From Candidatus Latescibacterota bacterium (lineage in GTDB: Bacteria > Latescibacterota > UBA2968 > UBA8231): DNA of 64,000 bases. Of the stretch, positions 1-64,000 are shown in pieces. The notes under the pieces are model-generated. The model worked only from the letters and a program-made list of their open reading frames with translations. It had not been told where the DNA came from and ran no database searches. Every line of letters starts with the position of its first letter. Within the stretch, counting starts at the first letter, position 1. Both the position numbers and the translations under genes were made by a program. The stretch lies in NCBI GenBank assembly GCA_965200315.1, contig OZ241362.1, forward strand, positions 448,001 through 512,000. Reading direction: 5' to 3'.

Positions 1-2949
1 ATCTGAAATAACTCTTTTCCGACCAGACCAAGGCTCATCATTCATCACCGCCTTCCACTGACCCTGCGTGATCTCATATTTCCCCAACCAAAAACCACGA
101 CTAATCTCTACCTCATGCACCGGCCTTTCATCTGTCCGACCCGTATCCGACCCCATCTGAAACACCCCCGGCTCGATCCACGCAAACTCCATTGACGCAC
201 CCCCCGGCAGTTCCACCATCCTCTCGGATCGGACATCGACTCTCAGAACAAAAGTCAACTCCGCCTCAGCGCCGTTGCTATCCTCCACCCGGTAGATCAA
301 CGCATAGGCCCCGGCGACTGTCGGCGTACCCGAAAGCGTCCGAGCCGTCGCATCAAACGTCAAACCCGGCACCTCCGGCGACAAGCTATAGGTCAAATCG
401 CCAGCGCCATCCGAACCCGCAGGCAACTCCAACGGGTGCATCTCCTCTCCTTCAGTAACCGTCCGATCGGCAACCCTGTCCGAGTCCGAGAACGTCGGCT
501 GCAAATCAACGATCGACTCCTCAGTCGGCTGCAAATCAACGATCGGCTTACCTTTAACGGTCACCGTAAAGCGCAACTCCGCCTCAGCGCCGTTACTATC
601 CTCCACCCGGTAGATCAACGCATAGGCCCCGGCGACTGTCGGCGTACCCGAAAGCGTCCGAGCCGTCGCATCAAACGTCAAACCCGGCACCTCCGGCGAC
701 AAGCTATAGGTCAAATCGCCAGCGCCATCCGAACCCGCAGGCAACTCCAACGGGTGCATCTCCTCTCCTTCAGTAACCGTCCGATCGGCAACCCTGTCCG
801 AGTCCGAGAACGTCGGCTGCAAATCAACGATCGACTCCTCAGTCGGCTGCAAATCAACGATCGGCTTACCTTTAACGGTCACCGTAAAGCGCAACTCCGC
901 CTCAGCGCCGTTACTATCCTCCACCCGGTAGATCAACGCATAGGCCCCGGCGACTGTCGGCGTACCCGAAAGCGTCCGAGCCGTCGCATCAAACGTCAAA
1001 CCCGGCACCTCCGGCGACAAGCTATAGGTCAAATCGCCAGCGCCATCCGAACCCGCAGGCAACTCCAACGGGTGCATCTCCTCTCCTTCAGTAACCGTCC
1101 GATCGGCAACCCTGTCCGAGTCCGAGAACGTCGGCTGCAAATCAACGATCGACTCCTCAGTCGGCTGCAAATCAACGATCGACTCCTCAATTTCCATCAC
1201 GTAAATCCCCAAATTGCCGTCGCGATCCGACGAAAAGACGATCTGCTCACCATCCGCAGACCAAGAAGGCTGCACATCCCAACTCTTGTGGTTGGTCAGG
1301 CGGCGAGGGTTGCTCCCATCCGAACCCATCACGTAAATATCAGAATTGCCGTCGCGATCCGACGAAAAGACGATCTGCCGACCATCTGGAGACCAAGAAG
1401 GAGACCTGTCCCTAGCGTCGTTGTCGGTTAGCTGATGCACATCCGAGCCGTCCGCGGCCATCACGTAAATATCAGAATTGCCGTCGCGATCCGACGAAAA
1501 GGCGATCTGCCGACCATCTGGAGACCAAGAAGGAGACCTGTCCCAAGCCGGGTGGTCGGTCAGGCGATGGGGGTTACTCCCATCCGAATCCATCACGTAA
1601 ATATCAAAATTGCTCCTGCCCTTGCGAGTAGACGAAAAGGCGATCTGCCGACCATCTGGAGACCAAGAAGGATTCTCGTCTCTAGCGTCGTTGTCGGTTA
1701 GCTGATGCACATCCGAGCCGTCCGCGGCCATCACGTAAATCTCAAAGTTGTCGTTGCGAGTAGACGAAAAGGCGATCTGCCGACCATCTGGAGACCAAGA
1801 AGGATTCTCGTCTCTAGCGTCGTTGTCGGTTAGCTGATGCATATCCGAGCCGTCCGCGGCCATCACGTAAATATCTACATTATTATTACGGCTGGATTGA
1901 AAGGCGATCTGCCGACCATCTGGAGACCAATCAGGAGCCAGATCCTTACCTTCGTCGTCGCTTAGCCGGATCACACCTGAGTCATCCGAAACCCGTTTCC
2001 CACTCCCGATCCTTTGACCAACCCCCACAGGCAGGGCCCCATCCAACGGATTCGACATATACCTCATAAGCACCTGCACGTCCGTCAGATCAACTTGCCC
2101 GTCGCCGTTGACATCCCCCAAGCCAAGACTGCCGTTGTTCGGCATGACAATCGACGGATTGGAACGGGACACCGCCACGAGCATCGCGTCTTCCAGCCCC
2201 ACTTGCCTATCGTTATTCACATCGCCCAAAATGTCCCCCGCCGACACGTTGCCACCCGCCAAAGGTGCCGCATCCACGACCAACTCTATCGCTGCCGTCC
2301 CCACGCGCACTCCAAACGCTGCATCCGCGTAGGTCGTCAAGCCCTCGCCTGAAACGACGAGGCCATAGTCCCGCTCCACCGCTTCTGTGGATATAGTCGC
2401 CGCTGTCGAGGGAGTCGCTGCGATCCCCGCCTGCCCGTCAATGAGCACCATCCGCTGGGTCTGCTGCCCTCCACCGGCTGTCAACCGATAGAAATACACC
2501 CCAGCGGCCATCGCCTGTCCCGCCGCATCGGTCGCGCCCCACTGCGCCGCGTGAAAACCAGCCGGCCGCTCTGCGTCCACCAGCGTTGCAACGTGCTGCC
2601 CCAACACGTTAAACACATCGAGCCGCACGTGCGCAGCCGTGGGTAGCTGATAGGGGATCATCGTCGAAGGGTTGAACGGGTTGGGGTAATTCGGTCCTAG
2701 GGCAAATCCCTGCGGCAACGCCGACCTACCCAACGACGCCAGCGGCAGCGCGAAATGCCCAGACTCATCGGTCATCGCCCGTGCCACCGCGCCGCGATGC
2801 AAATCAGCCAAGTCAAACAGCACCACAGCCGCTCCAGCCACCGCCCGCCCATCGGCAAGCCGCACCTTACCGGAAATCGTCTGCTCCTGTGCCATGACAG
2901 CGTGGACGAAAACGAACAAGCCCATCAGACATACTCTTATAAATCTCAT
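1..2949 (-). CDS. Large secreted multidomain protein, 3'-truncated by the window edge: signal peptide, internal T9SS-CTD/FlgD-like domain, dockerin, 6 PD40 (TolB) repeats, 3 Ig-like (He_PIG-type) repeats, start of an FGE-sulfatase (SUMF1) domain
   Basis: Manual translation from ATG 2949 (MRFIRVCLMGLFVFVHAVMAQEQ), open to base 1. Motifs: LGPNYPNPFNPST..GVYFYRL; GDVNNDRQV / GDVNGDGQVDLTD; PSWSPDGRQIAF; PGLTFDATARTLSGTPT; FQMGSD..DERPVHEVEISRGFWLGKYEITQGQW. Not in the ORF track because there is no stop in the window. Confidence 0.9.
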   Translation of the reverse strand, partial: MRFIRVCLMGLFVFVHAVMAQEQTISGKVRLADGRAVAGAAVVLFDLADLHRGAVARAMTDESGHFALPLASLGRSALPQGFALGPNYPNPFNPSTMIPYQLPTAAHVRLDVFNVLGQHVATLVDAERPAGFHAAQWGATDAAGQAMAAGVYFYRLTAGGGQQTQRMVLIDGQAGIAATPSTAATISTEAVERDYGLVVSGEGLTTYADAAFGVRVGTAAIELVVDAAPLAGGNVSAGDILGDVNNDRQVGLEDAMLVAVSRSNPSIVMPNNGSLGLGDVNGDGQVDLTDVQVLMRYMSNPLDGALPVGVGQRIGSGKRVSDDSGVIRLSDDEGKDLAPDWSPDGRQIAFQSSRNNNVDIYVMAADGSDMHQLTDNDARDENPSWSPDGRQIAFSSTRNDNFEIYVMAADGSDVHQLTDNDARDENPSWSPDGRQIAFSSTRKGRSNFDIYVMDSDGSNPHRLTDHPAWDRSPSWSPDGRQIAFSSDRDGNSDIYVMAADGSDVHQLTDNDARDRSPSWSPDGRQIVFSSDRDGNSDIYVMGSDGSNPRRLTNHKSWDVQPSWSADGEQIVFSSDRDGNLGIYVMEIEESIVDLQPTEESIVDLQPTFSDSDRVADRTVTEGEEMHPLELPAGSDGAGDLTYSLSPEVPGLTFDATARTLSGTPTVAGAYALIYRVEDSNGAEAELRFTVTVKGKPIVDLQPTEESIVDLQPTFSDSDRVADRTVTEGEEMHPLELPAGSDGAGDLTYSLSPEVPGLTFDATARTLSGTPTVAGAYALIYRVEDSNGAEAELRFTVTVKGKPIVDLQPTEESIVDLQPTFSDSDRVADRTVTEGEEMHPLELPAGSDGAGDLTYSLSPEVPGLTFDATARTLSGTPTVAGAYALIYRVEDSNGAEAELTFVLRVDVRSERMVELPGGASMEFAWIEPGVFQMGSDTGRTDERPVHEVEISRGFWLGKYEITQGQWKAVMNDEPWSGRKRVISD
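256..1189. repeat. Three near-identical intragenic 318-bp tandem repeats (106-aa Ig-like unit), each containing a 30-bp sub-repeat (IVDLQPTEES)
   Basis: TCTCCTCTCCTTCAGTAACC recurs at 441, 759 and 1077, a period of 318. Confidence 0.95.
1195..1975. repeat. Six ~132-bp intragenic repeats encoding PD40/TolB beta-propeller blades
   Basis: CATCACGTAAAT recurs at ~1195, 1327, 1459, 1591, 1729 and 1861; translates as WSPDG..IAF.S.R....IYVM. Confidence 0.9.
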
Positions 2950-3096
2950 ACTAAAGATCTCCCTATTAACGTGCGTTCAGGTTGACCGGCTCTACTCCTA
3001 GTGGGAGGAGCCATCGTTTTTTAGGTTAGTGAGCCAATTTTACTCAGGAACGAGCCGGAGGACATGGACGGCCCACAAGCTCAGAGCACACTGTGG

Positions 3097-3120
3097 GCGT
3101 GAGCTTGTCGAAGCTCACGC
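3097..3120. repeat. Perfect hairpin GCGTGAGCTT-GTCG-AAGCTCACGC, REP-like (GAGCTTGTCGAAG core)
   Basis: 10-bp perfect inverted repeat with a 4-nt loop. Confidence 0.55.
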
Positions 3121-3285
3121 ATGGGACAACTCCCAAGGTGCCGACAGCTTCCAATGCCACTGCGTAACATCAGTTTGGTTAGTGAGGCAATAATCCTCGG
3201 CATCCTTCCTGAGGGAGAGGAGATATGAGGGGAGGGATTCTTGGTGTTGCTTTTGAGTTCGCCTCGCCCTGCCATGAGGTGTTGT

Positions 3286-3330
3286 AGAAAGTCCCAGCTA
3301 GGCTACTGCCCAGCCGGGACTTCTTTTTTT
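3286..3330. terminator. Intrinsic terminator (probably bidirectional) downstream of 3341..4384
   Basis: AAGTCCC...GGGACTT stem flanked by a T-run on the + strand and TTTCT on the - strand. Confidence 0.7.
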
Positions 3331-3340
3331 GCATATTGTG

Positions 3341-4384
3341 TTAATCGGCGAATGTCGCCTTGATACGGCCCCAAGAGGAAGTCTCAGAGGAAGAGACAGG
3401 CTTAGCCGCCGGCCTAACATGAAAAGAGAGAGAATCCGGGTCTATAGTCGCCTCCTGCAAAAGCCTAATACTGCCCCAGTCAAAATCTACGAACGTAAGC
3501 GGTTCCAGGTCTCCTGTACGTTCTTCATTTAGTTCGTCCACAAAACCAAGAGAATCCCCAGGGGTGGGACTTATAAATGTAGAAGCGGCCTCGATCGTAA
3601 ACGAAATAATGCGAGGAGCAGCAAGCGGCGATATTACGTCTATTACTACGTCAGATGGAGGAACAGGCGGCACTTCATACGGTAGGGACACGTCCGGCAA
3701 TAGTAGGGACGGCAGTCGGGACGACGGGGACAGCGGCGGTAAAGGCCATGACGAAATTAGGGCTGAGAGGGCTGAGTCTGGCGATACTTGGGACGCGTCG
3801 TAGATCTCAACCAATTCCCTGAAGTGAGCATAAAACTCCTTGCGACAGCGCGGCTTTTCATCATCACATTTCCGAAAGTAATCAGGACTATCTCTGTAAG
3901 GCTCAGATCCGTCCAGTTCAAAAAACTCTCTCAAGGTCTGTGGTTGGCCCGCCTTTGGACCTGTTATGTAGCGCCTCCCCCCCGGAAGGTTTACAGCATT
4001 CTTGAAAAGCGAGTCCTCCGAAGTTTTAGCAAAGCCCAAAGGAATCCAAGACGGATACCAAGAGCTTGTACCATCTCCTCTCTGAGCTATATCTTCCATC
4101 AAAAAATCCACAGCTTTTTGTTTCCGCGTCGCATTGTCCCGCTCCACCTGGGCTATTTGAGCGTCTCTCGCATCCTGAAAATCTTGCTCAGTCTCCCAAG
4201 TGAAAGGGTCATTCAATTTGTCTAGATATTCTTTCGCTTCCTCTGCAAGTTGCTCATCAACCGGAATAGGATCCTCCATATAAAGAATAACCGTCCTCCG
4301 GCCGTCCTGAGCGAAAGACACGTTCAGAGCGAACAACACGGAAAGAAAAAGGGCAACCATTCGGCCCCCATTAAACGTAGCCAT
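3341..4384 (-). CDS. Secreted hypothetical protein with a Pro-rich linker and C-terminal ..SSWGRIKATFAD motif
   Basis: GAGGAGG RBS before ATG 4384; signal peptide ..LFALNVSFA-QD. Confidence 0.8.
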   Translation of the reverse strand: MATFNGGRMVALFLSVLFALNVSFAQDGRRTVILYMEDPIPVDEQLAEEAKEYLDKLNDPFTWETEQDFQDARDAQIAQVERDNATRKQKAVDFLMEDIAQRGDGTSSWYPSWIPLGFAKTSEDSLFKNAVNLPGGRRYITGPKAGQPQTLREFFELDGSEPYRDSPDYFRKCDDEKPRCRKEFYAHFRELVEIYDASQVSPDSALSALISSWPLPPLSPSSRLPSLLLPDVSLPYEVPPVPPSDVVIDVISPLAAPRIISFTIEAASTFISPTPGDSLGFVDELNEERTGDLEPLTFVDFDWGSIRLLQEATIDPDSLSFHVRPAAKPVSSSETSSWGRIKATFAD

Positions 4385-4728
4385 AAATAGGCCTCCTCTA
4401 ACTATATACCAAGGGAGTTTTAGGTGAACCCTTTGGTAGTGTGTGATTGCCCATTTCAAGCGATTACTGAAACAGGCGACGAAAGCAATGGTATTCTGTA
4501 CGAAATGACTCCGACCCTAAAGGCCAGAATTAGTGGACTTGGGAATTGATTAATGCTGTTCAGCTACAAACCCTCCTTTCCAAGAGGCGTCTTAATAATG
4601 AATAATTTGCGATCTCCGACGCACCTCAAAGTATCTGGCCCGCGAAAAATGCCTACTAGTGCTTACTTGAATGATTAAAGAAAGAAAAACATGTATAGAA
4701 GTCAATAAATAAATTTCATAGCATGCCT

Positions 4729-4759
4729 TATAATACCTGTATTTACTCAAATAAATACA
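4729..4759 (+). promoter_or_regulatory. TATAAT box followed by palindrome TGTATTTA-N6-TAAATACA (candidate XRE operator)
   Basis: TATAAT at 4729-4734; 8-bp inverted arms at 4738-4745 and 4752-4759, upstream of the XRE gene. Confidence 0.5.
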
Positions 4760-4805
4760 ATAGTTTAAGAAAAAATTAGTTGTTTTATTGAGGATAGTGC
4801 TCGAT

Positions 4806-5153
4806 ATGGATACTGGTATAGCTGTCAGGGACGAGATCTGCTGTAGGGTGCAGCAATTGCGTCACCAGACAGGGATAACCCAAGAAAAACTGGCTGAACA
4901 GGCAGGACTTAGCGTGGACGGAATCCGCAAGATCGAGGGTCGGAGAGCAACGCCGAGCTTAGAAACGCTCTACAAAATCTCAAAAGCGTTGCGGGTACAG
5001 CCAGTGGACTTGATACGGCATGAAGGGGAAATACGAACGGAAAAAGACAGAGAACTGCAAGAATTTATCACGTATCTATCGACGAAAAAGCTGGAAGAAA
5101 TCAGACTGGCTAAGCGGATAACAAAAGCGGTAATGAAAGAATTAGACAGATAA
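4806..5153 (+). CDS. XRE-family helix-turn-helix transcriptional regulator
   Basis: RVQQLRHQTGITQEKLAEQAGLSVDGIRKIEGRRATPSLETLYKISKAL (HTH_3 pattern). Confidence 0.9.
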   Translation: MDTGIAVRDEICCRVQQLRHQTGITQEKLAEQAGLSVDGIRKIEGRRATPSLETLYKISKALRVQPVDLIRHEGEIRTEKDRELQEFITYLSTKKLEEIRLAKRITKAVMKELDR

Positions 5154-5288
5154 TGAGAAGTCAGCGATTCACACTCGTTCCACCGCCAAGGCGGCCACAT
5201 TGCGCGTCTTTTGGCTAAACCCGCCGCACGGCTCGGTGTGGCGAATGGTCAGGTATAACTGAATAGGGCTACAGGGAAGAAAACTCCA

Positions 5289-5840
5289 CTAGGCTGAGGG
5301 GACAAACCCGGGCTTTAGGCCCTGATAGTCCGCCCCCAAACGGGCAAAAATGTCGGCCCACCGGCGCGGGTAGGATGGATGGCTGTTATTGGGCAAGAAG
5401 CCCAACTTGAGATAGCAGCGCAGAGCTGGGATGCGGAAGTCGTCGGTCAGCAAGTATATGGGCCTAGGGCCTAGCTCTTTGGCTTGGGCCACGGCCGCCG
5501 CTACGATGAACTTGCCTAAGCCGCCCCCCTGAAAGTCCGGGTGTACTGCAACCCAACCGATTTCCCAACACGGCCGCAGTTCTCGGGTGCGGTCGTTGCA
5601 ACCTGTACAGGCGACGATCTGGCCCTCGCACTCGACAAAGAGCTGGACTCGAGTTCCTGCCAAGACGTCCTCTAGCCGCTGTCGATCCCAATGACCCAAT
5701 TCGCCATTGGCCTGCAATAGGGCCAACCAGCCTTCCTCGTCGCCTAACCTGTAAGTCCGCAGTCGATAGCCGGCCATTTCTGGTAAGTCCGGGGTCGTCT
5801 CGCGCCCATACCAGAGGATGAGCTGGGGCAAGGGACTCAA
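5289..5840 (-). CDS. GNAT-family acetyltransferase
   Basis: VAVHPDFQGGGLGK acetyl-CoA motif; ALRCYLKLGF. Confidence 0.9.
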   Translation of the reverse strand: MSPLPQLILWYGRETTPDLPEMAGYRLRTYRLGDEEGWLALLQANGELGHWDRQRLEDVLAGTRVQLFVECEGQIVACTGCNDRTRELRPCWEIGWVAVHPDFQGGGLGKFIVAAAVAQAKELGPRPIYLLTDDFRIPALRCYLKLGFLPNNSHPSYPRRWADIFARLGADYQGLKPGFVPSA

Positions 5841-6247
5841 GTGCGGCCTTCCCGACGCCGGAAGAGGGACGACTTAAACTGCTCGGGGCAATGGGGTTGG
5901 AGCACGAAGATTTCGCAGTGGGGAAAGGCATCGGCCAGACCCGCTGGTCTCCCTTGGTCGTAGCCGAGGGCAATAATGTGGGGCGCTATTTCGCCGACGA
6001 TGCGCAAAAAGTTACACCCCTCGTGGCCGAGGCGGACTTCGGTGGCTTCGGGCAGCTTCTCCAGAGCGGCTTTGCGCTCCTCTTGGGATTGGTCGGGATA
6101 GTGCCCCTTGATGCGTCGGACGTTCTCATCGCGAGCGACCACCACGAATAGTTCGTCGCCCAGCGCAGCTGCCTGCGCAATGAAGGAGCGGTGGCCTGGG
6201 TGCAGGTAATCAAAAGTGCCGCAGCACAATACGCGAGTTTTATTCAT
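5837..6247 (-). CDS. Cytidylyltransferase-like nucleotidyltransferase (RibL/FAD synthase-like)
   Basis: GTFDYLHPGH (HxGH), VVVARD, IALGYDQ, FKSS. Confidence 0.85.
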   Translation of the reverse strand: MNKTRVLCCGTFDYLHPGHRSFIAQAAALGDELFVVVARDENVRRIKGHYPDQSQEERKAALEKLPEATEVRLGHEGCNFLRIVGEIAPHIIALGYDQGRPAGLADAFPHCEIFVLQPHCPEQFKSSLFRRREGRT

Positions 6248-6668
6248 CGGCGCGTCGGTCTATCCAATACTCGACACCGCGATCCTTGGCAAAAATGCGG
6301 CCAAAGCGGTCGGCATCGGCGCGGCTGGAGAAATAGCCGATCCGCACCCGCACACCAGCATCGCTTTGCAGGCTATAGGCCGGATAGCCCTCGTCCTTCA
6401 ATTCGCGCACCTTCTGATCGGCGCGTTTCGCGTCTCGATAGACGCCGACTTGAATGGTGAATTGGCCGTCGGGATAAAAAAATACGGGGATAGCATCGCT
6501 GGTATCGCTGGTATCGGCTGGAGTGGACACAGAGTCAGCCGGCGTGAAGTGGACTATTTCGCTGCGGTCAGTGGGTTCGTCTTCGCCAACATCGGTGTCG
6601 GCGCATCCCCCGACCGAGAGGACTGTCCAAGCGAGCATCCATAGCCGATTGGGATTCGCCGCACTCAA
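6240..6668 (-). CDS. SPOR-domain lipoprotein
   Basis: Lipobox VGGC; FTIQVGVYRD..A..RVRIGYFSSRADA. Confidence 0.85.
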   Translation of the reverse strand: MSAANPNRLWMLAWTVLSVGGCADTDVGEDEPTDRSEIVHFTPADSVSTPADTSDTSDAIPVFFYPDGQFTIQVGVYRDAKRADQKVRELKDEGYPAYSLQSDAGVRVRIGYFSSRADADRFGRIFAKDRGVEYWIDRRADE

Positions 6669-7954
6669 TGCACAGCCTTGAGCGCGTCAAAGTGAATGCG
6701 GAGCGTTTCTTCGATATCCCCTTCCCCGTGTGCGAGTGAGGGGAACATGCATTCGTATTGGGAGGGCGCCAGATAGAGGCCCCGCTCTAGGCAAGCCCAG
6801 AAATAGCGCTTAAAACGCGCCAGATCAACCGGTTCGACGCTGGCAAAATCCACCACCGGATGCGAAGTAAAAAACATGCAGAGCATGGCACCGACTCGGT
6901 TTAGCGCGTAGTTCAAGCCCAATTTTTGCAGATTGTCAGCCATGCCATCTGCCAAATCGGCGCAGCGGCTCTCCAGCGTTTCGTAGATCCCGGGTTCGGA
7001 CAGCATGTTCAATTGCTCCAAGCCCGCGGCCATGGCGAGCGGATTGCCCGATAAGGTGCCGGCCTGCGAAACCTTTATGCCCAGCGGAGACACGTTTTCC
7101 ATGATCTCCCGCTTGCCGCCGTACGCCGCAGCCGGCAAGCCACCCCCGACGATCTTGCCCAAGCACGTCAAATCGGGCATCACCCCATAGCGCTCTTGCG
7201 CCCCGCCCGGGCCGACGCGGAACCCGGTAATGACCTCGTCGAAAATGAGGACGATCCCTTCTGTGTCGGCTATTTGGCGCAGCGCGGGGAGGAAACCCTC
7301 GCGCGGCGGTACGGTTCCCATATTGCCGGCCACCGGCTCGACGATGATGGCGGCGATCTGGCCGCTATTTTCCCGCAAGGCCGCACGCACGGCATCCGCG
7401 TCGTTATACGGCAGCGTCAAGGTCGAATCAACCACGCTTTGCGGCACACCTGGGCTGGTGGGAACCCCCAAGGTCAGGGCCGAAGACCCAGCCTCGCTCA
7501 AGAAGCTGTCCCCATGCCCGTGCCAGCAGCCCTCGAATTTGGCGATTTTGTCACGGCCGGTATGGCCGCGGGCCAAGCGCACGGCCGCCATGGTGGCCTC
7601 GGTCCCCGAACTCACCATCCGCACCATTTCGATGGAGGGCACCATCGCCACAATGCGCTCGGCCAGTGCGGTTTCCAACTCGGTCGGGGCACCGAAACTG
7701 GTCCCCTTGGCGCAGGCTTGCTGCACGGCTTGTACGACGCGAGGATGGGCATGACCGAAAATGAGCGGCCCCCAAGAGCACACGTAGTCAATGTATTCGC
7801 GGCCATCGACATCAAAAATACGCGAACCAGCCCCCCGCTCAATAAATCGAGGACCACCACCCACTGCGCCAAACGCCCGCGCCGGACTGTTTACGCCTCC
7901 GGGAATGACCTGCTGCGCTTGAGCAAAAGCCTTTGCAGAGCTAGATGGCGACAT
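6665..7954 (-). CDS. hemL: Glutamate-1-semialdehyde 2,1-aminomutase
   Basis: IPGGVNSPARAF, SSGTEATM, FDEVITGFR, GKIVGGGLP, QAGTLSGNPLAM. Confidence 0.97.
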   Translation of the reverse strand: MSPSSSAKAFAQAQQVIPGGVNSPARAFGAVGGGPRFIERGAGSRIFDVDGREYIDYVCSWGPLIFGHAHPRVVQAVQQACAKGTSFGAPTELETALAERIVAMVPSIEMVRMVSSGTEATMAAVRLARGHTGRDKIAKFEGCWHGHGDSFLSEAGSSALTLGVPTSPGVPQSVVDSTLTLPYNDADAVRAALRENSGQIAAIIVEPVAGNMGTVPPREGFLPALRQIADTEGIVLIFDEVITGFRVGPGGAQERYGVMPDLTCLGKIVGGGLPAAAYGGKREIMENVSPLGIKVSQAGTLSGNPLAMAAGLEQLNMLSEPGIYETLESRCADLADGMADNLQKLGLNYALNRVGAMLCMFFTSHPVVDFASVEPVDLARFKRYFWACLERGLYLAPSQYECMFPSLAHGEGDIEETLRIHFDALKAVH

Positions 7955-8199
7955 GAGTCTATGCCCTTTTAATCGCGAAACTGGAGCGGCCCACAGAAGA
8001 ATTAGTCGTCGTCATACCGATCAGCGCCATCGTCCTGTGAAAAGAGACATAGCCAACCCTTTTTAAGGTAACACTTTCTACAATTAAGGGGCAAATTCTC
8101 CGAAGCATTCTAACGTTCCGGGTTCGGCCTCTCCAGCGGCTCCCATCCGCTGGGAACGAGGGCGTCTCGCCCTCGAAAGTCCGACGGTGGTTTAGCGCA

Positions 8200-9192
8200 T
8201 CACCGTATCTGTAAAAGCGCGTCCTCTTCCTCTGCTAAACGCTCGAGCACGACCAGCCGATAGAGCCGTCCGCGCTCGGGCAAGCGCAAGTCGGCCAACA
8301 CGGCCAGCGGATACGCTCCGGCCTCTAAGCAGCCGATGAGCGCGTCAAAGTCGGCCACTTGGATAGCAGCGACCCCGCCCCAGCGCAAGACGCGCACCAA
8401 TTCGGCCAGCAGCCCAGCGCAATCGCCCGCAGCAAAGCCGAGTGCATAATCGATGCAGTCCGCTGCTAAAGGCAAGCGATCTGGCGCGGCCACGATTCCG
8501 GCTAGCCCGGGCCTGCTTTCGGCGGGCCGGATCCCCACCAATACACTCGGCTGAAACTGGGACTGCAAGGCGACCAACTCGCTCGGATCGCGGCGCGCCC
8601 ACAGGATGCAGGCACCCGGCGGCATGGCCAACAAGCGGCCCAAGCAATATATCACGGCCTCACTCGGCGCAGCACCTGCCCCCAGCCGCAGCCCCAACAA
8701 GGCGCGTCGCCCGGTTAGTTGTACGTGAAGGCGCAGCAGGTGCGGCCCTTTGCCCAAGCGCAACCCGTGCTCGTCGCGCAAAACCGCCGCCACGGCCGCG
8801 GTCAGCTCGGCCGTGCTGAACCGATACCGGCCGCGCAGCGTCGCGCTCAAAGAAAAAGCGTGGGTGTCGATCTTAGTGGATTGGACCTGCGCGAGACTTT
8901 TGACCGAGGTCAGATCGCAGCGGGCGATGCGTTTGCAGATGTACTCAAGGCCGGGTCGCCCCACTGTAACGCCGTGCATCTGGCTGATTAAACCAGCGCA
9001 CTGCACAGCCGAGCGCAGTTGTAGCAGCCGCCCCGGGCTGCGCTTGTACGTAAAGAAAATCTGCCCCACGCGCCCGCCCGGTTCAACTTCGACCTGCTGC
9101 ACCTCGGGCACGTGCTCGCGCAATTCGTCGAGTGCCACTGCCTCCAACCCGCTCGGCACTGCGATCCAATAGCGATAGATTTTGTCGGCCAT
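8200..9192 (-). CDS. THUMP-domain protein with a degenerate methyltransferase-like C-terminus
   Basis: N-terminal VPSGLEAVALDEL resembles RlmL/Trm14 THUMP proteins; no DPxCGxG SAM motif. Confidence 0.6.
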   Translation of the reverse strand: MADKIYRYWIAVPSGLEAVALDELREHVPEVQQVEVEPGGRVGQIFFTYKRSPGRLLQLRSAVQCAGLISQMHGVTVGRPGLEYICKRIARCDLTSVKSLAQVQSTKIDTHAFSLSATLRGRYRFSTAELTAAVAAVLRDEHGLRLGKGPHLLRLHVQLTGRRALLGLRLGAGAAPSEAVIYCLGRLLAMPPGACILWARRDPSELVALQSQFQPSVLVGIRPAESRPGLAGIVAAPDRLPLAADCIDYALGFAAGDCAGLLAELVRVLRWGGVAAIQVADFDALIGCLEAGAYPLAVLADLRLPERGRLYRLVVLERLAEEEDALLQIR

Positions 9193-10475
9193 TACTCGGC
9201 GCGTCCGGTGGGCACAAGCGGCATCGCGCTCAGGTTCGCCGGCGACAAGCAGCTTTCCAGCACTTCGAGGATGTCGCCGACTGCGACCTGCTCGTGTACG
9301 TCAAAATAGACGCTGGGGGACGCCCCACTCACCGCGGCCGCGCAAAGCATATCGGCCACATCCTCGGCTTGCTCCCACGCGCGCAGCAGCAGGCCGTAGG
9401 CTTTGCGCTTGGCGCGGCCCAAATCTGCGGCCACCACGCGCTCGTCTAGGCTGGCCAATGCGGCGTTTATTTCCGCGCACAATCGCTCGCTCTGCTGGGT
9501 ATATCCGCCCACCGTACAAAAGCAGAACGTCGGCTCGGCATAGACCTCGGCCCCAAAGGTATCGCCGTCTATCAGGCCGTCTTGGTAGTGCGCGGCAAAA
9601 AAATCGCTCGCTGGCCCCAAGGCAATGTCCAAGGCCAACTCCAAGGCCAATTCCCGCAAGAGCAAGTCGCGGCCCGACCGGCCGGCCTTGTCATCGCCGA
9701 AAAACAGCAAGGTATAGGGTCGGCTGACCGGCAGGGCCAAGGCCCCAAGCGGCTGCGGAGTGGGCAATACCACTGGGCGTTCCACTCGGTCCCATGCGGA
9801 GCGCGGCCGCCTGTACTTTAACAAAGTGGACTCGACGGCCGCGTAAGTGGTCTCTACGTCGAAATCCCCGCACAAGTACAGCCCCATGTATTCGGGCCGA
9901 TAAAATACCTCGTGGCAACGAGTTAGCGTGTCCTCGTCAATCTGCCCGATGCTCTCCCGTGTGCCAGCCATATCCCAAGCCAAGGGACCATTCTGGTATA
10001 GCCCCTCAAGACCGTGCAAAAACCCGATCCACTCCGGGTCGTCGCAGCTTATCTGGAGCTCGCGGTCGATGATTTCGCGCTCCTGAGCGACGTCTTGCGG
10101 CTGGACATGCAGGTCCAATGCAAGTTCAAACAGCAACGCTAGGTGGGCGGCAAAATGCTCAATACACGTCAGAGAAAAGACGGTTGAAGTAAAACTGGTG
10201 CTGGCGTTTATGTCGCCGCCGAGGCGATTGATTTGCTCGGTGATGTCGCCGTAAGTTTTGGCAAAAAGGCGGTGTTCGAGAAAGTGCGCGGTTCCAGCCG
10301 GCGTGGTCTGTATCTGCCCGGATCTGCGGGCGCGCAAGTGCAGATCGACCGAACCGTAGTCTATGTACAGCACGGCCGCTTTTTGCCGACTGCCCGGTCG
10401 CGGTACTGCCCACACGTCGAGGCCGCCCAAGCGGCTGCGGTACACCCCTTCCCCCCAAAGCGCATCTGCGATCAC
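9192..10475 (-). CDS. M16 (pitrilysin) family peptidase, YmfH-like, active subunit
   Basis: PAGTAHFLEHRLF (HxxEH), INASTSF, DYGSVD. Confidence 0.9.
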   Translation of the reverse strand: MIADALWGEGVYRSRLGGLDVWAVPRPGSRQKAAVLYIDYGSVDLHLRARRSGQIQTTPAGTAHFLEHRLFAKTYGDITEQINRLGGDINASTSFTSTVFSLTCIEHFAAHLALLFELALDLHVQPQDVAQEREIIDRELQISCDDPEWIGFLHGLEGLYQNGPLAWDMAGTRESIGQIDEDTLTRCHEVFYRPEYMGLYLCGDFDVETTYAAVESTLLKYRRPRSAWDRVERPVVLPTPQPLGALALPVSRPYTLLFFGDDKAGRSGRDLLLRELALELALDIALGPASDFFAAHYQDGLIDGDTFGAEVYAEPTFCFCTVGGYTQQSERLCAEINAALASLDERVVAADLGRAKRKAYGLLLRAWEQAEDVADMLCAAAVSGASPSVYFDVHEQVAVGDILEVLESCLSPANLSAMPLVPTGRAE

Positions 10476-10479
10476 GGTC

Positions 10480-11748
10480 TCACGTCCCGTGCAATAAAAA
10501 GGCCGTGTCTGCTACAATGCCACCGGCCACGCGGGTTAGGTCCTCAACGCCGACTTGCTCGATGCGCTGCCATAGCGTTTCCGGGGACTGGCTGCCCCCT
10601 ATCAGTCCCTCGCGCAACTGATAGCGAAAAAAGCCCTCGCGGTCTTCGGCCAACCCCAACAGCCGCGCTCGCAACAAGTGCTGAGCTGCTTCGATCTCAC
10701 GGCAATCAAAGGCCCCTGCGCGCAGCGACTGGAGTTCCTGTTCCACCTTATCCTGGACCTCCGAGTATGCAGTAGCTTCAATGCCTGCGGCCACAAAGAG
10801 CAGTCCGCTCAATGCCTCGATATGCGATGCGATGTAGTAGCACAAGCCTTCTTCTTCGCGGAGGTGCTTGAACAGCCGCGATGGACCATCGCCGCCGAGC
10901 ATTAGGTTTAGGAGTGCCAAAGCCGGATAGTCGTCGGTGCCGTCCGCGCCATAAGCAACTTGAGTGCGATAGCCCAACACTACTTTTGCCTCTCGCACCG
11001 CTTGGCATTCAAAAACTTCGCGCGGCGGTCCAGCACGGCGCGGGCGCAGTAGCGGGGGCGGAGGCTGGCTCGCCCGCTCCCAAGTAAAGAGCGATTCCAT
11101 CAGGGGCTGAATCTGCTCCAAGCGTACATTGCCGCTTACGAAAAGATCGAGGCGGTCGGCCGCCATCCGCTCGCGGTAGAAAGCCCACAGTTCATCGGCC
11201 CGCACGGCGGCAAAGTCCGCGGGGTTGCCCAGCGGCGACAGGCCCGTGGGTTCGCCTCGGCACATTTCTTCGCGGCATCGCCCTTGGGCGTAGCCCAACT
11301 TGTCGTTAAAGCCATCGGCGATTTGCCGGGCGAGGCGGTGCTTTTCGCGCTCTAGATGGTCGCGTTGGAATCCACTACCATCGCGCAAGACATCGCGCAG
11401 GAAGATCAGGCCGCGCACCAGTATCCCTTTCTCCCCAAGGAAGTTATCATCGATAACCTCTAGGCATAAATGAATAAACTGATACCCGCCTACGCGATCG
11501 ACTTGCACCGAGTAATGCGCTCCGTAGAGGTCGTCGATGAAGCGGTTGAGGCTCTGGATATTGGGCAGTTTGTGCGTACCCCGCGCCAGCAATCGGCTGC
11601 TCAGAGCCACGAGCGAATGTCGCGGCGCACACAGCGGTGTGCTCAGGCACACATCCACCCGGATTGTTTTGTACAGCCCAATGCCGTGCAGATGCAAATA
11701 AACGCCGTCCGCGAGTTGGACGCGGGTGAATTCACCTGCTATGTACAT
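10480..11748 (-). CDS. M16-family peptidase-like protein, YmfF-like, inactive subunit
   Basis: LLARGT..P, LYGA, LGGDGPSRLFKHLREEEGLCYY; no HxxEH. Start reset to ATG 11748 to avoid the trmJ overlap. Confidence 0.85.
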   Translation of the reverse strand: MYIAGEFTRVQLADGVYLHLHGIGLYKTIRVDVCLSTPLCAPRHSLVALSSRLLARGTHKLPNIQSLNRFIDDLYGAHYSVQVDRVGGYQFIHLCLEVIDDNFLGEKGILVRGLIFLRDVLRDGSGFQRDHLEREKHRLARQIADGFNDKLGYAQGRCREEMCRGEPTGLSPLGNPADFAAVRADELWAFYRERMAADRLDLFVSGNVRLEQIQPLMESLFTWERASQPPPPLLRPRRAGPPREVFECQAVREAKVVLGYRTQVAYGADGTDDYPALALLNLMLGGDGPSRLFKHLREEEGLCYYIASHIEALSGLLFVAAGIEATAYSEVQDKVEQELQSLRAGAFDCREIEAAQHLLRARLLGLAEDREGFFRYQLREGLIGGSQSPETLWQRIEQVGVEDLTRVAGGIVADTAFLLHGT

Positions 11749-11788
11749 TGGCGCACAGTATCCTTCTTGGTTTAGTTTGGCACGCCGC

Positions 11789-12541
11789 ATGAATCCTCTC
11801 GACAACATCCGCGTCGTGCTCGTCGAGCCGGCGACACCCGGCAATATCGGCGCTACGGCTCGCGTGCTCAAAACCACGGGCATAAGCCAGTTGGCCTTGG
11901 TCAATCCCGGGGCATGGGACACGCCCCAAGCGCGCGCCTTTGCCCACGGCGCGGGCGATATTCTCGACGGCAGCCAAGTCTTCTCCAGCCTAGCCGCGGC
12001 CGTAGCCGATTGCCACATCGTCGTCGGCACGACCCATCGACAGGGCCGCTTCCGCGCGGTTACTTCCGAGCCGCACCCGCTGATTGCCCAGCTAGCCTCC
12101 CAAGCACACCGCCGCCGAATCGCCCTCGTGTTCGGACGCGAACGGGACGGCTTGTGGCACGAGGAACTCGCGCTCTGCCACCAAGTGCTGAAGTTCCCCA
12201 CAGCCGTGGCCTATCCCTCCCTCAATCTCTCTCACGCCGTGCTCCTGTTCACCTACGGCCTGTATGCGGCCGTGAGCGAAAAACCACCGGACCCGCCCGT
12301 GCAACTGGCTACGGCTGGCGAGCGCGAGCGCATGTTCGCTCAGATCCTGCAAGCCCTTGCCGAGATAGAGTTTACCCCGTACAACAACAAGCCGGACCAC
12401 TTTGGCCGCGTGTTGCGCCGCTTCTTCAACAAGGTCGATTTGGAAGTGCGCGATGTGCGGGCGATTCAGATGATCTGCGGCCAGATACGCAAGTTCGGCC
12501 GCCGCTATCGCCGCAGTGCCGGGCGTACTGAGGCCGACTGA
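11789..12541 (+). CDS. trmJ: TrmJ/LasT-family SPOUT RNA methyltransferase
   Basis: [40 protein letters not shown]. Confidence 0.88.
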
Positions 12542-13503
12542 TGGACCACCTGCTCCAAGTCCCAGTCGACCATCTGCCGGACCATTTCCTCAAAGCCGAC
12601 CTCGGGCTCCCAGCCGAGTTTTTCCCGCGCCTTAGTTGCATCGCCCAACAGGGTATAGACCTCGGCGGGGCGCAAAAAGCGCTCATCCACGACCACGTAT
12701 TGCCGCCAGTCCAAGCCAGCGTGGGCAAAGGCGACCTCGCAGAATTCGCCAATGGTGCGGGAGGTGCCCGTGGCGACGACGTAATCGTCGGGTTCGTCCT
12801 GTTGGAGCATCATCCACATTGCGCGGACAAAGTCGCTCGCATAGCCCCAATCGCGGCGGGAATCGAGGTTGCCGAGGCGCAGCTCTTGGTCTAGCCCGCA
12901 TTTGATGCGGGCTACGCCGTGCGTGATCTTGCGGGTGACGAATTCGAGTCCGCGGCGCGGCGACTCGTGATTGAAGAGAATGCCCGTGCAGGCAAACATA
13001 CCGTAGCTTTCGCGGTAGTTGATGGTGATCCAATGCGCGTAGAGCTTGGACACCCCGTAGGGCGAACGCGGAGAGAACGCCGTTTGCTCGTTCTGCGGCG
13101 TCTCCTGTGCGTTGCCGAATAGCTCGCTGGTGCTGGCTTGGTAAAAGCGGATGTTCTCGTCGCAGGCGCGAATGGCTTCCAAAAGCCGCGTCACGCCCAA
13201 GCCGGTTACTTCGCCGGTCAACATGGGCTGCTCCCAAGAAACTGGCACAAAGGACTGGGCCCCTAAGTTGTACACTTCCTGCGGCCGCGCAGCTTGCAGC
13301 GCCGAAACCAAGGACTTCTGATCCAACAGGTCGCCGGAGATCAGCTCGATTTGATCCTGCAAATGGCCGATTCGCTCGAAATTGACCGTGCTACTGCGGC
13401 GCACCAGCCCAAAGACCTCATAGCCCTTTTCCAGCAGTAATTCGGCCAAGTACGAACCGTCTTGGCCGGTAATGCCAGTGATTAAAGCGCACTTCTGGCT
13501 CAT
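12505..13503 (-). CDS. gmd: GDP-mannose 4,6-dehydratase
   Basis: [53 protein letters not shown]. Confidence 0.97.
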
Positions 13504-13504
13504 T

Positions 13505-16357
13505 TCATGCCTCTTGAGAATATGCCGCTACAGGCGGACAGGAACAGATCAGGTTGCGATCGCCCTGCGCGTCGTTCAGTCGCCCGACGGCTGGCCAGAA
13601 CTTGCGCTCCAACAGCCAAGGAGCCGGCAGGGCGGCAACGGCTCTAGAATAGGGCCGATCCCACTCGGCGGCCAGCACGACGTCCAAGGGGTGCGGCGCG
13701 TGGACGAGGGGGTTGTTGGCGCGGTCCATCTCCCCGGCCGCTATTTGCTGGATTTCGCCGCCAATGGCGATCATGGCTTCGCAAAACCGGTCCAATTCGG
13801 CCTTGGACTCGCTTTCGGTAGGTTCGACCATCAGGGTTCCGGCGACTGGGAAGGATACCGTAGGAGCGTGGAACCCGTAATCCATCAACCGCTTGGCCAC
13901 GTCTTCTACGCCAATGCCGTGCGCCCGCGCCCAGCGCAGGTCGAGAATGCACTCGTGGGCCACGCGCCCGTTGCATCCCTTGTACAGCACGGGAAAGGAA
14001 TCCGCGAGGCGGCTGCTCAAATAATTGGCATTGAGGATCGCCACCTGCGTCGCTTCGGTGAGGCCCGCGCCGCCCATCAGCCGCAAGTACGCCCAAGATA
14101 TGAGCAGAATCGAGGCACTACCCCACGGAGCAGCCGCAATGGGGCCGATTGACTCAGCCCCGCCGGTATAGACGAGGGGATGCGAAGGCAAGAACTCCAC
14201 TAAGTGCTCGGCCACCGCTATGGGCCCCATCCCCGGGCCGCCCCCACCATGGGGAATGCAAAAAGTCTTGTGCAAATTCAAATGGCACACGTCAATGCCG
14301 ATTTCCCCAAGCCGGCACAATCCCACCAAGGCATTCATATTGGCCCCGTCCATATAGACCTGACCACCTGCTTGGTGGACGATCGTACAAATTTCGCCGA
14401 TGGCCTCTTCAAACACCCCGTGGGTCGAGGGGTACGTCACCATCAGGGCCGCTAGCCGCTCGCGGTGTGCGACGGCCTTTGCCCGCAGGTCCGCCAAGTC
14501 GATATTGCCCTCGGCGTCACAGGCGACGACGACCACGTCCAAGCCGGCCATAGCCGCGCTGGCCGGGTTCGTCCCGTGAGCCGAGGCCGGAATGAGGCAG
14601 ACGTTCCGTTGGGCCTCCCCGCGCGTTTGGTGGTATTTGCGCACGATGAGTAAGCCGGCGTATTCACCCTGCGAACCCGCGTTGGGTTGCAGCGAAACGC
14701 CCTCAAGGCCGGTGATTTCGCGCAGCATGTCCTCCATTTCGGCGAAAATTACCGCGTACCCTTGGGCTTGCTCTACGGGCGCAAATGGATGCAGCCCAGC
14801 GAATTCGGGCCACGTAATCGCCATCATTTCCGCGGCCGCATTGAGCTTCATGGTACACGAGCCGAGGGGAATCATCGCGTGGACCAAGGACAGATCCTTG
14901 GCTTCGAGCCGACGCATGTAGCGCATCATTTCGGTCTCGGAGTGATGCGATGCAAAGACGGGATGCTCCATAAAGCGCGAGTGGCGGACGTGGACAGGCC
15001 CCCAAGCAGGCTCTGCATCGACTGCGCTGGGCAACTCGCCACCCAGCAAGGTGAGGATAGCTTGCAAATCGGCCTTGTCGGTCGTTTCGTCGAGGGCAAT
15101 GCCCCAGTGCCCGTCCTCCAGATCGCGGAAGTTCATCCCCGCGGCCCGCGCCTGTGCCAATAGCGCATCTCCCCGTGTTCCCACTTCAACGCGCAGTGTG
15201 TCGAAGTACTGGTCGTGGATGACTCGATAGCCGGCTTCCTCTATCCCGCGGGCGAGCGTCCGCGCCTCGCGGTGTATGCGGTGGGCCATGCGCTGCAACC
15301 TATCCGGCCCGTGATACACCGCGTACATGCTCGCCACCACGGCCGGCAAGACTTCGGCTGTGCAGATATTACTCGTCGCCCGTTCTCGTTTGATGTGCTG
15401 TTCGCGGGTTTGCAAGGCCATGCGCAAGGCCGGCTGGCCACGGACATCCTCAGAGACGCCAATGATGCGCCCAGGCATCTGCCGCTGGAACTCGGGCCGC
15501 GTCGCCAAAAAGGCCGCGTGTGGGCCGCCGTATCCCATGGGCATACCAAAGCGCTGCGCGCTCCCGATGGCTGCATCGGCTCCAAACTCCCCAGGAGGTC
15601 GCAGCAAACACAGAGCGAGCAAATCGACGGCCACGCACACGAGCGTCTGCTCGGCGTGAGCCTGAGCGCAGAAATCGGCGTAGTCGTATAGCGCACCGTC
15701 CGAGGCTGGGTACTGGAGCAGAGCGGCGAAGGCTCCAGCCGCAAAATCCCATTCTCGATGATCGCCTACTACAACCTCCCAGCCCCGCGATTCGGCCCGG
15801 ACCTTGACCACCTCTATGGTTTGCGGGTGGCAGGCCGACGAGACAAAGACGCGCTGGCTCGCGTTTTTCTTTTGGACTGCCCGCAGCATGGCAATGGCTT
15901 CGGCCGCGGCCGTGGCTTCGTCCAACAAAGAGGCATTGGCCAAGGCAAAACCCGTCAGGTCGCCGACCATGGTTTGGAAGTTGAGGAGAGCCTCTAGCCG
16001 CCCTTGGGCAATTTCGGACTGGTAGGGAGTGTACTGGGTGTACCAGCCTGGATTCTCCAAGATGTTGCGCTGGATCACCGGAGGAGTTATGCAGTCTGAG
16101 TAACCTAGACCGATAAAACTGCGGTGTATGCGATTCTGGCCGGCCAATTCGCGCAACCTACCCATTAGCTCGTATTCGCTGATGCCTTCACCCAGCGCCA
16201 AGGAGCCTTGCATTCGAATCGCCGCCGGCAGGGCCTCGGCCATGAGGTCGTCCAAGCTGTCGGCCCCTACGGCTGCGAGCATCGCGGTTACATCTGCGTC
16301 CGTGGGGCCGATGTGTCGGCGGACAAAAGCATCGCTAGGTCCAAATTCGTCGCCCAT
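13505..16357 (-). CDS. gcvP: Glycine dehydrogenase (decarboxylating), single-chain P protein
   Basis: [50 protein letters not shown]. Confidence 0.98.
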
Positions 16358-16398
16358 GCGCCCTCCATTGCACTGCCTAAAAGCAGCGATTAAAACTT

Positions 16399-17508
16399 TC
16401 AGTCCTTTTTAGGGGCCGAAGGCACAAAGGGCAGCTTGACCACCACGGCGAGTTGCCGCTTGCCCTTCATACCAATGTACACTTGAGTGCCTATTTTTTG
16501 TGCACCGCGCTGTAAATAGGCCAGCCCGATCCCCTGGCCGAGCACCGGAGAGTGCGTCCCACTGGTCACGGTACCCACCTGCTCCTCGCGCTGGTCGAAA
16601 ACTGGGTACTCCGGCCGCGGAATCCCCCTTTCCAGCATGCGGAAGCCACGCAGACGGCGATAGCCTCCGGCCGCTCGCTGCGCCCGCAGCGCCTCGGCAC
16701 CGACAAAATTTGCCTCTTTTTTTAAATCCAAAGTCCAAGACAAACCCGCCTCTAAGGGAGTCGTCTGCTCGTTTAATTCGCGGCCATAGAGGCAAAACCC
16801 CATCTCGAGGCGCAAGGTGTCGCGCGCGCCTAGCCCGCAAGGCTGAGCACCGGCTGCGCGAAATTTGGCCCACAGCGCAGCGACTTGGTCGGCCGGGCAT
16901 ATAATCTCAAACCCGTCTTCTCCGGTGTAACCATTGCGGCTGAGCAAGGCTCGTATCCCGGCGATCTCCATGGCCGCGCAGCGATAGTAGCCCAGCACCA
17001 CGCTAGCCGGTCCAGCGAGTGCTTCGACTAGGGCAGCGGCCTGCGGCCCCTGCACCGCCACCATGCCCTTTTCATCGCTCAAGTCCTCGATTTGCACACC
17101 CGACCACCCCGCTGCACACGCGGTAATCCACTGCCAGTCAATGGCCTTCCGGCTCGCGTTGACCACCAAGAGATACTCCTGTTGTGCGAGCCGGTACACG
17201 ACCAGATCGTCCACGCATCCCCCCTGTTCATTGCACAGCGGCACGTAGAGCATCTGGCCGATGGTCAATTCGCGCACCCGCGCTGGCAAGAGGCTGTCGA
17301 GGAAGGCCAGCCCACGCTCCCCGGAAACGGCGATTCGGCCCATGTGCGATATGTCGAACAGCCCAACCGCTCGGCGCACCGCCCGGTGTTCGCTACGGAT
17401 GCCCTCAAACTGGACCGGCATTTCCCACCCGCCAAAGGGTGCCATGCGACCGCCTTCGGCGACGGCGACTTCATAAAGCGGCGTTCGCCGCAAGCACTCA
17501 TTGGTCAT
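16399..17508 (-). CDS. gcvT: Aminomethyltransferase (glycine cleavage T protein)
   Basis: [38 protein letters not shown]. Confidence 0.97.
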
Positions 17509-18148
17509 GGTTGCCTTTTCCCGGCGCGGCACTGACTAACTCGGCCCACAGTGCTTCCGCCTGCGCGGCGAGCGCGGTCAAGCCCTTGTTATTGTCGATG
17601 ACAAAGTCTGCGCGAGCCTTTTTTTCTTGTGGATCCATCTGGCGCACCAGCCGCTGCCTAATCTCGCACCCCGGCAAGCCGCTGCGCTGCTGCACCCTCG
17701 ACACGCACTGTTCCTCCTCAGCATCAACCACCACGATCCGGTCGAAGCTCGCCTCGTTTCCCCACTCGTATATCAGCGGCGCGTCAAATACCACGACTCC
17801 TCCAGCGGCTTTTTTTACAGCCTGCGCCAGCCGGTGCTCTATGGCCGCTGATAGTGGCGGCCGCATAATCGCCTCTAACCGCTGGCTCGCCTCGTCCGCC
17901 CCCAGGGCACGACGCCCCAACTCCCGGCGGTTCAAGCGTCCGTCTGGACCGAGCAGATCGCGGCCAAATGCCGCTTGTAGATTTTCTATCACCGCCGGGA
18001 TTGCCGCCACTTCGCGAGCCACTTCGTCGGCATTGACCCGCAGCGCACCCAACTCGGCAAGCATTTGCGCCAGTGTGGACTTGCCCGCCCCCATGCCGCC
18101 GGTGATGCCTACGAGCACACGTACCTGTGGCCCGCTAGGGCCAAGCAA
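17498..18148 (-). CDS. coaE: Dephospho-CoA kinase
   Basis: VGITGGMGAGKST, DAPLIYE, ADFVIDN; exact start uncertain. Confidence 0.92.
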   Translation of the reverse strand: MLGPSGPQVRVLVGITGGMGAGKSTLAQMLAELGALRVNADEVAREVAAIPAVIENLQAAFGRDLLGPDGRLNRRELGRRALGADEASQRLEAIMRPPLSAAIEHRLAQAVKKAAGGVVVFDAPLIYEWGNEASFDRIVVVDAEEEQCVSRVQQRSGLPGCEIRQRLVRQMDPQEKKARADFVIDNNKGLTALAAQAEALWAELVSAAPGKGNHDQ

Positions 18149-18400
18149 CAGAACTCAAAAAATTGTACCACTGTGCCTTACAGAGAGTTAAGGGACTGAC
18201 CTTCGGTGGGCAACGACGTGCTGCGAACAAAATAAAATGTACCGCGCCGCCCCAGCGCGGTCAACCAACCTGAAAGGTCCCATGAAGGAACGCTCAAGGG
18301 GGCTGCCGCACTTAGCATGGGCGAACGGATCGTGTATTTTCTCATAGAAATTACATTGACGCGGTTCAACATGTTGACGACCTTTCTTTGTGTAGAATCG

Positions 18401-18730
18401 CTCTTTGACAAGAGAATAGGTTGGCGGTTCCAGCGCCGAATTCGTGCGCTGGGTAAAACCTGTTGCGCGATCAACCGAAAGGGTGTGAACAAGGCTGCAA
18501 GAGCCGGTTCCAAACATCGCAAGGCCGTAACAGCTAGCGGTGCGGTTGTCGCTACTAAAGTCTCGGCTTCGGCGGTATATCGAGCCTGTCGAGATGTCGA
18601 GCAACAAGGCCTGGTGCGGGCCTTCAGGTATCAACGTAGAGGTAGTCGCCTCAAGCGTGGCCTGAGAAGCGGTCGTCTTTAGGCGACGGTAGTTCACTGA
18701 CACTATATTGGGCATCGCCTATAGTCCATT
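18401..18730 (+). ncRNA. Candidate structured non-coding RNA / long clpP leader, family not recognised
   Basis: Nearly continuous series of stems, including a three-way junction, with many G-U pairs that work on the + strand (see findings). Confidence 0.4.
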
Positions 18731-18770
18731 GACCCGTTAATAGGCTCTCTTCTCACAACCAGAATAGCAC

Positions 18771-19376
18771 ATGGCCATCGTACCTGTAGTAATCGAACAG
18801 ACCGGCCGCGGCGAGCGCGCCTACGACATTTTCTCTCGCCTCCTCAAGGAGCGGATCATCTTTATCAGCACTCCGATCGACGACCACGAAGCCAACCTCG
18901 TCATCGCCCAGTTGCTCTTCCTCACCTCAGAAGATCCCCAAAAAGACATCTCGCTCTACATCAACAGCCCCGGCGGCAGCCTCACGGCCGGCTTGGCCAT
19001 CTACGACACCATGAAGTACGTTCCCTGCGACGTAGCAACGCTCTGCATCGGTCAAGCGTACAGCATGAGCGCCATTCTTCTCGCCGGTGGAACCAAAGGC
19101 AAGCGCCACGCCCTTGCCCATTCTCGGCTCATGCTGCACCAGCCTTGGGGCGGCGTCCGCGGCCAAGCGGCTGACATCGAAATCCACGCCCGCGAAATCG
19201 TCGAGTGGCGCGACCGGCTCAACCAAATTTTAGTCCAAGATACCGGTCAGCCACTCGAGCGCATCGAGCTAGTCACCGAGCGCGATTACTTTCTGTCGCC
19301 GGCCGAGGCGATCGATTTCGGCCTAATCGACGGGCTGCTAGCGTCCGCAAAAGAGCTAGCAGCCCTCGCTGACTAA
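18771..19376 (+). CDS. clpP: ATP-dependent Clp protease proteolytic subunit
   Basis: [28 protein letters not shown] (catalytic Ser), MLHQP. Confidence 0.97.
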
Positions 19377-20656
19377 TGCCCCGGCGGAAAGGCAATCACC
19401 TCGTCTAAGCAAGACGCGCCGGCAACGATCACAACCAGCCGATCCAACCCCAAGGCCACGCCACCAGCCGGTGGAATGCCTCGTTCCATAGCCGTGAGAA
19501 ACGCCTCGTCGGCCGGTGCCTGCCCCAGTCGCACACCCCGTGCAAAGCGCTCGCGCTGTTGGGCTGGATCGTTTAACTCGGTATAGCCGTTTGATAGCTC
19601 CACTCCCCCCAAGTACGCCTCCGTCCTCTCGGCTACTGTCGGATTGCCTTCTCTTAGCTTGGCCAATGCGGCTAGCTGCCAAGGATAATCGAAAAGGTGG
19701 ACAGTTCCTAGTTTGGCTAGCTCTGGTTCGACTTTTTCCAGCAGGATCTTGTGGAATAGATCTTCCCAACTATCCCCTCGTCTAGCGCTGTCATAGCCCA
19801 GAGCATGAGCGCGGCGAAAAAGCGACTCCGCGTCTGTACAGGCATCCAAATCAATGTCGGCCCAGCGCGCAAAAGCATCGCGGACGCGGACCCGCTCCCA
19901 CGGCGGCTGCAGGCCGATCGCGCGTCCTGCTCGGACCACGCTCGACCGCCCCAAAACGCTTTTCGCAACATGCGACACCAAATTCTCGACATCGGCCATG
20001 ATTTCTTCGTAACTAGCGTACGCCCGATACCATTCGATTAGGGTAAACTCGGGATTGTGTTGCGGTCCTATCTCCCCGTTGCGGTACGAGCGGCCAATCT
20101 GGTAAATCCGCTCAAAGCCCACCCCTAGCAATCGCTTCATGTATAGCTCGGGAGAGGGGGCCAGATAAAGCTGTTCTTGCGCCTTGTCGCCTTGGTATTC
20201 TGTGGCGAATAACTGGATGTGCTCCTCTTGCGCCGAGGCGCGGGCCAACGTGGGCGTCTCCACCGCGAGAAAGCTTGCATCCTTGAAAAAACCGCGTACA
20301 GCGTCTAACACTGCGGCCCGCACTCGCATGTTCTCCCACAGTCCATTGGCGTGGAATCGCGCCCAATCTCCTTGGTCCCAATCCGCTCGACTAGAAGCTA
20401 ACAAACGAATTTGAGTAACATCTATAACTCCTTCTGCAACAATCCCATATAACTCTACTATATCCCCGGCTTTTATCTCTTCTACCCGCGTCTTCACGCC
20501 GAAATCAATCTCCCCGCTCTCGTCTGCGATTCTCCCCTGCCCTTCGGCGAAGTGGAGGAGCCGCCCCCGCACAGCCACTTCCCCGACTGCGGTCGCCGCG
20601 GTGGCCGCAGGCTGGTGCCGCCACAACACCCGCGCTGGATAATGCCTAGCGTACAT
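19373..20656 (-). CDS. epmA: EF-P lysine aminoacylase (EpmA/GenX) with an N-terminal OB-fold-like extension
   Basis: [45 protein letters not shown]. Confidence 0.8.
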
Positions 20657-20670
20657 TGCACTTTTCTCAC

Positions 20671-20712
20671 AAAAAACCCTTCTCCTCCAGCGAACGCGCC
20701 AGTAGAGAAGGG
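20671..20712 (-). terminator. Intrinsic terminator after clpX
   Basis: CCCTTCTC/GAGAAGGG stem followed by T6 on the - strand. Confidence 0.75.
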
Positions 20713-20744
20713 ACCTAGTTAAAGCTCAACGCCTAGTTTGAAAA

Positions 20745-21971
20745 TCAAGCTCGCTTCTTGTTGTACACGAAGGTGGGCGGGGCCTTATTTTCGATGAATT
20801 CCTTGGTAATGACGCATTCGGCGATGTCGTTTCGGGCTGGGAGATCGAACATGATTTCAAACATGGCGGTCTCTAAAACCGCCCGCAGACCACGCGCACC
20901 CATTTCCTTTTCTTGGGTTAATTCGACGACCTTGTACAGCGCCTCCTCCTCAAACCGCAGTGCAATGCCGTCCATTTCAAACAGTTTCTGGTACTGTTTG
21001 ACGAGTGCGTTCCGCGGTTTGAGCAGGATGTCCATTAGCGCCTTATCGCTCAGGGGGTGCAAGATACCCACCACTGGCAAGCGGCCAATTAACTCGGGAA
21101 TCAGGCCGTACTGGATCAATTCTTCGGGTTCGACTCGCGCCAACAGATTGGCCCCACTCACTTCCTCGCGGTCGTCGAAGGGGCTGCCAAAGCCCATGGA
21201 CTTGGTCCCGATGCGTTGGCTGATAATTTTATCTAGCCCATCGAAAGCCCCGCCGCAGATAAAGAGAATGTTTTTGGTGTTTATTTGCACCAAAGGCTGT
21301 TCGGGATGCTTGCGCCCTCCCTTCGGCGGCACCCCCGATACGGTTCCCTCTAAGATCTTGAGGAGTTCCTGTTGGACGCCTTCGCCTGAAACGTCGCGGG
21401 TTATGGAGGGATTGCCGGATTTGCGGGCGACTTTGTCCAGCTCGTCGATAAACAAAATCCCGCACTCGGCTTGTTTGACATCGTAATCCGCGGCTTGGAG
21501 GAGCCGCACGAGGATATTTTCCACGTCCTCGCCTACGTACCCGGCCTCGGTGAGGACCGTAGCATCGACGATCGCAAAAGGCACTTGTAATATGCGCGCC
21601 AATGTCTCCGCCAAAAGCGTCTTGCCCACTCCGGTGGGGCCGATGAGCAGAATATTGCTCTTGCTGAGCTGGACATCCGCAGCACCGGAATGCACCCGCT
21701 TGTAGTGGTTGTACACGGCGACCGAAAGCGCCTTTTTAGCGCGTTCTTGGCCGATAATGTGCGCGTCGAGATGGGCCTTGATTTCGGCCGGCTTGGGCAG
21801 GGGACGGCCATTGAGATTAGGCTCGTGCTTGTCGTCCTCTGCCAGCCTCTCATTGCACAAGCCGATGCACTCACTGCATATATACACTGAGGGGCCCTGA
21901 ATGACCTTCTCGACTTGGTCGCCCCCCTTACCGCAGAACGAACAGGCTATATCGGACGTTTTTTTACCCAT
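20745..21971 (-). CDS. clpX: ATP-dependent Clp protease ATP-binding subunit ClpX
   Basis: CSFC..ICSEC zinc finger, [22 protein letters not shown] loop. Confidence 0.98.
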
Positions 21972-21977
21972 CTCCCC

Positions 21978-22601
21978 CTACAGCCTGCCCTCGTCTCCTT
22001 GGGAGTCCGGGACCCTATCTTCGCTCTCAGCGGAATCGCCATCGACGTTTTCGACCGCCTCGATTTCGTCGGGGATCTCTGTCCCCTCAACCGAGGCCGT
22101 CTCCTCTTCGGCTTTGTCTTGGCCAGCCTTCATCACGTTGATGGCTTGGAATCCCTTGGCGGTGCGGGTCACCATGAACTCAACTTCATCATCTTGGGTC
22201 AAACTCCGGTCCCAAGATGAGATATCGCGCCAGTGGACGAAGACATCGACATGGCTGTCTGTCGAGATAAAACCATATCCCTTATCATTGTTAAACCACT
22301 TGACTATGCCACGAGTCCAGGTGTTTTCTGCCAAGGCGCGGCGTTCGTGCGGCGGGGGGCTGCTCTCTGTGCTGCTGGGAAGCGGACGAGATGGCTGTTT
22401 TTTTCCCTCGCTCTCTAGAACGCGGGCGAGCAGGTCTTGCTTGAGCCCTTGACCACCTTCGGCATCTTGGATCATCCATTCGACAGCCGTCATTATACCT
22501 ATGACGTAAGGACTATCGTTGCCATAGAGCTTGCGAGCGTCCCCTATGCGTTGAGCCAATTCGCTCACCGCCGTGCTTTCCAAGTGTATTGAACTACCCA
22601 A
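21978..22601 (-). CDS. Cold-shock-domain protein with an N-terminal extension and acidic tail
   Basis: GIVKWFNNDKGYGFI..DVFVHW; TTG start with a GGAGG RBS. Confidence 0.85.
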   Translation of the reverse strand: MGSSIHLESTAVSELAQRIGDARKLYGNDSPYVIGIMTAVEWMIQDAEGGQGLKQDLLARVLESEGKKQPSRPLPSSTESSPPPHERRALAENTWTRGIVKWFNNDKGYGFISTDSHVDVFVHWRDISSWDRSLTQDDEVEFMVTRTAKGFQAINVMKAGQDKAEEETASVEGTEIPDEIEAVENVDGDSAESEDRVPDSQGDEGRL

Positions 22602-22676
22602 TTAATCTATTCCTCCTACCCTTAAAAGGGCCTTGAGTACCTCGTACCACAGTTCGAGATGTAAGGTGTAGTTAAG

Positions 22677-22710
22677 CAATTGAGATAGGTTTGTCAACCT
22701 ATCTCAATTG
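22677..22710. repeat. Perfect 15-bp inverted repeat CAATTGAGATAGGTT-TGTC-AACCTATCTCAATTG
   Basis: Read directly from the sequence; overlaps the stop codon of 22699..24081. Confidence 0.9.
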
Positions 22711-24081
22711 GTATTGCTTGACCCCTTGGTAGATGGTTTGGCCGCTCACTTTCGCGATGCCTGTGAGTGGCACGGCGATCAGCATCCCGACGATGCCCAT
22801 CAACTGGCTTCCCACCATGACGACAAAAAGGACGACCAACGGGTGCAGCTCGACGCTTTTGGCCACCATCGTAGGTTGAATGAGCACGTTGTCTATCAGT
22901 TGAATAACCAAGAACATGACGATCACTTTGGCCACCATCGCCAAGCCACCGCCGGTAGCCAAGGCCACAATCGAAGAACAGACGATCCCGATCAATGGCC
23001 CGAGAAACGGGATTACGTTGGCCAACCCGGCGAGCATCCCCAAAGGTAGGGCATAATAGACGCCAAGAATGGACAAGCCGCTAATCGCGAGCACCGATAC
23101 GACGAGGACGGCCAAAAGCTGGCCACGAATGTAATTCCCGATCTGCTTATTGGCTTGGTATATCAGGTTTAGGCACAATTCAAAATAGGCGTTGGGAACC
23201 AGTGCCATCAGGCACCGCGTCAAGCGCCGTCCTTCTTTGAGAAAGAAAAAGGCCACAAACGGCACGATCACCACAAAAGTAAGGCCCGAGATCACGCCTT
23301 CAATAAATAGCGTAGTGCCTCCCAACATGGTCCTCATCAGCCGCTCACCATGCTCTCGAATCAACTCGGCGAGGCGGAAATCGCTTCCTAAATAGGGCTG
23401 TAACATAGGCTCAATTTTTGCAGCTCTGGTGCTGGCTTCCGCCAAGATCCTATCGCCGATTTCCACCAAGACGTTGGGGTCGGCCTCGCCGAAGCCAATA
23501 TCGGTACGCGAAAACACAACAGAACCCAACCTACCGGCTTGGCCTCCTGCGGCCACACCGCCATTGCCGTAGACGCTAATGCGCTGACTATGCTCGGCAT
23601 GGCCCTGCGAGTACGCGATCAGGAGCGCGTTTGCAGCCGGTGCTTGGTCCTTGGGCACAAAGCGCAGGAGAACGACCAACTCCTCCGTGGGAGCGATCTC
23701 TAGCGGCCAGCGGTGTTCGTCTCTTAGGACAAACGGCTGATCCCGAGCATCGTCTTCCCAAGCCATCCCGTAGATGATTAGAGGTTTGTCGCCGGTGTTG
23801 GCGATGGTAAAAACCCTATCTACCGTTTCTCCAGTCAGCTTGTCTCCAACCTTGAATGCGCCTAGCCCCAACCCCGCAAAAACGAGCGAAAAGACGAGCA
23901 GAGTACTCCAAGCCCGCCCCAATCCCCTCCTCTCCATCCAATCGATGATTGGGTAGAGGACATAGGCCAAGATAAAAGCCAAAACGAAAGGAGTGAGGAT
24001 GCCGCGAATCTCATATACAAACCATCCGCCGACCGCTACGACCACCAAGGCGAGTACTAATTTAACTTGCCAATTCATCAT
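22699..24081 (-). CDS. AI-2E (PerM/TqsA) family transporter with an inserted Ig-like soluble domain
   Basis: LAFILAYVLYP, YIRGQLL, NVIPFLGP, LHPLVV..G..GIVGMLIAVP; ~120-aa beta-rich insertion. Confidence 0.88.
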   Translation of the reverse strand: MMNWQVKLVLALVVVAVGGWFVYEIRGILTPFVLAFILAYVLYPIIDWMERRGLGRAWSTLLVFSLVFAGLGLGAFKVGDKLTGETVDRVFTIANTGDKPLIIYGMAWEDDARDQPFVLRDEHRWPLEIAPTEELVVLLRFVPKDQAPAANALLIAYSQGHAEHSQRISVYGNGGVAAGGQAGRLGSVVFSRTDIGFGEADPNVLVEIGDRILAEASTRAAKIEPMLQPYLGSDFRLAELIREHGERLMRTMLGGTTLFIEGVISGLTFVVIVPFVAFFFLKEGRRLTRCLMALVPNAYFELCLNLIYQANKQIGNYIRGQLLAVLVVSVLAISGLSILGVYYALPLGMLAGLANVIPFLGPLIGIVCSSIVALATGGGLAMVAKVIVMFLVIQLIDNVLIQPTMVAKSVELHPLVVLFVVMVGSQLMGIVGMLIAVPLTGIAKVSGQTIYQGVKQYQLR

Positions 24082-24656
24082 TGAATACTGCCTGTGCGCC
24101 GCACACCTTTTAACAGGCGCTCAGAGTCGCGCAACTGCTCCGAGAGTTTCTCTATGACTTCGAGTAGGTCGGTCGAGATGGCTTGCGCCAAGCCTTCGAC
24201 GATCTTCAAGGCAAGCGGGGTATTGCTTTCTATGAGTTCGAGTAAGTCGGGGCGGCAAAAAATGAGGAGACTACAAGGTTGGAGGGCGTAAGCTGAAGCG
24301 GGGCGCGGCGATTCATCTACGAGGGCCTGGGCACCAAAAAAATTCCCCCGGGTTAAGGTGGCTAGCTGCTTCTCAAACCCATCGTCGCCCATCTGTACGA
24401 TCCGTACTTGGCCGGAGGCGACGATGTACATCCCCATCCCGGGATCTCCTTGGTTGATAATCGCCTCGCCAGCGCACCAATCCCGCGGCCCATAGAGCAT
24501 CTCTTCTATCTTGTGCAACTCGCGCCCGCTTAGTTCCTGAAAAATGGGCACTTGCTGCAAGAGCTTGCAGGCGGCGGTTTCTTCCGCCTTGTGGCCGCTC
24601 CTTACGCGCTCTTGCAGACGACGAAGGACATGCCTCCAGAGAGAATCAGACGGCAT
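24078..24656 (-). CDS. Cyclic nucleotide-binding domain protein (no HTH)
   Basis: IINQGDPGMGMYIVASGQV..GNFFGAQALVDESPRPASA. Confidence 0.88.
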   Translation of the reverse strand: MPSDSLWRHVLRRLQERVRSGHKAEETAACKLLQQVPIFQELSGRELHKIEEMLYGPRDWCAGEAIINQGDPGMGMYIVASGQVRIVQMGDDGFEKQLATLTRGNFFGAQALVDESPRPASAYALQPCSLLIFCRPDLLELIESNTPLALKIVEGLAQAISTDLLEVIEKLSEQLRDSERLLKGVRRTGSIQ

Positions 24657-24710
24657 GCTTAGGACTCCCGCTTAGACAGGTAACGCCCCACGTCCTCTCG
24701 TCCACACAAA

Positions 24711-25037
24711 CTAGACCAAGGCGGCCTCTAGCTTTTCGGTGATTTGCCCTTTGGGGATGGCACCAATGATCTGGTCGGCGACTTTACCCTCCTTGAAAAT
24801 GAGCAAGGTAGGAATGCTACGGATGCCGAATTCGGCCGCTGTTTTCTGGGCCGCGTCGACGTCCAATTTGCCCACTTTGGCCCGGCCTTCGTATTCGCTG
24901 CTCAATTCTTGGACAATCGGTGCGATCATTCGGCACGGCCCGCACCACGTCGCCCAAAAATCCACGAGCACGGGCTGGCTGGCGCTGAGGACTTCGGCAC
25001 TGAAATTGTCATCGGTTAAGACGATAGGTTCGCTCAC
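24711..25037 (-). CDS. trxA: Thioredoxin
   Basis: FWATWCGPC, IRSIPTL. Confidence 0.97.
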   Translation of the reverse strand: MSEPIVLTDDNFSAEVLSASQPVLVDFWATWCGPCRMIAPIVQELSSEYEGRAKVGKLDVDAAQKTAAEFGIRSIPTLLIFKEGKVADQIIGAIPKGQITEKLEAALV

Positions 25038-25106
25038 GGTAGATCATCCTTTGCTTGTTAGTTTATACTTTTCAACATGTTATAAACACAACACCTTGTG
25101 TTTCAC

Positions 25107-25135
25107 ATTATAGTTGCAGCACTACCCATTGTCAA
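25107..25135 (-). promoter_or_regulatory. Consensus sigma-70 promoter for trxA
   Basis: TTGACA-17 nt-TATAAT on the - strand. Confidence 0.85.
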
Positions 25136-26157
25136 GCTCGGTGCTTCCTGCACAACTTAGTCACCAACAGATCCAAAACCAGATGCTCTTGGCGTCGTCC
25201 CTGCGATTTCAGACGCCAATCGGCTTCTCTCAAGGCACTCAACGCCGCCCACAGCCAAGAGGCAGAACGCCGCTGGGCCTGCTCCAAATACCCGGGCAAA
25301 AAGAACGGTGCAACCCCCAATTCAGCGGCCATTTTGTCGCGTGGTAGCGACTGGTCCATTAGCCCCTTAGCCTTGAGCAAAAGCTGGAAGTGGCGGGTGA
25401 CCATGGCTACGGCGCGAGTTGGCTCTTCTCCTTGGCTGAGAAACTTTTGCATCAGCTTTTGGGCTAGCTTGCCCTGCCCTTTGCCGAGGGCATCGGCGAG
25501 TTCAAACACGCTAGCCCCGCGCGTGATGCCAGCGACTTGTTCGACCGCAGAGGCGGAGATCGGCCGGCCCACCCCGACGAAACTGACCAATTTTTCTATC
25601 TCGCTGACCAGCTCTCTTGGCTTGGCCCCTACGTACTGGCTGAGTAGCTGGACGGCCGCAAGCTCGATCTGCACTTCCTGACGCTTCGCGTACCGCTGTA
25701 TCCACTGCGGTACTTGGTTGTCGTAGGGCGGCCTAAATTCTAGCCCGCGACCTCGTCGCGAAAGTTCGCGAAAGAACTTCCGCCGCATATCGACTTTTTG
25801 GCCCACTACCAAGAGGCGACTGGTCTCCACCGGCGTTGCAAATACGCGCTCCAAGCCGCGACACTGGTCGGTCGTCAGAGCCTCGGCATCGCGCAGCACA
25901 ATTAGCCGACTCTCGGCCATCATGGGATAGGTCTCATAGATCTGAAAAAAATCCAGCACCTCTAGGCGTTCAGCTCTCAGTACGTCGAGATTAAAATCCC
26001 GCGTCTGAGCTGGCACCAAAGCTTCGATCATAGACGCGACCAAAGCTTCGCGTCCGTATTCCTCGTCCCCGTGCAGCAAATAAAAAGGCCGAACATCCCC
26101 CTTGGAGATTTCGGCTAGCAGTGCATCGGGACTTAGCCCTTTGGCTCTCTTAGCCAC
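25132..26157 (-). CDS. holA: DNA polymerase III delta subunit
   Basis: YLLHGDEEY, PMMAESRLIVLR, EIEKL, VFELADAL, ADWRLKS; GTG start inferred. Confidence 0.9.
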   Translation of the reverse strand: MAKRAKGLSPDALLAEISKGDVRPFYLLHGDEEYGREALVASMIEALVPAQTRDFNLDVLRAERLEVLDFFQIYETYPMMAESRLIVLRDAEALTTDQCRGLERVFATPVETSRLLVVGQKVDMRRKFFRELSRRGRGLEFRPPYDNQVPQWIQRYAKRQEVQIELAAVQLLSQYVGAKPRELVSEIEKLVSFVGVGRPISASAVEQVAGITRGASVFELADALGKGQGKLAQKLMQKFLSQGEEPTRAVAMVTRHFQLLLKAKGLMDQSLPRDKMAAELGVAPFFLPGYLEQAQRRSASWLWAALSALREADWRLKSQGRRQEHLVLDLLVTKLCRKHRA

Positions 26158-26344
26158 GATCTTTGCGTTCGACCTCTTTTTCGTCCAATATGCTGTATTC
26201 GGCCTCGGCGACTCGGCTCGGATCAATGCTGCTGCGCTTGTTGGATGCGCCGCGGCGAGGACCGCTTCTTAGCTGCCGGTACACGGCATAACACAGCAGC
26301 ACGATGGCCGTCGCCAGCAGCAATTTGAACAACGCGAACATCAT
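26150..26344 (-). CDS. Small single-TM membrane protein
   Basis: GGGGTGAG RBS; MMFALFKLLLATAIVLLCYAVY..VAEAEYSILDE. Confidence 0.6.
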   Translation of the reverse strand: MMFALFKLLLATAIVLLCYAVYRQLRSGPRRGASNKRSSIDPSRVAEAEYSILDEKEVERKDRG

Positions 26345-26383
26345 GGTTTGCTCACCCCTTCCTGCTGCGCGGGCATTGAACAC

Positions 26384-26413
26384 AAAAAGCTCCCCCTGTT
26401 ACCGGGGGAGCTC
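26384..26413 (-). terminator. Intrinsic terminator
   Basis: AGCTCCCCC/GGGGGAGCT stem followed by a T-run on the - strand. Confidence 0.85.
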
Positions 26414-26438
26414 TAAGCGCAGCGGGCAACGGACTCAG

Positions 26439-26891
26439 CTAGTTTGCGGCTTCCCACTTGAGCGGGAAGGGTTCGGTCTTGCCGGCATCCTCCCAAATTT
26501 TCTTCAAGTTGGCATACACGGTGACAAATTCTTCTTCGACGACCGAAATGCTCTTTTGGGCATTGGGCACAAACGTCGGGAAGTCCGGCTCGACCAGCTT
26601 GCGCATCGCCGCCTTCAAGGCCCGCTTCTTTTTATTGTTCAAGGCTCGGAGATATTTGTCCTCCAGTTCGATTTTCTCCAGTTCGTCGAGCAAGGTCTGC
26701 ATGACCTGATTGACGTCGTGGGCCTGAGAGGTCATGCCCTCGGTCGTTAGGTAGACCTGATAGCGCATTAGCTGTTGGCTATGGTTATTCAAGCCCTGCA
26801 AGGTCTGGATATAAGGGGTCAGTTCGTCTTTTTTGCTCCCACAGGCCAAAAGCCCACTGACGAGCGCGAATAGGATTAAATTTTTACGCAT
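26439..26891 (-). CDS. Hypothetical helical lipoprotein
   Basis: GAGGAG RBS; lipobox LLAC after a hydrophobic stretch. Confidence 0.85.
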   Translation of the reverse strand: MRKNLILFALVSGLLACGSKKDELTPYIQTLQGLNNHSQQLMRYQVYLTTEGMTSQAHDVNQVMQTLLDELEKIELEDKYLRALNNKKKRALKAAMRKLVEPDFPTFVPNAQKSISVVEEEFVTVYANLKKIWEDAGKTEPFPLKWEAAN

Positions 26892-26936
26892 GGTCTCCTC
26901 CATTTCCCAAAGACATTACGCATAATAAGCCCCAAC

Positions 26937-27797
26937 CTAATAATCTGTTGGGTATGCGTCAAATGGATGGCGACGGCGATAGAGCACTGCGTTCAATTCG
27001 CCACCCAACAATAATGAAAAAGCCAGCAAGTACGCGGACAGCAGGAGGATGATGGCCGTCCCGAGTACTCCATAGATGATATTGTAATAGCTAAACCGCT
27101 CGATGTAATCCAAGGCAATGGCAATGACCCCGACCAGCCCAGAAGACATCACACTCCCCGGCAACACGTCCAACCAGCGCAGGCGCACGGCGGGCATGAT
27201 GTAGTAAATACAGGCGGCCGTGGCGACCATGCCGATCACGACCACTGTACGCCTCAACAAGGCCACCAACGGAGAAAAGTGTGAGGAAGTCCAATAGTCC
27301 CGCAGCCAATTCTCGACGTGTTCGCCAAATATGATGAGATTAAAGAAAAAAACGAAAGAAATCCCCAAGACGACGATTACGGCGAGCGAAAGAATGCGCC
27401 GCTTGTAAAAAGACCGATGCTCTTGCACGCCGTAGGCTCGATTAAGCGCCATCATCGTAGTGGACATGCTGGCTGACGCCGGCCAGATGACGCCCAAGAA
27501 CCCGAGGACGAACAAACTTTGCGACGAGAGAAAGTTGATATTGTCTTCGACGGCCTCCAGCAGCGGAAAGGGGATGACAATGCCCAAAATTTCGAGGACT
27601 TGAATAAAATCCCCAGACGATATACCCAAGAAACCCAATAGGGCCGTCAGAAAGAGAATGCCCGGGAAAATGGTAAATATAAAGTCAAAGGCCATGGCCG
27701 GAGCCGCAGTCGTGCAATCGTGGCGGTACGTCGCCACCACGGCATCGCGGCCAACAGCTAGCCAGAAGGCGATTCGGCTTCTAAGCGCGTCTATCAC
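26937..27797 (-). CDS. YihY/virulence factor BrkB family membrane protein
   Basis: AMAF..IFTIFP, ALNRAYGV, YNIIYGVLG..LLGGELNA; GTG start overlaps the hisN stop. Confidence 0.88.
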   Translation of the reverse strand: MIDALRSRIAFWLAVGRDAVVATYRHDCTTAAPAMAFDFIFTIFPGILFLTALLGFLGISSGDFIQVLEILGIVIPFPLLEAVEDNINFLSSQSLFVLGFLGVIWPASASMSTTMMALNRAYGVQEHRSFYKRRILSLAVIVVLGISFVFFFNLIIFGEHVENWLRDYWTSSHFSPLVALLRRTVVVIGMVATAACIYYIMPAVRLRWLDVLPGSVMSSGLVGVIAIALDYIERFSYYNIIYGVLGTAIILLLSAYLLAFSLLLGGELNAVLYRRRHPFDAYPTDY

Positions 27798-28570
27798 TGC
27801 CGCTGTCCCAGATGCTCCATGATAGACGCAAAGAGATGCCCATTGGAAGAAAAGGCGTCCTTGCCGTATATCGTCGGCCCCCCCTGCCAATCGGTAAAGG
27901 TGCCGCCAGCTTCCTGCAGAATCGGCAACAGTGGGCCGCAATCCCACGGATTCATAATGGAGTCAAAACTGGCCTCAGCTCGGCCGGTGGCCACGAGAAT
28001 ATGGCCGTAACAATCGCCCCACCCCCGGCGTAGCCGAGTGCTGGCGACTAGTTGCTGCCACTGCTGCTCGCGGCCTTGTTCGGCAAAGCTCGGCCATGAC
28101 GTATAGCAGATGCAGGCCTGGTCCAACGCGGCTACCCCAGACACTGTCGCCCGCCGGCCATTCCACCAACAGCCCTCACCCCTAGCGGCCCACACCATCT
28201 CGTCAAGGGCTGGCATATAGCAACAGCCTACGTCAACCCCATCCGGCCCTTCCCGCGCGATAAGTACTCCGTAGAGCGGCACACCTTGGACAAAAGATTT
28301 CGTACCGTCAATGGGATCAATAAGCCAGCGCATACCGGAGCTTCCCTCAACTCGGCCAAATTCCTCGCCGACAATCCCATCGTCGGGATAGGCCCTAGCC
28401 AATAAGTCCCGTATCTTGGCCTCGGCTTCGCGATCGGCGACAGTCACCGGCGATAGGTCTTCCTTCCTCTCGGCGCGGACGCCCGACTGGAAGTAGCGCA
28501 AAGTGATCTTGCCTGCTTGCCAAGCCGCATCTACTGCAAAATCCAAACAACTCCGCAGCGACGCGCTCAA
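27794..28570 (-). CDS. hisN: Histidinol-phosphatase, inositol monophosphatase family
   Basis: SPVTVADREAE, GEEFG, WLIDPIDGTKSF, WGDCYG, PWD. Confidence 0.8.
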   Translation of the reverse strand: MSASLRSCLDFAVDAAWQAGKITLRYFQSGVRAERKEDLSPVTVADREAEAKIRDLLARAYPDDGIVGEEFGRVEGSSGMRWLIDPIDGTKSFVQGVPLYGVLIAREGPDGVDVGCCYMPALDEMVWAARGEGCWWNGRRATVSGVAALDQACICYTSWPSFAEQGREQQWQQLVASTRLRRGWGDCYGHILVATGRAEASFDSIMNPWDCGPLLPILQEAGGTFTDWQGGPTIYGKDAFSSNGHLFASIMEHLGQRQ

Positions 28571-29415
28571 CCCAAAATCTCTCGGCGCAGATCGGTGAGT
28601 AGCTGCAAGGCCGCGCGGATATCCCCGACTTGGTCCGGAGCGTATTCGCGCTCAATGGTCAGCGGCCCCTCGTACCCCAAATCGCGCAACTTCAAGAGGA
28701 AGGCCCTAATGTCGACGTCGCCTTGACCCAGCGGTGCGTCCTCATACCAAGGCTGGCCCGGGCGGCGCTCAATCGCGGCGTCTTTGCAGTGTACGCTACG
28801 GACAAAACGCCCCACCTGCTCCAAGGCCGCTAGCGGCGGGCCGGCTTGATAGAGGATCATATTGGCCGGGTCGAAATTGACCGCGAGGTTCTGGCGATCA
28901 ACCGCTTCGATAAAAGTGAGAAGTTCGTCGGCGGTCTCTTGACCGGTTTCTAGGTGAAAATACTGGCCGTGCCCCCGGCAGTGATCGCATACCGTGCGTG
29001 CAACTTCGACGACCGCGGCAAAATCCGAATCCGACGCCTCCGGTACAAAGCCCAAGTGCATACCGACAGCATCTACGCCTAGCGCAGCGGCAAAGTCCGC
29101 GATAGCCAGCGTCTCTTCGAGCCGGCGCTCCCGGCACTCTAAAGGCACGAGCCCGACCGTTTGCTGGGCGATCTCCGGCGTGGTGTAATCGTCGTCGGGA
29201 AAACCGGCGAAAACCACGCTGATTTCGATCCCGGCCGCGGCGAACTGGGCCTTGATTTCCGCTGTTTTCTCGGCAGTGCGAAAATCGCGACCCGGAGCGT
29301 GCAAATGCACTGTGGAAACCCCTAGCTCCTTCACCGAATCCAACCCGGCCCCTAAGCCCTCGTCAATCGAGGTAAATATGCCTGTTGCCCATTTATCCAT
29401 TTCGGTCCTCTCCAT
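28567..29415 (-). CDS. Sugar phosphate isomerase/epimerase (AP endonuclease 2 TIM barrel)
   Basis: LETGQE, NFDPANM, VHCKD, LTIERE. Confidence 0.88.
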   Translation of the reverse strand: MERTEMDKWATGIFTSIDEGLGAGLDSVKELGVSTVHLHAPGRDFRTAEKTAEIKAQFAAAGIEISVVFAGFPDDDYTTPEIAQQTVGLVPLECRERRLEETLAIADFAAALGVDAVGMHLGFVPEASDSDFAAVVEVARTVCDHCRGHGQYFHLETGQETADELLTFIEAVDRQNLAVNFDPANMILYQAGPPLAALEQVGRFVRSVHCKDAAIERRPGQPWYEDAPLGQGDVDIRAFLLKLRDLGYEGPLTIEREYAPDQVGDIRAALQLLTDLRREILG

Positions 29416-29432
29416 TTGGTTGCAGACAAATT

Positions 29433-29464
29433 AAAAGAGGGGACAGCCAAGCCATCCCCTCTTT
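29433..29464 (-). terminator. Intrinsic terminator
   Basis: AAAGAGGGGA/TCCCCTCTTT stem. Confidence 0.75.
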
Positions 29465-29484
29465 GGTAACATGCCACGCGCCGC

Positions 29485-29640
29485 TTATCGCCTCGCGCTC
29501 CCTTCCTTTTCGTTGCGCCGCGTTCCCTCGGCCTGGGCAGCGTCCAAAACGGCCCGCACCCGCTGGCGAAAATTTTTGATCTGATCGTCTACTTCATCTA
29601 TAGAATTCAGTAGATCCTCCTCAACTGCATCTTCTGGCAT
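29485..29640 (-). CDS. Small (51 aa) helical hypothetical protein
   Basis: CAGGAG RBS, ATG 29640, followed by a terminator. Confidence 0.55.
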   Translation of the reverse strand: MPEDAVEEDLLNSIDEVDDQIKNFRQRVRAVLDAAQAEGTRRNEKEGSARR

Positions 29641-29692
29641 GGCATACTCCTGCGTACTTTTGGGGAGCAGGGGAGCCTGTGGGGGGTCATCT

Positions 29693-30553
29693 TCAAGCGC
29701 GGCTGTAGGAGCGCAGATGATCGCAGCGGCTGGGGTGGCGCAAGCGGTGCAGTGCTTTCTCCTTGATTTGCCGGACTCGCTCGCGCGTAAGCCCAAAACG
29801 CATGCCGATCTGGTCCAAAGTCATAGGCTCTTCCCCGTTCAATCCAAAATAGAGGCGGAGAATCTCGGCCTCGCGTCCGATGAGCCTATTCAGAGCCGAG
29901 TCAATCTGCCCGCGCAGGCAGCCGCGCATCACTTGGTTTTCAGGGGACTCTTGCCGCTCGTCTGGCAACACGTCTAGCAGACTGTGATCTTCTTCGCCGA
30001 GAAAAGCCGCGTCGAGCGACCGCATCGAACGACTGCACATCAAGGTCTCCTTGACCTCTTCAACCGGGACATCAAGCTGCTCGGCGATAGCTTCTGGGTA
30101 GGGATCGTCGGTGCGCTCTTGCTGCAAGATGCGGGATGCTTTGGATATCTTGTAGAGTAAACCGATCTTGTTCAGCGGCAGGCGGACCGTACGCGACTGT
30201 TCAGCCAGCGTCTGTAGGATGGCTTGGCGAATCCACCAAACGGCATAGGAGATGAACTTGAACCCTTTGTCTTCGTCAAAGCGCTCAGCGGCTGTGATCA
30301 ATCCCATGTTCCCAGCACTGACCAAATCTGCGAGGGGGACGCCGCGATTTTGGTATTCCTTTGCCACGCTGACCACAAAGCGCAGATTCGCTTCGACTAA
30401 GCGATTGCGTGCGTCCTCATCCCCTTGCTTGATCTTCCGCGCTAGATTGACCTCATCGGCCGGGGAGAGCGGTTTGGAATGGGCAATTTCAGCCAGATAG
30501 CTCCCGAGGCAATCTTCCAGATCCCAAAATGGAGCTTTAGTCGTACCCGCCAT
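29693..30553 (-). CDS. RNA polymerase sigma-70 factor, RpoD/SigA family, lacking region 1.1
   Basis: ANLRFVVSVAKEY, GFKFISYAVWWIRQ, LTRERVRQIKEKAL. Confidence 0.93.
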   Translation of the reverse strand: MAGTTKAPFWDLEDCLGSYLAEIAHSKPLSPADEVNLARKIKQGDEDARNRLVEANLRFVVSVAKEYQNRGVPLADLVSAGNMGLITAAERFDEDKGFKFISYAVWWIRQAILQTLAEQSRTVRLPLNKIGLLYKISKASRILQQERTDDPYPEAIAEQLDVPVEEVKETLMCSRSMRSLDAAFLGEEDHSLLDVLPDERQESPENQVMRGCLRGQIDSALNRLIGREAEILRLYFGLNGEEPMTLDQIGMRFGLTRERVRQIKEKALHRLRHPSRCDHLRSYSRA

Positions 30554-30626
30554 GGAACCATCCTCTTCGTTATAGAGTGGGGAGGAAAAGGAAAGCTACA
30601 CGTTCTTCAAACTAAAGATTGGGTAT

Positions 30627-30655
30627 AACTTAGCCGGGGGCACAAAACCTGTCAA
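30627..30655 (-). promoter_or_regulatory. Sigma-70-type promoter for the sigma gene
   Basis: TTGACA-17 nt-TAAGTT on the - strand. Confidence 0.6.
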
Positions 30656-30673
30656 GCAATTTCTCCCAAACCC

Positions 30674-31393
30674 CTAAGCCCCCGTAAGTTCGCTTAAAAC
30701 AGACTGTTGCACATCTAGTAGGCGCTTTATGCCCACAGCAGCCAAGTCAAGTAACTCAATGGCCTGCACCCGGGTAAAGGGACGCCCCTCGGCCGTGCCT
30801 TGGACTTCGACTATCCCCTCCGAGCTGGTCATAACGACGTTCATATCGGTTTCGGCGCGGCTATCTTCCTCATAGCACAGATCCAATAGGGGCTGGTTCC
30901 CTACTATCCCAACGCTAACGGCGGCGACCTGATCTACTAGTACAGGGACAGGGCCTTGCAGCGTCTGCAACGCCTCTACTAAAGCTACATAAGCTCCTGT
31001 TATTGAGGCCGTGCGCGTTCCGCCATCCGCTTGTATGACATCGCAATCGACATACAGCGTCCGCTCGCCTATTTGCTTCAAATCCACTACCACTCGCAAC
31101 GACCGACCGATTAGACGCTGAATTTCACGCGCCCGACTATTGGGTTCGCGGGCTACCCGGCGTGTAGAGGAGCCGGGGAGCATGCTATACTCCGCAGTCA
31201 ACCAGCCCTTGCCGGTCCCCACCAGAAAGGGCGGGACCCCATCGACGGACGACACTGTGCAGAGCACCTTTGTATCGCCCATTTCGATCAGGGCCGATCC
31301 AGCCGCCGTTTTCAAGTACCTCGGCGAGATCCGCACCGACCGCAATTGATCGGGCTGGCGGCCATCGCTGCGCTTCCAGCTTGTCTCATTCAT
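30674..31393 (-). CDS. rph: Ribonuclease PH
   Basis: [40 protein letters not shown]. Confidence 0.97.
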
Positions 31394-32213
31394 TGATATG
31401 CATCCGATAATCAGGGCCGTCCATAGGGATGAACTGGCACATCTCCACTAGGCGCGAATAGATGCGGCCTTCGGCGAGCTTCTCAAGTTCGTCGAGGGGC
31501 TGATTGGTGGTAACAACCGTGAATCGCTGATCGCCGTAGCGGGCATCTACGAGATCGTAGAGCATTTCTATTTCCCACTCGGTCCCCCGCTGAATACCGA
31601 AGTCGTCTAGGACGAGGTAGGGCATAGTACACAACTCTTCGAGCATTGACCAAGTGCGGCCATAGCGCTCGCTATCGGCTGAATAGGTATCGCGCAATTT
31701 CTGAAAATACGTGCGCGACAGACTAAGGAAGCGACCCGGCTTGGTCCAGCGCAGCATGAGTTCGTTGAGTGTGATGCAGCCCATCAAGGTCTTGCCCGTG
31801 CCGGGATTTCCTTGGAGGAGATAGCCGCGCTTAGGCTCTTCTGCTGAATCAATCAGATCTTGGTGAATGCGGAGATAGACCGTGGCCGCTAGGTCAATGC
31901 GAGCCCCGTCTGGTGCCGCCATTCGGAAATCATCGACGAACTTCCACTTGTAGCGCTCGGGGATATCGGCTTGGCGAAACAGGCGGTTGGTTTCCGTCAT
32001 TTTGCGGCGATAGGGACGGCAGGGACACCACTGGTGGCGCGAATCGTCGTCCCAGTACTGGTAGGGTGCCGTTCCCCCACAGCGGCACTCAACGCACTGG
32101 CAAAGCCTCAGCGTACCGTAGCGCCCTACCTCGACTATCGGATCGTAGTACAGGCCTCCACCACAGCACTTAGAACAGCGCGTCGCGGCTTGGTTGGACG
32201 CTGGCAAACTCAC
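31386..32213 (-). CDS. DnaC/IstB-like AAA+ ATPase with an N-terminal Cys-rich region
   Basis: CSKC..CQC..CRC..CPC; GNPGTGKT; LVLDD; TTN; RIYSRL. Confidence 0.85.
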
Positions 32214-32689
32214 TGGTGGCGCTCCTTGAGGGCCCGGGCGACATCGCGGTCAGCTTGGCGTTGAGCCAAAGCCTGACGCTTGTCGAACTGCTTCTTACCG
32301 CGGACCAGCGCCAATTCCACCTTAGCTCTGCCGCGCTTGAAGTAAATTTTCAGCGGCACCAAGGTAAGGCCCTGTTGTTGCGTCCTCCCAGTCAGCCGGC
32401 GGATTTCGCTGCGGTGCAAGAGCAATTTGCGCACGCGCTCTGGATCGTGGTTGAAACTGCTGCCGCACTCGTATTGGGCAATGTGGACATTGTGTAGGAA
32501 AATTTCGCCTCGTTCAATTGTGGCGAAACTGTCCTTGAGGTTAGCGCGCCCAGCGCGCAGTGCCTTGACCTCCGTGCCGCGCAAGACAATGCCACTCTCG
32601 TAGCGGCCCATTATCTCGTAGTCGTGCCGGGCTTTGCGATTTTGCACGGCGATCAACTCGCGCTTGGCACCGCTTTCCATTTTGGCCAT
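32210..32689 (-). CDS. smpB: SsrA-binding protein
   Basis: [35 protein letters not shown]. Confidence 0.97.
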
Positions 32690-32719
32690 GACCCGCCTAT
32701 TTCACGAAAGGAAACGAGC

Positions 32720-32748
32720 TTGACGGCTGCAAGCCCTGCGCTTACTAT
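32720..32748 (+). promoter_or_regulatory. Sigma-70 promoter for tRNA-Leu
   Basis: TTGACG-17 nt-TACTAT. Confidence 0.7.
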
Positions 32749-32761
32749 TTGCTGTTCACTT

Positions 32762-32848
32762 GCCGAAGTGGCGAAATTGGTAGACGCGCATGGTTCAGGA
32801 CCATGTGGGGGCAACCCCGTGGAGGTTCGAGTCCTCTCTTCGGCACCA
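32762..32848 (+). tRNA. tRNA-Leu(CAG)
   Basis: GCCGAAG/CTTCGGC acceptor stem, anticodon CAG, long variable arm, GGTTCGAGTCC, CCA end. Confidence 0.97.
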
Positions 32849-32970
32849 CTTTTCGCCTCTATCCCCTAGCCAATTTAATCTACGCGCCTCTTTCCAACCC
32901 GCGCAAGGGACTGCCTACACGCACAGCAATCCCTGCCTTAAATTATCACAACTTGCGAAAGGATGTCCCT

Positions 32971-33348
32971 ATGGCCCGCTTTCTGCACACCCGCATCCGC
33001 GTCGGCGATCTCGAGCGCTCCATTGAGTGGTATTGCACTCACCTTGGCTTTGCAGTACGGAGCCGCTCCGATAAGTCGCCCGCTGGCAATCAGATCGTTC
33101 ATCTCGAACTGCCTGGCAATGAACACACTTTAGAGCTGACTTATTCTGCCGATTACCAGCTCGCCGTCCCCGAAGATCTCATGCACCTCGCAATCGCAGT
33201 TCCCGACTTAATCGGCTTTTGCGACACGTTGGAAAACAACGGGATCGAAATATGGCCTAGCGATTGGCGCGAGATTTTCCCTACCGGCCGCAAGATGGCC
33301 TTTATTGACGATCCCGACGGTTACGAGATCGAGCTACTCGAAGGTTGA
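32971..33348 (+). CDS. VOC/glyoxalase (lactoylglutathione lyase-like) protein
   Basis: FLHTRIRVGDLERSI, LELTY, FIDDPDGYEIEL. Confidence 0.88.
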   Translation: MARFLHTRIRVGDLERSIEWYCTHLGFAVRSRSDKSPAGNQIVHLELPGNEHTLELTYSADYQLAVPEDLMHLAIAVPDLIGFCDTLENNGIEIWPSDWREIFPTGRKMAFIDDPDGYEIELLEG

Positions 33349-34793
33349 TTCAACTGGCTCTTGCCGAGCAAGTACTGCGGCAAGTAGGCGACGATGAAAT
33401 CTCGCGCCGTCCGGCCTCCGACTAAATCGTGGTTGTGCCGCATCCGCCAAATCTCAAAGGCGGCCAATAATTCTTCTTCTGGCAGGTCGATCCCCGCCCG
33501 ACGCGCATAGGACAGTACCATAGAGTGATATTGCTGCCTGCTAGGCAGGTCGAGAAATACCTTGAGGGCAAAACGGTCGTCAAGTGCCCGCTCCTGATCG
33601 AGGCGTTGCAATTGTTGGGGATCGTAGAATTCGGCTTGAATGCCTTGGTTGACTAGGTTGGGGCGCTCGTCGTCTAGCTGCATCTGGCCGAGCCCTTGCG
33701 GACGCTCGCCCTCCCGATCGACTAGGTCCTTATAGTTGGATGTTGCATAGAAGACCAAGTTGTCCGGGCACACTTCTAACCCCCCGTCGAGCACGCGCGA
33801 CAGTAGGTGCAAACCGTTATCGCCCCGGCTCAAGGACACATTGTCCAGTACGCCCACAAAGTGCTGGCGACGCCCCCGGACGAGGGCAAAAAGATCGGGT
33901 AACAGATGGTAACAAGTCGGGTCAATCTCGATGGCGCGCAGACCGCGATCAAAGAATTGCCCTATCAAGGCCCGTATCAGCGTCGATTTGCCGCCGCCGC
34001 GCGGTCCCCAGATTAGCGCGTTGTGCGCCCGATAACCGGCGAGAAAATGGCGCGTGTTTTCCTCTAGTACGTGGATCCTCGCTCCGTTGCCCTCCAGCCA
34101 GCCGAGGGGAAATTCCGCGAAATGGCGGATAGGTTCCAAGATGGGCTTAGCCCCCCTGTTGACTAGGCGAAAGGCCGGGAATCGACGCAGCGCACCCCGC
34201 CCGTGCTCGTGGATCAGGCATCCGAGCGCTCCTGCTAACCCAGCCCAATCCTCGCTGCGGGCAAAACGCTCTTTCAGTTGGGCGACGACTGCGGGTTCCA
34301 CCCCATCTCCGGGCATGGGAGCCAAAGGCTCCGCATCGCTGCCGACCAGCCGCAGCCATATTCCCCAGCGGGGACGAGCCAAGACCGCGGCACTTTGCAA
34401 ATCGCGGCACACAACCTGATGCAGCGCGACGGGAACATCTACTGGAGATTGCTTTTCGCAAGCGAGCAAAAACGGATGTCGGCCATCGATAAGCCGGTTG
34501 AGCAACAGTCCTTGTAAATCCGGCGCACCACCACCCCAATCGCCGTTAAGTGCCGCCGCGAGAAGTGCATCTGAACAACGCTGGTGTTGTACGAGCAATT
34601 CGTCCGCTGCGCACTGTGCCTGTTTACCGGCCACTAGTCTGTCGGCGCACGTATGTGCACAGCGCAGCAAGGAACGCAACGGTTCCACCTCGGCAGGTTT
34701 GAGCAGCCGACTAAAGGAGGAGAACCGATCCAAAGCCGTGAGCATGGCCTCGACTTGGCCGGCGATTTGCAGCGTCTCTTCGCGCTTTGTCAT
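33321..34793 (-). CDS. DUF815-family P-loop ATPase
   Basis: NTRHFLAG..AHNALIWGPRGGGKST, LDGGLE..PDNLVFYATSN. Confidence 0.8.
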   Translation of the reverse strand: MTKREETLQIAGQVEAMLTALDRFSSFSRLLKPAEVEPLRSLLRCAHTCADRLVAGKQAQCAADELLVQHQRCSDALLAAALNGDWGGGAPDLQGLLLNRLIDGRHPFLLACEKQSPVDVPVALHQVVCRDLQSAAVLARPRWGIWLRLVGSDAEPLAPMPGDGVEPAVVAQLKERFARSEDWAGLAGALGCLIHEHGRGALRRFPAFRLVNRGAKPILEPIRHFAEFPLGWLEGNGARIHVLEENTRHFLAGYRAHNALIWGPRGGGKSTLIRALIGQFFDRGLRAIEIDPTCYHLLPDLFALVRGRRQHFVGVLDNVSLSRGDNGLHLLSRVLDGGLEVCPDNLVFYATSNYKDLVDREGERPQGLGQMQLDDERPNLVNQGIQAEFYDPQQLQRLDQERALDDRFALKVFLDLPSRQQYHSMVLSYARRAGIDLPEEELLAAFEIWRMRHNHDLVGGRTARDFIVAYLPQYLLGKSQLNQPSSSSIS

Positions 34794-34958
34794 CTAAATG
34801 CAAAATTCGCTGATAGATGGGTTTCTAACATTCTCATCGCCCTAATCGCCGGATTAACTGCGTAGATTCCCCTCGGGCCTTCGCATTTGTACGCGCTCTT
34901 AAGCCTATACTACACGCCCGCAACTGTCTGGAAGACGGCCGTTTTCGAGGAAAGGAAC

Positions 34959-35032
34959 TACCCCCGGGCGGATTCGAACCGCCGACCCACAGATTAGGAA
35001 TCTGTTGCTCTATCCTGCTGAGCTACGGGGGC
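34959..35032 (-). tRNA. tRNA-Arg(CCT), CCA not encoded
   Basis: GCCCCCGTAGCTCAGCAGGATAGAGC..anticodon CCT..GGTTCGAATCC on the - strand. Confidence 0.95.
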
Positions 35033-35221
35033 TATAGGAGGGACGTTATTCATATTATACTGCGCGAGACCCAAAGTCAAATGCCCGAGTTTTTTATCGC
35101 ATCTGTTGACACCAAATTAAACTGGCCTAATTTACAAGATTGTTTTGGCCAGAAAAATTAAGGCCAGCTTTATACAATACACTACACTTTATACAAACAA
35201 CCTCAGCTAAACGCAGAAAAT

Positions 35222-35878
35222 ATGCCTCAAGTATTCCCGCGCAGTGCCAACTGGGCTTCCAAGGCCAGCATTCTCGTCGGCCTCGTCCTAGTCGGAAGTA
35301 TCCTCGGCATCCTCCTCAACATCAATCGCATTTACTTCGTCAATCAAGTCAACGTGCCCATCGATCAGCCCGTTCCCTTCAGCCACAAACATCACGTCAC
35401 CGGCATGGGCATCGACTGCCGCTATTGCCACACCACCGTCGAGGAGAGTGCCTTCGCTGGCATTCCCCCGACCGAAACCTGCATGACCTGCCACTCGCAG
35501 ATCTGGACCGAAGCACCCATCCTCGAACCCGTGCGTGCCAGTTTTCGCGACAATGTGCCCATCGAATGGAATCGCGTCCACGACCTGCCCGACTTTGCCT
35601 ATTTCAATCACAGCATCCACGTCAACCAAGGCATCGGCTGCCAGTCGTGCCACGGCCAAGTCGATCAAATGCCCCTGATGTGGAAAGCCGAATCGCTGAA
35701 TATGGAGTGGTGCCTCGACTGCCACCGCGATCCCGCCCAGTACATCCGCCCGCGCGACCAAGTATTTAATATGAATTATCAGTACCCAGCCGACCAAGAA
35801 AGCTTGGGCACGCAACTCGTCGCCGAATACGGCGTGCAGACCAGCCAACTCACCAACTGCTCTATCTGCCACCGCTAA
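35222..35878 (+). CDS. actA: Alternative complex III pentaheme cytochrome c subunit
   Basis: One TM helix and five CxxCH motifs; QPVPFSHKHH. Confidence 0.93.
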   Translation: MPQVFPRSANWASKASILVGLVLVGSILGILLNINRIYFVNQVNVPIDQPVPFSHKHHVTGMGIDCRYCHTTVEESAFAGIPPTETCMTCHSQIWTEAPILEPVRASFRDNVPIEWNRVHDLPDFAYFNHSIHVNQGIGCQSCHGQVDQMPLMWKAESLNMEWCLDCHRDPAQYIRPRDQVFNMNYQYPADQESLGTQLVAEYGVQTSQLTNCSICHR

Positions 35879-35880
35879 AC

Positions 35881-38871
35881 ATGGAAACCAGAAAAAACAT
35901 CGATCTCTCGGCCATCCGCTCCCGTCTCGAAGCCACCCAAGGTCAAGAGTACTGGCGCAGCTTGGACCAATTGGCTCAGACCGAAGAATTCGCCGCCATG
36001 GTCCAGCGCGAGTTTCCCGAACAAGCTGCCGAGTTGAAGGATCCGGTAAGTCGGCGGAATTTTCTCAAGCTCATGAGTGCATCGCTGGCACTAGGCGGGC
36101 TTTCGGGCTGCACGATTCAGCCCAGCGAAAAAATTGTCCCCCAAGTCCGGGCTCCCGAAAACGTCATCCCCGGTAAACCTCAGTACTTTGCCTCCGCCGC
36201 CTCGCTCGGTGGTATTGGCATGGGCATCCTAGTCGAGAGCCACATGGGACGGCCAACCAAAATCGAGGGCAATCCCGAGCATCCCTCCGGCAGCCGCGGC
36301 TCGAATGCGCTCGTCCAAGCTTCGATTCTCGACCTCTACGATCCCGACCGGTCACAAACGGTCAAAAACGCCGGTCACATCAGCACTTGGAGCATCTTCC
36401 TAGCCGATCTGACACAGCGTCTGACCTCGCACGAGGCCAACGGCGGGGCTGGCCTGCACATCCTGACTCAGACGGTGACTTCTCCAACCCTCGGGCACCA
36501 GTTGCAGGCCCTGCGGGATAAATTTCCTCAAGCCCAGTGGCACCAGTACGAACCCGTCAATCGCGACAACGTCCGTGCCGGGGCCCAAATGGCGTTTGGC
36601 GAGCCGGTTTATACGTCTTACGACATAGCCAAAGCCAAGGTCATTCTATCGCTGGACGCGGACTTTACCTACAGCGGCGCTGGCAATGTCCGCCACGCTC
36701 GGGATTTCGCGGCCGGTCGCAGGATACGCAACGGTTCCAAGGCCAGCAATCGGCTCTATGCAGTCGAAAGCAGCCCAACGGCCACGGGCAGCATAGCCGA
36801 TCATCGTTTGGCCCTAGGCACGGCGCACATTGAAGCCTTAGCCCTAAAGGTTGCCCAAGGGCTTGGCATCGGCTGGGAGGGGCCGAGCGTTTCCGCCGAC
36901 TTCTCCGCCCACGACGCCTGGATTGCAGTCCTAGTCGACGACCTAAAGTCCAATCCCGGCCAAAGCCTCGTGCTCGCTGGAGACCAGCAAGCCCCAGCCG
37001 TACACGCTTTGGCCCACGCGATCAACCACGCCCTAGGCAATGCGGGCACAACCGTCCACTACACCGAACCCCTCGAAGTCGAGTCGGTTGACCAACGCGA
37101 GTCGCTAGCCGCTTTAGTCGCCGACATGAACGCCGGTCAAGTCGAGTCCCTGTTCATCCTCGGCGGCAATCCGGTGTACGACGCGCCCGTGGATCTCGAC
37201 TTTGCCGCGGCGCTCGCCAAGGTCGGTTACCGAGTCCATCTCGGCTTATACGACAACGAAACGTCCGAACTCTGCCATTGGCACATCCCGGAATCTCACT
37301 TCCTTGAAGCGTGGAGCGACACCCGCGCTCACGACGGCCTCGCCGCGATCGTCCAGCCGCTAATTCGCCCGCTCTACAAGAGCCAATCAGCCCACGACCT
37401 CTTGGCGGTGCTCACCGGCCAACCCGGGGTCCCCGATCTCGACATCGTGCGCCAGTACTGGGAAAGCCAAGGCCTAGATGCGATTGCTTGGCGCCGCGCC
37501 CTGCACGATGGCTTCGTCGAGGGCACGCGCCCCAAAGCCCAATCCGTGGAGCTAGGCACTTTGCAGTTGCCGGCAACGACTGGGAACCTTCCCGAGGAAG
37601 AGGATCTCGAAATCCACTTTCGGCCCGATCCCATGGTGTGGGATGGTCGCTTTGCCAACAACGCTTGGCTACAGGAAACCCCGAAACCTATCACGAAGCT
37701 CACGTGGGACAACGCCGCCCTCGTCAGTCCAGCCACGGCCGAGCGCCTGCGACTCAAGAACGAATTCCTCGCCGAGCTGCGCTTTGACGGGCGCACAATC
37801 AATGCCGCGGTTTGGACCGTACCCGGCCAAGCCGACGGCGTCGTCACCCTGCACTTAGGTTACGGCCAGCAGCGCAGTGGCCGCGTCGGGCGCGACAAGG
37901 GCTTCAATGCCTATGCCCTGCGGCCGACGGAGGCCTTGTGGAGCGGCACCGGCTTGCAGGTCAACGGTTCGTACGACAATTATCGTCTCGCCTGCACCCA
38001 AGATCACCACTTCATGGAAGACCGCAATCTCTTACGCCAAGCCTCCCTAGACTACTACCAAACGCATCCGCACTTTGCCCATGAAGGTGCCCACGATCCG
38101 CCCGATGACTTGACGCTGCACAACCGCACGGATCACCAGTACACGGGCTACGCTTGGGGCATGGTGATCGATCTAGGGGCCTGCATCGGCTGCAATGCGT
38201 GTGCAACGGCCTGCCAAGCCGAAAACAACATCCCTATCGTCGGCAAAGACGAAGTCCTCAACGGCCGCGAAATGTCTTGGATCCGCGTCGATCGCTACTA
38301 CAAATCCACCCGCGGCACACTCGACAACCCCCAGATCGTGCACCAACCCGTACCTTGCATGCAGTGCGAAAACGCTCCTTGCGAGTTGGTCTGTCCAGTC
38401 GCAGCGACGACGCACAGCGACGAAGGGCTAAACGATATGACCTACAATCGCTGCGTCGGCACCCGCTACTGCGCCAACAACTGCCCCTACAAGGTCCGGC
38501 GCTTCAACTTCCTCCAATACGCCGACCGCGATACCGAGAGCTTAAAATTGCAGCGCAACCCGGATGTCACCACGCGCTCGCGCGGCGTAATGGAAAAATG
38601 CACGTACTGCGTCCAGCGCATCAACCACGCGCGCATTGAGGCCAAAAAAGCTAGTCGCAGCATAGGCGATGGTGAAATCGTCACCGCCTGCGAGCAGGCC
38701 TGTCCCACCGAAGCCATTGTCTTCGGCGATATCAACGACCCCGATAGTCAGGTCTCCGCCCTCAAGGCATCACCGCTCAACTACGGCATCCTCACCGAGT
38801 TGAACACGCGCCCCCGCACTACGTATTTGGCAAGCATCAAAAACCCCAATCCAAAAATTGCCGAGGCTTAG
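35881..38871 (+). CDS. actB: Alternative complex III subunit B (molybdopterin-like + Fe-S fusion)
   Basis: Tat motif SRRNFLK; [30 protein letters not shown]. Confidence 0.95.
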
Positions 38872-38872
38872 C

Positions 38873-40246
38873 ATGTCCGAAACTGCGAAAACGCCTTATC
38901 GCCCCCCAGTATCGGAACTCGGCCCGAGCCAGACCTCGTACACCTCAATCACCGATAAGATCAGTGGGATCGTCCTCACCAAAAACACCCCGCTGGCGTG
39001 GTTCCTCTGCTTTGCTTTGGGCTTTCTCTTGCTGCACGGGCTCATGATAGGCGTTCCTTACCTGCTCTTTGAAGGCGTGGGCATCTGGGGCATCAACAAC
39101 CCCATAGGCTGGGGTTGGGCCATTATCAATTTTGTCTGGTGGATCGGTATCGGCCACGCCGGCACCCTGATCTCGGCGATTCTACTGCTTTTCCGGCAGC
39201 GGTGGCGCACCTCGATCAACCGCGCGGCCGAGGCCATGACCATCTTTGCCGTACTCTGCGCCGCGCAGTTTCCGCTCTTCCACACCGGGCGGCCTTGGCT
39301 GGCCTGCTACTGGCTGTTGCCCTATCCCAACTCCATGGACATCTGGCCGCAGTTCCGCAGCCCGCTGATCTGGGACGTCTTCGCGGTCTCGACATATTTA
39401 ACAGTGTCGCTGGTTTTTTGGTTCGTCGGCTTGGTCCCAGACTTAGCCAGCCTGCGCGACCGCGCCAAAAACCGCATCGCCCAAGTCATCTACGGCGTGC
39501 TGGCACTCGGTTGGCGCGGCTCGGCCATTCACTGGGAGCGCTACGAAATGGCGTCCCTCCTGCTGGCTGGCCTCTCCACGCCCCTAGTGCTTTCTGTACA
39601 CAGCGTCGTCAGTTTCGACTTTGCCGTAGGGCTTATACCCGGATGGCACACGACCATATTCCCCCCCTATTTCGTCGCCGGAGCGATCTACGCGGGCTTT
39701 GCCATGGTGCTGACCTTGATGATCCCCATGCGCCTCATCTATGGCTTGGACGACTTTATAACCGAGCGCCATCTAAACAACATGGCCAAAGTCATGTTGG
39801 CTTCCGGGTTGATTGTGGGATATGGCTATTTCATGGAGCAACTCATCGCTTGGTACAGCGCCAGCGTCTTTGAAGGCTATATGATGCATAACCGCATGCA
39901 CGGCCCGTACGGCCCCTACTACTGGGCCTTGATCCTCTGCAACATAGCCGTGCCGCAGCTTCTGTGGTTTAGACACTTCCGCACGAGCATGTTCTGGCTA
40001 TTTTTTATTTCCCAGTTCATCAACGTCGGCATGTGGCTGGAGCGCTTTGTCATCGTCGTCACGAGCCTACACCGAGATTTTATGCCCTCTTCTTGGGACA
40101 TGTTCCACCCGACGATCTGGGACATCGCCATCTACGTGGGGACCATCGGCCTGTTCATCGTCCTATTTTTCTTGTTCATCCGCGGCCTACCGATGATTTC
40201 CATCCACGAGATCCGCAATCTGCTGGTCTCCGGAGACCACAAGTGA
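38873..40246 (+). CDS. actC: Alternative complex III subunit C (NrfD family)
   Basis: [32 protein letters not shown]. Confidence 0.95.
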
Positions 40247-40258
40247 GCCATTGAACTT

Positions 40259-40804
40259 ATGCAGCAGCACGAAGAATCAACGCAATACGGCCTGCTGGCC
40301 GAATTTGAATCCCCTGACGACTTACTCGTCGCGGCCAAAGCGACCTTTGCCGCTGGCTATCGCAAGATCGACGCCTATTCACCTATGCCCATCCACGGCT
40401 TGGGCGAGGCCATCGGCTTTCCGCGCACTAGATTGCCTTGGCTGGTTTTCGCCTTTGGCCTACTCGGTGCCATCACGGGCTATTCCCTGTGCTACTGGGT
40501 TTCGGTCATCGACTATCCGCTCAATATAGCCGGCAAGCCCTTGCACAGCGGGCCGATGTTCATCCCGGTGACCTTTGAGTTGACCATCCTCTTTGCCGCG
40601 CTCAGTTCGGCCTTTGGCATGTTCATCGCCAACGGTTTGCCCCAGCCTTATCACCCGGTTTTCAACGCGCCCAATTTCGCCCGCGCCAGCCAAGATCGCT
40701 TCTTTCTCAGCATCGAGGCCGAAGATCCTCAGTTCGACCGCGAAAAAACCGAGGATTTCCTGCGCGGCCTGAATCCTCATGAGGTTGTCGAAGTTGAAAA
40801 GTGA
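40259..40804 (+). CDS. actD: Alternative complex III subunit D (DUF3341)
   Basis: DAYSPMPIHGL, FIPVTFELTILFAA. Confidence 0.92.
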   Translation: MQQHEESTQYGLLAEFESPDDLLVAAKATFAAGYRKIDAYSPMPIHGLGEAIGFPRTRLPWLVFAFGLLGAITGYSLCYWVSVIDYPLNIAGKPLHSGPMFIPVTFELTILFAALSSAFGMFIANGLPQPYHPVFNAPNFARASQDRFFLSIEAEDPQFDREKTEDFLRGLNPHEVVEVEK

Positions 40805-40805
40805 A

Positions 40806-41390
40806 ATGACCATCGCCAGCCGACGGCTCGCTGCCTTGTTGGGAGTGGTCCTATTGCTGATTGGTGCCGCCGGCTGCGAGCTGCGGCAGGCCATGTACGA
40901 CCAAGAAAAATACGAGCCACTAGAGGCCTCGGCTTTCTTCGCCGACGGCATGTCCTTTCGTCCACAGGTTGACGGCACCGTAGCGCGGGGCCAATTGATG
41001 CTCGACGAGCACTTCTACCAAGGCAAAATGCAGGGCCAACTCGCGGAGACCTTGCCGGTGGCCGTTGACCGCCAGTTGCTAGAGCGCGGCCAAGAGCGCT
41101 ACGACATTTTCTGCGCCCCCTGCCACGGCAGGACCGGCGCAGGCAATGGCATGATCGTCCAGCGCGGGCTCAAACAGCCACCGACCTATCATCAACAGCG
41201 GCTGCGCGAGGTGCCCGTTGGCCACCTTTACGATGTCATTACCAATGGCTTTGGCGTCATGTATAGCTACGCTCCTCGCATCTCCGTGGCCGACCGCTGG
41301 GCCATCGTCGCCTATATCAAAGTGTTACAGCTAAGTCAGAATCTCGAGTTCGACCAATTGCCGGCCGAGGACCAAAGGCAACTTCAATGA
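40806..41390 (+). CDS. actE: Alternative complex III monoheme cytochrome c lipoprotein
   Basis: Lipobox AAGC; CAPCH; DRWAIVAYI. Confidence 0.92.
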   Translation: MTIASRRLAALLGVVLLLIGAAGCELRQAMYDQEKYEPLEASAFFADGMSFRPQVDGTVARGQLMLDEHFYQGKMQGQLAETLPVAVDRQLLERGQERYDIFCAPCHGRTGAGNGMIVQRGLKQPPTYHQQRLREVPVGHLYDVITNGFGVMYSYAPRISVADRWAIVAYIKVLQLSQNLEFDQLPAEDQRQLQ

Positions 41391-42622
41391 ACGAGTCGAT
41401 TACCCAACAGTCCGCCGCCCTACATCCCTATTTAGACAACCTCCAGCGCAGGGCACTGGCCGTGGGCTTGGCCGGCTTGGCCGCCACGGCGGTCGGCTAT
41501 TTCACCGACCAAGAGCAGTTCTTCCGCTCTTATTTGCTGGCCTTTACCTTCTGGATCGGCCTGCCTTTGGGCAGCTTGGGCATCCTCATGATCCACCACG
41601 TCGGCGGTGGCACTTGGGGGCTTTCGATCCGGCGTCTGCTCGAAGCCGCCACCCGCACCTTGCCGTTGCTGTTTGTGCTGTCTTTGCCAATCCTCTTCTT
41701 CGGCTTGCACGACCTCTACGAGTGGACACACCAGAACGTAGTCCAAGAAGACAACATCCTCCAGCAAAAGGCCCCCTTTCTCAACGAGCCGTTCTTTATA
41801 GTGCGCACTGTGCTCTACTTCGCCATCTGGGGACTATTCGCCTTCTTGCTCAACCGCTGGTCGCTGCAGCAGGATCAGACGACAGAGACGCATCCGACCC
41901 ATCGCATGCAGATCCTGAGCGGTCCGGGCATCGTCATTTTCTTTCTCACTGCGACGCTAGCTTCTATTGATTGGCTAATGTCCCTTGAGCCGCACTGGTT
42001 CTCGACGATCTTCGGCATCATCTACATCATAGGCATGGGACTGATGGCTTGGGGATTTGCGTTTCTCGTCGCTGTCCCCCTCTCGCGGCGAGAGCCGCTA
42101 CAGGGCGTGATTACCGAGCAGCACCTGCGCGACTTGGGCACTTTTATGCTAGCCTGCGTCATGCTCTGGGCATATACCTCATTTTCCCAGTTGCTCATCA
42201 TCTGGTCGGCTAATTTGCCCGAGGAAATCACCTGGTACATAACCCGTTTGGAGGGCGGTTGGCAGTACGTCGGCTACGGGCTGTTGGTGTTTCACTTTGC
42301 CGTCCCCTTTCTCTTTCTCATATCCAGCACTATGAAGTCCAAAACCAAGCTAATCGCCACCATTGCCGCCGGCTTGGTGTTCATGCGCTTGGTCGATTTG
42401 TACTGGATCACGGCACCGGCCTTCACCAAAGTCCACGCCGAAAAGGGTCCGAGCTTCCACAGCACTGGGCTCACCCCGCATTGGCTCGACCTAGCCATTC
42501 CAATCGGCATCGGCGGCATCGTCATCGCGCTTTTCTTCGCGCAGCTAAAAAAACGCACGCTGATCGCACAAAACGACCCCCGCTTTGCAGACCTTTACAG
42601 CGGCGAAAGCAATCATGGCTGA
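41387..42622 (+). CDS. actF: Alternative complex III subunit F
   Basis: Multi-TM; DWLMSLEPHWFSTIFG, IIWSANLPEE. Confidence 0.92.
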   Translation: MNESITQQSAALHPYLDNLQRRALAVGLAGLAATAVGYFTDQEQFFRSYLLAFTFWIGLPLGSLGILMIHHVGGGTWGLSIRRLLEAATRTLPLLFVLSLPILFFGLHDLYEWTHQNVVQEDNILQQKAPFLNEPFFIVRTVLYFAIWGLFAFLLNRWSLQQDQTTETHPTHRMQILSGPGIVIFFLTATLASIDWLMSLEPHWFSTIFGIIYIIGMGLMAWGFAFLVAVPLSRREPLQGVITEQHLRDLGTFMLACVMLWAYTSFSQLLIIWSANLPEEITWYITRLEGGWQYVGYGLLVFHFAVPFLFLISSTMKSKTKLIATIAAGLVFMRLVDLYWITAPAFTKVHAEKGPSFHSTGLTPHWLDLAIPIGIGGIVIALFFAQLKKRTLIAQNDPRFADLYSGESNHG

Positions 42623-43010
42623 ACAAGCACACGACCAAAGCAACGCCGGCTACGAGACAACCGATGCGCGGGTAACACCGCTGGCACAGACTGGCCTTTT
42701 TATTACTGCGCTAGTCATCGTTTCCTTTATCGGCATGATCGTCTTATTCAGGGCTTTCGCCTATTACCAAGAGAGCTTCGACGATCCGGTTCCGCCGCTG
42801 GTCGAGGCCCGCGTTGCCAGCGACGCGCCGAGGCTACAGGTAGACCCGCCAAAGCAAAAGTTCGAGTTGGCCCAAAGCGAGGCCGCCACCCTCAACTCCT
42901 ATGGCTGGATCGACGAACAAGTGAAGGTAGTACACATTCCCATCAAGCGAGCAATTGATCTGGTAAGCGAGGGCAAAATGCCGCTCATTGCTCCACCAGC
43001 GACACCATGA
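42615..43010 (+). CDS. Small membrane subunit, ActG-like
   Basis: GYETTD, one TM, PRLQ, LNSYGWID..HIPI..AI; position directly after actF. Confidence 0.75.
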   Translation: MAEQAHDQSNAGYETTDARVTPLAQTGLFITALVIVSFIGMIVLFRAFAYYQESFDDPVPPLVEARVASDAPRLQVDPPKQKFELAQSEAATLNSYGWIDEQVKVVHIPIKRAIDLVSEGKMPLIAPPATP

Positions 43011-43846
43011 ACGGATCTACAACGACATTCGCTCGCAGCGCGATCTTTTCGGTATTGACTCTGCCGCTTTTGCTAGCCGGCCATACTGGGGCGCAGAGCT
43101 ATACCCAGCAGTTGCAAAAGAGCATCGGCATCGACCAGAAATTGGGCGACCAGATCCCCTTGGATCTCGAATTCACCGACTCCAGCGGCGAGCGCGTCTC
43201 CCTGAGCCAATACTTCGGCAAAAAGCCCATCGTACTCACCTTAGTGTACTACGAGTGCCCCATGCTCTGCACCCAAGTGCTGAATAGCCTCTTGCGGGCG
43301 ATGAACGTCCTGAGTTTTGGCATTGGCACGGATTTCGATGTTTTGACCATCAGCGTCGATCCGGGTGAAACGCCGGAATTGGCCGCGGCCAAAAAAGCCG
43401 AGTACAGCAAAAACTATCGCGGCCGCGATAGCTCTACGGGTTGGCATTTTCTCACCGGAGAGGAAGACCAGATCAAGCAGTTAGCAGCAGCGGTCGGCTT
43501 TCGCTACGAATACGACGAAGACACTGACCAGTACATCCACGCCAGCGGCTTGATGGTGCTGACGCCGGAAGGCAAACTAGCGCGCTATTTATACGGTATC
43601 GATTACCCTCCGCGCGACTTGCGCTGGGGCCTCGTCGAAGCAGCCGACGGTGCCATCGGCAATCCAGTTGATCAGCTCCTCTTGCTTTGCTATAGCTACG
43701 ACCCAATGACCGGCAAATATGGTCTCTACATCCGCAATTCCCTGCGCATCGGTGGGCTAATTACCGTGTTGGCTCTCGCGACTTTTATCATCGCTATGAT
43801 CAAGCGGGAGCGCCGCAACAACCTGCACCAGCCTCAGTTCAACTAG
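43007..43846 (+). CDS. SCO1/SenC copper chaperone
   Basis: YYECPMLC, YIHASG, ARYLYG. Confidence 0.92.
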   Translation: MNGSTTTFARSAIFSVLTLPLLLAGHTGAQSYTQQLQKSIGIDQKLGDQIPLDLEFTDSSGERVSLSQYFGKKPIVLTLVYYECPMLCTQVLNSLLRAMNVLSFGIGTDFDVLTISVDPGETPELAAAKKAEYSKNYRGRDSSTGWHFLTGEEDQIKQLAAAVGFRYEYDEDTDQYIHASGLMVLTPEGKLARYLYGIDYPPRDLRWGLVEAADGAIGNPVDQLLLLCYSYDPMTGKYGLYIRNSLRIGGLITVLALATFIIAMIKRERRNNLHQPQFN

Positions 43847-43855
43847 TTCGGAGCC

Positions 43856-44800
43856 TTGAACCGCATGTCCGACTTTCCACTTTTTCCTGCCCAAGCCTCC
43901 ACCATCGCCTGGCAAGTAGATGCCCTGTACGCATTCTTACTCGTCTTGACCGTGGTCTTCTGCCTGCTTGTCTTCGGCATGGTAATCATCTTCGGCATCA
44001 AGTACCGCCGCCGCTCGGAAGACGAACAGCCCGAGCAAACTCACGGCAATCTTGTCCTCGAACTGTCTTGGACCATCATTCCCCTCTTTTTGGCGCTTTT
44101 TGTCTTTTTGCTTGGGGCTGATGTTTTCTTTCGGCTCCAGCGACCGCCGTCCGACCCCTTGGAGATCTACGCGGTTGGCAAGCAGTGGATGTGGAAAATC
44201 CAACACGAATCGGGCAAGCGAGAAATCAATACCCTGCACGTACCCAAGGGCCAGACCGTCCGCCTGACCATGACTTCGGAGGACGTAATCCACGACTTTT
44301 TCATCCCGGCTTTCCGGGTCAAAAACGACGTGTTGCCTGGCCGCTACACGACCCTGTGGTTCGAGGCTACGCAGACGGGCGAGTTCCACTTATTCTGCGC
44401 TGAGTATTGCGGCACCCAGCACTCGGGTATGATCGGCAAGGTGATCGTCTTAGAGCCCGCGGATTACCACGACTGGCTAATGGGAGCGTCCAGCGGCGAA
44501 TCCATGGTCGAGGCGGGTGAGCGCCAGTTCCAGCAACTCGGCTGCGAGACCTGTCACAAATCCACGGCCACGGGTCGCGGCCCTTCGTTGGTCGGGATTT
44601 ACGACAAGCCGGTGACACTCAACAACGGGCAAGAAGTCGTCGTCGATAGCGACTACATCCGCGAGTCCATACTCCAGCCCACGGCCAAAATAGTCGCTGG
44701 GTATGAGCCAATTATGCCCGTCTTTGAAGGGCAGGTCAGCGAGCAGTCGCTGTTGCAAATCGCGTCTTATATCAAATCCCTGAGTGAGTCCGCAGAGTGA
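43856..44800 (+). CDS. coxB: Cytochrome c oxidase subunit II with a fused cytochrome c (caa3)
   Basis: [18 protein letters not shown] (CuA), CETCH. Confidence 0.95.
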
Positions 44801-44825
44801 ACATCTCAACGAGGTCATTCAAGCC

Positions 44826-46493
44826 ATGAGCCATGCAATCAGTGCCAACGGCGAGCCGAGAAACTACCTCAACGAAACGTATGGGATCAAATCTTGGCTC
44901 CTGACCCTAGATCACAAGCGCATCGGTATCCTCTACTTGATAACGATGGCGATCTTCTTCTTGGTCGGCAGCATGTTTGCCAGCCTCATTCGCTTTGAAC
45001 TGATGACGCCCAAAGGCGATTTGGTCGAGGCCGAGACCTACAACAAGCTCTTCACCATGCATGGCGTGGTGATGATCTTCTTCTTTCTCATCCCCTCTAT
45101 CCCGGCCGCGCTGGGCAACTTTCTCATTCCCCTGCAGATCGGCGCACGGGACGTGGCCTTCCCCCGCCTAAATCTCCTCAGCTACTATCTCTACACAGCC
45201 GGGGGGCTATTTGCCGTGCTGGCCATCATCATGGGGGGCATTGATACGGGTTGGACCTTTTACACGCCTTACAGTAGCACGTACTCTACCTCATTTGTTT
45301 CTTTGGCCCTAGTCGGCGTTTTTATCAACGGTTTCTCTTCGATCCTGACCGGGGTCAACTTCATGGTCACCATCCACAAGATGCGAGCCCCGGGTATGAC
45401 GTGGTTCCGCTTGCCGCTTTTTATTTGGGGGCACTACGCGACCAGCCTGATTCAGGTACTAGGCACTCCGGTGGTGGCCATCACCTTATTGCTGGTCTGT
45501 TTCGAGCGCGCCTTCAAGATCGGCATTTTCGATCCCAATTACGGCGGCGACCCGGTGCTTTTCCAGCACATGTTCTGGTTTTACTCGCATCCGGCCGTGT
45601 ACATCATGATCCTGCCGGGCTTTGCCGTCATCAGCGAAGTTGTATCTTGCTTCTCGCGCAAGCGCGTCTTCGGCTATTCCTTTGTGGCTTTTTCCTCGCT
45701 GGCCATCGCCGTCCTTGGCTTTCTCGTCTGGGGCCACCATTTGTTCGTGTCGGGCCAATCAACCTATGCCAGCATGGTCTTTTCCTTCATCACCTTCTTT
45801 ATCGCCGTACCCACCGCCATCAAAATTTTCAACTGGTCTTTCACCCTCTACAAAGCCTCGGTTAAGCTAGACTCGCCCATGCTCTACGTGATGGGCTTTA
45901 TCGGCCTTTTCACTATCGGCGGGCTGACGGGCCTGTTCCTCTCCACTTTGGGCCTAGATGTCCATCTCCACGATACCTACTTCGTGGTCGCCCACTTCCA
46001 CTATGTCATGGTGGGCGGCATGGTCATGGGGTTCCTCTGCGGCCTGCATTTTTGGTGGCCTAAAATGACCGGACGCATGTATTCGGAAGGAGCGGCCAAG
46101 CTCGGCGTCATGTTCGTCTTCGCCGGGTTCAACTTGACCTTCTTTCCGCAATTTATCTTGGGTTACCTAGGGATGCCTCGGCGCTATCACGCCTATCCCG
46201 AGGAATGGCAGGCCCTCAACATCATGTCCACGGCGGGTGCCACTGTCCTCGGATTGGGCTTCTCGCTGACCATCATCTATCTCCTCTGGTCCTTGTTTAA
46301 GGGCGAGAAGGCCACCGCCAATCCGTTCCAAGCCAAGGGTCTCGAATGGGACATCCCCTCGCCGCCCATAGCCCACAACTTTGAAGCCATCCCGATAGTT
46401 ACCTGGGAAGCCTATCCCTACGGCGAGGAGGAACCTACGGCACCGAGCACTGAGGCCGTACCTGAACGCGCTAAGGAGGATGAAGTTGTCTGA
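44826..46493 (+). CDS. coxA: Cytochrome c oxidase subunit I, A2 type
   Basis: [14 protein letters not shown] (YS = A2), [16 protein letters not shown]. Confidence 0.97.
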
Positions 46494-47145
46494 ACACGCA
46501 CATAGCGCCCACCACCTACACCAGTTCGAGACGGCGCAGCAGCAATACGAAGCCGCCAGTCTCGGCATGTGGGCGTTCATCATCCAAGAAATCCTGTTCT
46601 TCGGGGGGTTGTTTGGTGCCTATACTGTGTATCGCTTCAAATATATCGAAGCCTTTACGGCTGGCTCTCACCTCCTGAGCATCGGCTGGGGTACCTTCAA
46701 CACCATCGTGCTGATCGCCAGCAGCCTAACCATGGCGCTGGCCGTCCGCGCCGCGCAGACCAATGCTGGTCGCAACGCGATTACGGGGTGGCTCGTCGCC
46801 ACGATCATTCTCGGCTGCGCCTTCTTAGGCGTCAAGTACATTGAGTACAGCTCCAAGTGGTACGATCACCTCATCCCTAGTAGCATGTTCCAGTGGAACG
46901 ACCCGGCGGTCACGCTCGGCAACGCCAAAATTTTCTTCTCGTTTTACTTCGTGATGACTGGGATGCACGCGCTGCACATGGTCGTCGGCGTCGGCATCAT
47001 GCTGTGGATGATCGCCAAGGTCCGGCGCAACGAGATTTCGGCTCAGTACTTTACGCCGATTGAAATCAGCGGCCTCTATTGGCACTTCGTCGATATCGTG
47101 TGGATTTTCCTCTTCCCACTGCTCTATCTGATTGGACGCCACTAA
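46480..47145 (+). CDS. coxC: Cytochrome c oxidase subunit III
   Basis: [23 protein letters not shown]. Confidence 0.95.
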
Positions 47146-47474
47146 TGTCTGAACATCACGTCGTCCCGCTCAAGATCTACTTTCTGATCTTCTCCGCCCT
47201 GATGATCGGCACCGTTATCACGGTGGCCGCCGCCTTCGTCGACATGGGCTTTTTGAATACCCCGGTCGCCCTGATTATCGCCCTAGTAAAGGCATCGCTA
47301 GTCATCTTGTTCTTCATGCACGTAAAATACAGTCCCAAGCTAGTCGGGCTTTTCGCAGTCGCCGGCTTTTTCTGGCTGTGTATCCTATTGGCCTTGACCA
47401 TGCAGGACTACTATACGCGGGGCTGGGGTGAGGAAGCGCCAGTGGAGTTTCTCAAGCAGGGATCGTTCTTCTAA
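47145..47474 (+). CDS. coxD: Cytochrome c oxidase subunit IV (CtaF/CyoD-like)
   Basis: IALVKASLVILFFMHVKY; ATG overlaps the coxC stop. Confidence 0.88.
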   Translation: MSEHHVVPLKIYFLIFSALMIGTVITVAAAFVDMGFLNTPVALIIALVKASLVILFFMHVKYSPKLVGLFAVAGFFWLCILLALTMQDYYTRGWGEEAPVEFLKQGSFF

Positions 47475-47501
47475 ATCCTAAACCCTCTACAGTATTTCAC
47501 G

Positions 47502-47537
47502 AAAATAGCCCGGGCCGCTTGAGCGATCCGGGCTATT
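47502..47537. terminator. Bidirectional terminator between convergent operons
   Basis: AATAGCCCGG/CCGGGCTATT stem. Confidence 0.75.
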
Positions 47538-47571
47538 GTATTGCCGCAATGTTCTACCTTACTGGTCGTCC

Positions 47572-48159
47572 TCACTCTGAACCGGCTATCATGGTTTCGG
47601 CCAACGCAAAGCAGCAGGAACTGCGGGCTTGCCCCAAACTTTTGCTCCAAGCGTCGCGCGGATAAGGGCGGCCGGGTACGGCCCTGCTGTCGAGTTGCAT
47701 CTGGCCAGCGGCAGCAAAAACCAGCACCGTGAAGACGATCTGAGGATTGATGGTAGGCGGGCCGACTAGAGGGCTTTCCAATTGCTCCCAAGTAGCAGTC
47801 AGGGTATGGTGCTCGCTTTGGATGGTCCAAGAAGGAGCGCGGTCAATGCGGCCAGCGCGGATGAAAGTCGCTCTCCATTGAGGCAGGTCGCGGTCGAATG
47901 GATTATTGCTGCCGCGAATCATGGTGGCAGTAATAAAATCGGCCAAGTCGGGATTGTCGGTGCCGACGGCGGTCAGGCCCTCGGAGCCGGGAATGTCGAT
48001 ATAGGCCACCGTTCCCCGGCCGGCGGGGCTGTAGGCGGCACTGTACAGACTGAGTTGGCCGCTATCGGCTTGGCCGCCGGGCGGACGCAGATAGAGAATC
48101 CAGTGTTCGCCAGACCAGAGTAGCGGACCTCGGCTGAGGGCAGCGACACGATGGATCAT
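47572..48159 (-). CDS. Hypothetical beta-rich protein
   Basis: 195-aa ORF with normal composition; no family recognised. Confidence 0.65.
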   Translation of the reverse strand: MIHRVAALSRGPLLWSGEHWILYLRPPGGQADSGQLSLYSAAYSPAGRGTVAYIDIPGSEGLTAVGTDNPDLADFITATMIRGSNNPFDRDLPQWRATFIRAGRIDRAPSWTIQSEHHTLTATWEQLESPLVGPPTINPQIVFTVLVFAAAGQMQLDSRAVPGRPYPRDAWSKSLGQARSSCCFALAETMIAGSE

Positions 48160-48572
48160 CTAAACCGCCTCGGGGGCAACGGCCACAATCCCTTCAGGCG
48201 CGTAACGGGCGAAGTCTGCCGTGTTGAAGGTCAGGATATGCGTTGCGCCATGCGAAAGAATCGCCGCAACCAATCGGGCATCGTGAACCTGAACACCTGA
48301 TACACCATAAGTCACAACAAGTCGTCTCCATTCAGCATACAGAGTCGGCAAATCTGGCAGCAAAGGAAACAGTCGCTCCGCACGTTGCAAGAGTCTATCT
48401 GTTTCCAATGGCGTAAGTCCAAAACCGTTTTGATCAATGGGACGAGTTGATGCATTCCAGAATTCTATGAAATTGTCCGCAACTTACGTACAGCCGCTCG
48501 AACAATCGGATAACGTGGATCAGCGCGATATAAAACTCGCAACAAGACATTTGTATCGGCCAGATAAATCAC
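48160..48572 (-). pseudogene. PIN-domain (VapC) toxin, frameshifted
   Basis: GTG-IYLADTNVLLR..RKLRTIS* in one frame continues as NFIEFWNASTRP..HDARLVA..TFNTADF in another frame near 48472. Confidence 0.85.
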
Positions 48573-48574
48573 GA

Positions 48575-48904
48575 CTATAAATGATCCTCGTAAAGTCCTT
48601 TGCGGCTAACCGCGTAATCGGATAATGGCGGGCAATCGGGACCAACACAATCCATAAAATCGTCGGCCAACTGATCGGCTAGGGCCTCGAATTTATCATC
48701 AGATAACAACTCTACCTTAGCCTGCTCCCAAGGGATAGATTCTTCTGCGGTGGCGCGCAGGCGGTCAATCTCTTCTGAGTCTTCAAGGTCCTCTAGCAAA
48801 TTCAACAGTGCTTCCCAAACCGCATAGTCAAGCAGCACCGCTTGCTTCTCGCCATTAGAGTCCACGACAAACCGAGATTTTTGCATCAAGTCAGCAACGC
48901 CCAT
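48575..48904 (-). CDS. Antitoxin-like protein, apparently chimeric
   Basis: AAGGAG RBS; FVVDSNGEKQAVLL..IPWEQAKVEL joined to ..PPLSDYAVSRKGLYEDHL; lies upstream of the PIN gene. Confidence 0.7.
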   Translation of the reverse strand: MGVADLMQKSRFVVDSNGEKQAVLLDYAVWEALLNLLEDLEDSEEIDRLRATAEESIPWEQAKVELLSDDKFEALADQLADDFMDCVGPDCPPLSDYAVSRKGLYEDHL

Positions 48905-48941
48905 TTTGTTCTCCTTTTCTGCATACGGTTCCAAACGGCCC

Positions 48942-49307
48942 TCAAGCAATGTCGCGGACGAGCACCAAAATCGCCGCTTGCGGCACGACGATGAACTTTT
49001 CGTCGTCGAACTTGATTTCCACCGCGTCTTTGCGCAGGAAAATGGCGTGGTCGCCTTTTTTGGCCTGGAGGCCGATGTAGCGCATCTGCTCGTTCCCCTC
49101 TTGGTCCCAAGGCGCACCATCGTCACCGGCAGTCGGCGGCAAGGGAACGCCCGGCCCGACCTCTTCTACGCGCCCGCTTTGCACATTCTCCTTTTCCAAG
49201 GCGGTCGGCGGCAAATAAAGCCCCACGGCCGTGCGCTCTTCCATGTCGTCAACCCGAATTAGTACGCGGTCGCCGACTACATACAGTTCCTTGTCGCCCC
49301 TAATCAT
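48942..49307 (-). CDS. Stand-alone GroES-family protein
   Basis: GGAGGAG RBS; VGDRVLI..T..GLYLP..GRVEEVGPG..GD. Confidence 0.85.
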   Translation of the reverse strand: MIRGDKELYVVGDRVLIRVDDMEERTAVGLYLPPTALEKENVQSGRVEEVGPGVPLPPTAGDDGAPWDQEGNEQMRYIGLQAKKGDHAIFLRKDAVEIKFDDEKFIVVPQAAILVLVRDIA

Positions 49308-49321
49308 CTGCTCCTCCTGAG

Positions 49322-50536
49322 TTAAGACGCCAAGCGCAAACACTCGCTGTAGCGCTCGAAGCGCTCCCCTTCCCCCTCTGCTGGATCGACGTACTTGAGC
49401 CAAAGGGCACTGTCTTTCTTGTCGCCGCTGAGTTTGCGACGGCTGCCGAGGTTGCTCGGATCAATGCCGTTCCACACCACTTGGCCGTCCTGCATATAGA
49501 TGAACTCCCCTCGGTAGCGGTCAATGAGCTTCCGCTGTTCGTCTTGGTAGATCAGCCCCTGTTCGCAGGTGGTGCGCCGCCAATTGGCCACTGTGGCGTC
49601 TGAGTCCGTAGATACGGAGTCAAATTCGGCCAGCGGAGCCTCTACCTCGCTCGCAAAGTCAATCTCGTTCAAATCCACCGTGCCAAAGCCGTGCTCGGCA
49701 GCGATTAACAGGTGATTGCGGTCGCGGCGAAAAGGCGGGGTAGGCCAATCGGAGTGGGGATCGTGGCCCATCAAGGTCATACCGCAGGTGTCGGTCGCCA
49801 CCGGATGATCGCCGGCCAGCAAGGCATTGCAAATCCGGCCCTCGCCACCCCATTCGCGGCCCCATTGGCCGGTGAGGGCCTCGACGATGTTGAGGCAAGG
49901 TTTGGTAATCATGCCCAAGTCCGGCAGGACGTAGGAAAGCCGGATGAGATGGTGATAATACGACCGCGTCCGCCCTTCCGGCGGGATCATCGGCGGCAAG
50001 CCAAAGAGGTTTTTCAGGGTCAATGTAATGCCCATAAAGGCGTGATTCTTCATCTTGGCGATGGATACCACCTCGTCGGCCTCGGCAAAGATGGCATTGA
50101 GCAGGTAATGGTCGAACATGCAGCCGCCACCGGGCACGTCGTACGTGGCAAAGGGGGGCAAATTCGAGTCCACATAGCGGACGCCAAAATCGTCCAGAAT
50201 ATAGCGGTAGTTAAAGTCGTCGGGCGTTACATGGCCGTTGCCGTAGGGGTAGGTGTCGGTGGCGATTAGCTCGGCTGTAGTCCGCTCTCGCAGCAGGCGC
50301 AGCACCGCACGAGCCACGGCATCATCTACCAACTCTCTTCGGCGACCAGCGAAGTACTCGATGCGCTCCGGCGGCTTGATCATATTGAATTTTAATACGA
50401 TCCGCCGCGCCTTTTCCAGCTTCTTCCAAGAGCGCTCCAGCGGATCGGTAGTCCGTTTGAGTACCTCGTATATTTCTTCCTCGCTCGCTCGATGATCGCA
50501 GTGCGAAGCCCTAACAGTGTACTGTCTATCGTCCAT
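49322..50536 (-). CDS. DUF362-domain protein
   Basis: IVLKFN, SIAKMKNH..ITLTLKNLFG, DHPVATD. Confidence 0.85.
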   Translation of the reverse strand: MDDRQYTVRASHCDHRASEEEIYEVLKRTTDPLERSWKKLEKARRIVLKFNMIKPPERIEYFAGRRRELVDDAVARAVLRLLRERTTAELIATDTYPYGNGHVTPDDFNYRYILDDFGVRYVDSNLPPFATYDVPGGGCMFDHYLLNAIFAEADEVVSIAKMKNHAFMGITLTLKNLFGLPPMIPPEGRTRSYYHHLIRLSYVLPDLGMITKPCLNIVEALTGQWGREWGGEGRICNALLAGDHPVATDTCGMTLMGHDPHSDWPTPPFRRDRNHLLIAAEHGFGTVDLNEIDFASEVEAPLAEFDSVSTDSDATVANWRRTTCEQGLIYQDEQRKLIDRYRGEFIYMQDGQVVWNGIDPSNLGSRRKLSGDKKDSALWLKYVDPAEGEGERFERYSECLRLAS

Positions 50537-50568
50537 GATGCCTTTCCCTTCCTGTTAAGTGTTTGTGG

Positions 50569-51894
50569 CTACTCGCCGAGGACGCCCACGGTCTGTTCGA
50601 GCCGCATCAGGGCAAGTGCCTTGTCGCGGCGCGCGACAGCGCTTTGGGTGCGCGCCTCCACTAGAGCCAATTGCGCGTCCAGATTTTCCAATTGCGTACC
50701 GACCCCACTCGCATAGCGCACCTCGGCGACTTCTAGCCCCTTCTCAGCCTGCAATACCGCATGGCGGTGGGCCTCAATGCGCTGGCTGGCTTCCTCGACC
50801 GCATAATAAGCCTGCTGGATTTGCAGCCGCACCTCTCTCGCTATTCGCTGCTGGTCGTACTCTATCCGGCGTAGCTCCTGCCGCGCTTGCGCTACGCGCG
50901 CCCCGGTGAGCCGCCCGTCGAAAAGCGGCATTTGCACTACTAGCCCGGTGTTCCAACTCTTGCGCCACTCCCGATCGACCAAGTCAAACTCGTCGCTTTG
51001 GAACTGGGTTTGCCCCGCGGCTACCAGTTCCACGCTAGGCCGATTAGCAGCTTGATCGGCGGCGATTTTCCGCTCGTGCCATCCTATTGCTTGCTCGACG
51101 TGTGCTAGCTCTGGCCGCTTCGCTAGCCCCAAGGCGACGAGCCCGTCCAGATCGTCGAGATCGAGCGTGGTCTCGGTGCGGAACGTTCCCCGCACTTCTA
51201 TGGCTTGGTCTAAGTCTAAACCCACGACATCCTTGAGAGCCATCGTGGCCAGCCGCAGGTTGTTTTCGGAGCTGATGGAGTCGGCGCGCATGTTTGATAC
51301 CTGTACCTGAGCGCGCAACTGATCCAACTCAGCGGCCCGACCAGCCTGGGCTTGGGCCTCCACTTGCGACAGATTGCGTCTGGCCCACGCCAGCGCCAAG
51401 TGCGATACGGTGCGCAATTCCTCGGCTAGCATCAGGTCGTAAAATCGCTCCTCTACCTCGGCTAGCACGAGTTGTGTTGTCTGCCGCTCGGTTTCGCCGA
51501 GCATGGCAAATTGGCGGCGAGCCATGTCCTCAGTAGCGCGAATGCGGCCTCCAGCATAGAGCGGCTGGCGCACACTCACGACGCCCGTGAGGTTGTTTTC
51601 CGTGCCGATCCTGACGGCACTGCCAGCAAAGACAAAAGAAGGTAGCAGCCAGTTGCGACTATACGTGAAGGAGGCATCGACCCGCGGCAACCCCGCCGCT
51701 CGCGCTACGCGGAGTTCCTCGCGCCCGCTCAGCAGGTCAATGCGGGCTTGCAACAGGCGCTCGTTGTTTTCTTGCACCAGAGCCAACCCGGTTTGCAAGT
51801 CGAGGATCAACGGCTTGTCTGCATGGGCCGGGCGACTGGCGACTACACACAAGACCATCAAGCAGAACGCCCCCACCCTGATCTTGCTCAACAT
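50569..51894 (-). CDS. TolC-family outer membrane efflux protein
   Basis: Signal peptide; VRQPLYAGG, MPLFDG, RYASGVGT..LDAQ. Confidence 0.9.
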   Translation of the reverse strand: MLSKIRVGAFCLMVLCVVASRPAHADKPLILDLQTGLALVQENNERLLQARIDLLSGREELRVARAAGLPRVDASFTYSRNWLLPSFVFAGSAVRIGTENNLTGVVSVRQPLYAGGRIRATEDMARRQFAMLGETERQTTQLVLAEVEERFYDLMLAEELRTVSHLALAWARRNLSQVEAQAQAGRAAELDQLRAQVQVSNMRADSISSENNLRLATMALKDVVGLDLDQAIEVRGTFRTETTLDLDDLDGLVALGLAKRPELAHVEQAIGWHERKIAADQAANRPSVELVAAGQTQFQSDEFDLVDREWRKSWNTGLVVQMPLFDGRLTGARVAQARQELRRIEYDQQRIAREVRLQIQQAYYAVEEASQRIEAHRHAVLQAEKGLEVAEVRYASGVGTQLENLDAQLALVEARTQSAVARRDKALALMRLEQTVGVLGE

Positions 51895-52148
51895 AGCAAA
51901 CCGCGCTGCCGCAACCACGCCTCAACCTCTGCTCCTCCCACATCGGCCAACATAACGCCGTCGATTTCGACGCAGGGCGAGGCGTATTGCCGACTCTTGG
52001 CAACCATTTCCGCAAAGGCTTTGCGGTCGCTAGTAATATCCAATTCTTCGTATGGCAACCCGGCTCTATCGAGTACCGTCCGCACTCCCGGACTCCAAGG
52101 GCAATGCGGATTGAGATACGCTTTGATTACAGGAGTAGTATGTTCCAC
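51888..52148 (-). CDS. Monothiol glutaredoxin-like protein
   Basis: CPWS, SPCVEIDG; GTG start with a GGAAAGG RBS. Confidence 0.8.
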   Translation of the reverse strand: MEHTTPVIKAYLNPHCPWSPGVRTVLDRAGLPYEELDITSDRKAFAEMVAKSRQYASPCVEIDGVMLADVGGAEVEAWLRQRGLLC

Positions 52149-52237
52149 TTTGGCCTTTCCGCTGTACGGGGGACGCGATATATTGAGAAAAACATATCGC
52201 CCCCCTCTCATCCCTGTCAAGGAAGGGGCCTCAATCT

Positions 52238-53065
52238 ATGAAACCGCTGGTCCTGTTCCACGGAGGCTGTAACGACGGCTTCTGTGCCGCGTGGATCTAC
52301 CGCCGCTATGTCAACCCGCAAGCCGAGTTTAAGGCGGTTCAATACAACACAGACCCGCCGGCTACGGCCGACCGCGACGTCGTCATCCTCGACTTCAGCT
52401 ACGAGCGGGCGCAGCTCATGGAGATGCACGAGCGCGCCCATTCGCTCTTGGTTTTGGACCATCACGAGACAGCCGCGCACGCCTTAGCTGGACTCGACTA
52501 TTGCGTATTCGCCGAGGGCAAGTCTGGAGCACGCATGACTTGGGAATACTTTTTCGACCCCCGCTCTCAGGTCAGTGCCGACGCCGTCCCTTGGCTGGTG
52601 TCCTATACTGAAGACCGCGACCTGTGGCGGTGGGCCTTGGTCGATTCTAAGGCCGTCAACGCCGCCCTCGCTTCGTACCCGCGCGACTTTGCGGTGTGGG
52701 ATGAAATCGCCGAGCGCGGGCCGCAAGCCCTTGCCGTGGAAGGGCAAGCCATTCTCCGCTTCCAACACCGACTTATCCGACCGCGCGTTCGGTACCACGG
52801 CTGGACCACCATCAGCGGATTTCGCGTCCCCATTACCAATGCCACGTTTCTGACCTCTGAAATCGGCAATGCCCTCGCCGAAGGGCACCCTTTTTCCGCC
52901 GTGTTCTTCGTTCGTCCCGACAGCAAGGTCGTGTACAACCTGCGCTCCAAGGGAGACGCGGCCGCCGATGTGGGTCGCATCGCACGCGAGTACGGCGGTG
53001 GAGGGCACAAGCATGCGGCAGCTTTTACCCTAGAAAGCATGCTGCCGATGGAAGCAAAGACGTAA
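52238..53065 (+). CDS. DHH/DHHA1 phosphoesterase
   Basis: HGGCNDG, ILDFS, LDHH, DRDLWRW, GGGGHKHAA. Confidence 0.9.
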   Translation: MKPLVLFHGGCNDGFCAAWIYRRYVNPQAEFKAVQYNTDPPATADRDVVILDFSYERAQLMEMHERAHSLLVLDHHETAAHALAGLDYCVFAEGKSGARMTWEYFFDPRSQVSADAVPWLVSYTEDRDLWRWALVDSKAVNAALASYPRDFAVWDEIAERGPQALAVEGQAILRFQHRLIRPRVRYHGWTTISGFRVPITNATFLTSEIGNALAEGHPFSAVFFVRPDSKVVYNLRSKGDAAADVGRIAREYGGGGHKHAAAFTLESMLPMEAKT

Positions 53066-53866
53066 ATGACCCCCGAACAGCGCTATCTATTCGACATCAA
53101 CGGCTATTTGCACCTTTCCAACGTGCTCAGCGACAGCGAACTAGCGGCCGCACGAGTAGCCATCGATCGCTATATGGCCACGCCCGACGATGAACTGCCC
53201 GAAGGCTTTTCCCGCTCCAACGATGGCAAGTTCTACGCCAACGGCTTTGCTTTTGACAAGGCACTCGAATCCTTGATCTTCCACCCGATCCTGTGGCCCA
53301 TCATCAAAGAGTTCACCCACGATCGGCCGGCTTTTTCCCGGGGGACCCTGTTGATAGATAGCCACCAGCACGAGCCGATGCGCCTGCATTGTGCCCGCGA
53401 AGACTTCGGCTGGCAAAGCACGCGCTACGACACCCGCGAGGCCCGCATCTTCTGCGACGATTTCGTCATCTTCCCCTATTTCGACGACGTCTTTCCGGGC
53501 GACGGCGGCTTGGTGGTGGTCCCCGGCTCGCACAAGGCGGCGTTTGCACGTCCGCCCAGTCTGTTCAACGGCGGCGTCCCCGCCGAGTTGGAAGATTTGC
53601 CGGTTGGGGTCGTCAATGTAACGCCACGGGCCGGAGACGCCGTAGTAATGACGGAAATGCTGGCCCACGGAACTTTGCAATGGAAACCCAAAGATCGTCT
53701 GCGCCGCACCTTGGTGTTGCGCTATCGCCCCCAATTCAAGGGACCAGCCGCGGTCCCGGAACTCCTCTACGACCGCTTGTCGCCGCAGACCATAGAGCTG
53801 ATGGCCCCGGCTCACTACACCCATGTCAAAGAGATTGTCAAGGAGGACGTGGTGCGGCTTGCGTAA
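53066..53866 (+). CDS. Phytanoyl-CoA dioxygenase family (Fe/2OG) protein
   Basis: YLFDINGYL, DGGLVVVPGSHK, AGDAVVMTEMLAHG..W..RR. Confidence 0.88.
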   Translation: MTPEQRYLFDINGYLHLSNVLSDSELAAARVAIDRYMATPDDELPEGFSRSNDGKFYANGFAFDKALESLIFHPILWPIIKEFTHDRPAFSRGTLLIDSHQHEPMRLHCAREDFGWQSTRYDTREARIFCDDFVIFPYFDDVFPGDGGLVVVPGSHKAAFARPPSLFNGGVPAELEDLPVGVVNVTPRAGDAVVMTEMLAHGTLQWKPKDRLRRTLVLRYRPQFKGPAAVPELLYDRLSPQTIELMAPAHYTHVKEIVKEDVVRLA

Positions 53867-53884
53867 ACAGAAGCAAAACCCAGC

Positions 53885-53924
53885 AAAACAGGCACCTGCG
53901 AGGGATCGCAAGTGCCTGTTTTTT
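53885..53924. terminator. Bidirectional terminator
   Basis: AAAACAGGCAC/GTGCCTGTTTT stem between a convergent CDS and tRNA. Confidence 0.85.
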
Positions 53925-53999
53925 GGTGAGCCCACTGGGGATCGAACCCAGGACCTACGGATTAAAAGTCCGGTGCTCTACCAGCTGAGCTATAGGCTC
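53924..53999 (-). tRNA. tRNA-Lys(TTT)
   Basis: GAGCCTATAGCTCAGCTGGTAGAGC..anticodon TTT..GGTTCGATCCC..ACCA on the - strand. Confidence 0.97.
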
Positions 54000-54104
54000 T
54001 ATCGGGGTTGTATCTAAAGGAAAATAGACGGTTTACGCATCCATCGCAAGACCACCTAGCCCACGCGGGGGCTTTCCCTAGCCTAGTGGTAGCTGCCAAT
54101 AGAT

Positions 54105-56393
54105 TCAGTAGGCCAACGCGACGATTTTGCTCGTTTCCTGCGTCTGTGCGTCGCCTTGCACTTTAACTCGCAAAATGTAGTTACCCGGCGCGGCTAGCTG
54201 CCCGGATTCGTCTTGGCCATCCCAATTCAATGCTATCGGCCCGGCTGTTTGCTGCTGGTCGTGCAGCACCCGAACTTCCCGTCCGCTCAAGTCGTAGAGT
54301 GCCACGTGCAGCCAGCGGGGCTGGAGGACGTTTAACAGGGCAAACTCTATCCGCAGCCTATCGCCGATGCCATCGCCGTTGGGAGTTACGAGCGCGGCCG
54401 ACAACGTCAGCCCGTCAATTAACGCGGGGCCGACCGGCAGTGACACGGCAATCGCTTCGCTGGCAACCACGTCGCTGGCATCGCCCACATCCACCCGTTG
54501 CCTTACCTGTCGCTCTCCCCGCCCACTGGCCAAGAACGCCTCAAAGGGCATCTGTTGGCGGTATATGGTGCTGGCGAAGTCGAGTTCAATCAACCCAGCC
54601 CGCACGAACGGATCGGCAAAGGCAATGTCCAAGCCGCCATCTACGCGGGTTATCTCCACGTCCAACACCTGCCCCCCAAAGCGGAGCTCGCCAAGCTCAA
54701 TGTCTGCTCCTGAACGCATGAGCAACTGATCGAAACCCGTGCTGCCAGCACCGACATCCCAACCAAGATAATAGGTAAACTCGGTGCGCTGCCCTGGTTG
54801 GGCTTGGACTGGGTAGATCTCCGCTCGCGTTGCTGCGGCCAAAGGCTCGGCGTAGCTCAGGACTAGCTCGTCGAGGACCGCCCTCTGCATTGGGTCGGCG
54901 CTGAGCAAAGAGGCCTGCAATTGGACGAAACGCCTTGGCGTCGGCGAGAGAAAACCCCGATCCGACCGCTCGTACGCCTGACTCCAGATACTCCAGTCGT
55001 CGCCGGGCGAACGGACGGTATCAATTCGGCCTTTGAAACTGGGAATTAGCTTGTTGTATTTCCTTTCGGTTACTTCCTTGCCGTTTTTGTCGTGGAATAC
55101 GTAGGACTCCTGCAACAGATTGCCCGTCCGCGAGCGAATTTCTACGCGAGTCCTCTCAGGGGCCTCGACCTGCCAACTCAACCCTGTGGCGTTGCGCACG
55201 GCCCCCAAATCGTAGAGCGGGGATTGCAAGATAGCACTAGCGGGATAGCCCTCGCCAAAGACCTGAAATTCGGCCGTCGTGCCGGTGATGCAGCACTGCC
55301 TGTTCGGATAGCGCATCCGCAGATAGCGCAGTGGCCGGAGCGAGAACTGCTCTTCAAAGTGGACGATATCGCGCAAATTGCGGGGGTGTTCTGGCAATTC
55401 TCCTAAGACTTGCCAGCGCAGCGATCCGTCCGGTGCCAGCGATCCGTCCGATCCCCAGAGGATGTACCAAGGGAAGTGGATGGCGTTGCGCCGGGTCCAG
55501 CGCCAGTCAACGCTGCTGGGCGCGATGCCGGCCAAGTCGCCCAAAATCCGCACCCGATCCACCCAGTACAGAGCACCCAAGTCAAAGGTGAATTCGGTGT
55601 CCCCCGGTTGGGAAAACCCCCAGTAGCGCCAGCTCGACACTATATCGCCGTCGATCAGCGCGTTGCTATTGCCCGTTGACTCGTAGCCTTCGGCCCGCGT
55701 ACCGATTTCGTTGAGGATATCGACCTGCCCACCGCGTTCCCGCAGCCCCAGCGAGATATTGTCCCCCACGGCCTCCACCCCAATCGAGCTAATCCCCGCT
55801 CCCTCAGTGGGCAAATCCACTTCAATGCGAATGAATTGCAGCGGCTTAAGGCCGTATTCGATGATCAACTCCCGCTGCTGATTAAAGCTGTAGCGGACGC
55901 GATCGCTGTAGCGCACAATGCTCGGCAGGGGCAGTCCGGTCGAATCAAAAAAGCGCTCGCCATTGGACAGCAAAACCTGAAAGAACTCCAGCGGTGGTCC
56001 ATCGCCCCTGAGCCGCAAGACTACGCGCCGCGCAGAAACCACGCGCCCCAGATCGACCTCGACGTACCTATTCTCGGGATCGTCGTCCCAATCGGGAGCC
56101 CAGAAGCTTTCCAAGCTCCCGTCGATTAGGTTGCCAGCATCGCCGCTGTTGGACCCGGCGGCGCGGATGCCACCACCAAAATCCCCGGCATTGGCGACCG
56201 CGTCGATATTCCGCCGTACAAATCTGGGGGCCGCTTTCCCACGGCTGATTTCGATGGCATTGCCGGGCCGCTGCCACTCCCTCCAATCCGCGCTGGTCCC
56301 GATCCGCAATTCTTCGCCCGCCGCGGGTGAATATACCATGCCACACAGCAGCAAAGCCTGAAGAGAAGAGCCGAATTCGCGGTAATTGTTCAC
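54105..56393 (-). CDS. Secreted protein with two discoidin-like domains and a C-terminal FlgD-Ig/T9SS-type domain
   Basis: NLIDG..VDLG and ALIDGD..FDLG; TPNGDG..YDLSGR..WDGQDESG..PGNYI. GTG start at 56393 is inferred because it gives a signal peptide. Confidence 0.8.
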   Translation of the reverse strand: MNNYREFGSSLQALLLCGMVYSPAAGEELRIGTSADWREWQRPGNAIEISRGKAAPRFVRRNIDAVANAGDFGGGIRAAGSNSGDAGNLIDGSLESFWAPDWDDDPENRYVEVDLGRVVSARRVVLRLRGDGPPLEFFQVLLSNGERFFDSTGLPLPSIVRYSDRVRYSFNQQRELIIEYGLKPLQFIRIEVDLPTEGAGISSIGVEAVGDNISLGLRERGGQVDILNEIGTRAEGYESTGNSNALIDGDIVSSWRYWGFSQPGDTEFTFDLGALYWVDRVRILGDLAGIAPSSVDWRWTRRNAIHFPWYILWGSDGSLAPDGSLRWQVLGELPEHPRNLRDIVHFEEQFSLRPLRYLRMRYPNRQCCITGTTAEFQVFGEGYPASAILQSPLYDLGAVRNATGLSWQVEAPERTRVEIRSRTGNLLQESYVFHDKNGKEVTERKYNKLIPSFKGRIDTVRSPGDDWSIWSQAYERSDRGFLSPTPRRFVQLQASLLSADPMQRAVLDELVLSYAEPLAAATRAEIYPVQAQPGQRTEFTYYLGWDVGAGSTGFDQLLMRSGADIELGELRFGGQVLDVEITRVDGGLDIAFADPFVRAGLIELDFASTIYRQQMPFEAFLASGRGERQVRQRVDVGDASDVVASEAIAVSLPVGPALIDGLTLSAALVTPNGDGIGDRLRIEFALLNVLQPRWLHVALYDLSGREVRVLHDQQQTAGPIALNWDGQDESGQLAAPGNYILRVKVQGDAQTQETSKIVALAY

Positions 56394-56538
56394 GGTGCTT
56401 TTGTTAGGGACTCTAAGGGTTAGACGGGCAAAAAAAGCCCCAACCTGCCGGTAGGCGACAAGCCGGGGCAACGACGAATCCATCGACCGGCGTCAGCGCA
56501 CCGCCGATCAGGTCGTTTTCGCTGGTAAAGTGCAGGCC

Positions 56539-59500
56539 TCATCCCGCCGAGAGCTCTACGGGCTGCGGCTTGGTCTTGCCTTCACAGAAATACAGAGCCT
56601 TGAATTTGGCCATTTGTTTAATTTTGTCTATCAGTGTCCGCTCACCCTGCGAGCTCGACACATTCCGCACAAGCGACTTGGCATCCGCTTCGGTCAAGCG
56701 CAAGACGAGATAGTTGGCGATGGCCGAAAATACCGAGACGTCGAAGTCCTTCGCTTCCTGCGAGGCAAGCACCAGTGAAATACCGTACTTCCGGCACTCT
56801 TTCGCCATGGTGGGAATGAGCTTTAACCGTGCGGCCCGGTGCGCCTCGTCGAAAATCAAGGCATGGGTGATGCGATCTTGGATGCCTCTGCGGAACATAT
56901 TCTTGTAGAGGCCATAGAATACCAACGACGCAAACGCTCGCTGAAGGTTGTCATTCTGAGTCGCGTGAATCCGAATGACGGTCGGCTGCTCACTCTCCCA
57001 CAGACTACTGTGGGACTCGCGGATATTAAAAAACCCGTAGTCTTCAAGTTCCTCCAAACGTGCAAGCAGCGTCTGCAACCCGCGGTCCGGTCTTGGATCG
57101 CCGCGCAGAATCTCGACAAAGCGACTAAACGTCGGTTCCTCCAAATCCGCGGCCGCCGCGTTGGCGTTTCCCCATCCCACCTCAACGAAGCTTTCCTTGA
57201 CGGCCCCACGAATGCGATCGGCCTGAATGCCGCCGAGTTCCGGGTAAATGGCCGCGAAAATGTCCCGCATCTCACTCGCCACATCGAGATGCGCCCTCCA
57301 ATATCCTCGATTGATCACCTCTAGTGGGTTGAAGCCCAATCCGTCAAAATCAATGAACCGAACCGCCGACTGCCCAAGCCGCTCGTCAATGTCCTGATGA
57401 TAGGAAAAGATGATCGGTTGTATGTCGGCCTCAACCATCTGCTTGCACAGGTTCAAAAGACAGGTAGTCTTACCCATTCCAGGCAGCCCCGCAATCAGAA
57501 GATGGGGATTCCCCTTCGTAGTCAGCCGCCATTGAACATCGGTATTTGCAATAGTATCCGTCCCCAAGCAAACAAACGGCGCGGGGTCAGCAACATCCTC
57601 GGCCTCTCTGCCAGAGCTTCCCTCAATTTCAACAGACGTGCGATCGAGGCCCGGCCCCGATTCTCGCTGAGGCTCCAAGCCATCTTCGGCCCGTTCATCG
57701 TCTCGCTTCGCGCCGGACTGTTTTGAGGATTCCGTGAATGCGCCATGAGGAAGATCTGGATTGGGCAGAAGAGCGGGGCCGAATAAAAATATCCGCGTGT
57801 TCCAACCTTTGGGAGAAATCTCCCAGGGATCTCGACCGCCATACTCCGGGCAGAACACCCAACCGCGGTTCCCCGCCTCGACGCTGTGCAAAGCGTAGTC
57901 CCCACCCTTCTCGATCATGCGGTCTATTGCAGATGAGAGTTCCCTATGCCGCTCTGTTGGCAAACAGTGTCTGTGGGCTTTGTCCGCATAGAAGCGCAGC
58001 ACCTGAGCAAGCTTGGCGCGTCGGACAGCGCTGAAAGAGGAGCAAACATCCTCGTGAGAGTACCAATCGTACCAACGACTATGGAGTGATTCCGTCTGTT
58101 CGCGGATTTTCCGTAGCACTTCTGGTGCTCGCGCCGCCCGCAAATGTCGGCGGTACTTCACCTCAATGAATCGGAAAACCAGCCTCGTACGCGGCATCGT
58201 GGACACATAGATGAGATCCGGACGCGCTCGTGTCTCGTCGTCACCATTCTTCTCTTGCAAGGGTGGCAATAGATCGCGCACGTCGTCAATTGGAACGATG
58301 AAGCCATCCTCGAGCGATACCCAGCAATCGTCGCTTGCCGACGCCGTCTGGCAATTTGCGCGGGAGACTGCAAGCGCGATCAACTCAGCGGTCGGCGGTT
58401 TGCTGCCGGTGAGACGAATGGCAAGCCGCCCGCTGAGTGCCTTGAGACGATTTAAGAGAAATTTCGCGTTTTGCTGACTGCGGCTAAGGCCCATCTGATC
58501 TAGAACACCGCCGAGAAGGATGCGGACTTCCTCCAAATTGCTAGTCGAGGTGATGAGCTGTAAGCAGCCGAGGTCCTCGCGCTCCGGGACGCAGTCAATC
58601 ACATAAGCGTCGTAGATGGCCGGATTATCCCGCGGCGAATCAAAGTACTCGATGCCGGCATTGCGATCTAAGGTAATGACCCAATCGCACAGTCGATGCA
58701 GATACTTCAAGCTGCTCTCCTTTTCAGGCGAAATCTCCGTTGTCAATACAGGCAGTCCGCCCTCGGTACCGATATGTCGAGCGACAGCTTTCTGTAATGC
58801 CTGCTGCAAGCGCCCCAAACGATCGCTATGCCCGCGCTCTGATGGGTGTTTTTCGCTGTCTCTCGCCTGTGGGACCACACTGCGCCATGTGGGCGCAGGC
58901 GTACCAGTATAATCGCGATCGTAGAACGAAAGCAGACCGAACGCCCGAAAGGGCCTAGCTGCCGCTGATTTGTTCTCTGCTGATACGACCTGTGCCTCGA
59001 ACGTATCGAACGCAACGGCAAGGTGGGCCGCAGTTTTCGGGCCTTTGCTCTTACGGGCCCAACGCAACCGCGGCATATTTACGCCGCCGGGCAGACCCAA
59101 GGACTCGAGCATCCACTGATCGTCGGCCGACACCACACCGGCACCACTGCGCCGCCGTTCCCGCGCCTCGGCGATGAACCGCCCGGCAATGCCGCGCTGC
59201 TCCTCAGAAGGATACATTTCCAGCGAGAAGACCGTTTCGTTTCGAGATTCAGCCTCTTCAATATCCTCGCCATCGGCCCGGCGTAGGTGCTTGTGGACAT
59301 AACCTAGTGACCGGGCGATAGTCAGGCCATCGCCTGCCCTAAGAGCGTGAACGTGGAGTAGTCGGGAGGTGTTGTGGCAATCCAAGTACTTGACGATCTC
59401 GGCACCGACCACTTCAGCGCTCTGCCCTCCTACCGTCGGAGCGGCGTCCATGGACTCCCCTTCGCCGAGCGCACGGGCGAGAATCGCCACCGCCGCCTTG

Positions 59501-61539
59501 GGCTCTTTGTCCTTATCGGGGACCATGCCGACTGCATGAAAGCCAAGGGTATCTGCAAATACAAACGAGCCGCCATCTGGATTCGGGAGAAAAGCCGGGA
59601 ACATGGCACCGTCCAAGCACTGGAACTCTTCTCTTACGTCTTTTGCCTTTTGATTCTGCTCAAAAACCGCGTGAAAAACGAGATTGTCATACGCGGCATG
59701 CCACGCGACGCGCAGCGGGTGCATCGGCAGGACGATTAAGCCAATTACTCGCCCGGCAAGAGACTGCACCTTCACCGTGTTGCACAACGCCAAGGATGGA
59801 TCGCCGCTCTCCAACAATGCAGTCCAAGCGCGGATGTACTTTTTGACTGAATCAAACGCTCGTCTCGCCTTATCATCATAGACATGGCCTACCACACCGC
59901 CTTTATTGCAGACATAGGCCGCTAACCTTCGGCTCGCCTCGGTGGCTCTAGACCATTCCGTACCTTTACCTTCATGGTCACAGAACTTTACATCCCCCGC
60001 TCGGACGCCGGACGAACGGACCTTGACGCACCAATGCCCAATGGCTCCGTCTTGCTCCATCCACTGCTTTTCTACCTCTCGTATCAGCGGCGGGCAAGAG
60101 ACGCGAAAGCTCAACCGTTTTGTTCTCGCGGCCGTACGCAGCAATATCGAATTGCTTTTCTCATCAAATCTGAAATTCGCCGGACTGTCGGCAATGCTGG
60201 CTACACTCTCCCGCTCATCGAGCTCAATTAATCCCTCGCTAAACGCCCGGATCTTTCGGCCAGCCCCTCCGGCGGTCTTTTCAGGTGTATCACCAAAACG
60301 AATGAGGAACTCCTCGCTCTCCTGCGCTTCGACCGCGTCATTTCCCACCACGGAAACCACCACTCTGGCGGAGACCAGCGAGTCCTCGTTCAGCATCGAG
60401 AAGTCGTCGTTACTGAACCGGCACTTCTCCTCCTTTTTCTTCGAGTGCCTCACATCGCGCACGGCGAGCTCTTCGTCCGCACCGGCTACTACGGCAACGC
60501 GGTATTCCACAGCACCTTCTTCTATATTGCCGGGTTGAGCCTTCCAACGGACCTCCAGCTTTGAATAGGCCGCCGCCGACGCAGGGTCTAGTTCCAGCAA
60601 TAGAACCGGAGGTTGTATATTCCCGTCTTCTTCGGAGGATGCTCCAGGGGATTCCTCACTCAATCCCGACCATTTGGCGATCTTGCCATTGCGATTGCGC
60701 CAAGATATAAGATCGATGGTTTGAATGTCATGGGTGCTCTCAATCCGCAATGCACCTATCCACAGTTGTTTCTTGTCGGCCAAGGCCGCCAAGGCCGACA
60801 GCAGTGGTTGGGTTTCTTTGGTATGGAGAAAAACTTCGAGATCGCGGCGCTGCTCGGCCGTCGGCTCGGCCAGCCGCAGCGACTCAATGCGCGTCGCAAC
60901 ATTCTGCCTAGAGGCCACCACTCCCAACAGGCGATCTACAAATTGGCGCGAGTCGTCTAAGGCTTCTTCGTCTAACTTTGCAGATTCGGCGACTGGCCAC
61001 AGGCCGAGCAGATGAAGATACGCACCAGGATGCCGTTTGTGCTCTGCAACGCGGCACAAGAAATCGAATGCTGTCCAAGGCGAAACGCTGGACTGACGGC
61101 CGAATCCCGGTGCCTTTTTGATGGCCCGATTGGCATATCGGAGATATTCACTCGACAATCGGCGCGTCACCTCAGCAGCAACTAGTCGTTGAGCTTCTTT
61201 GAATAGGCTTGTCTCATCCACTTCCTGCGAGGCACTGTAGATGCCGTCCATGCCGGCCCCGGCAAGATCGGTATCTACTAGTAGCAAGGTCGCTTGGTCC
61301 TTGGTCTCGCGTACCTCGACAGCGCGGTCTGCGGTAATGGTTTGCCGGTCTGCATCGTCCGAATCCGCCACCCGCTGAACCTGCCAATTTTGTACACAGA
61401 AGTTGTCGTCCTCGGCAAGCCTTCCCACCACCTCCGGCGTCAGACAACGGACGAAGGCCATGGCTCCGCATTCGGCTCGGCCAAGCACCTTCTCAAACGC
61501 CTGCCCGAGTACTTGCCGATGTAGTTTGGTCCACTCCAT
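56539..61539 (-). CDS. Large defence ATPase, DndH/SspH/MAD8-like, with a C-terminal HerA/FtsK domain
   Basis: 1666 aa; GLPGMGKT, LIFDEAH, ECRKYG..ASQ; last gene of a tightly coupled three-gene run. Confidence 0.75.
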   Translation of the reverse strand: MEWTKLHRQVLGQAFEKVLGRAECGAMAFVRCLTPEVVGRLAEDDNFCVQNWQVQRVADSDDADRQTITADRAVEVRETKDQATLLLVDTDLAGAGMDGIYSASQEVDETSLFKEAQRLVAAEVTRRLSSEYLRYANRAIKKAPGFGRQSSVSPWTAFDFLCRVAEHKRHPGAYLHLLGLWPVAESAKLDEEALDDSRQFVDRLLGVVASRQNVATRIESLRLAEPTAEQRRDLEVFLHTKETQPLLSALAALADKKQLWIGALRIESTHDIQTIDLISWRNRNGKIAKWSGLSEESPGASSEEDGNIQPPVLLLELDPASAAAYSKLEVRWKAQPGNIEEGAVEYRVAVVAGADEELAVRDVRHSKKKEEKCRFSNDDFSMLNEDSLVSARVVVSVVGNDAVEAQESEEFLIRFGDTPEKTAGGAGRKIRAFSEGLIELDERESVASIADSPANFRFDEKSNSILLRTAARTKRLSFRVSCPPLIREVEKQWMEQDGAIGHWCVKVRSSGVRAGDVKFCDHEGKGTEWSRATEASRRLAAYVCNKGGVVGHVYDDKARRAFDSVKKYIRAWTALLESGDPSLALCNTVKVQSLAGRVIGLIVLPMHPLRVAWHAAYDNLVFHAVFEQNQKAKDVREEFQCLDGAMFPAFLPNPDGGSFVFADTLGFHAVGMVPDKDKEPKAAVAILARALGEGESMDAAPTVGGQSAEVVGAEIVKYLDCHNTSRLLHVHALRAGDGLTIARSLGYVHKHLRRADGEDIEEAESRNETVFSLEMYPSEEQRGIAGRFIAEARERRRSGAGVVSADDQWMLESLGLPGGVNMPRLRWARKSKGPKTAAHLAVAFDTFEAQVVSAENKSAAARPFRAFGLLSFYDRDYTGTPAPTWRSVVPQARDSEKHPSERGHSDRLGRLQQALQKAVARHIGTEGGLPVLTTEISPEKESSLKYLHRLCDWVITLDRNAGIEYFDSPRDNPAIYDAYVIDCVPEREDLGCLQLITSTSNLEEVRILLGGVLDQMGLSRSQQNAKFLLNRLKALSGRLAIRLTGSKPPTAELIALAVSRANCQTASASDDCWVSLEDGFIVPIDDVRDLLPPLQEKNGDDETRARPDLIYVSTMPRTRLVFRFIEVKYRRHLRAARAPEVLRKIREQTESLHSRWYDWYSHEDVCSSFSAVRRAKLAQVLRFYADKAHRHCLPTERHRELSSAIDRMIEKGGDYALHSVEAGNRGWVFCPEYGGRDPWEISPKGWNTRIFLFGPALLPNPDLPHGAFTESSKQSGAKRDDERAEDGLEPQRESGPGLDRTSVEIEGSSGREAEDVADPAPFVCLGTDTIANTDVQWRLTTKGNPHLLIAGLPGMGKTTCLLNLCKQMVEADIQPIIFSYHQDIDERLGQSAVRFIDFDGLGFNPLEVINRGYWRAHLDVASEMRDIFAAIYPELGGIQADRIRGAVKESFVEVGWGNANAAAADLEEPTFSRFVEILRGDPRPDRGLQTLLARLEELEDYGFFNIRESHSSLWESEQPTVIRIHATQNDNLQRAFASLVFYGLYKNMFRRGIQDRITHALIFDEAHRAARLKLIPTMAKECRKYGISLVLASQEAKDFDVSVFSAIANYLVLRLTEADAKSLVRNVSSSQGERTLIDKIKQMAKFKALYFCEGKTKPQPVELSAG

Positions 61540-61540
61540 A

Positions 61541-63340
61541 TCATTTCTCCATCGCCGGCTTGAAGCGAGGCTCCAGCCGCTTCATTGCTTCGGCGTCATT
61601 GACCCCCATCAAAAGCCCCAAGTCGCGTAGCCGTCGCTCTAAGATCGTGCGATTCCTTTGCAGCAATTCGTTGGAGATTGTCATCTCCGGCGGGGGGGTA
61701 TCCACGTGAAATCCATAGCGTTTGCGCAAAATTTCGAGAAACTCCCTGAACGAAAGGGCGCGAATGCCCGGTTTGTTGCCGCTTTTCAGCAAGTGAAGGT
61801 GGACCAGATAATCCAGCACTGAATCGGTGAATACGAGAGAGCGAACATCGCGTCTCTGGCGCGTTGCGCTTCCACCGAGACTGCGCGTCGTCGTCCTCTT
61901 GGCCGCCAGACCGTTTGGACGCCCGGTGAGTAAACTCGAGTCGATCATCCTTATGAAGTTGGTACGAGGCTTCGACCCCATTAACATCATCAAGCCATAG
62001 GCAAGCCGCCAGACCGGGTTCTCTTGGCTGGTATCTTTCAAAATTTTCTCGACTTCGGGGTAGTCGTCCGCTAGTCCATCGGCTAGCTTGTCAGCATCGT
62101 CTTCTATCCTGTCCAAAATTCTTTGTGCTTGCGGATGGCGACCATGCAGTAATTCCCCCAATAGCTTCAGCCAACGCGTGGCATAAGGTCGGGTAGCAAT
62201 ATCCTCCCTTTTAATTCTTTTATTGTCCCGTGCCCGATAGTCCAATAGCCGCAATACCATCAAAAGGACGGGTAAACGCTCCATACGCCGCATATAGTCG
62301 TCCATCGACTCCTCGGCCGCAGCCCGGATGGTTCGCTCAACCCCATTGGAGCAATCCACGAACAAAGGGGCGGGTTTCTGCTCCTTGCGGACTGGGACGA
62401 CCCCTTTCTCCGACCACTTCAATAAAAGCGCAACCGTACTGGTAAGAATGGTCGTCAGCCCTACGGTAATACCGGACTCCAACATCTCCACCAAGGCGTA
62501 TCGCGGCGCGGGCTCTGCATACGAGCGCACAAAGCGGCGGATATCCTCAGAGAAATTTTCCGCCGCCTGCTTGGCGATGGGACGTTGATTGGAGATAGAG
62601 CTTTCCTTACCGCGTATCTTATCCGGTGCCGTCTTGAGTTGCTGGGCGAATCGGATCATCAACAGTTGGTCCAAACCAACGGACTCGTCTTTCTCCTCAA
62701 AACGATCCGATGCCAAGTCACTGGATATCTTTCCACGGCGAGTAACGCCTTGGCTGAAAGCGTTCAACAAAACGTTCTCCTCGTACCTCTTTCCCACCGG
62801 GAACCTCGTTTGCTTATCGTCACTCAACTGGACGAACTCGCTCTTCTTCTGGTCGGCCAGCATGGCCACGATCATTTCGGGAACGTAGCGGAGGTGTCCC
62901 ACAAACTGTGGAAGATCAATCCAACTCGCCATATAATGGGCCGGCGCGACCCGCTGGATTTGCTGATCGCGACCAAGATTGTGCTTGATATTTTCGAGAC
63001 AGAAACAGAGCAGTAAGTCGCCGAGGATGGCTTTTTTGGGTTCCCCGTCAAAACCGTCCAACTCTGCCACACCGGACAGCGTCTCCGCAATGCGCTCAAC
63101 GGTCGCTGACCGTCTTATTTGGCTAGGCGAGCCATCTTTTGCCCCAAACGTCTTTAGAAAATTTCCAGTCCCTCTCCGTTGACCAAAGCGGAACATGTAG
63201 AAAACCGCCGGAAGAATCGAAGACAACTCGAAATCTTGAACTGAGACCGGCAACACTTTGTCGTAGTTAGAGGACCAGATTTCTCGGGTCATGCTAGGGC
63301 CCAGTACATCTTCGACGAGTTTGCGGGCATTATCGGCCAT
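61541..63340 (-). CDS. Defence protein, DndG/SspG/MAD7-like
   Basis: 599 aa; C-terminal LERRLRDLGLL..NDAE..LEPRF; sits between the F-like and H-like genes. Confidence 0.6.
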   Translation of the reverse strand: MADNARKLVEDVLGPSMTREIWSSNYDKVLPVSVQDFELSSILPAVFYMFRFGQRRGTGNFLKTFGAKDGSPSQIRRSATVERIAETLSGVAELDGFDGEPKKAILGDLLLCFCLENIKHNLGRDQQIQRVAPAHYMASWIDLPQFVGHLRYVPEMIVAMLADQKKSEFVQLSDDKQTRFPVGKRYEENVLLNAFSQGVTRRGKISSDLASDRFEEKDESVGLDQLLMIRFAQQLKTAPDKIRGKESSISNQRPIAKQAAENFSEDIRRFVRSYAEPAPRYALVEMLESGITVGLTTILTSTVALLLKWSEKGVVPVRKEQKPAPLFVDCSNGVERTIRAAAEESMDDYMRRMERLPVLLMVLRLLDYRARDNKRIKREDIATRPYATRWLKLLGELLHGRHPQAQRILDRIEDDADKLADGLADDYPEVEKILKDTSQENPVWRLAYGLMMLMGSKPRTNFIRMIDSSLLTGRPNGLAAKRTTTRSLGGSATRQRRDVRSLVFTDSVLDYLVHLHLLKSGNKPGIRALSFREFLEILRKRYGFHVDTPPPEMTISNELLQRNRTILERRLRDLGLLMGVNDAEAMKRLEPRFKPAMEK

Positions 63341-63998
63341 TTATGGTCTCCTCCAGTCGCCGAATAATCATCTGTTGCTGAACGCCTTCACCGACACCTT
63401 TGACGATTTCCGCAGCAACCTCGTAGAGCGCCTCGTCCTGCATGGGATTCCAAGCCAGCACCGTGCGGTCATCCTCGCGCACCAACCGCTGCACAAAGAT
63501 CGACAAGTGAGCAAAAGTGTCGTCAGTCGAAACATCGCCCAACTGATAGCCATCGCTTAGTTCCAACAGCAGGTTAAACAATTCGGCACCGAGGCGGAGC
63601 CGCTCTTCGCCCCCATCTCGATAGCGGTAAATCAGAAAGGCTTGGCGATGCAGGCGGTCAAGTCCCTCGGCTTCGGCTGGTAGATCAGCTTCAAGCCGAA
63701 AGTTGGTCAGCGGTTTCTCCACCCAGAACGCGGTTTCCGTAGGCGTGCGCGGCGTAATGCGCAGCGGGACGACATCGGGGCGATCAAGTGCTTGGGGCGG
63801 CAGGCTTTCCAAGCGGGCAATTCCATCGCACAGCTTTCGGCGAAGATCGTCGAGAGCCCCTTCGGCGACTGGGAGATGTTTGAACGCCCTATAATGCCGC
63901 GCTTGGGCCAAGCCGAGGGCGTGGGGGTCTGCGGTGAGCTTGGCAATGTCGTTTTCGGTCCATTCAAAGTAGGCCCGCCGCCGCGCCGATTTCAGCCG
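63330..63998 (-). CDS. C-terminal part of a DndF/SspF/MAD6-like protein (5'-truncated by the window)
   Basis: Frame stays open to the edge (RLKSARRRAYFEW..); LRLGAELFNLLLELSDGY; overlaps the start of the next gene. Confidence 0.6.
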   Translation of the reverse strand, partial: RLKSARRRAYFEWTENDIAKLTADPHALGLAQARHYRAFKHLPVAEGALDDLRRKLCDGIARLESLPPQALDRPDVVPLRITPRTPTETAFWVEKPLTNFRLEADLPAEAEGLDRLHRQAFLIYRYRDGGEERLRLGAELFNLLLELSDGYQLGDVSTDDTFAHLSIFVQRLVREDDRTVLAWNPMQDEALYEVAAEIVKGVGEGVQQQMIIRRLEETINGR

Positions 63999-64000
63999 AG

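Follow-up and report, generated by a model that had tools for sequence, protein, structure and literature searches.

A gene-less IS200/IS605-family insertion carrying a predicted standalone TnpB guide RNA upstream of clpP in a Latescibacterota genome

Between the coaE and clpP genes of a Candidatus Latescibacterota bacterium lies a sequence that folds extensively, and the question it raises is whether this is an RNA in its own right, a leader that controls clpP, or something else. The window analyzed is a stretch of 64,000 nt of contig OZ241362.1, and all positions refer to it unless stated otherwise. The original prediction, made from the letters of the window, described an unrecognized structured RNA of ~320 nt at 18401–18730 and proposed either a new class of non-coding RNA or a complex regulatory leader of clpP. 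The genome concerned (G000) is a single contig of 5.36 Mb. The gap of ~620 bp in which the RNA was placed is real: by gene calls and Pfam, coaE is on the minus strand at 17498–18148 (CoaE, E 3e-42) and clpP is on the plus strand at 18771–19376 (CLP_protease, E 1.6e-77), with 622 bp between them.

An insertion between coaE and clpP

Window positions 18150–18770 were used to query 60 related genomes. In 25 of 30 congeners, positions 1–134 and 546–621 of this query abut, with a gap of 0–16 nt as read from the match table, and the remaining five congeners show no match to 18150–18770 whatever. The sequence between these flanks in the window is missing from all 25 of these congeners. Thus ~414 bp (18284–18697, plus strand) are found only in G000 among the genomes compared. 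Parts of this insert match other loci in other genomes, as well as one second locus in G000.

The empty sites of the congeners read ...CCCAT|TGACACTATATTGGG... and constitute a clpP promoter of the form TTGACA-17-TATAGT. MAFFT misaligned the empty sites across the large gap, and the junction was therefore read by eye. In the filled site the insert sits exactly between CCCAT and TGACAC, so that the −35 hexamer of clpP is altered in its first base, from TTGACA to CTGACA; the resulting promoter-like site, CTGACA-17-TATAGT, is detected by a promoter scan at 18697–18725 on the plus strand. The ACTATA/TATAGT stem, which had been counted as part of the RNA, falls outside the element and belongs to the clpP promoter that congeners keep in the absence of the insert.

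Comparison of filled and empty sites reveals no target-site duplication, and the insert lacks terminal inverted repeats. Directly 5′ of the insert is the motif CCAT (18280–18283, plus strand), which overlaps the −35 box of the clpP promoter. Among related elements, CCAT is found 5′ of the element at 13 of 14 recognizable left-end junctions, both tnpB-bearing (L047, L052, L055, L063, L065, L049 and L032/L030 of genome G029) and ORF-less (the window copy, the second copy in G000, L038, L043, L072 and L074); L076 is the exception. Elements with the right end ...GTCAA seem to have another target motif. As judged from this comparison of sites, the element inserted directly 3′ of CCAT without target duplication, and the locus offers a clean pair of filled and empty sites for defining the CCAT target motif.

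The left part of the insert (18284–18355, plus strand) appears to be the remnant of a transposon left end, with the blocks AGGAAC...AAGGGGG...GGATCG that are common to tnpB-bearing and ORF-less left ends, among them L028 and L030/L032. On reading of the printed sequences, the canonical left-end hairpin of the relatives is missing from the window copy. Downstream of the remnant is a TTGACGCGG box with a promoter-like stretch (18356–18399, plus strand); the box is also present in the left end of L028, just upstream of tnpB, and in the ORF-less L010. The TAGAAT box of the original prediction is found in this stretch, at 18393–18398. A sigma-70 scan gave no consensus promoter upstream of 18400. 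Candidate promoters of the window copy would be TTGACG at 18356 with 17 nt to GACCTT, or TAGAAT at 18393, neither of which was returned by the sigma-70 scan.

The spacer between coaE and the insertion site (18150–18283, ~134 bp) has 69–91% identity in the 25 congeners, which is high for spacer DNA. On its minus strand are a terminator-like hairpin (18261–18241) followed by a T run, two promoter-like sites from the promoter scan, and a sub-threshold match to suhB/mmgR (17 bits, E 0.75). A leader of coaE or a small RNA may be encoded in this spacer.

Two RNA modules in the insert

The structured nature of the sequence, as first proposed, holds up. The plus strand of 18401–18730 has a minimum free energy of −126.6 kcal/mol (z −2.71), and none of 100 shuffles folds as well; the minus strand folds more weakly (z −1.92, with three of 100 shuffles as good). 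The earlier argument that G-U pairs favor the plus strand is borne out by U-G pairs conserved in 22 of 23 and 19 of 20 sequences in the covariation tests of the two modules described below (R1 and R2). Thus the plus strand is the structured strand.

The expectation that no known RNA family would match was also correct, and the window has no Rfam match at gathering score except for three tRNAs elsewhere. With E ≤10, a search of 18100–18800 gave two chance-level matches, one to suhB (17 bits against a threshold of 41, minus strand) and one to a trypanosomatid snoRNA. Known riboswitches, HEARO/IscB RNA, group I and II introns and the IStron are ruled out as far as Rfam sees them. A coding reading of the overlapping ORFs (121 and 175 aa) was rejected, as they belong to no Pfam family and the substitutions are compensatory for RNA pairing, and a tblastn search with TnpB found nothing in the window copy. 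A structured plus-strand element of RNA type, with neither an Rfam match nor a coding signal, is what stands of the original prediction.

The last part of the insert (18608–18697, plus strand, ending ...GTAGTTCAC) is a module found in relatives. A covariance model of this 3′ module (R1), built from eight copies, gives the window copy 91.5 bits; across the 76 genomes of the family it detects 21 copies, distributed over 13 genomes. By tblastn with TnpB, 13 of these copies overlap a full-length tnpB at its 3′ end and three adjoin a tnpB that is frameshifted or truncated; the other five have no ORF (the window copy, L045, L053, L057 and L046, the second copy in G000). At L028 of genome G006 and L030 of genome G029, the last ~95 nt are preceded and overlapped by an ORF of 384–385 aa that is TnpB by its Pfam domains (OrfB_IS605, Cas12f1-like_TNB and HTH_OrfB_IS605), and at L030 a tnpA of the IS200 type (Y1_Tnp by Pfam) is just upstream of tnpB. 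The homology between the tnpB-linked RNA and the window copy is clear over the last ~90–100 nt only.

By homology, the 3′ part of the window element therefore belongs to an RNA module that overlaps the tnpB 3′ end in IS200/IS605-family relatives, and the proposal that the whole is a new class of non-coding RNA has to be given up. In ISDra2, the reRNA is described as coming from the tnpB 3′ end and the right end, with the last ~16 nt taken from flanking DNA and serving as the guide (PMC8612924). Since the 3′ module occupies the position of the ISDra2 TnpB guide RNA, the 3′ part of the window element is read as an omegaRNA/reRNA, with the scaffold core and right end at 18608–18697. A guide segment is predicted in the flanking DNA past the right end (18698–18713, plus strand), by position and analogy with ISDra2. 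The predicted 16-mer guide has no second target in G000 at ≤2 mismatches.

Upstream of the 3′ module is a variable middle region (18472–18607, plus strand), which the short forms L023 and L024 lack. Part of it is derived from the 3′ coding part of tnpB, as indicated by a sequence match: AAGGCTGcAAGAGCCGG corresponds to the ...YKAERAG... codons of tnpB in L028 and L030. The middle region also holds a 24-nt stretch unique to the window copy.

The first 72 nt of the structured region (18400–18471, plus strand; 94 bits with model R2) form a 5′ domain of two nested helices, with an invariant 5′ end of the GCTCTTTGACA type and a GTAAAA bulge. R2 detects one copy in each of nine of the 76 genomes of the family. 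In the class as a whole there are 20 copies in 15 of 132 genomes, five of them in G038, two in G101 and one in each other genome; no copy was found in 36 genomes from ten further families of the phylum. All 20 copies are in ORF-less elements, with no overlap between any of them and a tnpB ORF. When R2 was run with filters off on tnpB-bearing loci, only chance-level matches of E ~1 were obtained, confined to one closely related subgroup and to a single position immediately 5′ of the tnpB start; they are a lead rather than a result. The copies of the 5′ domain are at differing loci even within one genus, and in several of them a clear promoter, TTGACA-17-TATAnT, is found ~10–14 nt upstream of the domain.

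The covariation anticipated across homologs is strong in both modules. In the 3′ module (24 copies), 93.0% of cells pair and both sides have changed in 19 of 29 pairs; the covariation score is 0.416 versus 0.140 in shuffles, none of 500 shuffles reaches the observed value, and pairing is 33–38% when partners are slid. In the 5′ domain (20 copies), 93.9% of cells pair, both sides have changed in 13 of 15 pairs, and the score is 0.572 versus 0.195 in shuffles, again with none of 500 reaching the observed value. These figures are inflated, since the copies are related to one another and were aligned by fitting them to the models; the same compensatory changes are present in both modules in MAFFT/RNAalifold alignments made before the models.

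The individual stems first drawn for the RNA are of mixed standing. Compensatory changes in homologs are displayed by the stem AATAGGTT 18415/AACCTGTT 18457, which encloses CCAGCGC/GCGCTGG, and by AAGGCCT/GGGCCTT, which is helix 1 of the 3′ module; the GGCT/AGCC hairpin has one compensatory change. GTCGCCT 18645/AGGCGAC 18681 is a real inverted repeat in the window copy but is not kept by homologs, and covariation favors over it a local hairpin, CGGTCGTC/GGCGACGG (18673–18692), together with a helix CAGG...CCTG. The right-end hairpin is present in the window copy and covaries (helix 4). The stem GTCTCGGC/GTCGAGAT is within the 24-nt stretch unique to the window copy, where homologs have a simple hairpin. 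The helix thought to close a three-way junction reads as TTGCG/CGCAA in four long copies and is invariant, and the RNAalifold consensus pairs differently. A further closing helix for the 5′ domain, between its first seven bases and an AAGAGC-type box ~77–87 nt downstream, was considered and rejected: at least six of seven pairs form in 17 of 19 copies, single copies do no better than shuffles, and the changes are of the wobble type only.

Downstream of the 5′ domain the sequence varies between copies and resembles the 3′ ends of different tnpB lineages. When 16 ORF-less RNAs with the 5′ domain were compared with 11 sampled tnpB 3′ regions, a significant match was obtained for 11 of the RNAs. 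The closest, with 93.9% over 115 nt, is in G101, to a 413-aa tnpB that this genome itself carries; others are 77–90% to a 417-aa tnpB in G038 and 72–77% to the 385-aa tnpB of G122. The five ORF-less RNAs that match none of the sampled tnpB regions are the two mini forms, of G030 and G067, and the RNAs of G014, G122 (L070) and G053. Thus one 5′ cassette has been joined to at least four scaffold lineages.

Several arrangements of the 5′ domain are of note. In G023, G001 and G019 (L040, L041 and L044) the 5′ domain stands by itself, its hairpin loop is expanded, and in all three species it occupies the same position upstream of a gene that reads in translation as an HD-domain gene. A mini form in G067 (L042) consists of the 5′ domain and the right-end tip and is upstream of an apparent dnaA, so named from its translation, and another mini form of the 5′ domain RNA, of 113 nt, is present in G030 (L043). 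In G048 (L027, 400–1570) a 379-aa tnpB element and an ORF-less 5′ domain RNA are convergent, ~600 bp apart, and have in common the terminal hairpin and a ...GTCAC end.

Of the 13 loci from a pattern scan of genome contigs for the 5′ domain, two have bit scores identical to those of G028 and G021 and are true members, eight score 7–21 bits with R2, and three have no R2 match at E ≤1. Both loci from a pattern scan of metagenome contigs score 15 bits with R2; these two (L100 and L101) are an identical sequence of ~50 nt, the first 12 bases of which are those of the 5′ domain. L083 and L086, from Acidobacteriota MAGs, score 15.1–15.3 bits with R2. The matches at L083, L086, L100 and L101 may be due to chance or may represent a distant relative of the 5′ domain.

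Assembled contigs from four RNA-labelled runs of one study cover the region. The longest records are 9–66 kb, and DNA carry-over is therefore likely. One run has a contig that extends from exactly 18400 to 19663 (depth 17.3) and a further contig that terminates at 18379 (depth 9.0). Contig breaks in another run are at 18420/18424 and 18756/18800. Contigs cannot show the ends of an RNA, and with DNA carry-over likely these data hint only weakly that an RNA might start near 18400 and that transcription might read through into clpP. One RNA-labelled run has A instead of G at window position 18565, inside the stretch unique to the window copy, and coaE and clpP differ at another five to six single bases, which points to strain variants in these runs.

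The state of tnpB and the reading of the element

G000 was searched for genes that could serve the element. A TnpB protein search gave only a 40-aa piece with a stop, PF07282 gave a single 49-aa fragment with a decayed right end beside it, and PF01385 gave no match. Neither an intact TldR-like nor an intact TnpB-like gene was detected. The two pieces correspond to decayed tnpB remnants, one at G000:C1:3452038-3452157 (L033; the 40-aa piece) and the other at G000:C1:73244-73336 (L034; a 49-aa zinc-ribbon fragment followed by a short hairpin like that of a right end). TnpB elements were thus once present in the G000 lineage.

No canonical tnpA was found in G000, where the sole Y1_Tnp match is inside an ORF of 1228 aa. 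This ORF (G000:C1:705399-709085; L091 1900–5586) has an N-terminal DUF1156 and a weak match to a D12 methyltransferase, and the IS200-like Y1_Tnp is internal, at residues 581–656 (37.5 bits), which is an unusual place for an HUH/Y1 domain. The second ORF-less copy of the element family in G000 is at G000:C1:391296-391387 (L021/L046). This copy retains the left-end hairpin intact, with CCAT at its junction, is without the first ~60 nt of the 5′ domain, and ends ~30 nt before a Na/sulfate symporter gene that has the same orientation. TnpB-type matches are present in 12 of the 14 genomes other than G000 in which the 5′ domain occurs, and none was detected in G030 and G067. An intact tnpB is thus lacking from three of the 15 genomes that have the domain, namely G030 and G067, with none detected, and G000, with a fragment only.

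We put at roughly 85% the probability that 18284–18697 is a gene-less IS200/IS605 (tnpB-type) derivative that carries a predicted standalone TnpB guide RNA and is a stranded orphan in G000. Homology and structure show that a standalone omegaRNA/reRNA is encoded, and the RNA itself is predicted, with a scaffold that would extend from ~18400 to 18697 and a guide that would consist of the flanking bases from 18698. By analogy with ISDra2, for which this mode of action is established, such a guide RNA would be bound by TnpB supplied in trans, the complex would cut the emptied donor site (CCAT plus flank), and repair would copy the element back. As there is no tnpB mRNA to process, the lineage would have its own promoter and the conserved 72-nt 5′ domain, which would define or stabilize the 5′ end of the RNA. 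The left-end hairpin of the window copy looks deleted.

With no intact tnpB in G000, and with the sole Y1_Tnp inside the 1228-aa ORF, the proposed mechanism cannot operate there now. The lack of an intact tnpB and of a canonical tnpA makes the window RNA an orphan in that genome, and the element is most likely stranded. The remaining effects in G000 would be the one-base change in the clpP −35 box and possibly read-through into clpP. With this reading a false lead is removed, as the sequence is a mobile-element RNA that Rfam does not cover and not a new regulatory RNA of clpP.

Other explanations should also be considered. The RNAs with the 5′ domain could be domesticated or independent guide-like RNA genes with a role free of TnpB, either in regulation of the downstream gene or with another protein. 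The single copy per genome in 13 of 15 genomes, the strong covariation of the 5′ domain across four families and its presence in the three genomes without an intact tnpB agree with such a role, as do the three species that have the domain alone upstream of the HD-domain gene. Of the four copies with the 3′ module that were examined in the genus, three are also closely followed by a gene of the same orientation; however, the G021 copy faces the 3′ end of its neighboring gene. Moreover, copies are at differing loci within a genus and have transposon ends and CCAT junctions, the scaffolds track resident tnpB lineages, and no further target of the guide predicted for the window copy is present in G000. 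We regard this explanation as unlikely.

It is less likely still that the pairing acts only in single-stranded DNA, as recognition hairpins for a transposase, with no functional RNA. IS200/IS605 transposases are described as recognizing hairpins on one DNA strand (10.1101/2023.03.14.532601), and the terminal hairpin of the 3′ module is the right-end palindrome and resembles the left-end hairpin of related copies. However the helices span ~160 nt, far past subterminal palindromes, the 3′ module in tnpB-bearing copies is at the known position of the reRNA (PMC8612924), and clear promoters are found just upstream of the 5′ domain in members of the family. The least probable of the three is the cis-acting clpP leader of the original prediction: the insert does end 73 nt upstream of clpP on the same strand and one RNA-labelled contig spans 18400 through clpP to 19663, but the insert is missing from all 25 congeners that share the junction, their clpP promoter is directly at the empty site, and the same RNA family adjoins unrelated genes elsewhere.

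The reading as a gene-less derivative with a standalone guide RNA can be extended to the 5′ domain in general. Tentatively, and with less conviction than doubt, the domain may mark an undescribed group of guide-RNA-only transposons that have their own promoter, have repeatedly captured the scaffolds of resident TnpB lineages and are hyperparasites on TnpB and TnpA supplied in trans, with a hint of a second, TnpB-independent use. If this were so, the domain would replace guide RNA biogenesis that depends on tnpB mRNA, by defining the 5′ end, by stabilization or by loading, and the single, well-folded copies in TnpB-less genomes would hint at the second use. Should the 5′ domain control the making or stability of a guide RNA without a tnpB transcript, this would bear on how gene-less elements exploit RNA-guided nucleases, and also on short guide-RNA cassettes for TnpB editors.

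Comparison with known systems

The insertion in the window is like miniature inverted repeat transposable elements (MITEs) in that it is short, gene-less and dispersed. A MITE of the terminal inverted repeat type was rejected, as the ends of the insert are not inverted repeats and there is no target-site duplication. TldR guide RNAs are reported to be TnpB-derived, to function outside the transposon life cycle and to act on promoters (10.1101/2023.11.30.569447). Unlike these, the window RNA has no detected TldR- or TnpB-like gene in its genome, its guide would be the adjacent flank with no other target, and transposon ends and a CCAT junction are retained.

IStron-derived PATEs are described as ORF-less IS605 units with a structured RNA on the 5′ side and an omegaRNA on the 3′ side (10.1101/2023.11.20.567912). 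The window unit is likewise an ORF-less member of the IS605 family with this order of structured RNA and omegaRNA. It differs in that there is no group I intron match over 18100–18800 (E ≤10), the 5′ domain is 72 nt, and the insertion is intergenic.

With the ISDra2-type omegaRNA the window element has in common a structured RNA at the right end, which overlaps the tnpB 3′ end in its autonomous relatives, and a scaffold that ends at the element boundary, so that the guide would be flanking DNA. As in ISDra2-type elements, it is located 3′ of a short target motif, without duplication. In contrast to ISDra2, the window copy has no tnpB and G000 has no intact tnpB, the scaffold is ~300 nt rather than ~150 nt, and the scaffold begins with a 72-nt domain that is absent from tnpB-bearing copies. 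The motif also differs from that of the ISDra2 type, being CCAT in the window family as opposed to TTGAT or TTAC, and no Rfam family matches the window RNA.

The closest likeness in organization is to units described as PATE-like. ORF-less PATE-like IS605 elements are reported often to encode omegaRNAs that need TnpB in trans (10.1101/2023.03.14.532601), and standalone omegaRNAs are reported to be mobilized and trans-acting, with a role that is unknown (PMC10691335). The window unit is similarly ORF-less, has IS605-type ends, has evidently been mobilized and would need TnpB in trans. Unlike these elements, it has no effector left in G000, and the copy number of the 5′ domain is one in most genomes. 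It also differs from them, as far as the accessible parts of these reports describe them, in that its lineage has a promoter region of its own and that one 5′ domain is common to RNAs with scaffolds from several tnpB lineages. The accessible literature on standalone omegaRNAs makes no mention of a conserved 5′ domain or of a cassette with its own promoter. The element itself is of a known kind, a gene-less IS200/IS605 derivative with a standalone TnpB guide RNA; the 72-nt 5′ domain is the only part for which that literature offers no described counterpart, and it looks like a new variant.
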